Assembly (NCBI GenBank): GCA_016192455.1
Contig: JACPUC010000003.1
Coordinates: forward strand, 124,001-188,000
Direction: 5' to 3'
DNA length: 64,000 bases
Origin: Candidatus Tectimicrobiota bacterium
Lineage (GTDB): Bacteria; JACPUC01
Below the pieces are notes generated by a model. It saw only the letters and a program-made list of their open reading frames with translations. It did not search any database and was not told the DNA's origin. The position numbers and the translations under genes are program-made. Every line of letters starts with the position of its first letter. Position 1 is the first letter of the stretch. Below, piece after piece: positions 1 through 64,000 of this stretch.

Positions 1-2076
1 GGCACCATGTCGGTGCGGCGCAGCAGCGAGCAGCCGATGTTCGAGGCCTCGGAGCTGGCGCTCCTCGAGCTCCTCTGCGCCCAGGCCGCCGTCTCCATCC
101 GCAATGCCCAGCAGCATGAGACCCTCGAGAAAGCCGAGGCGCGGCTGCGCGATCTCTACGACCACGCGCCCGACCTCTACCACTCGCTGGACCGCAACGG
201 CGCCATCCTGGGCTGCAACCAAACCTATGCGGATACCCTCGGCTACACCAAGGAGGAGCTCATCGGCAGCTCCTACCTCGACCTCGTGGCGCCGGGGGAG
301 CGCGAGGAGGCGCTCAGCAACGTGCGGAACATCTTCGGCAGCGCCACGCCGATGCGCATCGAGCGCACCATGGTGCGCCGGGATGGCTCCACCTTGACGG
401 TGGAGGTGAAGCGCCGGGCGGTCCTCGACGCCAGCGGCAACGTCGTGCGCACCGACACCCTCCTGCGCGACATCAGCGACCGCAAGCGGGCGGAGGCGGC
501 GCTGCGCGCCAACGAGCTGCGCACCGGGCTCATCCTCGATAACGTCATGGACGCCATTGTCACGACCGACCGCGCCTGCGCCATCATCTCGTTCAACCGC
601 GCCGCCGAGCGCATCTTTGGGTACAACGCCGCCGAGGCCATCGGCCAGAACGTCATCAGCCTCCTGCTGGCGCCGCGCCTGCAAGCCGAGTACGCCGCGC
701 ACCTGGCCAACTACCTGCGCACGGGGGAGCGCCGCGTCGTGGGACACCCGCGGGAGACCGAGGGACAGCGCCGCGACGGCTCGATCTTCCCGATGGAGCT
801 GGCCGTCTCCGAGCTCGAGCTGGACGGGCACCAGCTCTTCATCGGCATCCTACGCGATATCAGCGAGCGCAAGCAGGCCGAAGCGGAGCGGCGGCACTTG
901 CAAGCGAAGATGCAGCAGTCCCAGAAGCTGGAGAGTCTCGGCGTGCTGGCGGGGGGGATTGCGCACGACTTCAACAACCTGCTCATGGGTGTCATGGGTC
1001 ACGCCAGCCTGGCCCTGATGGAGCTCCCTCCCGAGTCGCCGGCGCGGCAATCCATGCAACAGGTGGAGACGGCGGCCCGCCGCGCCGCCGAGCTGACCAA
1101 CCAGATGCTGGCGTACTCGGGGAAAGGGCGGTTCATCGTGCAGCCACTCAACCTCTCCAAGCTCGTCGAGGAGATGGCGCATCTGCTGCAAACAGTGATC
1201 TCCAAGAAAGCCGTGCTGCGGTTCGACCTGGCGAAGGACCTCCCCCCGGTCGAGGTGGATGCCACGCAGGTCCGCCAGGTGGTCATGAACCTCATCACCA
1301 ATGCCTCCGACGCCCTCGACGGCGCCACCGGGGTGATCACCCTGCGGACGGGCATCTTCGAGGCCGACCGCGCCTACCTGTCGCGGACCTACCTCGATGA
1401 GGAGCTGCCCGAGGGCCGCTACGCCTACATCGAGGTCGCCGATACCGGCGCGGGCATGGACCACGACACGGTCGCCAAGATCTTCGATCCCTTCTTCAGC
1501 ACCAAGTTCACCGGCCGCGGCCTGGGACTCGCCGCGGTGCTCGGCATTGTGCGCGGTCACCAAGGAGCGATCAAGATCGACACCAGAAAGGGCGTCGGCA
1601 CGACGATCCGCATCCTGCTCCCCTGTCAGGACCGCGCCGCCGAGGCCGGCCTTCCCGAAGAGCCGAAGCCCGCGGCAGGCTGGCGCGGCAGCGGCGCCAT
1701 CCTGGTGGTTGATGACGAGGCCGCGGTGCGCTCCATCACCCAGCGCGCCCTGGAGAAGTTCGGCTTCACCGTCCTCACCGCCGAGGATGGCCGCGAGGGG
1801 GTCAAGCTCTTCCGCGCCCACGCCGACGAGATCGTTGTGGTGCTGCTGGACATGACGATGCCGAACATGAACGCCGATGAAGCCTCGCGCGAGATGCGCC
1901 GCATCCGACCGGCGGTGCGCATCATCCTGTCCAGCGGCTACACCCAGGATGACGTCGCCGCGAAGTTCCCCAGGGACGCCCTGGCGGGGTTCATCCAGAA
2001 GCCCTACCTGGTGATGGACCTCGTCGCCAAGGTGCGCTCGGTTCTGGAGCAGCCACCCGGCCCATCGCCGTCGTGA
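1..2076 (+). CDS. Hybrid sensor histidine kinase/response regulator (GAF remnant-PAS-PAS-HisKA-HATPase-REC), 5' end probably outside window
   Basis: Frame open from base 1. Two PAS/PAC repeats, H-box LAGGIAHDFNNLL, N-box NLITNA, DTGAGM, FFSTKFTGRGLGL, C-terminal receiver (VVDDE...LLDMTMP...QKPY). Confidence 0.92.
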   Translation, partial: GTMSVRRSSEQPMFEASELALLELLCAQAAVSIRNAQQHETLEKAEARLRDLYDHAPDLYHSLDRNGAILGCNQTYADTLGYTKEELIGSSYLDLVAPGEREEALSNVRNIFGSATPMRIERTMVRRDGSTLTVEVKRRAVLDASGNVVRTDTLLRDISDRKRAEAALRANELRTGLILDNVMDAIVTTDRACAIISFNRAAERIFGYNAAEAIGQNVISLLLAPRLQAEYAAHLANYLRTGERRVVGHPRETEGQRRDGSIFPMELAVSELELDGHQLFIGILRDISERKQAEAERRHLQAKMQQSQKLESLGVLAGGIAHDFNNLLMGVMGHASLALMELPPESPARQSMQQVETAARRAAELTNQMLAYSGKGRFIVQPLNLSKLVEEMAHLLQTVISKKAVLRFDLAKDLPPVEVDATQVRQVVMNLITNASDALDGATGVITLRTGIFEADRAYLSRTYLDEELPEGRYAYIEVADTGAGMDHDTVAKIFDPFFSTKFTGRGLGLAAVLGIVRGHQGAIKIDTRKGVGTTIRILLPCQDRAAEAGLPEEPKPAAGWRGSGAILVVDDEAAVRSITQRALEKFGFTVLTAEDGREGVKLFRAHADEIVVVLLDMTMPNMNADEASREMRRIRPAVRIILSSGYTQDDVAAKFPRDALAGFIQKPYLVMDLVAKVRSVLEQPPGPSPS

Positions 2077-2240
2077 GGCGCAGAGACGCTGGAGTGGCGG
2101 CCGCAAGCCAACGCGCCGGCTCCCCGGAACCGCCGGCGCCAGGGCGAGCGCCGGCAGCTTCAGGAAGACCTGCGAGCGTGGTGGAAATGGAAGGAAGGAG
2201 GATGTCCCGAGCCTGGGCGCCTCCTGAGCTTCCGCGAAGG

Positions 2241-2267
2241 AATAAAAAAGCGCCGCTGTCGCGGCGC
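2241..2267 (-). terminator. Rho-independent terminator
   Basis: Minus strand GCGCCGC-gaca-GCGGCGC followed by TTTTTTATT. Confidence 0.8.
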
Positions 2268-2302
2268 CTTATACCTCTCGTTCGAGGTAGGGGTAGCTTC
2301 TC

Positions 2303-2440
2303 TCACCTGCGAGGAAGCGTCACCATGCTCTCTGTTCTGCGAGCACCCTGACCAGCGCTGACATCCACGCCGATCAGGGGGAATAGCTCAACTTGCAGGA
2401 CTCCGTTGAGCAGATGAACCCTCACAGTCCTGTCGTTCAT
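2303..2440 (-). CDS. Possible 45-aa small protein (MNDRTVRVHLLNG...)
   Basis: ATG preceded by purine-rich AAAAGGGGGTG. Lies inside the structured transcript; no recognisable domain. Confidence 0.3.
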   Translation of the reverse strand: MNDRTVRVHLLNGVLQVELFPLIGVDVSAGQGARRTESMVTLPRR

Positions 2441-2550
2441 GCACACCCCCTTTTCTCTGGCACTGGGAAAGCCCCATCTCCAACGGCTTTCCATCACCCA
2501 GACAGTCAACCCAACTCAGCAGGCTTTCCCAGTGCCATTTCTCTACAAGT

Positions 2551-2579
2551 AACCTAGAATCCAGCTTCACTCCCGTCAA
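2551..2579 (-). promoter_or_regulatory. Sigma70-like promoter
   Basis: TTGACG-N17-TAGGTT on the minus strand. Confidence 0.6.
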
Positions 2580-2703
2580 GAGGGGGCCTCTGAAATTCGT
2601 CCCCCCCGCGGTCCATCCCAGCGCACGCTGTTGGGCCGCGGGGAGCTCGCGCCGCCACCCCGCCTGGCGAGAGCGCGAAGAAGCGTGCCACCGAGGCCGG
2701 GCA

Positions 2704-2732
2704 TTGCCAAGCGTCCAAGCCCCGGGTATACT
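2704..2732 (+). promoter_or_regulatory. Sigma70-like promoter for the PqqC/CADD-like gene
   Basis: TTGCCA-N17-TATACT. Confidence 0.65.
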
Positions 2733-2858
2733 CCGCTTGTCACAGTAGGTACTTGAGAACCTCGCGCCCGCCTCGCGGCAAGGGCGGCTCGCCCGCCAGG
2801 AGCCCTGCTCCGGCACGAGATTTCTCCTCCGCTCCGAACTGCAAAAGGGGGGCTTGGA

Positions 2859-3608
2859 ATGGCTCTGCTTTCACCCGAAGCCTTGATCGCCGACCTGAAA
2901 ACGACGCTGCGCACGCGGCACCCGCGGCCTCATCCGGTGCGCGGTCTGCTCCTGCAAGGGAAGTTGACCAAAGCGCAGCTCCACGTCTGGGCCAAGAACC
3001 AGTTCCACGAGTTCCGCAACATCCACCGCTTTTTCGGGGTGCGCTACCTGAAGTGTCCCATTCCCGAGCTGCGGCGCGGGCTGATCGAGAACATCGTCGA
3101 GGAAGAGGGGGAGGACCTCTTCGGCGGCAAGTATCCCAGTCATGCGGAGCTGTGGACGCGCTTCGGCGAAGGCATGGGCATCCCGCGCCAGGAGATGCTG
3201 AGCTACGAACCGCTGCCCGGCGTGCGCGCCGCCCTCGAGATGTACGTGAAGCTCGTCGAGCAGAGCCACTGGGTGGTTGCCATCGGCTCCGGCATGGTCT
3301 TCGAGGGGGAGGGCCCCGAACGCATGCGCGAGGAGCGCGAAGCCCTGGAGCGGCACTACCCGTGGATTCCGTCGGAGACGCTCGACTTCTTCCGCGCCCA
3401 CGAGTATCACGACGAGGGGCACGGCAACTTCATCCTCGAGGTGCTTGGCGCGTATTGCATGGAGGAGCACCTGCAGAACGAGATGCGCGAGGTGGTGAAG
3501 TTCCGCACCGACACCATGTGGCTGCAGAATGAGAGCATCTACGGGGCCATCGGCAGCCCGGCGTACAGCCCCGAGTCGGCGCGCCAGCCCGCCCTCAGCC
3601 GCGCCTAA
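2859..3608 (+). CDS. TenA/PqqC/CADD-like iron-containing redox enzyme (heme-oxygenase-like fold)
   Basis: HP...GKLTKAQLHVWA N-terminus, ENIVEEEG...SHAELW, FFRAHEYHDEGH metal-ligand pattern. Confidence 0.75.
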   Translation: MALLSPEALIADLKTTLRTRHPRPHPVRGLLLQGKLTKAQLHVWAKNQFHEFRNIHRFFGVRYLKCPIPELRRGLIENIVEEEGEDLFGGKYPSHAELWTRFGEGMGIPRQEMLSYEPLPGVRAALEMYVKLVEQSHWVVAIGSGMVFEGEGPERMREEREALERHYPWIPSETLDFFRAHEYHDEGHGNFILEVLGAYCMEEHLQNEMREVVKFRTDTMWLQNESIYGAIGSPAYSPESARQPALSRA

Positions 3609-3744
3609 GCGTGGAGTGCGGAAACGCCGCGGAGGCGCCGTTGGGGCGCGGCGCAATCGCCGACAACGGCGGCGCTTCCCGCTGACGCAAGAGGCGGCGT
3701 GCCGCGGCGGCTGCGGCGGTGTGGGAGAGAGGAGCAGACAGGGC

Positions 3745-4308
3745 ATGATATTCCGCGGCTTCTTCGGGGGAGATCGAAAGAAAGAGGAGGACTTCGACCC
3801 GCTGGCGGACCTGGCGCTGGAGAACATGAAGCTCGGTTACCTGGTGGACTACGACATGAAGACCTGGGAGGTGACGGCGCGCCATTGCTACGACTGGGGC
3901 GAGGGTCGCTCCAGCCAGGAGTGGGAGCTGCGCAGCGCTGACGAGGTCATCTACCTGGAGCGGGAGGGGGACGACGACGCCGAGTGGTGCGTGTCGCGCA
4001 AGGTCCGCGTCGCCGACATCACGCCGGACGTTCGCCGCAGCATCGCGGCAAGCGACGATCCTCCCGAGCGGGTGACCTTCGAGGGCGTGGCGTACGAGCT
4101 GGAAAGCGACCGCGCCGGCTACTTCCACCGCAACACGCCGCGCCTCTCCGAGGCGAAGGGGCAAGGGCAGCAACTCATCACCTGGAGCTTCATCGACGCC
4201 AGCGGGCAGCGTTTCCTCGCCCTCGAGCAGTGGGGGGAGCGCGAGTTCGAGGCGGCGGCGGGCAGCGCGGCGGAGGAGTTTCAGTTCAACCACATCCTGC
4301 CGCGCTAG
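3745..4308 (+). CDS. DUF4178-like domain protein
   Basis: GYLVDYD..TWEV..YDW...EW.L, ditto W.F.D....LALEQW pattern; GAGGAG RBS upstream. Confidence 0.65.
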   Translation: MIFRGFFGGDRKKEEDFDPLADLALENMKLGYLVDYDMKTWEVTARHCYDWGEGRSSQEWELRSADEVIYLEREGDDDAEWCVSRKVRVADITPDVRRSIAASDDPPERVTFEGVAYELESDRAGYFHRNTPRLSEAKGQGQQLITWSFIDASGQRFLALEQWGEREFEAAAGSAAEEFQFNHILPR

Positions 4309-4489
4309 TAGCATGTCCCCTACGTTCCATCACCTAATTCTGAGAGGGGACCTTCTCCCCAACCGCGCCCGCGGGGACTGATCGTAGGGGCGGGGCTTGC
4401 CCCGCCCGCAACCTCAGTCTGGGAAGGAACCGTGTCTCCTCGCGCGCCCCGGCTGCAGCGTGCGCCCTGGGGTTGGGACGCCGCCGCGG
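4305..4489 (-). mobile_element. REP-containing MITE-like element, copy 1 (inverted, shortened)
   Basis: About 4320-4455 is the reverse complement of about 10950-11085. Starts at CTAG, which is the stop codon of the upstream gene. REP GTAGGGGCGGGGCTTGCCCCGCCC at 4384-4407. Confidence 0.7.
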
Positions 4490-4520
4490 CAGGGACAAGA
4501 CGCGCCGCGGGGGGGCGAAC

Positions 4521-5060
4521 ATGTCCGTGACGCCGCCGTTCAATTTTCAGAAGTGGATCGAGGAGAACCGCGAGGCCTTGAAACCCCCCGTGGGCAATAA
4601 GGAGGTCTATGCTTGCGGCGACTTCATCGTGCAGGTGATCGGCGGGCCGAACCGTCGCAACGATTTCCACATCGACCCCGGCGACGAGCTCTTCTACCAG
4701 GTGCGCGGTGAGGTGGAGGTGATCTACCTCGACGAGGATGGGCGGCGCCAGGTGGCCCACCTGCGGGCCGGGGACCTGTGGCTCTGCCCGGCCTGGGTGC
4801 CGCACAGCCCGCAGCGCGGTCCCCATACCGTGGGCTTGGTCGTGGAGCGCCGGCGGCTGGAGACCGAGCAGGACCGCTTCGCCTGGTTCTGCGACGCCTG
4901 CAACTCCCTCATCCACGAGGTGTCGCTGCGCGTCACCGACATCGTCGGCCAGCTCAAGGTCATCATGGAGGAGTTCTACGCCAGCGACGCCATGCGCACC
5001 TGCAAGAAGTGCGGCGCCGTGCTGCCGGCGCCCAAACCCCGCGGTCTCCCTTCGTCGTAG
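4521..5060 (+). CDS. nbaC: 3-hydroxyanthranilate 3,4-dioxygenase
   Basis: FNFQKWIEENREALKPPVGNK, GGPNRRNDFH, VPHSPQR, and rubredoxin-like Cys pairs CDAC/CKKC. Confidence 0.92.
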   Translation: MSVTPPFNFQKWIEENREALKPPVGNKEVYACGDFIVQVIGGPNRRNDFHIDPGDELFYQVRGEVEVIYLDEDGRRQVAHLRAGDLWLCPAWVPHSPQRGPHTVGLVVERRRLETEQDRFAWFCDACNSLIHEVSLRVTDIVGQLKVIMEEFYASDAMRTCKKCGAVLPAPKPRGLPSS

Positions 5061-5355
5061 CGCGATACCCTTCGAGAAGCTCCCCGAAATTCAATGCGGA
5101 CGGCATGATCCTCTGTTTCCTGAACGGGTTCGCGCCACGAGCGCCGCCCCCCAACCAGGGCAACGCCTCCCTCCCCGTTCGGTAGCCATTTGAAGACGAC
5201 GGTCGCACTCGCGCCCGCCTGCGCGCCGCATACAGACAGGCCGCCCCCCGCAAGCCAGCGCCGCCCTCCTCCAGCAGCCGCATCTCCTCCGCGCAAGGCG
5301 CCGCCTGTCGCAATGCGGCTCTGCCGCGCCTGAGCAGCTTTGGGGGATGAACCGC

Positions 5356-5385
5356 TTGACGCATGTTCTGGCTGATTGATATAGT
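5356..5385 (+). promoter_or_regulatory. Sigma70-like promoter with extended -10 at head of plus-strand catabolic arm
   Basis: TTGACG-N18-TATAGT with TG two bases upstream of the -10. Confidence 0.6.
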
Positions 5386-5468
5386 CACGCTTCAGCGTTG
5401 GATGCGACAAGGACCTCTTTCCGTCGCGGCAGGCGGCGGCGGGCGGGGCCTCCGCGGGGGAGGTGAGG

Positions 5469-5741
5469 GTGGAGCAGGTGTCGGGGCCGGGGATCAAGCC
5501 GCTGACAAGCGCCGAACTCTTCAAGAAGGTCCACCATCTCTGCGGCCGGAAGCGCCTGCATGTCGGCTTGTTTGTGGACCTGGAAACCGACGCGCGCTGC
5601 GATGAGAGCGGCAACATCCAGCTCCTGCGTCGCATCACCGCCTTCCGCCAATGCACCCACAACGACGGCTGCCTGCAGACCTGCGTGGAGATCGACCACC
5701 TCCGCCAGGCTCTGATTCGAGGGCAGCTTGCAGGATCATGA
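5469..5741 (+). CDS. Small Cys/His-rich hypothetical protein (~90 aa)
   Basis: GGAGG RBS before GTG, GC3-biased codons, downstream of a promoter. Start could be 5463. Confidence 0.6.
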   Translation: MEQVSGPGIKPLTSAELFKKVHHLCGRKRLHVGLFVDLETDARCDESGNIQLLRRITAFRQCTHNDGCLQTCVEIDHLRQALIRGQLAGS

Positions 5742-5874
5742 GGCGCAGGCTTCCACGGCCGGCTGCGTCGGGCCGGTCGCCGTGTCGGGTTCGGCGCGCC
5801 TGAAGCGCGGCGGCGGGCCGCTGGGCCCGACGGCTCGGACGCCCGGCGCGGAACGTGAAAGGAGAGCACCAGGA

Positions 5875-7746
5875 ATGGCCAACACCGAGAACAAGGTGGG
5901 GATGGATCCCATCACCTTCGAGGTCTTGAAGAACGCCTACATGAGCATGTGCAACGAGGGGACCCGCCTGATCGAGCGGGTGGCGTACGGGCCGGTGATC
6001 ACCGAGGGGCACGACTACTCGGTGTCGCTGCTCACCAAGGACGGGCGCATCGTGGCGCACGGCCCAAATGACCTGGCGCCGCACTTCGGCACCTTCGAGG
6101 CCTCCATGCGCTACATCCTGGCGAGCATCGGCGGGGCGGAGAAGCTCAAGCCGGGTGATGTCTACTGCTGCAATGAGCCGTACACCGCCGGCACCCACGC
6201 CCAGGACATCCGCTTCGTGCGGCCGGTCTTCTACAAGGGCGAGCTGGTGGCGATCACCATGGCCCTCTGCCACTGGACCGACGTCGGCGGCCCCATGCCG
6301 GGGAGCTTCAACCCCAAGGCCGTCGAGTGCTTCGCCGAGGGGCTGCAACTGCCGGCGATGAAGATTTACGAGAACGACGAGCCGGTGCGGCACACCTTCG
6401 AGCTCATCCGCCTCAACGTGCGCGTGCCGCACGACCGCATGGGCGACATCGCGGCGCAGTACCAGGCGGTGCGCCAGATGGAGCGGCGCATGTGCGAGTA
6501 CGTCGAGCGCTACGGCCTGGCCACCATCTGGCAGAGCTTCGAGGAGATCATGGACTACACCGAGCGCCTCTTCCGCGCCGAGGTGGAAACGCTGCCGGAC
6601 GGATCGTACGAGTTCGTGGACTACGTGGACCAGGACGAGGGGCAGGAGGGGCGCCCGCCGGTGAAGGTGCACTGCGTCATGAGCATCGCGGGGAGCGACG
6701 TCACCTTCGACTGGAGCGGCTCCGACCCCGTCAGGGGGCCCAGCGGCGTCACCTTGCCGGCCTGCCACAGCGCCACCTTCAACGGCACCCTCAACATGTT
6801 CCCGCACCTGCTGCCGCTCAACAACGGCATCATCCGCTCGATCAAGGTGGTGACGAAGCCGGGGACGGTGACCCACGTGGTGCGCCCCACGCCGGTGGCC
6901 GGCTACTGCAGCGGCGCCTACGAGAAGGTCAACTGCGCCACCATGGGGGTGTGGGCCAAGGCGTTCGCCACGGTGAACCCGAAGCAGATCACCTGCGGCA
7001 CGGTGAATTTGCAAAACTGCGTCACCGGCGGCGTCCATCCGAAGACCAAGGCGCCCTACGTCTCCTACGTCTGGCTGGAGGGGGGCCAGGGCGCCCACCC
7101 CGACGCCGATGGCAACAGCTTCGCCATGATGATGTACGCCGGCGGCGCCTCGAACCAGCCCTGCGAAATCCACGAGCGCTGGTACCCGCTCCGTTACACC
7201 GCCGTGGAAGCGGTGCAGGACTCCTGCGGCGACGGCAAGTTCCGCGGCGGCTACGGCATCCGGCGCGACTACGAGATGTGGGGCGACGGCGTCCTCTCCA
7301 TCCACGGCGACCGCGCCAAGATCACCCCCTTCGGTCTGGCGGGCGGCAGCAACGGCGGGCCGAACCAGCTCATCCTGAACCCCGGCGCGAAGAACGAGCT
7401 GAACCTCGGCATGTACGCCACCGGCATCAAGCTCAAGGCCGGCGACCGCCTCGCCTTCAGCTCCAATGGCGGCGGCGGCTTCGGCAACCCGCTCGAGCGC
7501 GAGCCGCGCGGCGTCCTGGAGGACGTCATCGACGAGTTCCTGTCGCTCCACAAGGCGCGCGACGTCTACGGCGTGGCGATCCGGGTCATCGACAAGGACC
7601 TGGCGCGCTACGAGATCGACGTGGAGGAGACGAAGCGCCTGCGGGCGGCGCTGGCCGGCAAAAAGCGGCCCACCGGCTACGGGCCCTGGGAGGTCCATCC
7701 CTACGGCTCGCTCCCCACGCTCGCCGAGGGCGGCACGGGGAGCTAG
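5875..7746 (+). CDS. Hydantoinase B/oxoprolinase family protein
   Basis: MDPITFEVLKN, NEPYTAGTHAQD, HWTDVGGPMPGS, GDGKFRGG, GGGGFGNPLER motifs. Confidence 0.92.
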   Translation: MANTENKVGMDPITFEVLKNAYMSMCNEGTRLIERVAYGPVITEGHDYSVSLLTKDGRIVAHGPNDLAPHFGTFEASMRYILASIGGAEKLKPGDVYCCNEPYTAGTHAQDIRFVRPVFYKGELVAITMALCHWTDVGGPMPGSFNPKAVECFAEGLQLPAMKIYENDEPVRHTFELIRLNVRVPHDRMGDIAAQYQAVRQMERRMCEYVERYGLATIWQSFEEIMDYTERLFRAEVETLPDGSYEFVDYVDQDEGQEGRPPVKVHCVMSIAGSDVTFDWSGSDPVRGPSGVTLPACHSATFNGTLNMFPHLLPLNNGIIRSIKVVTKPGTVTHVVRPTPVAGYCSGAYEKVNCATMGVWAKAFATVNPKQITCGTVNLQNCVTGGVHPKTKAPYVSYVWLEGGQGAHPDADGNSFAMMMYAGGASNQPCEIHERWYPLRYTAVEAVQDSCGDGKFRGGYGIRRDYEMWGDGVLSIHGDRAKITPFGLAGGSNGGPNQLILNPGAKNELNLGMYATGIKLKAGDRLAFSSNGGGGFGNPLEREPRGVLEDVIDEFLSLHKARDVYGVAIRVIDKDLARYEIDVEETKRLRAALAGKKRPTGYGPWEVHPYGSLPTLAEGGTGS

Positions 7747-7877
7747 GGCCGGACATGCGACAGCCCGACTCGCGGGGCGAGGCGGGCCGCGGTGGCAGAG
7801 CGCGGGGGGTGCGCGCAGGCCGGCGCCCGAAAGCCAGCGGATTGGCGCCGGCCTCGGTCTGCTTCGGAGCGTAGCGC

Positions 7878-9218
7878 ATGGGCTATGGGGCGTACTTCAA
7901 CGAAGCCGTCGAGACCATGGAGCCGGCGAAGCTGCGGGCCATGCAAGAGACGAAGCTGCGCACGCAGCTCAAGTACAACGCCAAGCACTCCTCCTTCTAT
8001 CGCGAGAAGTTCGCCGCCGCCGGTCTCGACCCCCTCGACGTGACGACCATCGAGGACCTGGCGCGCCTCCCCTTCACCACGAAGGATGAGCTGCGCGACA
8101 GCCAGCTTGCCCAGCCGCCCCTCGGCACGCACGCCGCGGCGTCGATGGAGCGGGTGATCCGCGTCCACTCCTCCTCCGGCACCACGGGGCGGCCGAGCTA
8201 CGTCGGCATCACCGCCCACGACCGCCGCGTCTGGACCGAGGTGGTGTCGCGCGTCTACTGGTGCGAGGGGGTGCGGCCGAACAGCATCGTGGCGATGGGG
8301 TTCGGCATCGGCTTCTTTGTCGGCGGCCTCCCCCTGCACGATGCCGTCGAGAACATCGGCGCCACCTTCCTGCCGATCGGCACGGGCGCCTCGGACCGCC
8401 TCCTCTCCTCCTGCCGCGACCTCAACGCCGACATCCTCACCTGCACGCCGTCCTATGCCGCCTACCTGGCCGAATACGCCCAGACGAAGATGCGCCTCGA
8501 CCCGAAGAGCGTCGGCATCCGCCGTATCCTCTGCGGCGCCGAGCCCGGCGGCGGCGTGCCGGGCGTGCGCCGGAAGCTCGAGGAGCTGTGGGGCTGCGAG
8601 GTGACCGAGGGGGTCGGCAACGCCGACATCATCCCGGTGTACGGCGCCGAATGTCCGCAGCGCTCCGGCAACCACGTGCTCTGCGGCGACGTCGTCATCC
8701 TCGAGATCATCGACCCGCGGACGGGCAAGGTCATCGAGCCCGCCGAGGGGGTGACCGGCGAGCTGGTCGCCACGCACATCGAGCGCGAGTGCGTCCCCCT
8801 GGTGCGCTTCCGCAGCCGCGACCACATCCAGGTGTGGACCGCGCCCTGCCCGTGCGGGCGGACGAGCTGGCGCCTGCGCATCATCGGCCGCACCGACGAC
8901 ATGCTCATCCTGCGCGGCGTCAACGTCTGGCCCTCGGCCATCAAGGATGTCATCTCCTCCATGCGGCCGCGCACCACCGGCGAGGTGCGGATTCTCCTGC
9001 GGGCGCCCGGCCCGCGCGTCGACCCGCCACTGCGCGTGCAGGTGGAGCACGGCCCCGGCGTTGACGATCCGGCGCACCTCAAGCGGGACGCCGAGGAGCT
9101 GCTGCGGGCCAAGCTCGTCTTCACGGCGGACGTCGAGGTGGTGGCGCCGGGAGCGCTGCCGCGCTACGAGATGAAGGCCCAGCTCATCCAGAAGCTCTAC
9201 GAGGCGCCGGCGCGTTGA
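7878..9218 (+). CDS. Phenylacetate-CoA ligase (PaaK) family protein
   Basis: LPFTTKDELR, HSSSGTTGRP, TPSY, GAEPG, GRTDDMLILRGVNVWPS. Confidence 0.88.
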   Translation: MGYGAYFNEAVETMEPAKLRAMQETKLRTQLKYNAKHSSFYREKFAAAGLDPLDVTTIEDLARLPFTTKDELRDSQLAQPPLGTHAAASMERVIRVHSSSGTTGRPSYVGITAHDRRVWTEVVSRVYWCEGVRPNSIVAMGFGIGFFVGGLPLHDAVENIGATFLPIGTGASDRLLSSCRDLNADILTCTPSYAAYLAEYAQTKMRLDPKSVGIRRILCGAEPGGGVPGVRRKLEELWGCEVTEGVGNADIIPVYGAECPQRSGNHVLCGDVVILEIIDPRTGKVIEPAEGVTGELVATHIERECVPLVRFRSRDHIQVWTAPCPCGRTSWRLRIIGRTDDMLILRGVNVWPSAIKDVISSMRPRTTGEVRILLRAPGPRVDPPLRVQVEHGPGVDDPAHLKRDAEELLRAKLVFTADVEVVAPGALPRYEMKAQLIQKLYEAPAR

Positions 9219-9274
9219 CGGGCCCCCACGACGCGGCGGGCGGTCTCCGCGCGCCCGCCGCTGGATGCTCCCCG

Positions 9275-10822
9275 ATGACCCAGGGCAGAGACGCAGCCGG
9301 CGGCGCGCCTGGCGGCCAAGCGGGCACGCTGCTCGCCATGCGCGGCATCAGCAAGAGCTTCTACGGCGTGCGCGCCCTGCGCGGGGTTGATTTCGACCTG
9401 GCGACGGGCGAGGTGCACGCCATCGTCGGCGAGAATGGCGCCGGCAAGAGCACCCTCATCAAGGTCCTCTGCGGCGTCCTGACGGCGGAGCACGGCAGCA
9501 TCGAGCTGCAGGGGCGGCGGGTGCAGTTCACCAGCCCCGGCGACGCCTACGCGGCGGGTCTGGCGGTCATCCACCAGGAGCGCCACCTGGTGCCGCAGCT
9601 CTCGGTGGCGGAGAACGTCTGCCTGCGGCGCCTGCCGGCGCGGAGGCTCCTCGGCTGCCTGCCGGTGCTCAACCGCCGGCGCATGCTCGCCGGCACGGAG
9701 CAGCTCCTCGAGACGCTCGGCGTGCGCCTCGATCCCCGCGCCCCCGTCTCCGCCCTCAGCCCGGCCGAGCAGCAGCTCGTGGAGATCGCCAAGGCGCTGA
9801 ACCAGGAGGCCCGCATCCTGGTGATGGATGAGCCGACGGCCAGCCTGGAGGCGCACGAGGTCGAGGCCCTCTTCGCGCTCATCCGCCGCATGAAGGGGCA
9901 GGGGACCGGCACCATCTTCATCTCCCATAAGATCGACGAGGTCTACGCCATCGCCGACCGCGTCACCGTGCTGCGCGACGGCGAGGTGGCGGCGGCGCGC
10001 GCCTGCCGCGACCTGGCGCCGCAGGAGATGATCCGCCTCATCGTCGGGCGCGACGTGCGCGACCTCTACGTCAAGGAGGAGCATGCCGGCGCCGAGGTGG
10101 CGCTGGCCGCCCAGGGCTACACCTTGCAACGGTTTCGGACGCCGCTGTCGTTCGAGGCGCGGCGGGGCGAGGTGCTCGGGCTCACCGGCTTGCTGGGATC
10201 GGGCTGCGCGGAGGTTCTGCGCGGACTCTTCGGCGCCGCGCCGGTCGTCGCTGGCGAGCTGGTCGTGGGGGGCCGGCGGGGGAGGGCGCGCAGCCCCGCC
10301 GCCGCCATCGCGCGCGGCATCGCCTTCGTGCCGGAAAACCGCCAGGTCGAGGGGCTGGTGATGAATCTCTCCGTCGAGGCCAACCTCATCCTCCCCAACC
10401 TGCGCCGCGTCAGCCGCTGGGGATTCCTGTCGCGGCGGGCGGTGCGGCGGCTCGTGACGCCCCTCATGCAGCGCTTTGACATCCGCGCCCCCCGCTCCAG
10501 GACCGCCGTCAAGCACCTGAGCGGCGGCAACCAGCAGAAGGTGGTGTTGGCGAAGTGGTTCGCGGCCCAGGCGTCGATCCTGGCCCTCGATGAACCGACG
10601 CACGGCATCGATGTGGGGGCCAAGGCCGAAATCCACCGCATCATGAATCAGTTCACCGGCGCCGGGGGCAGCATCCTGCTCAGCAGCTCCGAGCTGCCGG
10701 AGGCCCTGGGGATGAGCGACCGCATGCTCGTCTTCCGCGGCGGCCGCATCACGGCGCGCTTCGAGCGCCACGAGTTCTCGCAGGAGCGCATCGTGGCCCA
10801 CGCGGCGGGCATGGCGAGCTAG
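9275..10822 (+). CDS. Sugar (CUT2) ABC transporter ATP-binding protein, two NBDs
   Basis: GENGAGKSTL, MDEPT, LSGGNQQKV, DEPTHGIDVGAK. Start uncertain. Confidence 0.92.
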   Translation: MTQGRDAAGGAPGGQAGTLLAMRGISKSFYGVRALRGVDFDLATGEVHAIVGENGAGKSTLIKVLCGVLTAEHGSIELQGRRVQFTSPGDAYAAGLAVIHQERHLVPQLSVAENVCLRRLPARRLLGCLPVLNRRRMLAGTEQLLETLGVRLDPRAPVSALSPAEQQLVEIAKALNQEARILVMDEPTASLEAHEVEALFALIRRMKGQGTGTIFISHKIDEVYAIADRVTVLRDGEVAAARACRDLAPQEMIRLIVGRDVRDLYVKEEHAGAEVALAAQGYTLQRFRTPLSFEARRGEVLGLTGLLGSGCAEVLRGLFGAAPVVAGELVVGGRRGRARSPAAAIARGIAFVPENRQVEGLVMNLSVEANLILPNLRRVSRWGFLSRRAVRRLVTPLMQRFDIRAPRSRTAVKHLSGGNQQKVVLAKWFAAQASILALDEPTHGIDVGAKAEIHRIMNQFTGAGGSILLSSSELPEALGMSDRMLVFRGGRITARFERHEFSQERIVAHAAGMAS

Positions 10823-11098
10823 TGGTGGGTCTCGCAAGTTCGCTCATATCTGTGCGGCCCTGCTCGCCGCATCGGCAAGGGGTGTGCGAGGGACCCATGC
10901 TCCCCCACACGCCCATCCCGTAGGGGCGGTTCGCGAACCGCCCCTACAAGCCGGGGCGCGCGAGGAGACACGATTCCTTCCTAGACTGAGGTTGCGGGCG
11001 GGGCAAGCCCCGCCCCTACGATCAGCCCCGGCGGATGCGGGAGGGGAGAAGGTCCTCTCGCGGAATGAGGTGATGGAACTTCGGGGAGACGATACAAG
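10819..11098 (+). mobile_element. REP-containing MITE-like element, copy 2 (longest)
   Basis: Begins CTAGTGGTGGGTCTCGCAAGTTC at the stop codon. Perfect palindrome GTAGGGGCGGTTCGCGAACCGCCCCTAC at 10920-10947 and second REP at 10996-11019. Confidence 0.75.
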
Positions 11099-11291
11099 CC
11101 CGCCGCGGCGGGCCAAGGGCGCCCCATTCCGGCCCGGGGCGCAGCCACGATGACGCGTGACGCACAAGGGGCGGGTGGGAGAGGCTCCCGCATCCGCGGG
11201 GACCGACCACCGGCCTCTCAACTCAGGGAGGGGGCCCCCCAGAAGCCCGCGCGCGCTTCTCACCCGCCCCGCCCATCGTAGGAGGGTATGC

Positions 11292-13454
<2,163 letters not shown>

Positions 13455-13541
13455 GGCGCAGCCGCGACAGGTTCGCGGGCGCCGCGACGTTGGCGGCGCC
13501 AGCCCGCGGGGGGAGCGGGCGGGGCAGGTAGGTGGTCGAGC

Positions 13542-14537
13542 ATGGTCCAATTCAATGCCGCACCGGCCGCCGCCACGCTGGCCGGCGGCGAGCGGCGACG
13601 TTCCCGCTGGTCGCTGCTGCTGGCGCGCTACCCATGGCTCATCACGCCGCTGGCGCTGCTGGTCATGTCCGCCGTCGCCGCCCTGCTCAGCGACCACTTC
13701 CTGACGGTGCGCAACGTCACGAACATCCTCAACCAAGCGGCGGTGCTGGCCATCGTCTCGGTGGGGATGACCGTGGTGATCATCAGCGGCGGCTTCGACC
13801 TTTCGGTCGGCTCGGTCGTGTCGTTGGCGGGCTGCGTCGGCGCCGCGGTGATGGTGCGGGGGAGCATCGCGGGGGGCGTGCTGGCCGGCCTGGGGATCGG
13901 GCTCCTGGTGGGGGTGATGAACGGCGTCGTGGTCAGCCTGCTCAACGTCTCCCCCTTCATCGCCACCCTCGGCGCCATGGTGCTGGTGCGCGGCGCGGCG
14001 CTCCTGTTCACGGGCGGCGTGCCCATCGTCAACCTGCCGGAGACGTTCACCGTCGTCGGCACCGAGGGGGTGTTCGGCATTCCCATTCCGGTGCTGATCA
14101 CGGCGCTCATCTTCGCGGTCTTCTGGGTGCTGCTGCAGTTCACCCCGCTGGGGCTGAAAATCTACGCCGTGGGGGGCAACCGCGAAGCCTCGCGGCTGTC
14201 GGGCGTGGCGGTGAACCGCGTCACCATCGCCGCCTACGGCATCTGCGGCGCCCTGGCCGGCGCCGCCGGCTTGGTGCTGACGGCGCGCCTGCGCTCCGGT
14301 CAACCCACGGCGGGAGAGTTCTACGAGCTCACCTCGATCGCCGCGGTGGTGTTGGGCGGCGCCTCGCTGACCGGCGGCGAGGGCAAGGTGCAGCGGACGG
14401 TCCTGGGGGTGCTGATCATCCAGGTGCTGAGCAACAGCCTGAACCTCCTCAACGTCCACTCGTACTGGCAGCGCGTCCTGGTGGGAGGGATCATCATCGT
14501 GGCGGCGGCCGTGGACCGATTCCGGCGCACGGCGTAG
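13542..14537 (+). CDS. Sugar ABC transporter permease (RbsC-like)
   Basis: GGFDLSVGS, PFIATLG, YAVGGNREASRLSGV, IAAVVLGGASLTGGEG. Confidence 0.92.
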   Translation: MVQFNAAPAAATLAGGERRRSRWSLLLARYPWLITPLALLVMSAVAALLSDHFLTVRNVTNILNQAAVLAIVSVGMTVVIISGGFDLSVGSVVSLAGCVGAAVMVRGSIAGGVLAGLGIGLLVGVMNGVVVSLLNVSPFIATLGAMVLVRGAALLFTGGVPIVNLPETFTVVGTEGVFGIPIPVLITALIFAVFWVLLQFTPLGLKIYAVGGNREASRLSGVAVNRVTIAAYGICGALAGAAGLVLTARLRSGQPTAGEFYELTSIAAVVLGGASLTGGEGKVQRTVLGVLIIQVLSNSLNLLNVHSYWQRVLVGGIIIVAAAVDRFRRTA

Positions 14538-14564
14538 GCTTCACCTGATTAGGAGGCGAGAACG

Positions 14565-15503
14565 ATGAAAGCGCGTGTTCTGCTCGTCGGGCTCATGTCG
14601 CTGGCGCTGGTTCTGGCCGCCGGCGCCGGGCGCGCTGCGGCCAAGGAGTTCACCCTGGGCGTCTCCCTGGCCAGCGACGTCAATCCCTTCTACATCGCCA
14701 TGGCCAACGGCATGAAGATGCAGGCGAAGGAAACGGGGGCCACGCTGCGCTTCGTGACCGCCAACGAGGACATGGCGACGCAGCTCAACGGCGTCCAGGA
14801 CCTCATCGCCGCCGGCGTCAATCTCATCCTCATCTCGCCGATCGATGCCGTGGCCTCCGGCGCCGCCTACGACGCCGCCGCCAAGGCCAACATCCCGATC
14901 ATGAGCATCGCGCGCGGCGCCAAGTCGGAGAAGCAGACCGCCTTCATCCGCATGAACGAGGAGCAGATCGGCGAAGAGGTCGGCCAGTGGGTGGTGAAGC
15001 AGACGGGCGGCAAGGGGAACATCGCCATGCTCTCGGGACCGGCCGGCGCCTCCTTCGCCTACTTCATGGCGCAGGGGTTCAAGCGCGAGATCGCCAAGAA
15101 CCCCGGCCTGCGGATCGTCGCCGAGCTGCACTCCGGCCTCACCCGCGAGGAGGGCCTGAAGCTGGCCGAGGACGTGCTGACGGCGCAGCGCGACCTGGCG
15201 GTCATCTACGCCGCCAACGATGAGATCGCCCTCGGCGCCTCGCAGGCCGTGCAGGCGGCGAAGCGCGCCACCATCAAGGTGACCGGGCTGAACGGCATCC
15301 CGCCCGCCGTCATGGCGGTGCGCGAGGGACGCATGGCCCTCACCGTCGGGCTCAATCCCGTCGACTGGGGAAAGCTCGGCGTGAAGACGGCGGTGGACTA
15401 CCTGAACGGCGTCAAACCCGGCAAGAACGTCTACATCCGGCACCTGCTGATCGACTCGAGCAACGCCCAGAGCATCAAGCTGCCGCCGCCGCCGAAGAAA
15501 TAA
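14565..15503 (+). CDS. Sugar ABC transporter substrate-binding protein (RbsB-like)
   Basis: Signal peptide, NPFY, YAANDEIALGA; AGGAGG RBS. Confidence 0.9.
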   Translation: MKARVLLVGLMSLALVLAAGAGRAAAKEFTLGVSLASDVNPFYIAMANGMKMQAKETGATLRFVTANEDMATQLNGVQDLIAAGVNLILISPIDAVASGAAYDAAAKANIPIMSIARGAKSEKQTAFIRMNEEQIGEEVGQWVVKQTGGKGNIAMLSGPAGASFAYFMAQGFKREIAKNPGLRIVAELHSGLTREEGLKLAEDVLTAQRDLAVIYAANDEIALGASQAVQAAKRATIKVTGLNGIPPAVMAVREGRMALTVGLNPVDWGKLGVKTAVDYLNGVKPGKNVYIRHLLIDSSNAQSIKLPPPPKK

Positions 15504-15795
15504 ACCGGCGACGGTTCGCGGCACTGCGAACCAAGGCGCGCGCCTTCCTCTGGCGCGGTGCACGCCGCGGCTGCGCCGCAGAGGTCTCCTTTGCCCCGAG
15601 GCGCGGGGAGTCCGCGCGTCGCGGGGCGGCATGGAGCGCGGCGACGGGCCTGGGCTTGCGCCTCGCGTGAGGCGCCGGCGCCGGGACTGGAACTGAGCCG
15701 GGCGGCACGTTGCCGGCGGCTTGCGCGCCAGGCGGGGAAGGGGGGCGGCGCCCCCAGCTTCCGACGTGGCTTGAACCAACGAAGGGGGGAGAGCG

Positions 15796-16785
15796 ATGGA
15801 GAAGAAACATCTGCTGCGTCTCATCTTGGCCGGCGCGCTCCTGGCGCACCTGGGTCTCCTGGCCGCCGGCGCGCCGGCGAGGGCGGCGGGCAAGGAGGTG
15901 CTCACCATCCCGGCGGTCACCCTCTCGGCGTTGCCGGCGTGGGTGGCGGCTGAGCGCGGCTACTTCACCGAGCAAGGTCTGCAGATCGAGGTGCGGCGCA
16001 TGCGGCCCGACATCTCCATCAAGGGCATGATCGCCGGCGAGGTGGTCTACGCCACCGCCATCGGCAGTGTGGTGCGGGCGGCGGTCACCGGCGTGCCCGT
16101 GAAGGCGGTGATGGCCTACCTCACGTCGGCCCTGGGGGTGATGATGACGAAGCCGGAGTGGAAGACCATCGAGTCGCTGCGCGGCGAGCCGAAGCAGATC
16201 ATCGGCACCGAGAGCGTCGGCGGCACCATGGAGTACATGCAGCGGCAGTTCCTGCGCCACTTCAAGCTGGAGCCCGGCAAGGACGTGGTGCTGCGGGTGG
16301 TGGGCTTCGCCGAGCAGCGCGCCAAGGCGCTGCAGGCCAAGGTGGTGGACGCGACCATCGTCATCCCGCCGCAGGACGAGTTCCTGAAAGAGCAGGGCTT
16401 CAACGAAGTGGTCTTCGGGCCTGACATCATCCCGGAGTTCCTCCTCGGCGGCCTCGGCACCACGGTGAAGAAGATCACCGAGGACCGCGAGGGCGTGAAG
16501 AAGGCGATCCGCGCCAGCCTGAAGGCGACGAACTACATCAACACGGAGAGCGCCGGCACCATCGACATCATCGCCCAGTGGTTCCAGCTCGAGCGGCGCT
16601 ACGCCGAGAAGACCTTCGCGCGCCTGAAGAAGGCCTTCCCGGCGGACGGCAAGGTCGGCGATGCGGCCGTCCTGGAGAACATCGAGCTGGCGAGCCAGCG
16701 CCTGAAGGATGTCGGCAAGGTTCCCGTCGAGCGGGTGGTCGACTTCGGGCTGCTGAACGAGGTGCTGAAAGAGACGAAGCGGTAG
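15796..16785 (+). CDS. NitT/TauT-family ABC substrate-binding protein (NMT1/SsuA-like)
   Basis: Signal peptide, WVAAERGYFTEQGL motif, adjacent ATPase and permease. Confidence 0.85.
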   Translation: MEKKHLLRLILAGALLAHLGLLAAGAPARAAGKEVLTIPAVTLSALPAWVAAERGYFTEQGLQIEVRRMRPDISIKGMIAGEVVYATAIGSVVRAAVTGVPVKAVMAYLTSALGVMMTKPEWKTIESLRGEPKQIIGTESVGGTMEYMQRQFLRHFKLEPGKDVVLRVVGFAEQRAKALQAKVVDATIVIPPQDEFLKEQGFNEVVFGPDIIPEFLLGGLGTTVKKITEDREGVKKAIRASLKATNYINTESAGTIDIIAQWFQLERRYAEKTFARLKKAFPADGKVGDAAVLENIELASQRLKDVGKVPVERVVDFGLLNEVLKETKR

Positions 16786-16935
16786 CGGCTGGACGCCCGG
16801 CGGACCCCTCGTGAGGCCGGCGGTTGGCGGCGCCGGGAGGGTGCGAGGCCGGGATGTCCGAGGGCTGGGGAAGCATCCGGCGCGAGGGGCGGGCGGCGAC
16901 CTCGTCGCCGCGGGGTGAGTCAGCGAGGTGGGGAG

Positions 16936-17709
16936 ATGGCGCCCTTACTGGAATTCAGCGGCGTCAGCCAGGTCTACGAAGCCGGCGGCGAGTTCACCAC
17001 CGCCCTCGAGAACGTCACCTTTACCATCAAGCCGCAGCAGTTCGTGACCATCGTGGGGCCGAGCGGCTGCGGCAAGACCACCCTGCTGAAAATCTTGGCG
17101 GGTCTCCTGGCGCCGAGCAGCGGCGAGGTGCGCTATGCCGGCAAGGCGCAGCCTCGTCCCCATCCTGATTTTGCCATGGTGTTCCAGGACTTCCGCCTTT
17201 TCCCCTGGATGACCATCCTGGCGAATGTGGAGTTCGGCCTGCGCTTCCACGGCCGCGAGCGCTCCCACGAGCGCGCGCAGGACCTCATCAAGCGTCTGGG
17301 GCTCGAGGGCTTCGAGCGCCACTACCCCTACGAGCTCTCGGGCGGCATGCAGCAGCGGGTGGGCATCGCGCGGGCCCTCTGCGTCGAGCCCAAGGTGCTG
17401 ATGATGGATGAGCCCTTCGCCGCCCTCGATGCGCAGACTCGTGAAATCCTGCAGCGTGAGATGCTCGACCTCTGGGAGCATGACCGCAAGACGGTCTGCT
17501 TCATCACCCACAGCATTGACGAGGCGATCCTCCTCGGCGACCTGCTGATCGTCATGAAGGCCCGGCCCGGCCGCATCAAGACGATGCTCGACATCACCCT
17601 CCCCCGGCCCCGCTGGCGCCGCGAGGTGAAGGAATCGCCCGCCTTCCTGGAGCTCCGCAGCCACATCTGGGAGCTGCTGGAAGAGGAGATCAACCTCCGG
17701 CGGCGGTAG
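16936..17709 (+). CDS. NitT/TauT-family ABC ATP-binding protein
   Basis: GPSGCGKTT, YPYELSGGMQQR, MDEPFAALDAQTR, ITHSIDEA. Confidence 0.93.
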   Translation: MAPLLEFSGVSQVYEAGGEFTTALENVTFTIKPQQFVTIVGPSGCGKTTLLKILAGLLAPSSGEVRYAGKAQPRPHPDFAMVFQDFRLFPWMTILANVEFGLRFHGRERSHERAQDLIKRLGLEGFERHYPYELSGGMQQRVGIARALCVEPKVLMMDEPFAALDAQTREILQREMLDLWEHDRKTVCFITHSIDEAILLGDLLIVMKARPGRIKTMLDITLPRPRWRREVKESPAFLELRSHIWELLEEEINLRRR

Positions 17710-17742
17710 CTCCGCCTCTGCATCTTCTCGCGGTCATCACCC

Positions 17743-18510
17743 ATGCGCCTGCTGAAACGGCACCGTTCCCTTGTCTTGGGCCTGAGCGGCCTGGCCGGCT
17801 TCCTGGCCGTCTGGGAGCTCGCGACCGCAACGCTGCGGCTCGTGGACCCCCTCTTCCTGAGCGCCCCCTCGGTGATCCTCTCGGAGTTCGGCAGCCTCCT
17901 GCGCAGCAGCGAGCTCAACCCCCACCTCTGGGCCAGCCTGAAGGAGTTCAGCGTGGCCCTGGCGCTGGCCATCGTGGCCGGTGTGCCGCTCGGCCTGCTG
18001 CTGGGCCGCTTGACCATCCTGGAAGAGCTCTTGGACCCGTTCATCATGGCCTTCTACTCCATGCCCAAGGTGGCGCTCCTCCCCCTTTTCCTGGTGTGGT
18101 TCGGCATCGGCTTCACGAGCATCTTCACCCTCGTCTTCGTGATGGCCGTCTTCCCCATCATCATCAACTGCCTGGCAGGGGCGAAGACCGTGAACCCGGC
18201 GCTCGTCGAAGCGGCGCGTGTCTTCGGGGCGGGGGAGAAGGACATCTTCGTCCTGGTGGTCTGGCCCTCCACCCTGCCGCTCATCCTCACCGGCATTCGT
18301 CTCGGCCTCGGCGCCGCCCTCATCGGCGTGGTGGTGGCCGAGTTCTACATCGGCAACAGCGGCCTGGGATACGTCCTCGTCGAGGCGGGGGCAACCTTCC
18401 GCACCCCGAAGATTTTCGTGGTCGTCACCCTGCTCATGGCGGCGGCCATCGTGCTGAGCAAGTGGTTGGAGTGGATCGAACGGCGTCTGGCCCCCTGGAA
18501 GTACCGCTAG
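17743..18510 (+). CDS. NitT/TauT-family ABC permease
   Basis: Hydrophobic helices, PKVALLPL..WFGIG, EAA loop, VVVAEF. Confidence 0.92.
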   Translation: MRLLKRHRSLVLGLSGLAGFLAVWELATATLRLVDPLFLSAPSVILSEFGSLLRSSELNPHLWASLKEFSVALALAIVAGVPLGLLLGRLTILEELLDPFIMAFYSMPKVALLPLFLVWFGIGFTSIFTLVFVMAVFPIIINCLAGAKTVNPALVEAARVFGAGEKDIFVLVVWPSTLPLILTGIRLGLGAALIGVVVAEFYIGNSGLGYVLVEAGATFRTPKIFVVVTLLMAAAIVLSKWLEWIERRLAPWKYR

Positions 18511-18581
18511 AAGCGCGCGGGGTCTCCCCACCCCGCCGTCTGGAACGGCGCCGCGCGGGCGCGGACGTTGCGCGGGCGATC

Positions 18582-18605
18582 GTAGGGGCGCCGCTTGCCG
18601 CGCCC
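18582..18605 (+). repeat. Isolated degenerate GTAG-type REP palindrome
   Basis: gatcGTAGGGGCGccGCTTGCCgCGCCC resembles the REP at 4384, including the preceding gatc. Confidence 0.5.
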
Positions 18606-18709
18606 GAAACGGACGATGACGCACGGGCGCGCGCGTCGCCCGAACCGGCAGCGGGGGGCCGCGCAAGGTCCGCCCCGCAAGGTGGAAATCGAAACAGGAG
18701 GTGGAGAGG

Positions 18710-20128
18710 ATGGCGCATGCCGACCTGCGTGAGTTTCTTGGGCTCTTGGAGAAGAACGGCTTGCTGGTGCGCGTCAAAGCCGAGGTGGACCCCGTCTACG
18801 AGATCGGCGCCATCGTCCGGCGGGTCTTCGACCGGCGTGGTCCCGCCCTGCTCTTCGAGAAGGTGAAGGGCAGCGCCCATGCGATGCTGAGCGGCGCCAT
18901 GGACACCTTCAAGCGCTACGCCCTGGGCATCGGCACGGCGGAGAACCCCGCCGCCATCATGGAGAAAGTGCGCTGGGCCACCAAGAATCCGCGCCCGGCG
19001 GTGGTCGTCGCTCGCGGCGTCTGCCAGGAGAACGTTATGGAAGGCGACGCCGTCGATCTCCTCGGCCTGCCGGTGCCCCTTTGGCACCGGCTGGACGGCG
19101 GCAAGTACATCGGCACCCTCGGCGTCTCCTTCGTGAAGGACCCGGAGACCGGCGTGCGCAACGTTGGCATCTACCGGCACCAGCTCCACGGCGCGGACCG
19201 CATGGGGCTGAACGGCACGCAGCAGATGGGGGTGCTGTACCAGAAGCACCAGCAGCGCGGCCGGCCGATGCCCATCGCCGTGGCGATCGGCGTCGATCCC
19301 TACGTGCTGGCGGCGAGTTGCTTCCGCCCGCCGCTGGGGCACGACGAGCTCGACATCGCCGGGGCTCTGCGCGGCGCCCCGGTGGAGATGGTGCGCTGCC
19401 GCAGCATCGATGCCGAGGCCCCGGCCAACGCCGAGATCGTCATCGAGGGCGAGGTTTCACCAAACCCGGACGACTGGGAGATGGAGGGCAACTTCGGCGA
19501 GTTCACGGGCTACTACGGCGGCATGAAGAGCCCCAAGCCGGTCATCAAGGTAAAGGCCGTCACGCACCGCAACCAGCCGATCTTCCAGGGAACCCTCGAA
19601 GGCAAGCCGCCCTCGGAGAGCACCACCCTGCGCACCATCGGTCACTCCGCCGGCGCCTGGTTCACCCTGACCCACTGCGGCACGCCCGGGTTTAAGGATT
19701 GCTACGTCACCGACATGGGGGGCGCGAACCTCTGGGTGGTCATCCAGATGAGCCGCCAGTACTACCAGGGGAACTCCCGGCAGCTCATGCGCGCTCTCTG
19801 GGCCACGGGACACTACGGCAAGTTCGCCGTCGTCGTCGATGCGGACATCGACATCTACGACCGCGGCCAGGTGGAATGGGCCATGGCGACGCGGGTGCAG
19901 CCGCACCGCGACATCATCATCACCTCGAACCGCGAGTGCGGCATCAACCTCGATCCCTCCATCCCGCCGGAGGTTCGGGAATACCCGGACACGGCGACCT
20001 CGAAGATCGGCATCGACGCCACCCTGCAGTACAAGGGCTTCGAGTTCGTCCCCCTGGCCGTTCCCAGCCCCGCCGACGTGCGGCACGTCGACGAGCGCTG
20101 GCCGGACTACGGCATCGACCTCGCTTGA
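18710..20128 (+). CDS. UbiD family (prFMN-dependent) decarboxylase
   Basis: DLREFL, GPALLFE, NVGIYR, AEIVIEG, EGNFGEFTGYY, VEWAMATR, KIGIDAT. Confidence 0.92.
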   Translation: MAHADLREFLGLLEKNGLLVRVKAEVDPVYEIGAIVRRVFDRRGPALLFEKVKGSAHAMLSGAMDTFKRYALGIGTAENPAAIMEKVRWATKNPRPAVVVARGVCQENVMEGDAVDLLGLPVPLWHRLDGGKYIGTLGVSFVKDPETGVRNVGIYRHQLHGADRMGLNGTQQMGVLYQKHQQRGRPMPIAVAIGVDPYVLAASCFRPPLGHDELDIAGALRGAPVEMVRCRSIDAEAPANAEIVIEGEVSPNPDDWEMEGNFGEFTGYYGGMKSPKPVIKVKAVTHRNQPIFQGTLEGKPPSESTTLRTIGHSAGAWFTLTHCGTPGFKDCYVTDMGGANLWVVIQMSRQYYQGNSRQLMRALWATGHYGKFAVVVDADIDIYDRGQVEWAMATRVQPHRDIIITSNRECGINLDPSIPPEVREYPDTATSKIGIDATLQYKGFEFVPLAVPSPADVRHVDERWPDYGIDLA

Positions 20129-20280
20129 TAGCTGCTGATGCGAACCGCCCGCGCGGGGCGGCGGTCGGCTTTGCGCCGCCCTTGCCGCGGGCAGCAAAAG
20201 AGGGGCGCCGCTCGCCGCGCACCCCTCACCCTTCCGCTTCGTCCTCTCCAGCGCCCCAACGCCGCCTCGCCGCGCGGCGC

Positions 20281-22350
20281 TCACTTCCTCCCCGGCAGCG
20301 CTCCCTCCACGGCGATGATCAGGTTCAAGTAGTCATCCACCGTCGCCGCGGCGCTCGGCGGCACGACGGTGGTCGAGTCGAGCTGCTCGATGATCGCCGG
20401 GCCGACGAAGGCGGCGCCGGGGAGCAGGCGGGCGCGCTCGTAGATGCGCGACTCGGTGAAGCCGCCGGCTTCCTTGAAGTAGACCGGACGCGACCCCTTC
20501 AGCGCCGCCGACGCCTCGCCCCGCTGGGTGTAGCGCCGCAGCTCGGGGCTGGGGAGGTTGCCGGTGGCGGCGATGCGGGCGTTGCCGATCTCGACGGCGA
20601 CGAACTCCAGCGGCACCGTGTAGCCGAACTCCTGCTCGTGCCGCTGCGTGAAGGTGGTGACGAGCCGGTCGATGTCCTCGCGGCTGTAGGTCTTGGTGTC
20701 GATGGGGATGCTGAGGTACTGCGTCTGCGGGAAGTACTTCACGTCCACGATGCGGCTCAGCTCGATGGCGCTCTCCGGGATGTCCTCCTCCTTCAGGGTG
20801 CGAATGGCCCGCTCCTCGAGCTCCGCCCAGACGGCGTTGAACCGTTCGGGCGAGAGGCTGGCGGCCTTCTCGATGATCGGCGCGATGAAGTCGTGCTTCA
20901 CGTGCACCAGGCTGACGCCGAAGGCCGAGGTGACGCCCGGGGAGACGGGGACGATGATCTTCGGGATGGAGAGCTCCTGGGCCAGGGCGGCGGCGTGCAG
21001 GGGCCCGGCGCCGCCGAAGGCCACCAGGGCGAAGTCGCGCGGGTCGTAGCCGCGCTCGACGGTGATGCGGCGGATGGCGTTGGTCATGTTGGTGTTGGCG
21101 ATGTGGATGATGCCGAAGGCCGCCTCCTCGACGGTCATGCCGAAGTGGGCGGCGATCTTCTCCGCGATGGCGGCGCGGGCCAGGTCCGGCCGCAGCGTCA
21201 TCTCGCCCCCCAGGAAGGCCGCAGGGTCGAGCCGCCCGAGGACGAGGTTGGCGTCGGTGTTGGTCGGCTCGCTGCCCCCCTGATCGTAGCAGGCGGGGCC
21301 GGGGATGGCGCCGGCGCTCTGCGGGCCGTTCTTCAGCGCTCCGCCGACGTCGATCCAGGCGATGCTGCCGCCGCCCGCGCCGATCACCTCGAGGTCGACC
21401 GAGGGGTAGCGCACGGGGACGCGAAACTCGACCTTGGTGCCGGGGGTGTAGAGCGGCTGCCCCTTGTAGACGAGGGAGAGGTCCGTGCTCGTCCCTCCCA
21501 TGTCGAAGGTGATGACGTTCTCGTAGCCGGCCAGCCGGCCGATGAAGGCGCCGCCCATGACGCCGCCGGCGGGGCCGGACTGACAGGTGCGCGCCGGAAA
21601 CTTCTTGGCGCTGTCAATGGAGATGACGCCGCCGCCGGAGTGGACGACCAGGATGTCGCCGCGGAAGCCCTTGTTCTTGGCGCGCTTCGTCAGCTCGCTG
21701 TAGTAGTCCTCCACCAGGGGGCCCAGGTAGGCGTTGGCCACGGTGGTGCTGGTGCGCTCGAACTCGCGCTGCTCGGGGAACTCGTTCGAGTTGCAGACGA
21801 AGACGTCGGGCATGAGCTCCTCCACCAGCTCCTTGGCGCGGCGCTCGTGCTCCGGGTTCATGAAGGAGTTGATGAAACAGATGGCGACCGACTGCATGCC
21901 GCGCTTCTTGAAGATTTCCGCCACCCGCCGCACTTCCTCCTCGTTCAGCGGCTCGATGGCGTTGCCCTCGTAGTCGATGCGCTCGCTCACCGTCAGGCGG
22001 TGGCGCCGCAGGACGAGCGGCGCCGGCGGCGCCCAGCGCAGGTCGTAGATGTTCGGGCGGTTGCCGCGCGCGGCCTCCAGCACGTCGCGGAAGCCCTTCG
22101 TGGTGATCAGCCCCGTCAGGGCGCCCTTGCGCTCGAGGATGGCGTTGGTGGCGATGGTGGAGCCGTGCTTGAAGACGCTGATCTCGGAGAGCTGAATCCC
22201 CGCCTTGGCGAGGACGTTCATGATGCCGTCAATGAACGTCGGGGGAGTTGACGGCACCTTGGCGATGGTCATCTCCCCGCTCTCGTCGTTGATGCAGACG
22301 AGATCGCTGAAGGTCCCTCCAATGTCCACGCCGACGGTGTAGCGAGCCAT
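20281..22350 (-). CDS. Hydantoinase A/oxoprolinase family protein (ATP-binding subunit)
   Basis: GVDIGGTFSD, REFERTSTTVANAY, SGPAGG, DMGGTSTD, IGAGGGSIA, AFGGAGPLH. Start could be 22356. Confidence 0.93.
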   Translation of the reverse strand: MARYTVGVDIGGTFSDLVCINDESGEMTIAKVPSTPPTFIDGIMNVLAKAGIQLSEISVFKHGSTIATNAILERKGALTGLITTKGFRDVLEAARGNRPNIYDLRWAPPAPLVLRRHRLTVSERIDYEGNAIEPLNEEEVRRVAEIFKKRGMQSVAICFINSFMNPEHERRAKELVEELMPDVFVCNSNEFPEQREFERTSTTVANAYLGPLVEDYYSELTKRAKNKGFRGDILVVHSGGGVISIDSAKKFPARTCQSGPAGGVMGGAFIGRLAGYENVITFDMGGTSTDLSLVYKGQPLYTPGTKVEFRVPVRYPSVDLEVIGAGGGSIAWIDVGGALKNGPQSAGAIPGPACYDQGGSEPTNTDANLVLGRLDPAAFLGGEMTLRPDLARAAIAEKIAAHFGMTVEEAAFGIIHIANTNMTNAIRRITVERGYDPRDFALVAFGGAGPLHAAALAQELSIPKIIVPVSPGVTSAFGVSLVHVKHDFIAPIIEKAASLSPERFNAVWAELEERAIRTLKEEDIPESAIELSRIVDVKYFPQTQYLSIPIDTKTYSREDIDRLVTTFTQRHEQEFGYTVPLEFVAVEIGNARIAATGNLPSPELRRYTQRGEASAALKGSRPVYFKEAGGFTESRIYERARLLPGAAFVGPAIIEQLDSTTVVPPSAAATVDDYLNLIIAVEGALPGRK

Positions 22351-22398
22351 GCTCATCCCTTCTCTGCGCTGCGTTCCGGTGACGATGGCGGCAAACGT

Positions 22399-22641
22399 CG
22401 AGTGGTGCGTCCCACAAGTTCGCTTACCTAGTTGCGGCGGTGCTCGCTGTATTGGCAAGGAGCTTGTCAAGGACCCATGCTCCCCCCTACCCCCATCCCG
22501 TAGGGGCGGTTCGCGAACCGCCCTTACAAGGCGGGGTGCGCGAGGGGACAAGGTTCCCTCGCAGACGTAGGCGCCGGGCGGGGCAAGCCCCGCTCCCTAC
22601 GATCCGCTCCTACGGAGCGCGCGGAGGGGACAAGGTCCCCT
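22399..22641 (+). mobile_element. REP-containing MITE-like element, copy 3
   Basis: Colinear with 10819-11060. Starts cGAGTGGTGCGTCCCACAAGTTC, REP at 22500-22527. Right part overlaps the last codons of the Mo subunit gene. Confidence 0.72.
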
Positions 22642-24940
22642 GCTTGGCTTCGAGGGCGGCGAGCACGCGCTCCGGCGTCAGGGGGAGGTCCCGCAGGCGC
22701 ACGCCGAGGGCATGGCTGACGGCATTGGCGATGGCGGCGGCGGTGGCCACCAGGCCGGGTTCGCCCACCCCCTTGGCGCCGAACGGGCCGTGCGGGTCTT
22801 CCTCCTCGACGATGATCGCGGTCATCTCCTCCGGCACGTCGAGGATGCTGGGAATCTTGTAGTCGATGAAGGAGGGGTTGAGCGTCTGGCCGCCCTCGGT
22901 GCAGAGCTCCTCGAAGAGGGCGTAGCCGAGTCCCTGCGCGAAGCCTCCCTCGATCTGCCCTTCGACCACCGTGGGGTTGATGGCCCGCCCCACGTCGTGG
23001 GCCGCCGCCGCCTTCAGCACCTTGACCTCGCCGGTCTCCACGTCCACCTCGACCTCGACGACGTGCACGCCGAAGATGTACGCGGTCAGCGGCCCGAAGG
23101 GGAAGCCGCGCAGCACCGCCCGCTTCGGGTCGAAGCCGGGGCCGTCGACGATGAAGGAACCCTTGGCGAGGATCGGGCCGCCGCTCACCCAGTGGCTGAT
23201 GGCGCCGAGGTCGCGGTAGGAGAGCGCGCGCTGGGGCGAGCCCTTGACGCGCACCGTCCGATCAACGGTCTCCAGGTCGTCGGGGCTGACCTCGAGCGTC
23301 TTCGCCGCCAACGCCAGGAGCTGCCGGCGGGCGTCGCCGGCCGCCAGGCGCACGGCGTTGCCGACCGTGAAGGTGGTGCGGCTCCCCGCGGTGCCCCAGT
23401 TGAAGGGCGCCGTATCGGAGTCGATGGCGGCGTAGTGGATGTCGCTCATCGGCACGCCGAGCTCCTCGGCGGCGATCTGCGTCAGCACCGTCTCGCAGCC
23501 CTGGCCGATGTCGACGGCGCCGGCCACCAGCCCCACCGTGCCGTCTTCATTGATCTTCACGAAGGCCCCCGCCGAGAGCAGGCCGCTGATGTGGTGCATG
23601 GCGGCGACGCCCATGCCGCGGCGCTTTGTGGGCGAAGAGGAAGCGGAAACCCGACGCCAGCCGGCGCGCGCCGCGGCCTGCTCGAAGCAGCGCCTCAGCC
23701 CGACGCTCGTGTAGCGTTGCCCCCCCAACGCGGTGTCCCCGGTCTGCACGGCGTTGCGCAGGCGCAGCTCGATGGGGTCGAGGCGGAGGCGCTCGGCGAT
23801 GAGGTCGAGCTGGGACTCCGAGGCGAAGGTGGCCTGCGGGTTGCCGAAGCCGCGGAAGGCGCCGCTCTTCGGCAGGTTGGTGTAGACGCAGTAGGCGTCG
23901 ATGCGCACGTGCGGGATGTTGTACGGACCGCGCGCCATCATGGCGCCGAAGCCGGCGATCCCCGGCCCGTCGTCGGCGTAAGCGCCGGTGTTGTAGATGA
24001 GGCGCACCTGCTTGGCGGTGAGGCGCCCGTCGCGCTTGACGCCGGTCTTGATGTCGATGCGGCTGCTGTGGCGCGGCTTGCCGAAGGTGAACTCCTCGTC
24101 GCGGCTGAGGTAGAGCTTCACCTTCTTGCCGCACTTCAGGGCCAGGGCAGCGGCCATGGGCTGCACGGTCGGCTCCATGCGCCCCCCGAAGCCTCCGCCG
24201 ACGCGGCTGTTGATGACGTGGATTTTCGACTGCGGAATGAGCAGGGCCTCGGCGATGCGGATTTGCGTCAGGTGCACCGACTGGGTGTTGCTCCAGACGA
24301 CGAGGCGCCCGCCCGCGTCCACCTCCACCACGGCGCCGCTGCGCTCCAGGTAGGTCTGGTGCACGCGCTGCGTCGTGAAGGTGTCCTCGAAGACCTCGTC
24401 GGCCTCGGCGAAACCGGCGTCAAGGTCTCCTTCGGCGAAGGTGGTGTGGGAGCAGACGTTCCCCTCCTGGACGGCCTCATAGATCTTCACGTAGCTCGCC
24501 AGGTCGGGGTGGAGGAGGGGGGCGCCGGGACGCAGGGCGTCCTCGGCGGTGAACACCGCCGGCAGCTCCTCATACTCCACCTCGATGAGCTGCAAGGCCT
24601 CGGCGGCGGCCTCGTCGGAGCAGGCGGCGACAAGGGCCAGCGGCTCGCCGACGAAACGCGTCACCCCCTTGGCGAGGATCGGCTCATCCTTGATGAAGGG
24701 ACCCATCAGGCCGTCGGGAAGGTCGGCGCCGATGACGATCGCCTTCACCCCGGGCACACGCAGCGCCCGACTGCGCTCAATGTTGACGAGGCGCGCGTGC
24801 GGCTGGCGGCTCCAGAGCACTTTGCCGACGAGGGCGTCGCGGTGCGGGACGTCATCGAAGTAGCGCGACCGCCCGCTGACCTTCTCGGCGGCATCGACCT
24901 TCACCACGCTCGTGCCGACAACCGCCAGGGGCGTTGGCAT
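22610..24940 (-). CDS. Xanthine dehydrogenase family molybdopterin-binding large subunit
   Basis: VGGGFGGR, GAFRGFGNPQ, DIGQG, GQIEGGFAQGLG, GAKGVGEP. Confidence 0.93.
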   Translation of the reverse strand: MPTPLAVVGTSVVKVDAAEKVSGRSRYFDDVPHRDALVGKVLWSRQPHARLVNIERSRALRVPGVKAIVIGADLPDGLMGPFIKDEPILAKGVTRFVGEPLALVAACSDEAAAEALQLIEVEYEELPAVFTAEDALRPGAPLLHPDLASYVKIYEAVQEGNVCSHTTFAEGDLDAGFAEADEVFEDTFTTQRVHQTYLERSGAVVEVDAGGRLVVWSNTQSVHLTQIRIAEALLIPQSKIHVINSRVGGGFGGRMEPTVQPMAAALALKCGKKVKLYLSRDEEFTFGKPRHSSRIDIKTGVKRDGRLTAKQVRLIYNTGAYADDGPGIAGFGAMMARGPYNIPHVRIDAYCVYTNLPKSGAFRGFGNPQATFASESQLDLIAERLRLDPIELRLRNAVQTGDTALGGQRYTSVGLRRCFEQAAARAGWRRVSASSSPTKRRGMGVAAMHHISGLLSAGAFVKINEDGTVGLVAGAVDIGQGCETVLTQIAAEELGVPMSDIHYAAIDSDTAPFNWGTAGSRTTFTVGNAVRLAAGDARRQLLALAAKTLEVSPDDLETVDRTVRVKGSPQRALSYRDLGAISHWVSGGPILAKGSFIVDGPGFDPKRAVLRGFPFGPLTAYIFGVHVVEVEVDVETGEVKVLKAAAAHDVGRAINPTVVEGQIEGGFAQGLGYALFEELCTEGGQTLNPSFIDYKIPSILDVPEEMTAIIVEEEDPHGPFGAKGVGEPGLVATAAAIANAVSHALGVRLRDLPLTPERVLAALEAKQGTLSPPRAP

Positions 24941-24952
24941 AGTCTTCTCCTG

Positions 24953-25456
24953 CTACGGCGCGGCGGCCCCGGCTTCAGGACGCGTGGCCGCGGCGAGCCG
25001 GCGCGCGGCATGCTGCACGGCCGCCACGATCTTCGCATAGCCGGTGCAGCGGCAGAGGTTGCCGGCGAGGTGCTGCTTGATCTCCGCCAGCGTCGGCCGC
25101 GGCTGCACGTCGAGCAGGGCCTTGGCGGCCAGGATCATGCCGGGGATGCAGAAGCCGCACTGCACGGCGCCGAGCTCCATGAACGCCTCCTGCAAGGGAT
25201 GAAGGCGCCCATCAACCGCCAGGCCCTCGATGGTGGTGATCTCTTTGCCCGCGGCGTCGAAGGCGAAGAGGAGGCAGGAGCGCACCGCGGCGCCGTCCAG
25301 CAGCACCGTGCAGGAGCCGCACTCGCCGACCTCGCAGGCCTCCTTCGTGCCGGTGAGGTTGAGGCGGCCGCGCAGGAGATCGATGAGCAGTTCGTTCGCC
25401 GGCGCGTCCAGGGTCTCGGAAGCGCCGTTGACCCGCAGGGTGAGGGAGATCAGCAT
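24953..25456 (-). CDS. Xanthine dehydrogenase family 2x[2Fe-2S] small subunit
   Basis: GTKEACEVGECGSCTV, QCGFCIPG, GNLCRCTGY. Confidence 0.95.
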   Translation of the reverse strand: MLISLTLRVNGASETLDAPANELLIDLLRGRLNLTGTKEACEVGECGSCTVLLDGAAVRSCLLFAFDAAGKEITTIEGLAVDGRLHPLQEAFMELGAVQCGFCIPGMILAAKALLDVQPRPTLAEIKQHLAGNLCRCTGYAKIVAAVQHAARRLAAATRPEAGAAAP

Positions 25457-25463
25457 GCGAGGC

Positions 25464-26345
25464 TCACTCCGGGATCGGCAGGCCCGCGGCGGCGACGGCC
25501 CGGCGCAGGGCCCGCCGCGCGAGCACGCGGACCATCTTGCGGCGGTAGTCGGCGGAGGCGCGCAGGTCGCTGATCGGCCGGGCTTCCCGCGCCGCCTGCG
25601 CGGCGGCGGCGGCGATGCTTGCGGCGGTGGGCGCGGCCCCGCGCAGAAGCGCCTCGGCGGCCGGGCAGCGCATCGGCGTGGGGGCCGCGGCCGCCAGGCC
25701 GATGCGCGCCTCGCGCAGCACCCCATCCTGGAGGGCGACGGTTACCGAGACCGCCACGATGGGGATGTCGGTGGCGTTCTTGCGCAGCTTCTCGTGGGCG
25801 CCGCTGCGTCCCGCCAGCTCGGCCGCCACGCTGATGCCGGTGAGGAGTTCGTCCGGCTGGAGCTGCGTCTCGTGGGCGTCGAGGAAGAACTCCTCGATCG
25901 GCAGAGTCCGCTCGCCGTCGCTGCTGCGCAGGTGCAGGCGGGCGCCGGCGGCGATGAGCGCCGCCGCCATGTCGGTGGCGGGGTCGGCGTGGCTGAGGCT
26001 TCCCCCCACGGTGCCCATGCGGCGGATCGGCAGCGAGGCGACGTGGCCCGCCGCCTCGGCGAGGATGGGGTAGTGCGCGGCGATGGTGGCCGATTCGGCG
26101 ATCCACTGGTGCCGCGCCAGGGGGCCGATGCGCAGCCCGGTCGCGGCATCGTAGTCGATGCGGTCCAGGCCGGGGATGGTCTTGATGTTGATCAGGCAGG
26201 TCGGCTCGAAGAGATGCTGCTTCATCAGGATGGTGAGGGCGAGGCCGCCGGCGAAGACCTTGGCCCCTCCATACTCCCGCAGCCAGGCGCAGGCTTCCTC
26301 CACCGAGGTGGCTTCCAGGTATTGGAACTCGCGGACTCTCGCCAT
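25464..26345 (-). CDS. Xanthine dehydrogenase family FAD-binding medium subunit
   Basis: AGG, IRRMGTVGGSLSHADPATD, PISDLRASADYR. Confidence 0.92.
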   Translation of the reverse strand: MARVREFQYLEATSVEEACAWLREYGGAKVFAGGLALTILMKQHLFEPTCLINIKTIPGLDRIDYDAATGLRIGPLARHQWIAESATIAAHYPILAEAAGHVASLPIRRMGTVGGSLSHADPATDMAAALIAAGARLHLRSSDGERTLPIEEFFLDAHETQLQPDELLTGISVAAELAGRSGAHEKLRKNATDIPIVAVSVTVALQDGVLREARIGLAAAAPTPMRCPAAEALLRGAAPTAASIAAAAAQAAREARPISDLRASADYRRKMVRVLARRALRRAVAAAGLPIPE

Positions 26346-26411
26346 CTCCCCCCTCATGCGACGCCGCCGGTCGGAGCGCCCGCCGCCGATGCCGCTGCGG
26401 CTCGCCGCGGC

Positions 26412-27899
26412 TCAACTGGGGCGCTGGGCGGTGGACTTCATCCCGGTCGGCAGATGGGTGATCCCCTCGCCGGTGATCTTGGACTCCTCCGGCAGCTCGA
26501 TGAGGGGCTTGGTGTAGGTATCCACGAAGCCCTCGATGTAGTCCCCCAGGTTGATGGTATGGGTGGGGAAGTAGCAGGGCTGATTGATCATCGGCGAGGT
26601 CACCTTGTCCAGGCCGATCGGCCGGGTGCAATCGAAGCCCATCTTGGTGACCACCGAGTCGGTGGTGGTGGGATCGAGAGGGATGCCGAGGGTGTCCTGG
26701 ATGAAAACCACGTCGTCCCTGCCGCGGCAGCGGGTGGCGAAGGCCCATTCCACCTGGATGTGGTTGCGCGCGTCGATGTCTTCATCCACGACCCAGACGT
26801 TCTTCACCCCCTGGTACGACAGGACCGTGGAGATCACCTGCTTGCCGTGGCCCGGATAGACCTTCTTGATGCGCACCACGCAGTCGAAGTAAGTGCAGCC
26901 GCCGGGGGTGAGGTAGACGTCGAGGATGCACTCCTGCGGGAAGACCCGTTCCAGCGCCCGATAGACCTCCACCTGGTTGGTGATCAGCATCGGCTGGTTC
27001 TCATCGGGCGGCGGGCCGGTGACGATGTCGTTGTAGATGGGGTTGTTGCGGTGGGTGATGGCGGTCACGTTAAAGACGGGCGCCAGGCGCTCGTCGCCGT
27101 AGTAGCCGGTGAACTCGACGAAGGGGGCCTCGGGGAGACGCTCGTGCGGCGGGATGAGCCCCTCGATGATGATCTCGGCGTTCGCCGGGACCTCGACGTC
27201 GATGGTCTCGCAGCGCACCAGCTCGACCGGTTTCCGCCGCTGCGCGCCGGCGAAGGCGAACTCGTCTTCGTCCAGCGGCATGCTCGTTGAGGCGGCCATC
27301 ATGGTGGCGGGGTCGGCGCCGATGGCCACCGCCATCGGGCACGGTTCCCCGCGCTCCCAGTACATCATGATGATGTGCCAGAGGTTGAAGGGCGACATCC
27401 AGAGGCCGGTCTGATTTTTCTTATGGATGTAGAGGCGATGCACCGAGGCGTTGTGCACCCGCGTCACCGGGTGCTGCACGACGCAGCAGGTGGCGTCGAT
27501 GTACCAGCCGCGGTCCTTCTTGGCGTGCCAGGTGATGGGGAACATGTTCAGGTCCACGGCGTCGCCCGTGATGATGTTCTCCTTGCACGGCCCGTCCTTG
27601 ACCAGCACCGGATCATACTGTCCGATGCGCTTCGAGCCAGCCATGTAGTCCCGCACGAAGTTTTCCGGCGTCGTGTCGAGGCCCATGCAGACGCGCTTCT
27701 GCGTGCCGTACACCGCCACCGTCAGGGGGACGCGATAGCCCTTGACGTTCTCGAACCAGAGGGCGGGCCCCTGGAAGTCGATGGACTTCTTCGCCACCAG
27801 CGTCGTTTCGAGGTAGCGATCGACCTCGCGGGTCACGCGCTTGAGTTCGCCCTGACTCTCAAGGTACGACAGGAAGCTGCGGAAATCGTCGAATGGCAT
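26412..27899 (-). CDS. UbiD family (prFMN-dependent) decarboxylase, second copy
   Basis: DDFRSFL, GPALWFENVKG, NASVHR, AEIIIEG, EAPFVEFTGYY, VEWAFATR, KMGFDCT. Confidence 0.92.
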   Translation of the reverse strand: MPFDDFRSFLSYLESQGELKRVTREVDRYLETTLVAKKSIDFQGPALWFENVKGYRVPLTVAVYGTQKRVCMGLDTTPENFVRDYMAGSKRIGQYDPVLVKDGPCKENIITGDAVDLNMFPITWHAKKDRGWYIDATCCVVQHPVTRVHNASVHRLYIHKKNQTGLWMSPFNLWHIIMMYWERGEPCPMAVAIGADPATMMAASTSMPLDEDEFAFAGAQRRKPVELVRCETIDVEVPANAEIIIEGLIPPHERLPEAPFVEFTGYYGDERLAPVFNVTAITHRNNPIYNDIVTGPPPDENQPMLITNQVEVYRALERVFPQECILDVYLTPGGCTYFDCVVRIKKVYPGHGKQVISTVLSYQGVKNVWVVDEDIDARNHIQVEWAFATRCRGRDDVVFIQDTLGIPLDPTTTDSVVTKMGFDCTRPIGLDKVTSPMINQPCYFPTHTINLGDYIEGFVDTYTKPLIELPEESKITGEGITHLPTGMKSTAQRPS

Positions 27900-28163
27900 A
27901 GCCTTGCTCCCGCTGGATACAGCGTCTCCCCCGAGATGGAACCAGCATCCCGTTGCAGGGATTTCACCTGGAGTGGTTCGCCTGGTTTTGCCAGGATAGG
28001 CCGCCTTGGAGACTGGAAAGACGTCCGCCGCCTGCAACGTCGAGGCTGCGGAACGGTGACGTTCTTCGCACCCGTGGGCGCGATTTGGGGTGGCCTTCCG
28101 GCGCAGGTCGTCCGCTTGGCCTGGGCGGTCGATCCTCTCCGTCGATGAAGCTGACGAGGCGTT

Positions 28164-28193
28164 ATCTTATGACAAGGAGTGCTTTGACGTCAA
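28164..28193 (-). promoter_or_regulatory. Sigma70-like promoter overlapping a 10-bp palindrome
   Basis: TTGACG-N18-TAAGAT on minus strand; TTGACGTCAA palindrome at 28184-28193. Confidence 0.45.
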
Positions 28194-28382
28194 TGGCAGC
28201 GCCCGCCCGCGGCGCGCCGAGGGCGTCGTGGGGCGGTTCCGCCGGAGTGCGAGGCCAAGGCAGGCGGGGCGCGGCGCCAGCCGAACCCTGGCTGGACCTG
28301 CCCCCCTCCTGGGGTGGAGAGCCTGCTCACCTTCGCGCGGAGGGGCCGACTTGTCGGGGTCGCTCCAACTCCACAGCGACGC

Positions 28383-29993
28383 TCAGCGCACGCGCTCGCG
28401 CGCTTCGTTCTTGATCGCCTGGTCCTGGATGCTGCCGGGGCCGAACTTACGCAGCTTCACGCCGCCGGAGAGCCGCGGGAACTCCGTGAACAGGCAGAGC
28501 TCGTCGGGGAGCTTGTAGCGCGCCACGTGCTCGGCGAGGTACTGCCGCAGCTCGGCGAGGGTCGGCTTCTCCTCGCCCTTCGGCACGATGCAGGCGCAGA
28601 TGCTCTCCCCCAGCACCGGGTTCGGCGTTGAGACGACGCACACCTCCTTCACCTTCGGGTGCTTGTCGAGGAGGCTCTCCAGCTCGCTCGGGTAGATTTT
28701 CATGCCGCCGCGGTTCACCATCTCCTTCAGGCGGCCGGCGATGCGGTAGTGCTCCTCCTCGTCCGCCACCGCCACGTCGCCGGTATGCAGCCAGCCCTCC
28801 GCGTCGAGCTGGCGGGCGGTCTCCTCGGGGTTGCGCCAGTACTCCGTCAGCACGGCGTAGGAGCGCACGCAGAGCTCCCCCGGCTGCCCCGGCGGCAGCG
28901 TCGTGCCGGCCTCGTCGATGACCTTGAACTCGAACCCCTCGAGTGGCTTGCCGGCGGTGGTGGCGCGCATCTCCAGGCTGTCGTGGTCGTAGTCGCAGAC
29001 CAGCCCCTCGAAGGCTTCGGAGCACCCCCAGGAGCCGAGGTAGTGGCACCCCATGCGGTCGCAGGCGCGCTTGAACGTCTCCGCCGGCGGCACGGCGCCC
29101 GCCACGAACCCCGTCCGCAGGGAGCTGAGGTCATGGGCCGCGAAGTCGGGAACGTTCAGTTCCAGGATGAGATGGGCCGGGGCGACGTGCTGCACGGTGA
29201 CGCCATGCTCGGCCATCAAATGCAGCGCCTCGGCGGGCTGGAAACTTTGCTGCAGCACGCAGGAGGCGCCCGAGAAGAGGGCGGCGTTCAGCGTGCAGGT
29301 GCGGCCGAAGAGGTGGAAGAAGGGGAGGTGGCCGATGTAGACCTCGTTCTCCGTGCCGTGGTAGGAGTTCACCACCCCCACCACGTTCCGCACCATGTGG
29401 TAGTTCGTGTGCACCGCCGCTTTCGGCACCCCGGTGGTGCCTGAGGTGTGCTGCAGGAAGAGGACGTCCTTGCGAACATCCATGGTCACGGCGGGCGGCG
29501 TCGCTCCCTGGTGGCGCTCGAGGATGGCTGCCAGGTCCTCCTCCCGCGGCCCTTGCGGCGCCGGCAGGCCGTCGACGATGAGCTGCCGCAGCGAAGGGAC
29601 CTGCCGCCGCAGCTCCCGCACCATGCCCAGGAAGTCGAATCCGGCCACCTCGCGGGGGAGGAACATGGTCGTCGGCTGGGTGTTGCGCAGCACGAAGAGG
29701 AGGTCGCTGTGACGGAAGGCCGGGTTGGTCCAGACGATGACGGCGCCCGCCTTCACGCATCCCAGGTAGCTCGCCACCATCTCGGGGGTGTTGAGCAGCG
29801 CCACCGCCACGCGGTCTCCTTTCTTCACCCCCCGCTCGGCCAGGCCGACCGCCACGGCATCGGCCATGCCGAGAAGGTCTCGGTAGGTGACGCGCCGCTC
29901 GCCGGCAATGAGCGCAACTTTCTCGGGCAGCCGCCGGGCGCTGAGCTCGACGGCCTGCGCCACGGTGAGGTTTTCAACATCCCGCAGTTCCAT
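28383..29993 (-). CDS. AMP-forming acyl/aryl-CoA synthetase (class I adenylate-forming)
   Basis: HTSGTTGVPK, LPFFHLFG, GELCVR, GWLHTGD, GRLKEMVNRGG, YKLPD. Confidence 0.92.
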   Translation of the reverse strand: MELRDVENLTVAQAVELSARRLPEKVALIAGERRVTYRDLLGMADAVAVGLAERGVKKGDRVAVALLNTPEMVASYLGCVKAGAVIVWTNPAFRHSDLLFVLRNTQPTTMFLPREVAGFDFLGMVRELRRQVPSLRQLIVDGLPAPQGPREEDLAAILERHQGATPPAVTMDVRKDVLFLQHTSGTTGVPKAAVHTNYHMVRNVVGVVNSYHGTENEVYIGHLPFFHLFGRTCTLNAALFSGASCVLQQSFQPAEALHLMAEHGVTVQHVAPAHLILELNVPDFAAHDLSSLRTGFVAGAVPPAETFKRACDRMGCHYLGSWGCSEAFEGLVCDYDHDSLEMRATTAGKPLEGFEFKVIDEAGTTLPPGQPGELCVRSYAVLTEYWRNPEETARQLDAEGWLHTGDVAVADEEEHYRIAGRLKEMVNRGGMKIYPSELESLLDKHPKVKEVCVVSTPNPVLGESICACIVPKGEEKPTLAELRQYLAEHVARYKLPDELCLFTEFPRLSGGVKLRKFGPGSIQDQAIKNEARERVR

Positions 29994-30160
29994 TCTCATC
30001 CTCCTCCAACGCCGCATCCCTCACGAGCACGCAGCTCCGCGCACTCAGCGCCCGCCCGCCGTCGCGCCCCGGCAGGAGGCCGAGGCGGCGCCGCCCTTCG
30101 CGGCCTCCCCGGCGTTGCGCGCCGCGCGTCCCCCCGCCTCTCCGTCCTTGCCAACGTTTC

Positions 30161-30907
30161 TCAGTTGAACGACATCCCCCCATTGACCTGCAGACACTGC
30201 CCGGTGACGAACGCCGCGTCCTCGGAGCAGAGGAAGACGATGGCGCCGGTGAGGTCCTCCGGCATCTGCTTGCGCTTGATGCACTGCTCATCGATGCGCT
30301 TCTGGAACCACTCCTCGGCGTAGGCATTGCGCACGGTGGCGGTCTGCGTCAGACCGGGGGCGACGCAGTTCACGGTGATGCCGTACGGCCCGAACTCCTT
30401 CGCCATGGCGCGCGTCAAGCCGATCACGCCGCCCTTGCTGGCGATGTAGTGCGCCAGGCGCGGCGACCCCGACCAGAACGTGCTGGAGGCGATGGTGACG
30501 ATGCTGCCGCGCCGCTGCTCCTTCATGCGCGGCACCACCGCCTTGCAGCAGAGGAAGGTGCCGGTGAGGTTGACGTTCAGGACGCGCTGCCAGTCATCGA
30601 GGGTGATCTTCTCCCACTCGGTGAGGGGGTAGATGCCGGCGTTGCAGACCAGGGCGTCGATGCGGCCGAAGCGCTTCACCGCCACGTCCGCCATGCGCCG
30701 GGTCTCCTCCGGCGAGCTCACATCGACGCGCTCCGCCGCGGCCTTGCCGCCGGCGGCCTGCAGCTCCTCGGCAAGCCGCCGCCCCGCCTCGCCGTCGATG
30801 TCGGCGACGAGGACGGCGGCCCCTTCCTTCACGCAGCGCCGGGCATACGCCTCGCCGATGCCGTGGGCCGCCCCGGTGATGATGACGACGCGATCCTTCA
30901 GCTTCAT
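30161..30907 (-). CDS. Short-chain dehydrogenase/reductase (likely NAD-preferring)
   Basis: TGAAHGIG, ADID, CNAG, YIASK, NCVAPG. Confidence 0.93.
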   Translation of the reverse strand: MKLKDRVVIITGAAHGIGEAYARRCVKEGAAVLVADIDGEAGRRLAEELQAAGGKAAAERVDVSSPEETRRMADVAVKRFGRIDALVCNAGIYPLTEWEKITLDDWQRVLNVNLTGTFLCCKAVVPRMKEQRRGSIVTIASSTFWSGSPRLAHYIASKGGVIGLTRAMAKEFGPYGITVNCVAPGLTQTATVRNAYAEEWFQKRIDEQCIKRKQMPEDLTGAIVFLCSEDAAFVTGQCLQVNGGMSFN

Positions 30908-31354
30908 GGTTCCTCTGCCTCCTGGGTTGGGGGTCGCCGCTGCCGCCCTGCCACCCCGCGGCCAGGCGGGCGCGGCGGCGCCTCCACACCCCTCGCCCCG
31001 TCCTCCCCTGGCCTCTCGCCCGGGGACGGCTGCCATGCGGCCGGGAGAGGAGCCGCGAATGCCCCCGCCCTACCCCTCGAGCCGCTCGCCCGCGGCCGGG
31101 AATCCGCCCCGGGTTCTCTCTTGGCGCGGCAAGGCTTCTAGTGTACCATCATTTTGACCCACGGGAAGCCTACCGCCGTGGTGCCGCGCGCTCACGCCAC
31201 GTCGCGGCAGGCGCCAGGGGCCTGAGCAGGCCGCCCGCGCGGGCGCCGGGCCCTGCCGGCGCAGCCGCGGCGGCGAGGGAAAGCCTGGGCAGTTTTCCAG
31301 TGGTGAGGTATAGCACAGGTTTCGTCCGACGAGTACCTCACGTAGGGCAGCAGC

Positions 31355-32293
31355 ATGTCCACTTTAGGGAGAACCCTGCGACAGGCCAGGGAAGAGAAAG
31401 GGCTGACCCTCGAGAACGTTGCCGAGAAGACCAACATCAACCGGCGCTACCTGGAAGCGCTCGAGAGCGGACGGTTCGACCTCCTGCCGGGGGGTCCCTT
31501 TATCCGCGGTTTTCTGCGCGCCTACGTGCAGCTCGTGCACCTCAACTACGACGAGGTGATCTCGCTCTACCTGGATGAGACGGCGCCCAAGCCGCCGCTG
31601 GAGGAGACGCCGGCGCCGCCGCCGGAGCCGGCGCCGCCGACAGCCGCTCCGCCGCGCGGCATGCCGCGGCGGGCGCTTCTCGCGGTCGGCATCGTCATCA
31701 TCCTGGGGCTTGGCGCCGTGGCGGGATGGCGCCTGGGGCTGGACCTGGCGGCGCGGCAGTTTTTCCAACTCGGCTCCGTGCCTGCGCCCGAGCCCCGGCG
31801 GCCCGTCAGTCCGCAAGCGCCTGAACCCACCTTGCAGCGTCTCGGGCCGGCGCTGCCGGGGCAGGAGCCCAGCCTGTGGCCGCAGGCGCCGAGCGCGCAG
31901 GAGCGCTCGACCTCCGATCACCTCAGCGGCGCCCCCGCCGGAGCAGGCGCCAGCGGCAACGCCGGCCAGATGCCGGGGGCTGCAGCGGCGCTCGCCGCCC
32001 CGCGTGGCGCGTCGCGTCCAGGGCCGTCGCCGCGCTTCACCCTGCGGGTGCGCAGCGCCCGGACGAACTGGATGCGCCTGAGCATCGACGGGCGCGTCTC
32101 CGAGGACATCACCATGACGCCCGGCGAGGAGTACCGCTGGCAGGCCGCCGAAAGCTTCCTCCTCACCATCGGCAACGCCAGGGCGGCGGAGGTCTACCTT
32201 AACAATGTGCGGCTGATGCTGCCGGTCACCCAGGACAACGTCCTGCGCGATTTTCATGTCGATGCGGGGAGTCTGCGTCAGCATCGGCAGTAG
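31355..32293 (+). CDS. rodZ: RodZ-like protein (HTH_25, TM helix, DUF4115)
   Basis: LGRTLRQAREEKGLTL...YLEALE...FIRGFLRAY, central TM helix, C-terminal LTIGNA. Confidence 0.8.
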   Translation: MSTLGRTLRQAREEKGLTLENVAEKTNINRRYLEALESGRFDLLPGGPFIRGFLRAYVQLVHLNYDEVISLYLDETAPKPPLEETPAPPPEPAPPTAAPPRGMPRRALLAVGIVIILGLGAVAGWRLGLDLAARQFFQLGSVPAPEPRRPVSPQAPEPTLQRLGPALPGQEPSLWPQAPSAQERSTSDHLSGAPAGAGASGNAGQMPGAAAALAAPRGASRPGPSPRFTLRVRSARTNWMRLSIDGRVSEDITMTPGEEYRWQAAESFLLTIGNARAAEVYLNNVRLMLPVTQDNVLRDFHVDAGSLRQHRQ

Positions 32294-32398
32294 GCGAGCG
32301 CCCGCCGGCGTCCCCTCGCCGCCGTCGGCGCGGCGGTGGAGGAGCGGGCGCGGGCGGCATCTCCTTGGTTGCGGCGGGGTCGGGGAGGAAGGACCAGG

Positions 32399-33271
32399 AT
32401 GGCGCAGCCGCGGGTTCTGGCCGTGCTTGGGCAGCCCATCGAGCACTCCCTGTCGCCGCTCATGCACAACACGGCGATTCAGGCCCTGGGGCTGGCCTAC
32501 GTCTACGTCGCCTTCGAGGTCGCCCCGGCGGACCTGGCCGAGGCGGTGGCCGGCTTGCGCGCCCTCGGCGTGCGCGGCTACAACCTCACCATCCCGCACA
32601 AGGAGCGCGTTCTCCCGTACCTCCAGGAGCTCACCGAGGAGGCGCGGCTGATCGGCGCGGTGAACACCGTGCGGCTCGACGGCCAGCGGCTCATCGGGCA
32701 TAACACCGATGGGGTCGGGCTGCTGGCGGCGCTGCGGCGGGACGGCGGCATCGATCCCGCCGGCAAGCGCTGCGTGGTGCTCGGCGCCGGCGGCGCGGCG
32801 CGCGCCGTGGTCGTGCAGTTGGCCCTGGCGGGCGCCGCCGAGATTCTCATCGCCAACCGCACGCCGGAGCGCGCCGCAGCCCTCGCCAGCCACGTCGCGG
32901 CGAACGTGGGAGGCGTGGCGCTGGCGGCGCTCCCCCTGGACGGCGAGAGGCTGCGGCAGCCGCTGGCGCGGGCGGACCTGGTCATCAACGCCACCTCGGT
33001 CGGCATGGGGGATGACGCCGCCAGCCCCCTGCCCGCCGACGTGTTGAGCGACCGGCACTTCGTCTGCGATCTCATTTACCGCCCGCCGCAGACGCGCCTG
33101 CTGCGCCAAGCGCGCCAGCGCGGCGCGCGCGTGCTGAACGGACTCGGCATGCTTCTCTACCAGGGCGCCGCCGCCTTCCAGTGGTGGACCGGAGAGCCGT
33201 TCCCGGTGGAGCAGGTGCGGCGCGCCTTGCTGGAGCACCTGGCGGCGGGAGACGAGGAGGCTCGATCCTGA
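32399..33271 (+). CDS. aroE: Shikimate dehydrogenase
   Basis: HSLSPLMHN, NLTIPHK, IGAVNT, NTDG, GAGGAARA, NATSVGM, MLLYQG. Confidence 0.95.
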   Translation: MAQPRVLAVLGQPIEHSLSPLMHNTAIQALGLAYVYVAFEVAPADLAEAVAGLRALGVRGYNLTIPHKERVLPYLQELTEEARLIGAVNTVRLDGQRLIGHNTDGVGLLAALRRDGGIDPAGKRCVVLGAGGAARAVVVQLALAGAAEILIANRTPERAAALASHVAANVGGVALAALPLDGERLRQPLARADLVINATSVGMGDDAASPLPADVLSDRHFVCDLIYRPPQTRLLRQARQRGARVLNGLGMLLYQGAAAFQWWTGEPFPVEQVRRALLEHLAAGDEEARS

Positions 33272-33432
33272 CGCTCCACGCCTTTCCGCCCTGCCGCGAC
33301 CCCGGCACGGCTCTGGCCCGAGTGAGCTGCGTGGTCAGGGTGCTAGAGGCGGGGTGGGCGACGCGTCAATTGTGAAGGGAACCGCGGGCTCTCCTTCGGA
33401 ATTGCAGCCACTCCTGAGGAATGGGACAGGCC

Positions 33433-34647
33433 ATGGCAACATTCGTGTGGACAGGCAGGCTCGGCGGCGGTGATGTGCAGACCGGCGAGATCGAAGCGGC
33501 GAGCCGCACGGTCGCCACCGCGCTGCTGCGACGCCAGCGCGTCGCCGTGCAAACGCTGAAACCGAAGACGAAGCCGCTCAACATCAAGATTCCCGGCCTC
33601 GGCGGCGACAAGGTCACGGACCACGACATCGTCATCCTCACGCGCCAGTTCGCCACCATGATCGACGCCGGCTTGCCCCTGGTAACGATCCTCGACATCC
33701 TGGGCAAGCAGAGCGAGAACAAGCTGCTCGCCGGGACCATCCTGAAGATCAAGGCCGACGTGGAAGGCGGCGCGAGTTACGGCGACGCCCTGCGCAAGTT
33801 CCCGCAGATTTTCGACAACCTCTACGTCAACATGGTCGATGCGGGGGAGACCGGCGGCATCCTCGACACGATCCTCTTCCGCCTCTCCGCCTACCTCGAG
33901 AAGAACGCGGCACTGAAGAAGAAGATCAAGTCCGCTCTCGTCTACCCTATCGCCATCGTGGGGGTGGCCGTCTTGGTGGTGGTCTTCCTGCTCATCTTCG
34001 TCATCCCCACCTTCGGCAAGATGTTCTCCGACGCCGGCCAAAAGCTGCCGCTGCCGACCGCGATCGTCCTTGGCGCCAGCGATATCACGATGAGCTACGG
34101 CTACCTGGTGATCCCGCCGATCGTCGGGGTGGTGATCGCCTTCAAGCGCTACTACAAAACCAAGGCGGGCCACCGCAAGATCGATGGGCTGACGCTGAAG
34201 CTGCCGGTGTTCGGCCTGTTGCTGCGCAAGGTGGCGGTGTCGAAGTTCACGCGCACCCTCGGCACCCTCATCAGCAGCGGCGTGCCGATCATCGAGGCCC
34301 TGGGGATCACGGCGCGCATCGCCGGCAACCTCGTGGTGCAGGAGGCGATCGAGACGACGATCACCAGCATCAAGCAGGGGGAAACGATCAGCAAGCCCCT
34401 CGGGCAGACGCAGATCTTCCCCCCCATGGTGATTCAGATGATCCAGGTGGGGGAAACCTCGGGGGCCTTGGACACCATGCTCGGCAAGATCGCCGACTTC
34501 TACGACGAGGAGGTGGACAGCACCGTCGGCGCCCTCACCGAGCTGCTCGAACCGATGCTCATGGTCTTCCTTGGCACCGTCGTAGGGTTCATCGTCGTCG
34601 CCATGTACCTGCCGATCTTCAACATGGCGAGCACCCTGGGGAGCTAG
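33433..34647 (+). CDS. pilC: Type IV pilus inner-membrane platform protein (T2SS F family)
   Basis: TRQFATMIDAGLPL, AGETGG.LD, KIKSALVYP, GETSGALDTML.KIADFY, AMYLPIF. Confidence 0.93.
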   Translation: MATFVWTGRLGGGDVQTGEIEAASRTVATALLRRQRVAVQTLKPKTKPLNIKIPGLGGDKVTDHDIVILTRQFATMIDAGLPLVTILDILGKQSENKLLAGTILKIKADVEGGASYGDALRKFPQIFDNLYVNMVDAGETGGILDTILFRLSAYLEKNAALKKKIKSALVYPIAIVGVAVLVVVFLLIFVIPTFGKMFSDAGQKLPLPTAIVLGASDITMSYGYLVIPPIVGVVIAFKRYYKTKAGHRKIDGLTLKLPVFGLLLRKVAVSKFTRTLGTLISSGVPIIEALGITARIAGNLVVQEAIETTITSIKQGETISKPLGQTQIFPPMVIQMIQVGETSGALDTMLGKIADFYDEEVDSTVGALTELLEPMLMVFLGTVVGFIVVAMYLPIFNMASTLGS

Positions 34648-34714
34648 GCCCGGCGGCGGGAAAGGTGGCGGCGCGGTGGTGAGTGCAGGCTCGGAACAAG
34701 CGCGAGACGCGGTG

Positions 34715-36526
34715 ATGACGCCTCCGCGGACGCCGCGACGAAGATTGCCGGCAAGCCTCCGCACCATCATCGTGCTGCGGCTCCTCCTGGCGAGCGGCGT
34801 CCTCGGCGCGGTGACGCTGGCCGAGGCGAGCTTCGCCGCCTGGCCGGAGACGGGCGCGCTTCGCCTCCTCATCTCGCTCGCCTACGCCGTGAGCCTGCTC
34901 ACCTACCTGGTGTGGCGCCTGCTGGGCGACCACCCGGCGCTGCCGCCCGCCCAGTTCGCCGCTGATGTCGTCATCATCAGCGGCATCGTCCTGCTGACGG
35001 ACGGCCTGCAGAGCCCCTTCACCTTCCTCTACATCCTCCCCATCATCGGCGCCGGCATGACGCTGCCGCGGCGCATCAGCCAGGCCACCGCCGCGCTCGC
35101 CAGCCTGGGGTATATCGGCGCCGCCTTGAAACTGCCCCTCCTCGGCGCCGCAGGACCGAGCGGCTGGCTCAGCCGCACCATGGCGGGCATCACCGCCGAG
35201 CGGTCGTACCTGCTCTTCTTCCATCTCAGCGCCTTCTTCCTCGTCGCCTTCCTGGGCAGCCACCTCGCCGAGAAACTGAAGGCCCAGCGCCGCGAACTCC
35301 AGGAGACGAGCGACTCCCTGGAAGAACTGCAGGAGCTGCACACGCGCCTCGTCACGAGCATGCGCGTGGGACTCTTCACCTGCGATTGCGACGGCCGCGT
35401 CACCTCCCTCAACCAGGCGGCGGCAACCCTCCTCGGCCACTCCTGGCCACAGGTCCGCGGCCAGAGCTGCGCCACCCTCTTCCCGGGGTTTCCGATCAAG
35501 GACTTCCTGGAAACCCTCTGCGGCCCAGGCGCGGCGGCGACGCCGGCGCAGGCGGCCGCCGGGCGCTTCGTCGAGGGGGAGTTCGAGCACCGAGGGGGGG
35601 CCACCATCAACCTGACCATGAGCCTCTCCCCCCTCCTCCCACCCGGCGGCCACTGCGCCGGCATGGTGGGCATCTTCCAGGAGAGCACCGAGCTGCACAC
35701 GATGCGCCAGCGCCTGGAACGCGCGGACCGGCTGGCGGCCGTCGGGCGCCTGGCGGCGGGCATTGCGCACGAGATCCGCAACCCGTTGGCGTCGCTGAGC
35801 GGCGCGCTCCAGGTGCTGCGCGGCGAGGTGGACCTCGATGCCACGAATGCCCGCCTGCTGGATATCGCCCTGCGCGAGGCCAACCGCCTCAGCACCACGA
35901 TCACCGAATTCCTCACCTATGCCCGCCCGCAGGCGCCGGAACCGCAGCCGTTCGACCTCAACATCCTCGTCAAGGAGACCCTGGAGCTGCTCAGCAACAG
36001 CCCGCAGTACCATCCGGAAATCAGCATCGAGATGGCCTGCGCCCCCCAGCCGGTGGTCGCCGAGGTCGACCTGCACCAACTGCGCCAGGTGCTCTGGAAC
36101 CTCTGCCTGAACGCCTTGCAGGCATTTCCCGCGGAGGGGGGGATGCTGCGCGTCAGCACCGGCGCGAGCGGCGCCGGCGTCGAGGCGGGGCAGACGAGCG
36201 CCGCCCCCCTCGCCCCGGCGCTCCAGGCGCGCGGCGCGCTGGCTGATCCCTACGTCACCTTGACGATCGCGGATACCGGGGTAGGCATTCCGCACGACCT
36301 CCAGCAGCAGGTCTTCGAGCCGTTCTTCAGCACGAAGAGGTATGGCAGCGGCCTGGGGCTGGCCGTCGTGCATCAGATCGTCACCGCGCACCACGGTGAG
36401 ATTTACCTCGACAGCAAGCCCGGCCGGGGCACGCGGTTCCGGATCGTGCTGCCGGCGCGGGCCCCGGCGGGCCTCGGCGCGGCGGGGCCGGCGCCGGCGA
36501 GGGATCGGCGCGCCGCACAGCCTTGA
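34715..36526 (+). CDS. pilS: PilS-like membrane sensor histidine kinase
   Basis: Multi-TM N-terminus (SPFTFLY), PAS, AHEIRNPLAS, NLCLNA, GSGLGL; located between pilC and pilR. Start uncertain. Confidence 0.85.
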   Translation: MTPPRTPRRRLPASLRTIIVLRLLLASGVLGAVTLAEASFAAWPETGALRLLISLAYAVSLLTYLVWRLLGDHPALPPAQFAADVVIISGIVLLTDGLQSPFTFLYILPIIGAGMTLPRRISQATAALASLGYIGAALKLPLLGAAGPSGWLSRTMAGITAERSYLLFFHLSAFFLVAFLGSHLAEKLKAQRRELQETSDSLEELQELHTRLVTSMRVGLFTCDCDGRVTSLNQAAATLLGHSWPQVRGQSCATLFPGFPIKDFLETLCGPGAAATPAQAAAGRFVEGEFEHRGGATINLTMSLSPLLPPGGHCAGMVGIFQESTELHTMRQRLERADRLAAVGRLAAGIAHEIRNPLASLSGALQVLRGEVDLDATNARLLDIALREANRLSTTITEFLTYARPQAPEPQPFDLNILVKETLELLSNSPQYHPEISIEMACAPQPVVAEVDLHQLRQVLWNLCLNALQAFPAEGGMLRVSTGASGAGVEAGQTSAAPLAPALQARGALADPYVTLTIADTGVGIPHDLQQQVFEPFFSTKRYGSGLGLAVVHQIVTAHHGEIYLDSKPGRGTRFRIVLPARAPAGLGAAGPAPARDRRAAQP

Positions 36527-36632
36527 GGCACGGGTTGCCCCAGGGTAGGGAGCGGGCGAGCCCGCCCGCCGCCCGGCGGCTCCTCGCCGCGAAGGAGCGC
36601 GCGCCTCTCCAGTCGTTGCGAAAGCAGAGCCG

Positions 36633-37999
<1,367 letters not shown>

Positions 38000-38003
<4 letters not shown>

Positions 38004-38178
38004 TGTTGCGTCTCACAACGTCGCTGAAAATTTGCCGCGCAACGGCCTACATTTTTTCTCGGGAACCCTCGCTCCCCCACCCCCCCAGTCCCCGTGAGCT
38101 GCGCCGCGGCTCGCGTAGCTGGGGTGCGCGAAGGGACAAGGCCCCTCGCAGAAATTCATGATGTAACTTACACCACAG
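38000..38178 (+). mobile_element. MITE-like element, copy 4 (REP core decayed)
   Basis: Starts CTAGTGTTGCGTCTCACAA at the pilR stop. Shares gctcccccac and ggggtgcgcga.gggacaagg.ccctcgcaga blocks with copy 3. Confidence 0.55.
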
Positions 38179-38694
38179 GAGAGTGCCGGGGATGCGCCGC
38201 CGCGCCCGGCCAGAAGCCGCCGCCGCCCCTCGCCGCGCGGGCGCTGGCGCGCAACGTCAAGCTGCAAACCCAGGCCCCGCGGAGGACCGCCGCCGGGAAT
38301 TCCGCTGGAATCTGCGCGCACCCCTTGCGGGAAGTCCTCCTGAGTGCCTACCTTGAGCACGAGCAGCGAACCGGGGAGCGATCCCGGGGTTCCGCGCCCA
38401 GCGGTGCGTTTCGTTCGCAGACCTTCGCCGGGGCGTCCCATGAGGGGTGGTCTGCGTTTGCCGCTTTCCCTTCGCTGTCGCGCCGCGGCGAAGGCAGGCG
38501 CGCGGGAGGCGGGAGCCCGAAGACCCCGGCATGCCTCGCGGCGCGGAGCGAGACCCCCTGCCGGTCCTCCCCGGCGGGTGGACGTTTGCCTGCTCGCCAC
38601 CTCCCCCTTGAGGCTGCGACCGACGCGCGGCAGGGAGCCGCGAGGCCGCCTGGGCCTGTCCGCCGGGGACGCGCAGCCGTGAGAGTTCTGATCG

Positions 38695-41600
38695 GTGACG
38701 GCGTTGCGTGATCTCTCCTCTCTCTTCGAAGACCTCCTGCGGGGGGCGGACCGCCTGCGGCTCGGCGGCCTTTCCGGCCCCGCCCTGGCGTACGTGCTGA
38801 GCGAGCTCGCCCGCGCCTCGGGCCGGCCCCTCTTCATCATCTGCCCCGATGTCGACACCGCCGTGGAGCTCAGCGTCGACCTGGAGTTCTTCCACGACGG
38901 CGGCGAGACCGCGCACCCCGCCGCCGCGCCGCCTGGGGCGCGCGAGGAGCTGGCGCCGCCTGCCGGCGGATTTGCCGGGCCGCTCTTCTTCCCGCCCTAC
39001 GAGGTCACGCCGTACGACGGCATCCAGCCCGACCACGAGGCGACGCGGCGGCGCCTGAAGGTGCTGAGCGCCCTCTGCGAGGAGCCGACGCGCCTCGTCG
39101 TCACCACCGCGACCGCCGCCATGCAGCGCGTGCTGCCGCGGCGCACCCTGGCGTCCGCCTGCCTGCACCTGGCGGTCGGCTCGACCTCCCCCCTCGAGGC
39201 GCTCGCCGGTCAGCTCGCGCGGGGCGGTTATCGCCGCGAGGTCCAGGTCGAGGCGCACGGCGACTTCAGCATCCGCGGCGGCATCCTCGACGTCTATCCC
39301 CCCGGCGCCGAGCACCCGGTGCGCTGCGAGTTCGTCGGCAATGAGCTGGAGTCGATGCGGCTGTTCGACCTCGCCACGCAGAAATCGCTGCGGACCATCA
39401 CCGCCATCACGCTCGAGCCGGTGCGCGAGTTCTTGGCGAACCCCGAAGACCTGCCGGCCGTCCTCGCCCGCCTGCGCCGCGCCGCCCAGGCGCAGGACCT
39501 GCCCGACGGCGAGCGCGCCGCCCTGGAGGAGCGCCTGCGCGAGGGCTCCGCCTCCTTCCCCAGCGAAGCGCTGCTGCCGCTCTGCCACGGCCAGCTCGAC
39601 AGCATCTGGGACTACCTCGACCCCGAGTGCATCCAGGTGCTCTACGAGCCGGAACGGCTTGCCGAGATGGCGCGGCGCGCCTGGGAGGGGCTGAGCCTGA
39701 AGTACCGGGCGGCGCGCGCCGACGGCCGGCTGGCCCTCGATCCGCCCCAGCACGCCCTGCGGCCCGATCAGCTCCCCGGCCTCTGCGCTCAGACGCCGCG
39801 CCTGGAAATCTCGGAGCTCTCCGCGGGCGAGGGGGCGTCACCGCTGCGCGGCGCCCTCCGCCTGCTCTCCCTCGCCTCCTTCCGCGGCCGCTTCTCCTCC
39901 TTCATCGATCAGCTCCGCGTCTGGCTGAAGGAGCGCTACCGGATCATCATCGTCTGCTCCAGCCAGTCGGGAGCGGAGCGCTTGCAGGCGCTCCTGCGCG
40001 AGCACGACCTCGGCGCCAGCATCGCGCCGCGCTTCAGCGCGCTGCGCCTCGGCAGCCCCTGGGCCGGAAACGGGCAGGGAGAGGCCAGGGAAGGAGCGCG
40101 GCGCGTCCGGGACGCGCAGGAGCCGGACCTGGGCCTGGAGGGCGGGGCGGCCAGGCGCCGCATCGCCGCGGCCGCGGACGAGGATGGGGCCGGCTTCGAG
40201 CCGCGCCTCGAGCTCTGCCTCGGCCGCATCAGCGGCGCCTTCCAGTTCCTCCCCCTGCGCCTCATCATGTTCAGCGAGAGCCAGATTTTCGGGCTGCGGC
40301 TGCGCCGCCAATTCAAGGCGCGGCGCGCCAGCACCCTGCTGAAGTCCGGCTTGCGGGAGCTGCACCCGGGCGACTTCGTGGTGCACCACGAGCACGGCAT
40401 CGGGTGCTACGTCGGGCTGCGCGAGCTGGCGGTGGGAGGGGCGCCCCGCGAGTTCGTCGAGCTGGAGTACGCCGAGCGCGAGAAACTCTACGTGCCGGTG
40501 GAGAAGCTGCACCTCATCGACCGCTACATCGGCGCCGGGGGGCGGGCGCGCCTGGACCGGCTGGGAGGGGTGTCCTGGAAGCGCGTCAAGGCCCGCATCA
40601 AGCGCTCGGTGCAGCACATGGCGCGGGACCTCCTGCGGCTCTACGCCGTGCGCGAGGTGCTGGAGGGGACGTCGTGCGAGGCCGACGGGCCGCTCCACCA
40701 CGAGTTCGCCGCCGCCTTCGAGTACGAGGAGACGGAGGACCAGGGGCGCGCCATCGAGGATGTGGGCCGCGACATGGAGAACCGCCGCCCGATGGATCGC
40801 CTCATCTGCGGCGACGTCGGCTACGGCAAGACGGAGGTGGCCATGCGCGCCGCCTTCAAGGCGGTCTTCGACCATCGCCAGGCGGCCGTGCTGGTGCCAA
40901 CGACGATCCTCGCCCAGCAGCACCTCCAGACCTTCACCCAGCGCTTCGCCGGCTGGCCGGTGCACATCGCCCTGCTCAGCCGCTTCGTGCCGCGCCCGCA
41001 GCAGAAGGCGACGCTGCGCGACCTCGCCGAGGGCAAGGTGGACATCGTCATCGGCACGCATCGGCTGCTGCAGGAGGATGTGCGGTTCAAGGAGCTTGGG
41101 CTGCTCGTCGTTGATGAGGAGCACCGCTTCGGCGTCGCTCACAAGGAGCGCATCAAGCGCTTCCGCAACCTCGTGGACGTGCTCACCCTCAGCGCCACGC
41201 CGATCCCGCGCACGATGCAGTTCGCCCTCATGAACATCCGGGACCTCAGCATCATCAACACCCCGCCCGAGGACCGCCTGCCGGTCCATACCTACGTCGT
41301 CAAGTTCAGCACGCGGGTCATCCGCGAGGCCATCATGAACGAGCTGCAGCGCGGCGGCCAGGTCTTCTTCGTGCACAACCGCGTGCAGAGCATCGACTCG
41401 ATGGCCGCCGTGGTGAAGTCAATCGTCCCCGAGGCGCGCGTCGGCATCGCCCATGGGCAGATGAGCGAGCGCGCCCTCGAGCGCGTCATGGTGCGGTTCC
41501 TGCGCGGCGAGTTCAACGTCCTCGTCTGCACCACGATCATCGAATCGGGGCTCGACATCCCGAACGCCAACACGATCATCATGCACCGCGCCGACAAGCT

Positions 41601-42351
41601 GGGGCTGGCGCAGCTCTACCAGCTTCGCGGCCGGGTCGGGCGGGATCGCTACCAGGCCTACGCCTACCTCCTCGTCCCCGGCATGGACGCCCTCAGCGAC
41701 GTCGCCCGCAAGCGCCTGCGCACCATCGAGGAGCTGAGCGAGCTGAGCGCCGGCTTCCAGCTCGCCAGCCGCGACCTGGAAATCCGCGGCGCCGGCAACA
41801 TCCTCGGCTCCGAGCAGTCGGGGCACGTCGCCGCCGTCGGCTTCGAGCTCTACTGCCGGCTCATCGAAGAGGCCGTGGCGGAGCTGCGCGGCAAGAAGCC
41901 CTCGGAGATCTTCGAGGCCGACATCAGCCTCGATTTCCACGGCTCCATCCCCGCTGACTACGTGCGCGACGCCCAGGAGCGCCTCGATCTCTACCAGCGC
42001 CTCTCCCTCAGCGACGACGAGCAGGAGGTGGACGCCTTCGCCGACGAGCTGATCGATCGCTACGGCGGCATCCCCGACGAGGTGGAGCAGCTCATCGCCG
42101 CCACGCGCCTGCGCATCCTCGCCCAGCGCCTGCACCTCGAACGGCTGGCGCGCACGAGAGAGGGGGCGGACCTCCGCTTCCATCCCTCCACCGCCCTGGA
42201 ACCGGAACGGCTCCTCCGCTTCCTCCAGACCCACCAGCGCACCGCCAAGCTGGAGCCGGAGAACCTCCTGCGTATCGCCATCGCGCCGGACGACTGGCGC
42301 GAGACCTATGCGACCCTTGCCAATCATTTGCGCGCCCTCGCCGGCCCATGA
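38695..42351 (+). CDS. mfd: Transcription-repair coupling factor
   Basis: [65 protein letters not shown]. Confidence 0.97.
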
Positions 42352-42432
42352 TACACTCACTGGTAGGCATTGACCGCAGGGGGATCTCTCGAGGTGGCAG
42401 TTCGGCTGGCGCTGGGCATCCTGAAACGGGCC

Positions 42433-43449
42433 ATGAGGCTCCACGCCATGCGGCGGCGCGCCGCCTCACCCTCCGCCGGGAGGGGGGGACGGCGCTTCTG
42501 GTGCGCCCTCCTGGCGGGCCTCCTCCTCGGCTGCACCGCGCCGCCGCCTCGCGCCGCGCAGCTCCCGCTCGAGCCCGTTGATCCGATCGTCGCCGAGGTG
42601 GACGGCACGGCGCTGACGAAGAGCGAGGTTGAGCGTTCCTGGAGGGCTGCGCACAAATCCCCCATGGAGACGGCAACCTCCGACCGACGCGCCGCCTTCC
42701 TCCTGAAGATGGTGGAGCAGGCGCTCTTCCTGCAGGCGGCCAAGAAGGAGGGCCTGGAGGTTCCCGACCTGGAGGTGCAGCAGGCCGAGCATGCCCTGCG
42801 CGCCAGCTACTCGGACAGCCAGTTCTTTACGAAGCTCGACGGCATGGGCCTCACCCTGGAGGAATGGCGGCAGGACCTGCGCCAGGACCTCCTGGTCCGC
42901 AAGCTCATCGAGCGCCGGATCAGCGGGCAGGTCAAGGTCGAGGAGGCCGACGTCGAGGCCTACTACCGCGCCAACCAGCAGCGCTTCCGCCGACCGCCAC
43001 GGGTGAAGCTGCAGCAGATCGTCACCGAGAGCAAGGCGGAGGCGTTTCGCCTGCGCACCCAGCTTGCGCGCGGCGCCGACTTCGCGCGGCTCGCCCGCGC
43101 CAGCTCCGTGACGCCCGAGGCCAAGAACGGCGGCGTGGTCGGCTGGTTCTCGCCGGGCCAGCTCCCCGAGAAGCTCGATGAGGTCGCCTTCAAGCTGCGG
43201 CGCGGGCAGATCAGCGATGTGGTGCAGACACCTTACGGCTTCCACGTCCTGCGCATCATCGAGCAGGAGAACGCTGCGGACCTGAAGTTCGACGAGGTGC
43301 AGGAGATGATCCAGCAGAAGCTCTTCCAGGAGCGGCAGGCCCTCCTGTTCCAGCAGTACGCGCAGCAGCTTTGGCGGGACTCGACCGTCCGGACCTACCT
43401 GGATCGCCTGCTCGCGCAAGGGTCGAAACCTGCTGCCCCCTCCTCCTGA
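42433..43449 (+). CDS. SurA/PrsA-like parvulin peptidylprolyl isomerase
   Basis: VAEVDG, GADFARLA, GG.VGWF, SDVVQTPYGFH; follows mfd. Start uncertain. Confidence 0.85.
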   Translation: MRLHAMRRRAASPSAGRGGRRFWCALLAGLLLGCTAPPPRAAQLPLEPVDPIVAEVDGTALTKSEVERSWRAAHKSPMETATSDRRAAFLLKMVEQALFLQAAKKEGLEVPDLEVQQAEHALRASYSDSQFFTKLDGMGLTLEEWRQDLRQDLLVRKLIERRISGQVKVEEADVEAYYRANQQRFRRPPRVKLQQIVTESKAEAFRLRTQLARGADFARLARASSVTPEAKNGGVVGWFSPGQLPEKLDEVAFKLRRGQISDVVQTPYGFHVLRIIEQENAADLKFDEVQEMIQQKLFQERQALLFQQYAQQLWRDSTVRTYLDRLLAQGSKPAAPSS

Positions 43450-43534
43450 GAAGGTTCGCCGCGAGGTGCGCTCGGCGTGCGTCCAGGGGGGTCGAGCGGA
43501 GGGGCGCAGGGAGTTCGGCGCGAAGGGAGGGAGC

Positions 43535-44809
43535 ATGATCCACCGCAGCGGGCGCCGTGGCGAAGGGGCAGGGCGCTCTTTCGGCTGGCGCCGGAGCGTC
43601 CTGGTGCTGGCGGGGAGTGTGCTCATCCTCAGCGCCCCCCCAGCCGAGGCGGGGTTGCTCGGCACCCTCGGCAAGATCATCGCCGCGCCGGTGACGCTGC
43701 CCATGAAGCTGCTGCGCCGCGGCGACGACAAGGATGCCGAGAAGAAGAGGCAGGAACGCAAGGAGAGCGCCGCTCCCGAGGACGGCTTCGCGGCGGCCGG
43801 CGCCTCCCTGGAGGGCGAGCCCGCCGGCGGCCCGCCAGCCGCCTTCCCCCCCATCAAGGTGGTGCGCTCGCCGGCCCTGCAGGCGGAGGGGCGGGGGCCG
43901 CGGCAAGCGATCCTCATCGACCGCGTGGTGGCCAAGGTTGGAACCCAGATCATCACGCTGAGCGAAGTTGAGGAGGCGGCGGCCGAGGAGATTCGCCAAA
44001 TCTGGCAGGAGTCCCAGGGCGAGGGCCGCGAGAAGAAGCTCGCCGACATCCGCCGCCGGTTCCTCGAGCAACTCATCGAAAAGAAACTGCAGCTCGGCGA
44101 GGCGCTTCGTATCGGCATCGAAGTGGCCGAGAAGGACGTCGAGCGCGCCATGGAAGAGATCAAGAAAGAGAATCGCCTCGATGACGCGGCACTCAAGACC
44201 ATGCTCGAGCAGAGCGGCATGACGATGCAGAACTACAAGGACGAAGTCCGCGAGCAGATTCTGGTGCGCAAGGCCTACAACTTCGCGGTGGTCTCCCGCG
44301 TGGCGATTGACGACGAGGAAGTCCGGCAGTATTACACCGCCAACGCGACGGAGTTCAGCATCGCCGACGAGGTGCAGGCCAGCCACATCCTCCTGCGGCT
44401 CCCCGAGGCCGCCAGCGAAGCCGAGGCGAACGCCGCGCGCGGCCGGCTGGAAGAGATTCGGCGCACCCTCCTCAACGGCGCCGACTTCGCGGAGGTCGCC
44501 AAGAAGGTCTCGGAAGGGCCGGCGGCCGATCGCGGCGGCGACCTGGGGGTGTTCCGTCGCGGCCAGGTGCTCCCCGAGATCGAGCAGCATGCCTTCGGGC
44601 AAGCCGCGGGAACCATCAGCGAGGTCTTCCGCACCCAGCTCGGCTTTCACCTCATCAAGACCGAGAAGCTCCTGGTGAACCGTCGGACACCCCTTGAGTT
44701 CGCGCGCGACCCCATCCGGAACAAGCTCTACGGCGAGAAGACCACGGCGCGCTTCAAGGAATGGGTGACCAAGCTGCGCGAGGAGGTTTTCGTTGAAGTG
44801 CTGATGTAG
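43535..44809 (+). CDS. surA: SurA-like chaperone/peptidylprolyl isomerase
   Basis: IDRVVAKVG..IITLSEV, ASHIL, GGDLG, TQLGFH. Confidence 0.82.
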   Translation: MIHRSGRRGEGAGRSFGWRRSVLVLAGSVLILSAPPAEAGLLGTLGKIIAAPVTLPMKLLRRGDDKDAEKKRQERKESAAPEDGFAAAGASLEGEPAGGPPAAFPPIKVVRSPALQAEGRGPRQAILIDRVVAKVGTQIITLSEVEEAAAEEIRQIWQESQGEGREKKLADIRRRFLEQLIEKKLQLGEALRIGIEVAEKDVERAMEEIKKENRLDDAALKTMLEQSGMTMQNYKDEVREQILVRKAYNFAVVSRVAIDDEEVRQYYTANATEFSIADEVQASHILLRLPEAASEAEANAARGRLEEIRRTLLNGADFAEVAKKVSEGPAADRGGDLGVFRRGQVLPEIEQHAFGQAAGTISEVFRTQLGFHLIKTEKLLVNRRTPLEFARDPIRNKLYGEKTTARFKEWVTKLREEVFVEVLM

Positions 44810-44925
44810 GGAGCGGCGGCGCGCCGGGCGGCTGGCGGCGACGGCGGGGCCGGGCCGCATGTCGGCTGACGGGTGCCGCGCCGGACCGGGCCCCCTGGAG
44901 CAGGCCCCCCCAGCCCCTCGCTCCC

Positions 44926-45216
44926 ATGCCGCAGGAGGCGAGGGTGCGGCTCGACGTCTTCTTGCAGCGCAGCCGGCTCATTCGCCGGCGCTCCCAGTCG
45001 AAACTCTTCTGCGATGCCGGCGCCGTGCAGGTGAACGGCAAGGCGGCGAAAGGGAGCAAGCCCGTGCGCGTCGGAGACCGCGTCCGCGTGGCCTTCTGGA
45101 ACCGCAACGTGGAGGTGGTCGTCACCGAGCTGGTGGAGCGGGCGGGGCAGCGCGGCGCCCCTTCCCACCTCGCGTTCGAGGTGGTGCTGGAGGAGCGCAA
45201 GGACCCCCTCCAGTAG
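44926..45216 (+). CDS. RNA-binding S4 domain protein (Hsp15/RqcP-like)
   Basis: RLDVFL..SRLIRRRS...CDAG.V.VNG..AK.S..VRVGD. Confidence 0.88.
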   Translation: MPQEARVRLDVFLQRSRLIRRRSQSKLFCDAGAVQVNGKAAKGSKPVRVGDRVRVAFWNRNVEVVVTELVERAGQRGAPSHLAFEVVLEERKDPLQ

Positions 45217-45303
45217 GAGCGCAGGCTGGACGCGCCGCCGGGCCCGGGAAGTTGGCGAGGAGCGGCGGGGCGTCGCCAACGAGGCGCCCCCCCCCGAAAG
45301 GAC

Positions 45304-45332
45304 TAGCCAGGGGGGTCGCGGGGTGCTATAGT
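45304..45332 (+). promoter_or_regulatory. Sigma70-like promoter (extended -10) upstream of pyrB
   Basis: TAGCCA-N17-TATAGT with TGc immediately before the -10. Confidence 0.5.
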
Positions 45333-45394
45333 AGTTCCTGGTTGGAGCAGGTGGTGTGAGCTAGCCCCAATGGCAACGGCGCCTTCCCGGAGAG

Positions 45395-45437
45395 ACCTCC
45401 CGCATGCCGCTTCCCTGGCGGTTTGGGAGGTTTTTTT
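45395..45437 (+). terminator. Terminator/attenuator hairpin in the pyrB leader
   Basis: ACCTCCC...GGGAGGT stem with inner GCCGC/GCGGT pairing, then a run of 7 T. Confidence 0.7.
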
Positions 45438-45579
45438 CCATGCCGCGCCGGTGTGTTGCTTTCTCCCCTGGAGACACGGCGTTCCTTGATCTCGGCGCAT
45501 TCCCTGCCTTCGCACCTTGCCGAGCGCTCCCTCGCGGTCCGGCTCGGGCGAGGCAAGAGAACCGCCCAAGAAGCACTCC

Positions 45580-46821
45580 ATGAAACGGCGGAGCATCATC
45601 TCCATCAACGACCTCAGCAACGCCGAAATCGAGGGCTTGTTCCGCGTTGTCAGCGATCTCCAGCAGGCGCGCAAGAGCACCCGCCAGCTCGACCTCTGCC
45701 GCGGCGACATCCTGGCCACGCTCTTCTACGAGTCGAGCACGCGCACGCGCCTGTCGTTCGAGAGCGCCATGCTGCGCCTGGGCGGCCAGGTGATCAGCGC
45801 CCCCAATGCGCTCACCACCTCCTCCGCCGCCAAGGGGGAGACCATCCGCGATACGGTGCGCGTCGTCCAGCACTACGCCGATGTCATCGTCATGCGGCAC
45901 TTCCTGGACGGCGCCACGCGCGTGGCGACGGAGATGGTGAAGACGCCGATCATCAACGGCGGGGATGGCAGCCACGAGCATCCCACCCAGACCCTCTGCG
46001 ACCTCTATACGATGCAGAAGGAGTTCGGCGGCCTGGAGGGCATCCGGGTGGCGCTCTGCGGCGACCTGAAGTATGGCCGCACCGTGCACTCGCTGGCGAT
46101 CGGCCTGGCGCGGTTCGGGGCGCGCATCATCTGCGTCGCCCCGCCGGGCTTCGAGATGCCGGGCTACATGGTGCGCCGCCTCGAGCGCGACTACGCCTGC
46201 AAAGTCGAGACCTATGACCGGCTCGACGCGGTGACCTCGATGCCGGCGGCGCCGCCCTCGGAGAACGGCGCGTCGGAGGAGACGAGCACGCTCTTCGGCG
46301 ACATCATTTCCACCCTCGACGTGGTGTACCTCACGCGCGTGCAGAAGGAGCGCCTCGCCGAACACGACCGCACCCCCGCCGTGGAGAGCAGCTATGCCAT
46401 GAGCGCGGCGCTGCTGCGACGCGCCAAGCGCGAAGCCGTCATCCTCCATCCGTTGCCGCGGCAGGACGAGCTGAGCTACGCCATCGACCACGACCGCCGG
46501 GCGGCGTACTTTCGCCAGGCGGGGAACGGCGTCTGGGTGCGCATGGCGCTGCTGGCGCTGGTGCTGGGCCGCATCGAGCTGCCCGCCGGCGAGCGCGCCG
46601 CCGCCGAGCCCGAGCCGCGGCGCGCGCCGAGGCTGTCGCGGCGCAAGGCGCTCCTGTGCGGCAACGCGAAGTGCGTCAGCCAGCATGCGGAGGTCGAGGC
46701 GGGGAAGTACTGGGCCACCGAGAACGAGACCCGGCTGAGCTGCTACTACTGTGATCAAGAGGTGGACCTGCCCCAGCCCTCGCATCCCGACGAGAGCCAA
46801 CGCACCTTACTCGAAAGCTAG
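45580..46821 (+). CDS. pyrB: Aspartate carbamoyltransferase with C-terminal PyrI-like Zn-binding domain
   Basis: FYESSTRT, KGET, HPTQ, GDLKYGRTVHSL, TRVQKER, HPLPR; tail CGNAKCVS...CYYCD. Confidence 0.93.
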   Translation: MKRRSIISINDLSNAEIEGLFRVVSDLQQARKSTRQLDLCRGDILATLFYESSTRTRLSFESAMLRLGGQVISAPNALTTSSAAKGETIRDTVRVVQHYADVIVMRHFLDGATRVATEMVKTPIINGGDGSHEHPTQTLCDLYTMQKEFGGLEGIRVALCGDLKYGRTVHSLAIGLARFGARIICVAPPGFEMPGYMVRRLERDYACKVETYDRLDAVTSMPAAPPSENGASEETSTLFGDIISTLDVVYLTRVQKERLAEHDRTPAVESSYAMSAALLRRAKREAVILHPLPRQDELSYAIDHDRRAAYFRQAGNGVWVRMALLALVLGRIELPAGERAAAEPEPRRAPRLSRRKALLCGNAKCVSQHAEVEAGKYWATENETRLSCYYCDQEVDLPQPSHPDESQRTLLES

Positions 46822-46835
46822 GAATCCCGGCTGTT

Positions 46836-47465
46836 GTGAAAGCATGGCTCCTCATCGCCTCCTACGTTGCGGCGATCTTCGCCACCATGCCCTACCAGCC
46901 GCGCTTGGTCTACGCCTTTCACGGACCTTACGCGAACCTCTTCGCCCCGCTCATGCTGGCGATCTTCGGCCTCGTGGCGGCGGCGCTGCTGGGGTATACC
47001 GTTCGCCTGCACCGTCGGCTGCGCGTCACCAGCATCTTCTGCCTGGCCGTGGCCGGCGCCGCCGCCTGGGTGGTGAGCCGCCATCTCGAAGCGCCGGTCG
47101 AGAAGATCCACCTCATCGAGTACGGCGCGCTGAGTGTGCTGCTCTACCGGCGCTTCGCGCACCACTTCCCCGCGGCCCCCGCCAAGGCGCTGATCTTGGC
47201 GGTGGCGGCGGCAAGTCTCATCGGCATCGGCGATGAATTCTACCAACTCTATCTCCCGAGCCGCTACTTCGGCTGGTTCGACATGGTGACGAACCTCATT
47301 GGCGTCTTCCTTGGCCTCGTCATCTGGTTCGGCGTGCTTAGGCCCCCTGCCCCGTCGGCGGGCATGGCGCCAGCACCCGCGCCGCTCCTCGTCGCTTCCC
47401 CATCCCTGCCGTTGGACGGAGCCCCGCAGGTGAGCCCGGCGGCCTCGCGCCCCAACGTGTCGTGA
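46836..47465 (+). CDS. VanZ-like membrane protein
   Basis: [22 protein letters not shown]...DMVTN. Confidence 0.8.
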
Positions 47466-47472
47466 GTGTGGC

Positions 47473-48645
47473 ATGCAACGCGCGGTCTTGGCCCTCGCCG
47501 ACGGCACCGTCTTCGAGGGGCGCAACTTCGGCGCCTCCGGCGCCTGCATCGGCGAGGTCGTCTTCAATACCAGCATGATGGGCTACCAGGAGATTCTCAC
47601 CGATCCCTCCTACAGCGGCCAGATCGTCACCATGACCTACCCGCTCATCGGCAACTATGGCGTCAACGAGCAGGATACCGAATCGACCCGCCCGCGCGTC
47701 GAGGGCTTCGTGGTGCGGGAATGCAGCCCCATCGCCAGTAGCTGGCGGCAGCAGCTCGACCTGGCCGGCTACCTGCGGCGGCACGGCATCGTCGGCATCG
47801 ACGGCATCGACACCCGCGCCCTCACCCGCCGCCTGCGGGACCACGGCGCGCAGATGGGCGCCATCTCCAGCGAGGCCGAGTCCGTGGCCGCGGTGCGGCG
47901 GCTGGCGGCGACGGCGCCGCCGCTGGAGGGGCGCGACCTCGTGGCCGGGGTGACGTGCCCGGCGCCGTACCCCTGGCGGGAGGGACCCTACCAGCACCGC
48001 CTCGGCCCGGCGGAGGGGCGCGGCGAGTTCAGCGTTGCCGCGCCGTCCGGCGGTGACACGGCAGGCCCCCCCTGGCACGTCGTGGCGTACGACTTCGGCG
48101 TCAAGCGCAACATCCTGCGCCACCTCGTCGCCGTCGGCTGCCGGGTGACCGTCGTGCCGGCCGCGACGACGCCGAGCCAGGCGCTGGCCCTGAAGCCGGA
48201 CGGCATCTTCCTGTCGAACGGCCCGGGGGATCCCGCCGCCGTGCCGTACGCCATCGAGGCCGTCTCCGGCCTGCTCGGCCAGCGGCCCATCTTCGGCATC
48301 TGCCTCGGCCACCAGCTCCTCGCCCTGGCGTTGGGCGGCCGAACCTTCAAGCTGAAGTTCGGGCACCACGGCGGCAACCACCCGGTCATGGACCTGCGCA
48401 CCGGCTCCATCGCCATCACGGCGCAGAATCATGGCTTCGCCGTGCAGGCCGAGACGCTGCCGGCCTCCCTCGAGCTGACCCATATCAACCTCAACGATCA
48501 GACCGTCGAGGGGTTTTGCCACCGCAGCCTGCCGATCATGTCGGTCCAGTACCACCCCGAAGCCTCCCCCGGGCCCCACGATGCCACGTACCTCTTTCAA
48601 CGATTCATCGAGCTGATGAGAGCGTCCACCTCTCGTTCCGCCTAA
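47473..48645 (+). CDS. carA: Carbamoyl-phosphate synthase small subunit
   Basis: [46 protein letters not shown]. Confidence 0.97.
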
Positions 48646-48716
48646 CACCGGGCGGTCGCGGGGCCCCGCGCGCCGCGGCGCGCGCCGCCCCAGGCCGGCC
48701 CGCAACGGACGCACGC

Positions 48717-51974
<3,258 letters not shown>

Positions 51975-51977
51975 ACC

Positions 51978-52913
51978 ATGGACGACACTGAGCGCCTGCG
52001 GGCGCTGCAGGCGAGCATCGAGCAGGTCCTCATCGGCAAGACGGCCGCCATCCGGCTCGCCCTGGTGACGCTCTTCGCCCAGGGGCACCTGCTCATCGAG
52101 GATGTCCCCGGCGTCGGCAAGACCACCCTGGCCCGCGCCCTGGCCCGCTGCCTGGCGTGCAGCTTCCAGCGCATCCAGTTCACGCCGGACCTGCTCCCCT
52201 CCGACATCCTCGGCGTCTCGATCTACCACGCCGAGAGCGGGCGCTTCGAGTTCAAACCCGGCCCCATCTTCGCCAACGTCGTGCTGGCCGATGAGATCAA
52301 CCGGGCCTCGCCGCGCACCCAGAGCAGCCTCCTGGAAGCCATGAACGAGGGCCAGGTGTCGGTGGACGGCGTGACGCACGAGCTGCCGCGCCCCTTCATG
52401 GTCATCGGCACCCAGAACCCCCTGGAGTTCGAAGGCACCTACACCCTCCCGGAGGCGCAGCTCGACCGCTTCCTCATCCGCCTGGCGATGGGCTACCCGG
52501 AGCGGCAGGACGAGCGCCGCGTGCTCCTCGACGCCGCCTCGCGCCCGCCGGTGGACGCCCTGGCGCCGGTGCTGAGCGTCAGCGAGGTGGAGGCGATCCA
52601 AGACCAGGTGCGGCGCGTCCGCATCGAACCCAGCCTGGTGGACTACCTCCTGGACATCGTGCGCGCCACGCGCGAGTCGCCCCACCTCGAGGTGGGGGTG
52701 AGCCCCCGCGGCGCCCTGGCCTTGCAGCGCGCCGCCCAGGCCCTGGCGTTCGTCAACGGCCGCGCCTACGTCATCCCCGACGACATCAAGCAGCTCACCC
52801 TGCCGGTGTTGGCGCACCGCGTGCTGCTGCGCGACTACCTCTCGCAGGCGCCCCTGCGCGCCGCCACGGAAGTCCTCCAGGACATCCTCGACAAGCTCCC
52901 CGTCCCCCTCTAG
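51978..52913 (+). CDS. MoxR family AAA+ ATPase
   Basis: LIEDVPGVGKT, RIQFTPDLLPSD, DEINRA, TQNP.E.EGTY.LPEAQLDRF. Confidence 0.95.
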   Translation: MDDTERLRALQASIEQVLIGKTAAIRLALVTLFAQGHLLIEDVPGVGKTTLARALARCLACSFQRIQFTPDLLPSDILGVSIYHAESGRFEFKPGPIFANVVLADEINRASPRTQSSLLEAMNEGQVSVDGVTHELPRPFMVIGTQNPLEFEGTYTLPEAQLDRFLIRLAMGYPERQDERRVLLDAASRPPVDALAPVLSVSEVEAIQDQVRRVRIEPSLVDYLLDIVRATRESPHLEVGVSPRGALALQRAAQALAFVNGRAYVIPDDIKQLTLPVLAHRVLLRDYLSQAPLRAATEVLQDILDKLPVPL

Positions 52914-52937
52914 CCGTCTGCCGGGAGGAGGCTTTGC

Positions 52938-54278
52938 ATGCGGGTGCCGCGCCCTCGAGCCCGCCGCGGCGGCGCAATTCCCGGCCGGCGCGCGCCGGAA
53001 GAGCCCGCGCCCCAGGATGGTGACCCCGCGAGGCCGCCGCGACGCATCACCGCGCGAGGCCGCCGGCACTGGCTGCGCTGGCGCAGCAGCCGGCGCACCG
53101 CCTCCATGACGACGGAGGGAAAAGTCTTCCTCCTCCTGACCATCACCCTCGGCGCCATCACGGTGAACACCGGCCTCAACCTCCTCTACTTGCTCCTGGC
53201 CCTGCTCTTGAGCGCCATCCTGGTCTCCGGCATCCTCTCCGAGCTGAGCCTGCGCGGCGTCGAGGTGGCGCGCCGCCTCCCCGCCGAGCTCTGGGCGGCG
53301 CGGCCGGCCGTCCTGACGGTCGAGGTGCGCAACAGCAAGGCGTGGCTGCCTAGTTTTTCGCTTCACCTCGAGCAGCGCCTCACCCCACCCCAGGGGGAGA
53401 TGCTGCCCCTCGCCAGCTACCTCCTCTACCTGAAGCCGCGGCAGCGGCAGGCGATCACCGCCACGGTCGTCCCGGCGCGCCGCGGCTGGCACGCGCTGCG
53501 GCGAGCAACCCTGGGCACGCGGTTCCCCTTTGGGCTGTTTGTGAAGCGGCTGCGCCTGGGGGAAGAGAGCAGGGTCCTCGTCTACCCGCAGATCGTGCCG
53601 CTGCGCTCGCCCGCGCTGGAGCGCGCCATGGAGGAGCTGACGGACCGGCGAGGCCGGCGGCGGCGCGGCGCCGGCATGGAGTTCCAGGCCCTGCGGGAGT
53701 TCCGGCCGGGAGACAACCCCCGCTGGATTCACTGGCGCTCCACCGCCAGGCAAGGGCGGCTCATGACCAAGGAGCTCGAGCAGGAGCGCCTCTGGTGCGT
53801 CAACCTGCTGCTCGACGGCGCCTGCGAGCCGGGCGGCGAGGAGGCGTTCGAGCGCGCCGTCAGCATCGCCGCGTCGCTCTGCTGCGACCTCGACGCGCGC
53901 GGCTGCTGGGTCCTCTTCGCGACCGTGACCGACCGCCTGCACCTCATCCCGTACGGACATGGGCGGGCGCATCTGCGACGCATCCTCCGCCTCCTCGCCA
54001 CCGTCGCGCCGCAGCCGGCGGCCGAGCGGAGCGCCCTCTACGAGGCGGTGCGCCGGCGCAGCCGCGGCCACGCCGCCACGCTCCTGGTGAGCAGCGCGGC
54101 GGGCGCCAACGACCGCCTCGACGCCGAGGCGTCCGCACCCCGCATCGTTATCAGTCCCTCGAGCGACATCCCGGCCGCCGCGCCGGCGGCGGCCCGGGGG
54201 AGCGGCGCACGCAGCGCCGCCAGCCGCGCGGACGGCGGCTCTTTGCCGGAGTCGGCTGAGGAACGAGTGACGCCATGA
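52938..54278 (+). CDS. DUF58 domain protein
   Basis: NTGLNLLY TM segment, FPFGLF, LREFRPGDNPRWIHWRSTAR, FERAVSIAAS; GGAGGAGG RBS. Confidence 0.88.
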   Translation: MRVPRPRARRGGAIPGRRAPEEPAPQDGDPARPPRRITARGRRHWLRWRSSRRTASMTTEGKVFLLLTITLGAITVNTGLNLLYLLLALLLSAILVSGILSELSLRGVEVARRLPAELWAARPAVLTVEVRNSKAWLPSFSLHLEQRLTPPQGEMLPLASYLLYLKPRQRQAITATVVPARRGWHALRRATLGTRFPFGLFVKRLRLGEESRVLVYPQIVPLRSPALERAMEELTDRRGRRRRGAGMEFQALREFRPGDNPRWIHWRSTARQGRLMTKELEQERLWCVNLLLDGACEPGGEEAFERAVSIAASLCCDLDARGCWVLFATVTDRLHLIPYGHGRAHLRRILRLLATVAPQPAAERSALYEAVRRRSRGHAATLLVSSAAGANDRLDAEASAPRIVISPSSDIPAAAPAAARGSGARSAASRADGGSLPESAEERVTP

Positions 54279-56452
54279 AGTTGGAACGCGCCTTTCACCT
54301 CACCACCTACCTCACCGTCGCCACGACCCTCAGCACCCTGGCGCTGGCGGAGGGGTCCGCGCCCCTCACGGTAGCCATCCTCGTGCTCGTCGGCTGCGCC
54401 TGGCTGCAGGAGCATGCCGGCAGGCCGCGCTACCTGCCGGCCTGGCTGGCGACGGCGCTGTCGCTGCTGTCGCTGCCGCTGGGCGTGCTGGACGCCCAGC
54501 TCTGGTCGGGCTCCTACGTCCTGGGCGCGGCGCACCTCCTGGCCGTCATCCAGCTCATCAAGCTCTTCCAGCCGAAGGCGGACCGCGACTACCTGCAGAT
54601 CGCCTTTCTGAGCCTGCTCCACCTCATCGTCGCCTCGGTGCTCACCACGGCCTTGAGCTTCTCGATCGCCTTCCTCATCTACTTCTTCACCGCCACCTGG
54701 TCGCTCATGCTCTTCCACATCCGGCGCGCCAGCCGGGGCGAGGGGCCCGCCGCCGACGGCGCCGCCGCCTCCCCGACCAGCGTCGCGGCGCTGCGCATCG
54801 ACGGGCGCTTCGCGGCGAGCGTCTCCTGCATCACCCTGCTGACCCTCCTCCTCACCATGAGCATCTTCCTCTTCGTGCCGCGGGTGACGATGGGATTCCT
54901 CCACAAGCAGGCGGGGATGCCCGAGGCAGTCGTCGGCTTCACCGAGGAGGTCTCGCTCACCGAGATCGGCCGCATCAAGCTGAGCCGCGCCCAGGTCATG
55001 CGCGTCGAGCCGCCTGGCAGCCGCCCCCTCTACGGCAAGCAGCAGCTCTGGCGCGGCAAGGCCTTCGACCGCTACACCGGCGCCGGCTGGGCCGCCACGG
55101 AGAGCCGCCGCGCCTGGGTGCGGGGGGACGACGCCGGCCTCGTGCGCCTGCCCGCGATCGCCGCCGTGGCCCGCCAGCCCGCGGAGGAGTTCCGCTTCCA
55201 TGTGCGGGAGATCAACACCAACGTCGTCTTCACCGCCTACTACACGACGCAGATCGCCGGCCTGTCGCGCGCCCTGGCGCTGGATCGGTACGGCACGGTC
55301 TACACCGGCCTCATGCACTACCTCGGCACCAGCTACGTCGCCACGGCGCGGACCTCGCTCGGCGGCGCGCCGCCGCCGGCGATGCTGCGGGCGAACCTGG
55401 CGACGTACCTCGAGCTGCCGCCGGGGAGCGAGCGTCTCGGCGAGCTGGCCCGTCGCGTCACCGCCGGCGCCGCGCGCCCCCTCGAGCAGGCGCTGCTCCT
55501 GGAGCGTTACCTGCGCCGCGCCTACGCCTACTCCCTCGACCTGAAGCCTGCCCTGGGGCGCGACCCGGTGAACGCGTTCCTCTTCGACTGGCAGGCCGGC
55601 CACTGCGAGCTCTTCGCCTCGGCGATGGCCTTGATGGCGCGGGCCGTCGGCATTCCGGCGCGCTACGTGACGGGCTTCAGCGGCGGCGAATGGAACGAGT
55701 TCGGCGGCTACTACCTGGTGCGGCAGCTCGACGCGCACGCCTGGGTCGAGGTCCACGATCCGGCAGTCGGCTGGGTGCCCTTCGACCCCACCCCGGCCGC
55801 TCCCCCGGATGGCGCCGGCGGCATTCTCGCCCGCCTCGGCATCCTGCAGCGCTACCTCGACTCGCTGCGGGTGCGCTGGAACGCCTACGTGATCGACTAC
55901 AGCCTGCACCAGCAGCTCAAGCTGACGCGGCTCGTGCGCGGTCTGCTCAGCGCGCTCTCCCGCCACCTCGTCGATGCGGCGGCCTCCCTGACCGAGGCGG
56001 GGCGGTGGGCCTGGCGCGCCGCCGGCAGCCTGGCGCGCCGGAACCTCCCCGCCCTGCTCGGCATCAGCCTGGCCCTCCTGGGCGCCGCCGGGCTGGTCTG
56101 GTTCGCCGCCCTGGGCCTGGCTCGGCGCCGCCGCGCCCCCAGCCGACCCGCGGCGGCCATCCCCCTAAGCTACGCCTCCTTCCTGAAGCTGATGGAACGC
56201 CATCGGCGCGCCAAGCCGGCCCACCTGACGCCGGCCGAGTTCGCCGCGGCGCTGCTGGAGGACCGCAGGCTGCCCGCGTCGGCCATCGACCTCCTGACGC
56301 TGGGGTACTACGCAGCTCGTTTCGGGCACACGCCGACGACGCCCGGCCAGGAGAGCGCCGAAGCCGCGGCCCTCGCCGCCCTACGCGCCGCCCTGCGGGG
56401 CCCCGACACGGCCTCGCGCGGCGCCGCGGCTAGTGTCTGTTTCTCAAATTAG
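54275..56452 (+). CDS. DUF3488/transglutaminase-like membrane protein (TgpA-like)
   Basis: Multi-TM N-terminus, WRGKAFDRYTG, GHCELFASAM, ARYVTGF, HAWVEV, FDPTP; overlapping start/stop region with DUF58. Confidence 0.9.
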   Translation: MKLERAFHLTTYLTVATTLSTLALAEGSAPLTVAILVLVGCAWLQEHAGRPRYLPAWLATALSLLSLPLGVLDAQLWSGSYVLGAAHLLAVIQLIKLFQPKADRDYLQIAFLSLLHLIVASVLTTALSFSIAFLIYFFTATWSLMLFHIRRASRGEGPAADGAAASPTSVAALRIDGRFAASVSCITLLTLLLTMSIFLFVPRVTMGFLHKQAGMPEAVVGFTEEVSLTEIGRIKLSRAQVMRVEPPGSRPLYGKQQLWRGKAFDRYTGAGWAATESRRAWVRGDDAGLVRLPAIAAVARQPAEEFRFHVREINTNVVFTAYYTTQIAGLSRALALDRYGTVYTGLMHYLGTSYVATARTSLGGAPPPAMLRANLATYLELPPGSERLGELARRVTAGAARPLEQALLLERYLRRAYAYSLDLKPALGRDPVNAFLFDWQAGHCELFASAMALMARAVGIPARYVTGFSGGEWNEFGGYYLVRQLDAHAWVEVHDPAVGWVPFDPTPAAPPDGAGGILARLGILQRYLDSLRVRWNAYVIDYSLHQQLKLTRLVRGLLSALSRHLVDAAASLTEAGRWAWRAAGSLARRNLPALLGISLALLGAAGLVWFAALGLARRRRAPSRPAAAIPLSYASFLKLMERHRRAKPAHLTPAEFAAALLEDRRLPASAIDLLTLGYYAARFGHTPTTPGQESAEAAALAALRAALRGPDTASRGAAASVCFSN

Positions 56453-56633
56453 ATCGCATCGATGTCGGAGGGAGCCTCGCCCCCTCGCGCATCCCGACTG
56501 GTAGGGGCGGTTCGCGAACCGCCCCTACGGAACAGGGGGTGTGGGGGAGCAAGGGTCCCCCACAAAAACTTCCCCGCCACATGGCACGAAGAAGGCGTTG
56601 AATGAAGGATGGAACTTGTGCGACGCAGCACGA
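56430..56633 (-). mobile_element. REP-containing MITE-like element, copy 5 (inverted)
   Basis: Left end CTAGTGTCTGTTTCTCAAATT, right end AACTTGTGCGACGCAGCAC (reverse complement matches copy 3 left end). Perfect REP at 56501-56528. Confidence 0.72.
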
Positions 56634-56817
56634 TGAGGCGGCGGGGAATAGGGCGCGCCCTCGGCTCGTTGTCGTGGTGTGGCCTGGAGGCAGCCGGACC
56701 GGCGCATCGTGGGGAGAGCGGCAGGGGCGAGGCGCGTTCACGTCCGGGCTGGCGTGGTTCCCATGCCCCACCCAGCGCGGCGGGCGAGGAGACGCCGGGG
56801 TGGAGCGCGGCGGGAGA

Positions 56818-57159
56818 TCAGGTGGGAGGCTGAGGCTCGCCGGGTCCCTGCGCGGGGTCCGAGGGCGGCGCGGAGGGTTGCGGCGCGGCGGGAAGGGCGG
56901 CGCGGTATTTTTCGAGGACGGCCTGCCGGATCATCGTCTTCAGCTCTTTGGTGAGCGGCGCCACGAGGTCGCGGAACTCGCCGCCGGGGCTCTTCTGCGC
57001 GGGGTAGCTGATGAAGAGCCCCCCGGCGGACGTCTCCATCACCCGCAGGCCACGAAGGAGGAGGGCGTCGTTGAAGGTGACCTCGGCGTAGGCGCGCACG
57101 GTGCTGCCGACGCTGCGGAGGTCGAACGGGTAGAGCGTCACGTGGGTGATCTGCAGCAT
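56818..57159 (-). CDS. spoVG: SpoVG family nucleic-acid-binding protein
   Basis: ITHV, RAYAEVTFND, GLRV, GLFISYP, GEFRDLVAP, I..AVLEKY pattern. Confidence 0.8.
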   Translation of the reverse strand: MLQITHVTLYPFDLRSVGSTVRAYAEVTFNDALLLRGLRVMETSAGGLFISYPAQKSPGGEFRDLVAPLTKELKTMIRQAVLEKYRAALPAAPQPSAPPSDPAQGPGEPQPPT

Positions 57160-57227
57160 GCGACGGGCCGGGCGCTTCAGCGGCAGGCCGGCGATCCGCG
57201 CTTGCGGGACGCGGCGGCCTGCTCGCA

Positions 57228-57256
57228 TTGACAGGGCGAGGCTGCGTTGGTATCGT
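57228..57256 (+). promoter_or_regulatory. Sigma70-like promoter
   Basis: TTGACA-N17-TATCGT. Confidence 0.6.
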
Positions 57257-57289
57257 CTAGTGTAACCTCCCTCTCGTTGGCACGCCACC

Positions 57290-57535
57290 ATGCGCCTCCT
57301 CCTCTATGCCGTCCTCATCCTGATCGCGTACTACGTCGGGCGCAACCTCCTCAAGAGCCCCGGCAAACGCGCCGCCAATCCCCCGGCGGAGAAGCAGGGC
57401 GCCGTCATCAACGAGATGGTGAAGTGTCCCGTCTGTGGGACCTACGTGCCGCAATCCCAGGCGATTGTCAGGCGCCTGGGGCGCCAGGCGTATGCATGCT
57501 GCAGCGAAGAGTGCGCGGCCAGCTTGCGCGCCTGA
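57290..57535 (+). CDS. Small membrane-anchored PP0621/TRASH(YHS)-like Cys protein
   Basis: N-terminal TM helix, EMVKCPVCGTYVP...CCSEEC. Confidence 0.75.
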   Translation: MRLLLYAVLILIAYYVGRNLLKSPGKRAANPPAEKQGAVINEMVKCPVCGTYVPQSQAIVRRLGRQAYACCSEECAASLRA

Positions 57536-57919
57536 GGCCCGCCGCGCCTCCCTGCCGCGGCCTCCCCCACTACCTCTGCGCCGCCCGCCGCCACGCTCGC
57601 GCCGAGCCGCGCCCGCGGCCGCAGCCGCGAGTCCGCGCCGCGACGGCGAGCTGCCTGCTTGCGTTGGGTTCGGCAAGGGCCAACATTAGCCGTGGGTCCT
57701 GGCGCGATCCTGGGCCGGTGAGGCCAGCGTCCGGCAGGGAGAAGCCGGGCGCCGGTGGCGCAGCATGGTCGTCCCGGTCTCATCTTGGTGGCGGAGCTCG
57801 CGGCGGCGTCACGTTGGGCGCGCCGCTCATGCTCGCACCCAATCCACGCGAGGCCGAAGCCAGCCCTTCGTCTTCCGCCGCCGCTGTCACCCGCTGCTTC
57901 CCTGAGAGGAACGAGAGGA

Positions 57920-59179
57920 ATGGCCGTAGCCCAAGCAGTCCTGAGCGCCTATGAGAATGCTCTTGGTCAGTTCGACCGCGCCGCCCGCTACATCAAGCTG
58001 GAGGCCGGCATGTACGACATCCTGCGGGCGTGCAAGCGTGAGCTTACCACCCATTTCCCGGTGCGCATGGATGATGGCGCCATCCGCGTCTTCACCGGCT
58101 ATCGCATCCAGCACAACCTGGCGCGCGGGCCCGCCAAGGGGGGCATCCGCTACTACCCCAAGGTGAACCTCGATGAGGTGCGCGCCCTGGCGATGTGGAT
58201 GACCTGGAAGTGCGCCGTGGTGAATATCCCCTTCGGCGGCGCCAAGGGTGGGGTTGCCTGTGATGCAAAATCCATGAGCCTGGCGGAGCTGGAGCGCCTG
58301 ACCCGCCGCTTCACCTCCGAAATCTCGCTCCTGCTCGGACCGGAACGGGACATTCTGGCCCCCGACATGTACACGAACGCGCAGGTCATGGGCTGGATGA
58401 TGGACACCTACAGCATGAACAAGGGCTACTCCGTCCCCGGCGTGGTCACCGGCAAGCCCCTCTCCATTGGCGGTTCGCGGGGGCGGGTGGACGCCACGGG
58501 CCGCGGCTGCTTCTACATCATCATGGAAGCCGCGCGGGTGCTCGATCTCGACCTGCTGTCGAGCACCGTGTCGGTGCAGGGCTTCGGCAACGCCGGCATT
58601 TCCGTGGCAAGCCGCATGCACGAGCTGGGCAGCAAGGTCATCGCCGTCAGCGACTCGAGCGGCGGGGTGATCAATCAGCGCGGCTTGAACATCCGCGAGC
58701 TCATCCGGCATAAGACGGAAACCGGCTCCGTGGTCGGCTTCCCCGACACCGAGAGCTGCTCTCCCACGGATGTCCTGGAAATCCCCTGCGACGTGCTCAT
58801 CCCGGCAGCGATGGAGAACCAGGTCACCGGCGACAACGCCGAGCGGGTGAGGGCGAAGCTGGTCGCCGAGTGCGCCAACGGCCCGCTGACCCTCGAGGCC
58901 GATGATATCCTGCACGAGAAGGGCGTTTTCCTCCTGCCCGATATCCTGGCGAATGCCGGCGGCGTGGTCGTTTCCTACTTCGAGTGGGTGCAGAACCTCC
59001 AGGAGCTGTTCTGGAAGGAAGACCACATCCACCAGCAGTTGCGCGAGATCATGAGCGGGGCGTTCGCGCGCGTCTACGAGAAGGCCCAGCTCCTCGACGT
59101 GGATATGCGCACCGCCGCCATGGCGGTGGCCATCAGCACCGTGCAGGAAGCGACGATGATGCGCGGCATCTTCCCGTAG
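57920..59179 (+). CDS. gdhA: Glu/Leu/Phe/Val dehydrogenase (glutamate dehydrogenase)
   Basis: GPAKGGIRY, MTWKCA, PFGGAKGG, VQGFGNAG, NAGGVVVSYFEWVQN. Confidence 0.93.
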   Translation: MAVAQAVLSAYENALGQFDRAARYIKLEAGMYDILRACKRELTTHFPVRMDDGAIRVFTGYRIQHNLARGPAKGGIRYYPKVNLDEVRALAMWMTWKCAVVNIPFGGAKGGVACDAKSMSLAELERLTRRFTSEISLLLGPERDILAPDMYTNAQVMGWMMDTYSMNKGYSVPGVVTGKPLSIGGSRGRVDATGRGCFYIIMEAARVLDLDLLSSTVSVQGFGNAGISVASRMHELGSKVIAVSDSSGGVINQRGLNIRELIRHKTETGSVVGFPDTESCSPTDVLEIPCDVLIPAAMENQVTGDNAERVRAKLVAECANGPLTLEADDILHEKGVFLLPDILANAGGVVVSYFEWVQNLQELFWKEDHIHQQLREIMSGAFARVYEKAQLLDVDMRTAAMAVAISTVQEATMMRGIFP

Positions 59180-59336
59180 GCGGGCCGCGGCCCGCGCGGC
59201 GCGGGACTCCCCCTCGTGGCGTCGGCAGGAGATTGCCCGCCGCCGCGGCCCGCTTGGCCGTTGGGGGGCGCCTGGAAGGGGAGGCGTGCGACCGGGCCGG
59301 GACGCGATGCGCCGGCGCGGCCCAGCTCAATGAGGA

Positions 59337-60242
59337 GTGAAGGTGGCTGAAACCTTGCGCGAAGCCTTGGGTCGCCGCATGCTCGTGGCGGATGGGGCCA
59401 TGGGGACGATGCTGCAGAAAGCCGGTCTGAAGATCGGCGGAGCGCCCGAGGAGATGAACGTCACCCACCCCGAGGTGGTGCGCGACATCCATCGCCGCTA
59501 CTTCGAAGCCGGCAGTGATTTCGTCCTCACGAACACCTTCGGCGGCACCGAGCTGCGCCTGCGGGAGAGCGATTTCAGCGGCAAGGTGCGCGAGTTCAAC
59601 CTGCGGGCGGTGGAGCTGGCCCGCTCGGTGGCTCCCGAGGGGCGCTTCGTGGTCGCCTCGGTCGGTCCGAGCGGTCAACTCCTTGACCCGCTCGGCACCA
59701 TGACCTATGAGGAGTGCGTGGAGAACTTTCGCGCCCAGGTCGCCGCGCTGCACGAAGCGGGGGTCGATGCCATCAACATCGAGACGATGAGCGACGCCAC
59801 CGAGGCGAAGGCGGCCATCGCGGCGGCGCGCTCCGTCTCCGCCACCCTCCTCATCATCGCCACCATGGCCTTCGACTCCGGCAAGGAAGCCCTCTTCACC
59901 ATGATGGGAGTGGATGCCGTCACCGCCGCCACCGAGCTGCTGGCGGCGGGCGCCGACGTCGTGGGCGCCAACTGCGGCACCGGCGTGGAGCAGGCGATTG
60001 TGCTCCTGCGCACCATGCGGCACGGGCGCGAAGACAAGCTCTTCAGCGCCAAACCGAACGCGGGCATCCCGGAGATCATCAACGGCGCCATCGTTTATAG
60101 CTTGACTCCGCAGATGATGGCCGAGAAGATGAAGCGCTTCGTGAAGCTGGGCGTGAACATCGTCGGCGGCTGCTGCGGCTCCACCCCGGAGCACATCCGC
60201 CTCCTCGCGGAGATGGTGGCGCGGGAGACCGGGCGGACGTAG
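59337..60242 (+). CDS. Stand-alone homocysteine S-methyltransferase domain (MetH N-terminal-like)
   Basis: DGAMGTML, TNTFG, IETM, GANCG, PNAG.P, GGCCGSTPEHI. Confidence 0.9.
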   Translation: MKVAETLREALGRRMLVADGAMGTMLQKAGLKIGGAPEEMNVTHPEVVRDIHRRYFEAGSDFVLTNTFGGTELRLRESDFSGKVREFNLRAVELARSVAPEGRFVVASVGPSGQLLDPLGTMTYEECVENFRAQVAALHEAGVDAINIETMSDATEAKAAIAAARSVSATLLIIATMAFDSGKEALFTMMGVDAVTAATELLAAGADVVGANCGTGVEQAIVLLRTMRHGREDKLFSAKPNAGIPEIINGAIVYSLTPQMMAEKMKRFVKLGVNIVGGCCGSTPEHIRLLAEMVARETGRT

Positions 60243-60371
60243 GCGGCGCCAGGCCGGCGCAGGCGCAGCCCGCCGTTCGCCCGCGGCGCCGGTCAGAGGA
60301 CACAGCTTCCACGTCTTCCAGCACACGCCCGCGGGGGGATGGCCACCTGCCGGGGCTGCGAAGGAACGGAG

Positions 60372-60590
60372 ATGGAGCAGCTCTTGCAAACCTTGGCCGG
60401 CATGTTCCTGGAGGTGCACACCGACAAGCTCATGTTCCGCGGCACCTTTACCGGAGTGACCAATCAGATGGCGCACCTCGACGAAGAGGAGGGGGGCGAG
60501 GTCTGGGTGCGGCTGGATGAGATCAAGGCGGTGCGCAACCCCAAAAAAAGCCGCAGCCAGCGGCTGAAAGCCGGGCCGCTGCAAGCCTGA
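60372..60590 (+). CDS. Small hypothetical protein, possible Sm/LSm-like beta fold
   Basis: 72 aa with GC3-biased codons; short helix followed by V.T...FRG...GV...W.RLDEI.AV strand pattern. Confidence 0.6.
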   Translation: MEQLLQTLAGMFLEVHTDKLMFRGTFTGVTNQMAHLDEEEGGEVWVRLDEIKAVRNPKKSRSQRLKAGPLQA

Positions 60591-60707
60591 CGATGGACGC
60601 GGTGCCGGGCGGCGGTCTCGCCGCGGCGCGCGCGCCTTCCTCTTCCTGGCGACCTGCTTGCTACTGCCGTGGCGGCAGGCGGCGGCGAGCGCGCTCCTTG
60701 GCGAGAG

Positions 60708-61685
60708 ATGGCGAAGCCGGCCACCGCTCGAGAGCAGCACTACCCGGAAAGAGTGCCCATGAACTATCGGGGGGGTGGAGACGAGGGCGGCGTGGAGAGG
60801 CGGTCCCGGTCGCCAGGGCGCTCCGCTAGCCAGCAGCACCAAGAGAACCTCGCCAGTGATCTCATCTTCACCTACACGTTGATGAGCGACGTCGTCATGG
60901 AGCTGCTGGAAGAGAAAGGCGTCGTCACCCGCGAGGAGGTGATGCAGAAGATTGTCGAGGTGAAGCGCGATCTGCTTGAGGCGGGGTTTCAGGAGGGTCC
61001 TGCCGAGACCGCGCCCGCAGGAGCGCCGCCACGAGAACGTCGGCAGGCGGCCGGCGGCGAGCCGACGTGGGCGCCTGAGGACGCCTACCGGGAGCAGGCG
61101 CCTCTGGACCTCTCACTGGTCGCGGACCTGCCGCGCATCATGCACCTGCCGGAGGGAGATAACGTCAACTACGAGAAGGATGCCGGAGAGACGTTCGTCA
61201 TCCCGGACCCTCGCTCCCTCAATCTCTTCGCAAACCCCGAGCTGCAGAAACGCTGCACCGCCAAGAGCATGACGGTGTGCGTGACCGGGCTGCATTTCGG
61301 GGGGCTCTCCGCTTGCCGTGAAGACCCTCTCCTGCCACAGCAACTGGTCTTGACCGTTCCCGGGCTGGCACACTGGCCCGATTACCATCAGATGCTGGCG
61401 CCGCCGGAGTACTGCGTTGGCCTCGAGCCGGAGGAGGAGGAGCGTTGGGTCTCATTCCTCGACATGATCGGCATGCTCCTCTACGACCTCGAGTTCCGCA
61501 GCTTCCTCAAGATGGAAAACTACGCCCAAGCCTTTCGCACCCTGCTGGTGGCCCTCTGCCTCTTCCATGGGGTGGGATTCCTCCTCACGGAGGATAAGCC
61601 CGCCTACCGGAAAGCGTTCCGCATCGAACGGCGCAGCCACCTGAAACTCGTGCGCCCCGCGACCTTCGAGATGCTGCTCCAGTGA
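60708..61685 (+). CDS. Hypothetical protein
   Basis: Long ORF with normal amino-acid composition and coding-like codon usage. Start uncertain (60708 or 60759). Confidence 0.7.
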   Translation: MAKPATAREQHYPERVPMNYRGGGDEGGVERRSRSPGRSASQQHQENLASDLIFTYTLMSDVVMELLEEKGVVTREEVMQKIVEVKRDLLEAGFQEGPAETAPAGAPPRERRQAAGGEPTWAPEDAYREQAPLDLSLVADLPRIMHLPEGDNVNYEKDAGETFVIPDPRSLNLFANPELQKRCTAKSMTVCVTGLHFGGLSACREDPLLPQQLVLTVPGLAHWPDYHQMLAPPEYCVGLEPEEEERWVSFLDMIGMLLYDLEFRSFLKMENYAQAFRTLLVALCLFHGVGFLLTEDKPAYRKAFRIERRSHLKLVRPATFEMLLQ

Positions 61686-61895
61686 GCCGGCTGCAGGCCG
61701 GTCCCGACTTCCCGCGCGGCGGGTCTGAGAGATTCCTGCCGGAATGACGCGCGGCGAGGCGACCCCACCGACCCCAGGCGGGGTGGAGCTCGACCTACGC
61801 GGTCATGACACCCCGATCGCGGCAGGCTGACGGCCGGCGACGTGGACGCGTTCAGCGTGGAACCTGATCTTCAGGGCTTCCGGCTCTCCCCCCCC

Positions 61896-62357
61896 TCAGC
61901 CAGCCCCGCCTTCGTCAACCAGGTAGGCGCCTTGGATGAGGCGCGCCTCCTTGCTCTCGTGCTCGTAGAGGAAGGCAAGGAGCGGCCGCAGGTCCTGGTG
62001 GATCGCCTCCAGGTTCTCCTCGCCGCCGCCTTGAAGCCGCGTCGTAAGCTGGTCGAGCTGGTCCAGGATGCGGAGATGCTCCTTCTTCAGATGAAGGAGC
62101 TTGCGCTCTTCAGTCGGACGCTGCTCCTGGATGTCCTCGAAGAGACCTCGCGGCCCCTCTTCTATGTGGAAGAGGCTCGTGAGGTGCTTCTGCAGGTTCA
62201 GAACCTGCGCCATGGTGCTGGCTCGGCGCGCCGCCGCGTCGTTCGCGCCCCCTCCATCGTCGAGAAGTTTCCCCAACTCCTTCAGCGTCCTCAGCAGATG
62301 TCTATTCTCTTCCAGGAAGCGGCGAGCTAAGGTGTGGCTGGCGCCTTCTCGTGTCAT
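61896..62357 (-). CDS. Hemerythrin-like four-helix protein (degenerate ligands)
   Basis: F..EE...LF..I, L..EH..I, HESKE..LI spacing; GAGGAG RBS. Confidence 0.65.
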   Translation of the reverse strand: MTREGASHTLARRFLEENRHLLRTLKELGKLLDDGGGANDAAARRASTMAQVLNLQKHLTSLFHIEEGPRGLFEDIQEQRPTEERKLLHLKKEHLRILDQLDQLTTRLQGGGEENLEAIHQDLRPLLAFLYEHESKEARLIQGAYLVDEGGAG

Positions 62358-62420
62358 GGCGAGCTCCTCAGTCGTGGGGCTGGTGCCTGGCGTGAGCACG
62401 CCCCCTGTTCGCACATCTGT

Positions 62421-62450
62421 ATTGTATACCTTCATTTTCGAGGCCCGCAA
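62421..62450 (-). promoter_or_regulatory. Sigma70-like promoter for hemerythrin-like gene
   Basis: TTGCGG-N18-TACAAT on minus strand. Confidence 0.45.
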
Positions 62451-62572
62451 CGTCAATCTAGGGGTTGATCCAGCCGGGAGCAGGCGGCGCGGGGCCGGCT
62501 CGCGGGGATCACCCCGCCTGCCCCCCGCTGGCCTCGCGCTTCCCCTCGAAAGCAGGAATTTCTCCGCCATCC

Positions 62573-62643
62573 CTACGAGATGTGGTGGCTTTTCCAGGAT
62601 GGGCCCCCACATATTGTGGAAAAGCTGTGGATTCTGTTGAAAG
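62573..62643. promoter_or_regulatory. Tandem NrdR-like boxes with overlapping DnaA box cluster
   Basis: 16-mers ctaCgAgATgTgGtgg (62573) and cccCcAcATaTtGtgg (62604) are 31 bp apart. TGTGGAAAA (62615) is a consensus DnaA box, followed by two degenerate boxes. Confidence 0.55.
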
Positions 62644-62770
62644 CGCGCCGCTCACCCAGCCCGGCATCGCGACAGTTCGGCGGCGGCGGTTTGGAGGCGG
62701 CCCGGCGGCGGCCAGGTCGAGCGCGGGGCGCGAGTCGGTTGGCGGGGCGCTGCCGTTCTCGGCGATTTCC

Positions 62771-62798
62771 TTGCCGCCCCTGCCAGTCGGGGTATAAT
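62771..62798 (+). promoter_or_regulatory. Sigma70-like promoter
   Basis: TTGCCG-N16-TATAAT. Confidence 0.55.
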
Positions 62799-62872
62799 AG
62801 GGGCGCTGCTGCGTGCGCCGCTGGGCACGGCGCGTTGCTGGACCGCAGCACCGATTGGGGAGGAGGAAAGAG

Positions 62873-63832
62873 ATGGCACGGAGGTTCTCTTTGAGCGCGC
62901 TGTGGGTGATCGCGCTTGCCACCCTGCTGCTGAGCTCGGCGGGTCAAGCGCAGGAGAAGATTGTCTATGGCTCGTCGACCGGCGGAGGCATTCGCCTCGT
63001 CACGGACATCATTAAGGCGCAGCGGCTTGACGAAAAGAACGGCATCGTGCTCGACTTGAAGTACTTTGCCGGCCCCAAGGGGCAGCAAGCCCTGATCCTG
63101 GGCAAGGTCGACGCCACCTACTTCTCACCGTTAACCTCCGCCTTGCAGCTTGCGGAGGGAAATCATTTCGTCAACTTCGAGATCATGATGGACAGCCACA
63201 TCTCCCTGCTGAAGCCGAAAGGCTCGCCGCTCAAATCGCTTGCCGACGTGCGGGGGAAACGTCTCGGCTTCATCCCGCGCACCTCCGCCGCCTACATGAC
63301 GTTTCGCATCCTCAATGCCATGCAAGGCCGGGACGCCGACAAGGATTTCCAGCTCATCGTCGGCAACCCCATGGCGCTGATGGCGTTTATCGCGCGGGGC
63401 GAGGTGGATGCTTCGATTCACTACGAGCCCTTCTCGACCATGCTGCTGGTGAACGGCCAGGCGGAGCAGATCGCCTGGTACGAAGACCTCTGGCGCGAGA
63501 CCACGAAGACGCCGCTGCTCTTCTCCACGCTGGCGGCCAGTCAGTCCTGGATCGACGCGCACCCGAAGGCGGCCCGCACCCTTGCCCGCATCGTCGGCGC
63601 GACGCGCGCCTGGATTGTGGCGCACCCGGACGAAGCCCTCGAGATCGGCCGCAAGGCTCTGGAGATCACCGACCCACGCGTCATCGCGGCGCTGAAGGAA
63701 CGGATGCTGCGTATCTACCGGACGCCCTGGAATGAGAAAGCGCTGGAAGCCGGACGCTGGCAAGTCGAGAAGGCTGTTGAGCTGGGGCTGGTGCCGAAAC
63801 CCACCAAGGAGATTCTCGCCCTCCTCAACTGA
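62873..63832 (+). CDS. NitT/TauT-family (NMT1/SsuA-like) ABC substrate-binding protein
   Basis: Signal peptide, SPLKSLADVRGKRLG, GEVDA...EPF, WIDAHP; GGAGGAGG RBS. Confidence 0.85.
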   Translation: MARRFSLSALWVIALATLLLSSAGQAQEKIVYGSSTGGGIRLVTDIIKAQRLDEKNGIVLDLKYFAGPKGQQALILGKVDATYFSPLTSALQLAEGNHFVNFEIMMDSHISLLKPKGSPLKSLADVRGKRLGFIPRTSAAYMTFRILNAMQGRDADKDFQLIVGNPMALMAFIARGEVDASIHYEPFSTMLLVNGQAEQIAWYEDLWRETTKTPLLFSTLAASQSWIDAHPKAARTLARIVGATRAWIVAHPDEALEIGRKALEITDPRVIAALKERMLRIYRTPWNEKALEAGRWQVEKAVELGLVPKPTKEILALLN

Positions 63833-64000
63833 CGGTGCCGCGGGCGTGCCTCGCAGCCGCCGAGCCGACGCCGCTGGTCCGAGAGATCGAGGCAGGGGAG
63901 CCGTGCCGGCCGCCGCCCGCGGGGGTGGAGCCTGCACCCCGCCGCCCGGCGCGGCGAAGCATCCCGCCGCCTCTTCACGCCGCTGGAAGGAACGATGCGC

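Follow-up and report, generated by a model that had tools for sequence, protein, structure and literature searches.

In a Candidatus Binatia-like genome, an intergenic stretch of the minus strand is best explained, tentatively and with slightly less than even confidence on our part, as an orphan, lineage-specific non-coding RNA gene. Transcription would start near 2544 from a weak sigma-70-type promoter and, as read in the sequence, would stop at a strong Rho-independent terminator (2247-2270 plus U-tail), yielding an RNA of ~300 nt. The predicted fold of this RNA comprises six back-to-back hairpins and a terminator hairpin, joined by short A/G-rich single-stranded linkers. With low certainty, we suggest that the RNA may act in trans as a regulator, and its first hairpin (P1) probably arose when a small palindromic mobile element inserted at a later stage. 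All coordinates below refer to the window, i.e. the whole 64-kb stretch of DNA that was analysed.

Genomic setting of the candidate unit

The candidate unit occupies 2241-2579 of the window, within a 782-nt gap that separates a hybrid kinase gene from a TenA/PqqC-like gene:

ends at 2076, plus strand: PAS-PAS-HisKA-HATPase-REC hybrid kinase gene (Pfam), left of the gap
starts at 2859, plus strand: TenA/THI-4/PqqC-family gene (Pfam), right of the gap
after the TenA-like gene: DUF4178, 3-hydroxyanthranilate dioxygenase (3-HAO) and hydantoinase B genes

The remaining window is ordinary chromosomal DNA; among its genes are mfd, carAB and pyrB and those for an H+-pyrophosphatase and for SurA-like and PilS/PilR-like proteins. 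Its genuine genes have a GC3 of ~0.8-0.97, and no frame within 2077-2860 has gene-like GC3 periodicity. A Pfam scan of the 44 high-GC3 ORFs of the 64-kb window detected no transposase, CsrA or Hfq domains.

Transcription signals

The two putative transcription signals that delimit the unit are as follows:

2551-2579, minus strand: candidate sigma-70-type promoter, TTGACG (2579-2574), 17 nt, TAGGTT (2556-2551)
2241-2270, minus strand: intrinsic terminator, hairpin 2247-2270 with 10 pairs (7 G-C), a loop of 4 (GACA) and the U-run UUUUUUAUU

The minus-strand terminator, first recognised in an earlier sequence-only reading of this DNA, is indeed present, contains standard pairs only and is strong, with a U-run; the letters 3' of its hairpin (2270-2247, minus strand) are TTTTTTATT. 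The 64 kb (67% GC) contain, both strands counted, just 11 runs of at least five T, four of them in intergenic positions, and the most stable preceding hairpin region among these runs is that of the run at 2249(-), at -25.8 kcal/mol. The terminator hairpin works in the minus direction only, there being no U-run behind it on the plus strand. Two other T-runs lie directly behind genes (45431+ and 56568-), which indicates that the genome uses such terminators; the one at 2249(-), on the other hand, has no gene to terminate. Since there is no minus-strand gene upstream either, the unit must begin inside the gap. A rare U-run terminator that operates in the minus direction only and serves no ORF argues for a non-coding RNA gene. 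Against this, terminators under a loose definition are not rare, at 0.9 per shuffle of the region.

The hexamers of the candidate promoter are those given in the sequence-only reading, but they form a weak site that matches 8/12 positions, which likewise counts against an RNA gene, and the site falls under the threshold of a stricter promoter scan. Within 2300-2870 it is nevertheless the only relaxed match that the minus strand contains, against ~0.17 expected (0.29 per kb per strand window-wide), and it sits 7 nt ahead of the first structured segment; the transcript start near 2544 is inferred from its position. As a lone and suitably placed match in the gap it lends modest support to the unit. 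A trans-acting sRNA gene would generally have its own promoter together with a Rho-independent terminator, both on one strand and outside ORFs; here both are found as predicted signals, the promoter being weak. The best promoter-like site of the gap is a different one, TTGCCA-17 nt-TATACT at 2704-2732 (+), with a 10/12 match. It is aimed at the TenA-like gene, which would give that gene a leader of ~120 nt, and is divergent from the candidate RNA.

Predicted fold and composition

The segments of the predicted minus-strand fold, from the 5' end of the RNA, are:

2458-2537, minus strand: P1, an 80-nt palindromic element with 16-bp perfect terminal inverted repeats TGGCAC...GTGCCA; pair probability 0.99
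2379-2450 (RNA 96-167), minus strand: P2, a compound imperfect hairpin, with the same fold in the whole unit and in its middle part
2347-2378, minus strand: P3, a 12-bp hairpin with an 8-nt loop containing GGAUGUCA; mean pair probability 0.87 for the 8-bp core
2325-2346, minus strand: P4, a short hairpin; pair probability 0.99
2292-2324, minus strand: P5, a hairpin; pair probability 1.0 for the 5-bp core
2272-2289, minus strand: P6, a 6-bp hairpin; pair probability 0.97, followed by single-stranded UAUAA

The minus-strand fold has an energy of -145.5 kcal/mol and a z-score of -8.10 (0 of 100 shuffles as good), compared to -111.3 kcal/mol and -5.15 for the plus strand. The difference persists when the long stem and the terminator are removed: the middle 187 nt have a z-score of -4.11 on the minus strand (0 of 200 shuffles) versus -1.98 on the plus strand (8 of 200). 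This strand-specific excess of folding supports the interpretation as a non-coding RNA gene. After correction for composition, 2101-2400(-) ranks first among 1276 300-nt windows. G-U pairs account for 18 of the 103 predicted pairs, and the U-G pair noted in the stem 2346/2372, a mismatch on the plus strand, is confirmed, with 8/8 standard pairs on the minus strand versus 7/8 on the plus strand. P5 and P4 have a 15-nt stretch in common (12/15 identical).

Seven stems had been proposed from the letters, and all of them consist of standard pairs on the minus strand, but two have a pair probability of 0.0. These two, 2414-2419/2435-2440 and 2386-2392/2405-2411, lose to the compound hairpin 2379-2450, more stable by 9.4 kcal/mol, in which AGUCCUG is the partner of CAGGACU and the UAUUCCC side that of GGGGGUG. 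P2 is thereby predicted to sequester a Shine-Dalgarno-like GGGGG together with an AUG, with CAGGACU/AGUCCUG as its inner 7-bp helix.

The lower GC content relative to the flanks is borne out, 2301-2600 being, at 0.553, the lowest-GC stretch among 1275 300-nt windows of the 64 kb. The RNA strand is G-rich (G 104, C 67), with the fourth most extreme GC skew among the windows. Lowest GC combined with G-richness is an RNA-gene-like composition for a high-GC genome, and this again favours the non-coding RNA gene. Overall, the view of the region as a self-contained ~300-nt structured unit on the minus strand withstands scrutiny as regards strand asymmetry of the fold, G-U pairs, G-richness, terminator and the lack of any Rfam match (see below), and is weakened as regards the promoter.

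P1 resembles a small mobile element

The perfect 16-bp stem 2458-2473/2522-2537 was found exactly as described from the letters. As RNA, the P1 stem extends to 17 bp via an added U-G pair on the minus strand and has a small hairpin inside, while an internal 20-nt direct repeat (15/20 identical) permits an alternative short hairpin. P1 alone of the window's 25 longest inverted repeats is a 100% complementary pair of at least 16 nt. It is flanked by a direct repeat:

2538-2543, minus strand: upstream copy of GAGAAA, abutting P1
2452-2457, minus strand: downstream copy of GAGAAA, in the A-rich single-stranded linker AGAGAAAA

By chance, two identical 6-mers would abut the element with a probability of ~3e-4, whether calculated from composition or taken empirically at the same spacing; the repeat was noticed after the fact. 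Terminal inverted repeats plus a target-site duplication are one mark of miniature inverted-repeat transposable elements (MITEs), and P1 has both (a 16/16 repeat, and GAGAAA at both ends); a further mark would be multiple genomic copies along with a parent IS that shares the ends. Judged by its sequence, P1 with its GAGAAA repeats looks like a small, palindromic and mobile element, MITE-like in kind. The combination of a perfect 16-bp repeat and a flanking direct repeat suggests an origin as mobile DNA, not as an RNA helix shaped by selection, and to that extent counts against a non-coding RNA gene.

Some miniature inverted-repeat elements, such as the Correia elements of Neisseria, ERIC and RUP, form RNA hairpins when co-transcribed. 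P1, an 80-bp unit, shares with them the terminal inverted repeats (in P1 16 bp, perfect, with TG...CA ends) and the flanking direct repeat, and likewise sits inside a (candidate) transcription unit. Unlike them, P1 is single copy in the 64 kb and absent from 80 related loci: the 16-nt arm (at most 2 mismatches) has no second copy in 871,247 bases (the 64-kb window plus the 80 loci). A match to the arm ends in one of these loci (L078, 12321-12370) is ordinary coding sequence by appearance and was rejected as a chance match. The P1 element has no match in plasmids, in phages or, by full-text literature search, in published text, and we know of no cognate transposase. A sigma-54 promoter inside P1 (TGGCAC-7 nt-GC) was also considered and dismissed, with four such sites versus 4.9 expected. 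As a separate observation, the region 34676-38000 (+) carries, next to a T2SS-F/PilC-like gene, the genes of a PilS-like kinase and of a PilR/NtrC-type, sigma-54-dependent response regulator; the presence of this pair in the window suggests that the organism probably uses sigma-54.

Alternatively, the whole low-GC stretch might be a relic of mobile or foreign DNA, a MITE-like palindrome with decayed sequence beside it, without a functional product of its own, its terminator halting stray transcription that runs from the divergent promoter region toward the convergent kinase gene. The inverted and direct repeats of P1 fit such an origin, as do the lowest GC of the window and the sharp composition borders of the low-GC stretch. 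Moreover, the genome holds other palindromic repeats (the three REP-like copies described below), no homologue was found wherever searched, and synteny is not kept in relatives. We nevertheless consider this unlikely, given that the part outside palindrome and terminator folds strand-specifically (z -4.11), that no second arm exists in the 871,247 bases, and that neither a transposase domain among the 44 high-GC3 ORFs nor any plasmid or phage similarity was detected. The MITE-like hairpin would matter only if it belonged to a multi-copy element that seeds hairpins into transcripts.

The other palindromic repeats of the window are three copies of a perfect 28-bp palindrome, GTAGGGGCGGTTCGCGAACCGCCCCTAC, at 10920-10947, 22500-22527 and 56501-56528 (0, 1 and 0 mismatches, respectively). 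The palindrome begins with GTAG and looks like a REP-type element, its copies fall on fold outliers detected when the window was scanned, and its first 14 nt are present in 0/80 related loci.

A 45-codon open reading frame within the unit

The sequestered AUG of P2 opens a short reading frame:

2303-2440, minus strand: candidate 45-codon ORF, ATG at 2440, TGA at 2303-2305, AAGGGGG 5 nt upstream; coding doubtful

The unit could accordingly be read as the mRNA of a small protein, consisting of promoter, SD leader, 45-codon ORF and terminator, in which an 80-bp MITE-like insertion has split the leader and the remaining fold is incidental or controls translation. Several properties fit. AAGGGGG lies at a suitable 5 nt before the ATG at 2440, and the terminator with the last small hairpin follows ~30 nt beyond the stop. 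Removing P1 and one GAGAAA leaves TAGGTT-7 nt-GAGAAAAGGGGGTGTGC-ATG, a normal short leader, and the abutting 6-nt repeat that would mark such an insertion has the low chance probability given above. In addition, the GC1 of the ORF exceeds its GC2 as in real genes (GC1/2/3 0.67/0.42/0.64), and the range of phase periodicity is 0.32 in 2341-2460. The SD-like sequence, the ATG, the 45-codon frame and GC1 > GC2 must therefore be counted against a non-coding RNA.

The codon usage, however, is not that of the genome: a GC3 of 0.64 compares with ~0.8-0.97 for genes of the window, and the ORF uses the rare codons AGG, AGA and CTA. The 45-residue peptide has 0 matches at E<=0.001 among 1,835,955,588 representative proteins (phmmer, with a reach of close relatives only), no word-sharing candidate among 5.8 billion clusters and no Pfam match. 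The exact 45- and 68-residue sequences are missing from a 15-billion-protein collection in which the product of the neighbouring gene is present. Its ESM Atlas recognition of 1548 is below 2300, and AF2 with single-sequence input gives a mean pLDDT of 59.2 and a pTM of 0.31. Finally, the favoured fold places both the SD-like sequence and the AUG in paired positions. Neither the codon usage of the genome nor homologues with protein-like substitutions, the two marks of a genuine small protein, are thus found for this ORF, and a small-protein mRNA seems to us improbable. The failure of the coding signs (no GC3 periodicity, an ORF GC3 of 0.64 and no peptide homologues) in turn supports a non-coding RNA gene.

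The idea of a dual-function RNA, also raised by the sequence-only reading, retains the SD-like sequence, the ATG and the 45-codon ORF, but lacks the genomic codon signature, homologues and recognition by the language model. SgrS/SgrT, RNAIII/hld and SR1/SR1P are dual-function sRNAs, and the candidate likewise combines a structured RNA with a short ORF and a ribosome-binding-site-like sequence; compared with these, the case for translation here consists of an SD-like sequence, an ATG and an open frame.

On the opposite strand, a purine-rich tract, GGAAATGGAAGGAAGGAGG, directly precedes an ATG at 2202 (tract plus ATG ~2183-2204, plus strand). A 49-codon, very basic ORF within 2183-2351 (+) is antisense to the terminator and the 3' hairpins of the candidate RNA. 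Read on the minus strand, the same purine tract is a run of CCUCCUUCC just past the terminator. Such an arrangement recalls a type I toxin-antitoxin-like locus, in which a structured mRNA for a small toxic peptide is overlapped by an antisense RNA: a small ORF with a sequestered SD-like sequence sits in a highly folded RNA, and the plus-strand tract, ATG and 49-codon ORF are antisense to its 3' part. We regard this as very unlikely, since no hydrophobic stretch able to span a membrane is present in the 45-residue peptide (N, Q, E and D interrupt its most hydrophobic run), which also has no homologues, and since the 49-codon ORF, besides being very basic, has no codon signature. The plus-strand promoter-like sites, moreover, are 2532-2560 and 2704-2732 only, both to the right of that ORF and pointing away from it.

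The unit does not resemble a CsrB/Rsm-type sponge

CsrB/Rsm sponges carry many GGA (A-N-GGA) motifs exposed in loops and have an upstream GacA/UvrY palindrome. The sequence-only reading had proposed a CsrB/RsmY-type RNA on the basis of five GGA sites; these lie where it placed them, but a sixth exists in the long stem (plus-strand TCC at 2527). A sponge of the CsrB/RsmY/RsmZ type, sequestering a CsrA/RsmA-family protein via GGA in hairpin loops, would share with the candidate the hairpin array of a few hundred nt that closes with a terminator, and a hybrid sensor kinase gene adjoins the unit. The MFE fold leaves two of the six sites mostly unpaired, and two fit A-N-GGA. The motif is not enriched, though: six GGA compare with 8.73 +/- 2.19 in 300 dinucleotide shuffles, 94% of which have at least six, and the two mostly unpaired sites compare with 3.03 +/- 1.48 expected. 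No k-mer of 4-7 nt recurs beyond chance in the unit. Csr/Rsm covariance models give no match in 2000-2900 even at E<=10. A GacA/UvrY box-like site is not found near the unit, the motif matching with at most 3 mismatches at 38155 and 58031 only, versus 2.87 matches expected. No Hpt domain was found in the neighbouring kinase (PAS-PAS-HisKA-HATPase-REC). That no CsrA domain occurs in the 44 high-GC3 ORFs is of little weight for the genome as a whole. With GGA neither enriched nor mostly unpaired, and with no repeated motif, Rfam match or activating box, the candidate differs from CsrB, RsmX, RsmY and RsmZ in just those features that characterise them, and the earlier proposal is highly improbable.

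Relatives and known RNA families

The candidate RNA fits no curated RNA family and nothing in print. An Rfam search, suggested as a check by the sequence-only reading, gave 0 matches at gathering score in the whole 64-kb window, so that the novelty relative to curated families stands. At E<=10 there are seven matches in 2000-2900, all to eukaryotic or viral families (best E 0.15). ARAGORN found 0 tRNA or tmRNA genes. Together, these null results agree with the earlier view that the RNA is not tmRNA, RNase P, SRP or 6S. No paper on regulatory RNAs of the class Binatia, nor one linking Binatota with CsrA, came up in full-text searches.

Relatives of the TenA-like protein (67-76% identity) gave 80 loci, almost all from Candidatus Binatia MAGs, for comparison; on this basis the class Binatia is the most likely source of the window. 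Gene order around the TenA-like gene varies: the kinase, DUF4178 and 3-HAO neighbours adjoin it in 0/80 loci, and a distant hydantoinase-B-like match lies several kb off in 20/80. In these 80 Binatia loci the best blastn match to the RNA has an E of 0.23 over 21 nt, and nhmmer finds none at E<=10. A single-sequence covariance model of P2-P4, searched against 871,247 bases, recovers only itself (163 bits), the next matches having E values of 2.5 and 8.7. In distant mode there is no plasmid or phage match to the RNA, and the window contains no paralogues. The lack of a homologue in the 80 loci, plasmids and phages counts against a non-coding RNA gene, in a test that is weak because the loci share only the TenA-like gene and not its neighbourhood. 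Two further null results point in the same direction: no C/U-rich single-stranded seed is visible in the predicted fold, and pairing with the TenA start region is not outstanding, the duplex being weaker than 94% of 300 control windows.

Among known classes, the nearest likeness is to Hfq-type sRNAs, whose 3' module consists of a hairpin, an AU-rich spacer, a terminator hairpin and a U-tail. The predicted 3' end of the candidate (hairpin, UAUAA spacer, terminator and U-tail) resembles this module. Like the candidate, stand-alone intergenic sRNAs of the Hfq type have a promoter-like site, a position convergent with a neighbouring gene, the 3' module and low GC, and they are conserved in narrow lineages, to which the candidate may likewise be confined. 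Unlike most of them, the candidate is longer (~300 nt), nearly all base-paired by prediction, and without an obvious C/U-rich seed.

On sequence grounds, then, the candidate belongs to a familiar type, that of lineage-specific candidate sRNAs predicted from a single sequence. A bolder proposal, which we regard as possible but doubtful, would make it the founding member of a Binatia-specific family of ~300-nt multi-hairpin regulatory RNAs without kinship to the curated families, either binding protein via stacked helices or acting in a dual capacity with the 45-residue peptide, with a captured mobile palindrome as the 5' hairpin. If verified, the RNA would provide a first handle on post-transcriptional control in the uncultured Binatia, a widespread lineage of soil and sediment. 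Its current value is that of a target for transcriptome mapping rather than a discovery, as a single-sequence prediction like many candidate sRNAs.

A second stretch of atypical composition

Elsewhere in the window, 61686-62800 and 62901-63200 form a large stretch without a high-GC3 ORF, with a GC of 0.58-0.63 and moderately strong folding (z-score about -2.5). A reading frame of atypical composition seems to be present on its minus strand, and a strong plus-strand promoter-like site, TTGCCG-16 nt-TATAAT, is present at 62771-62798.
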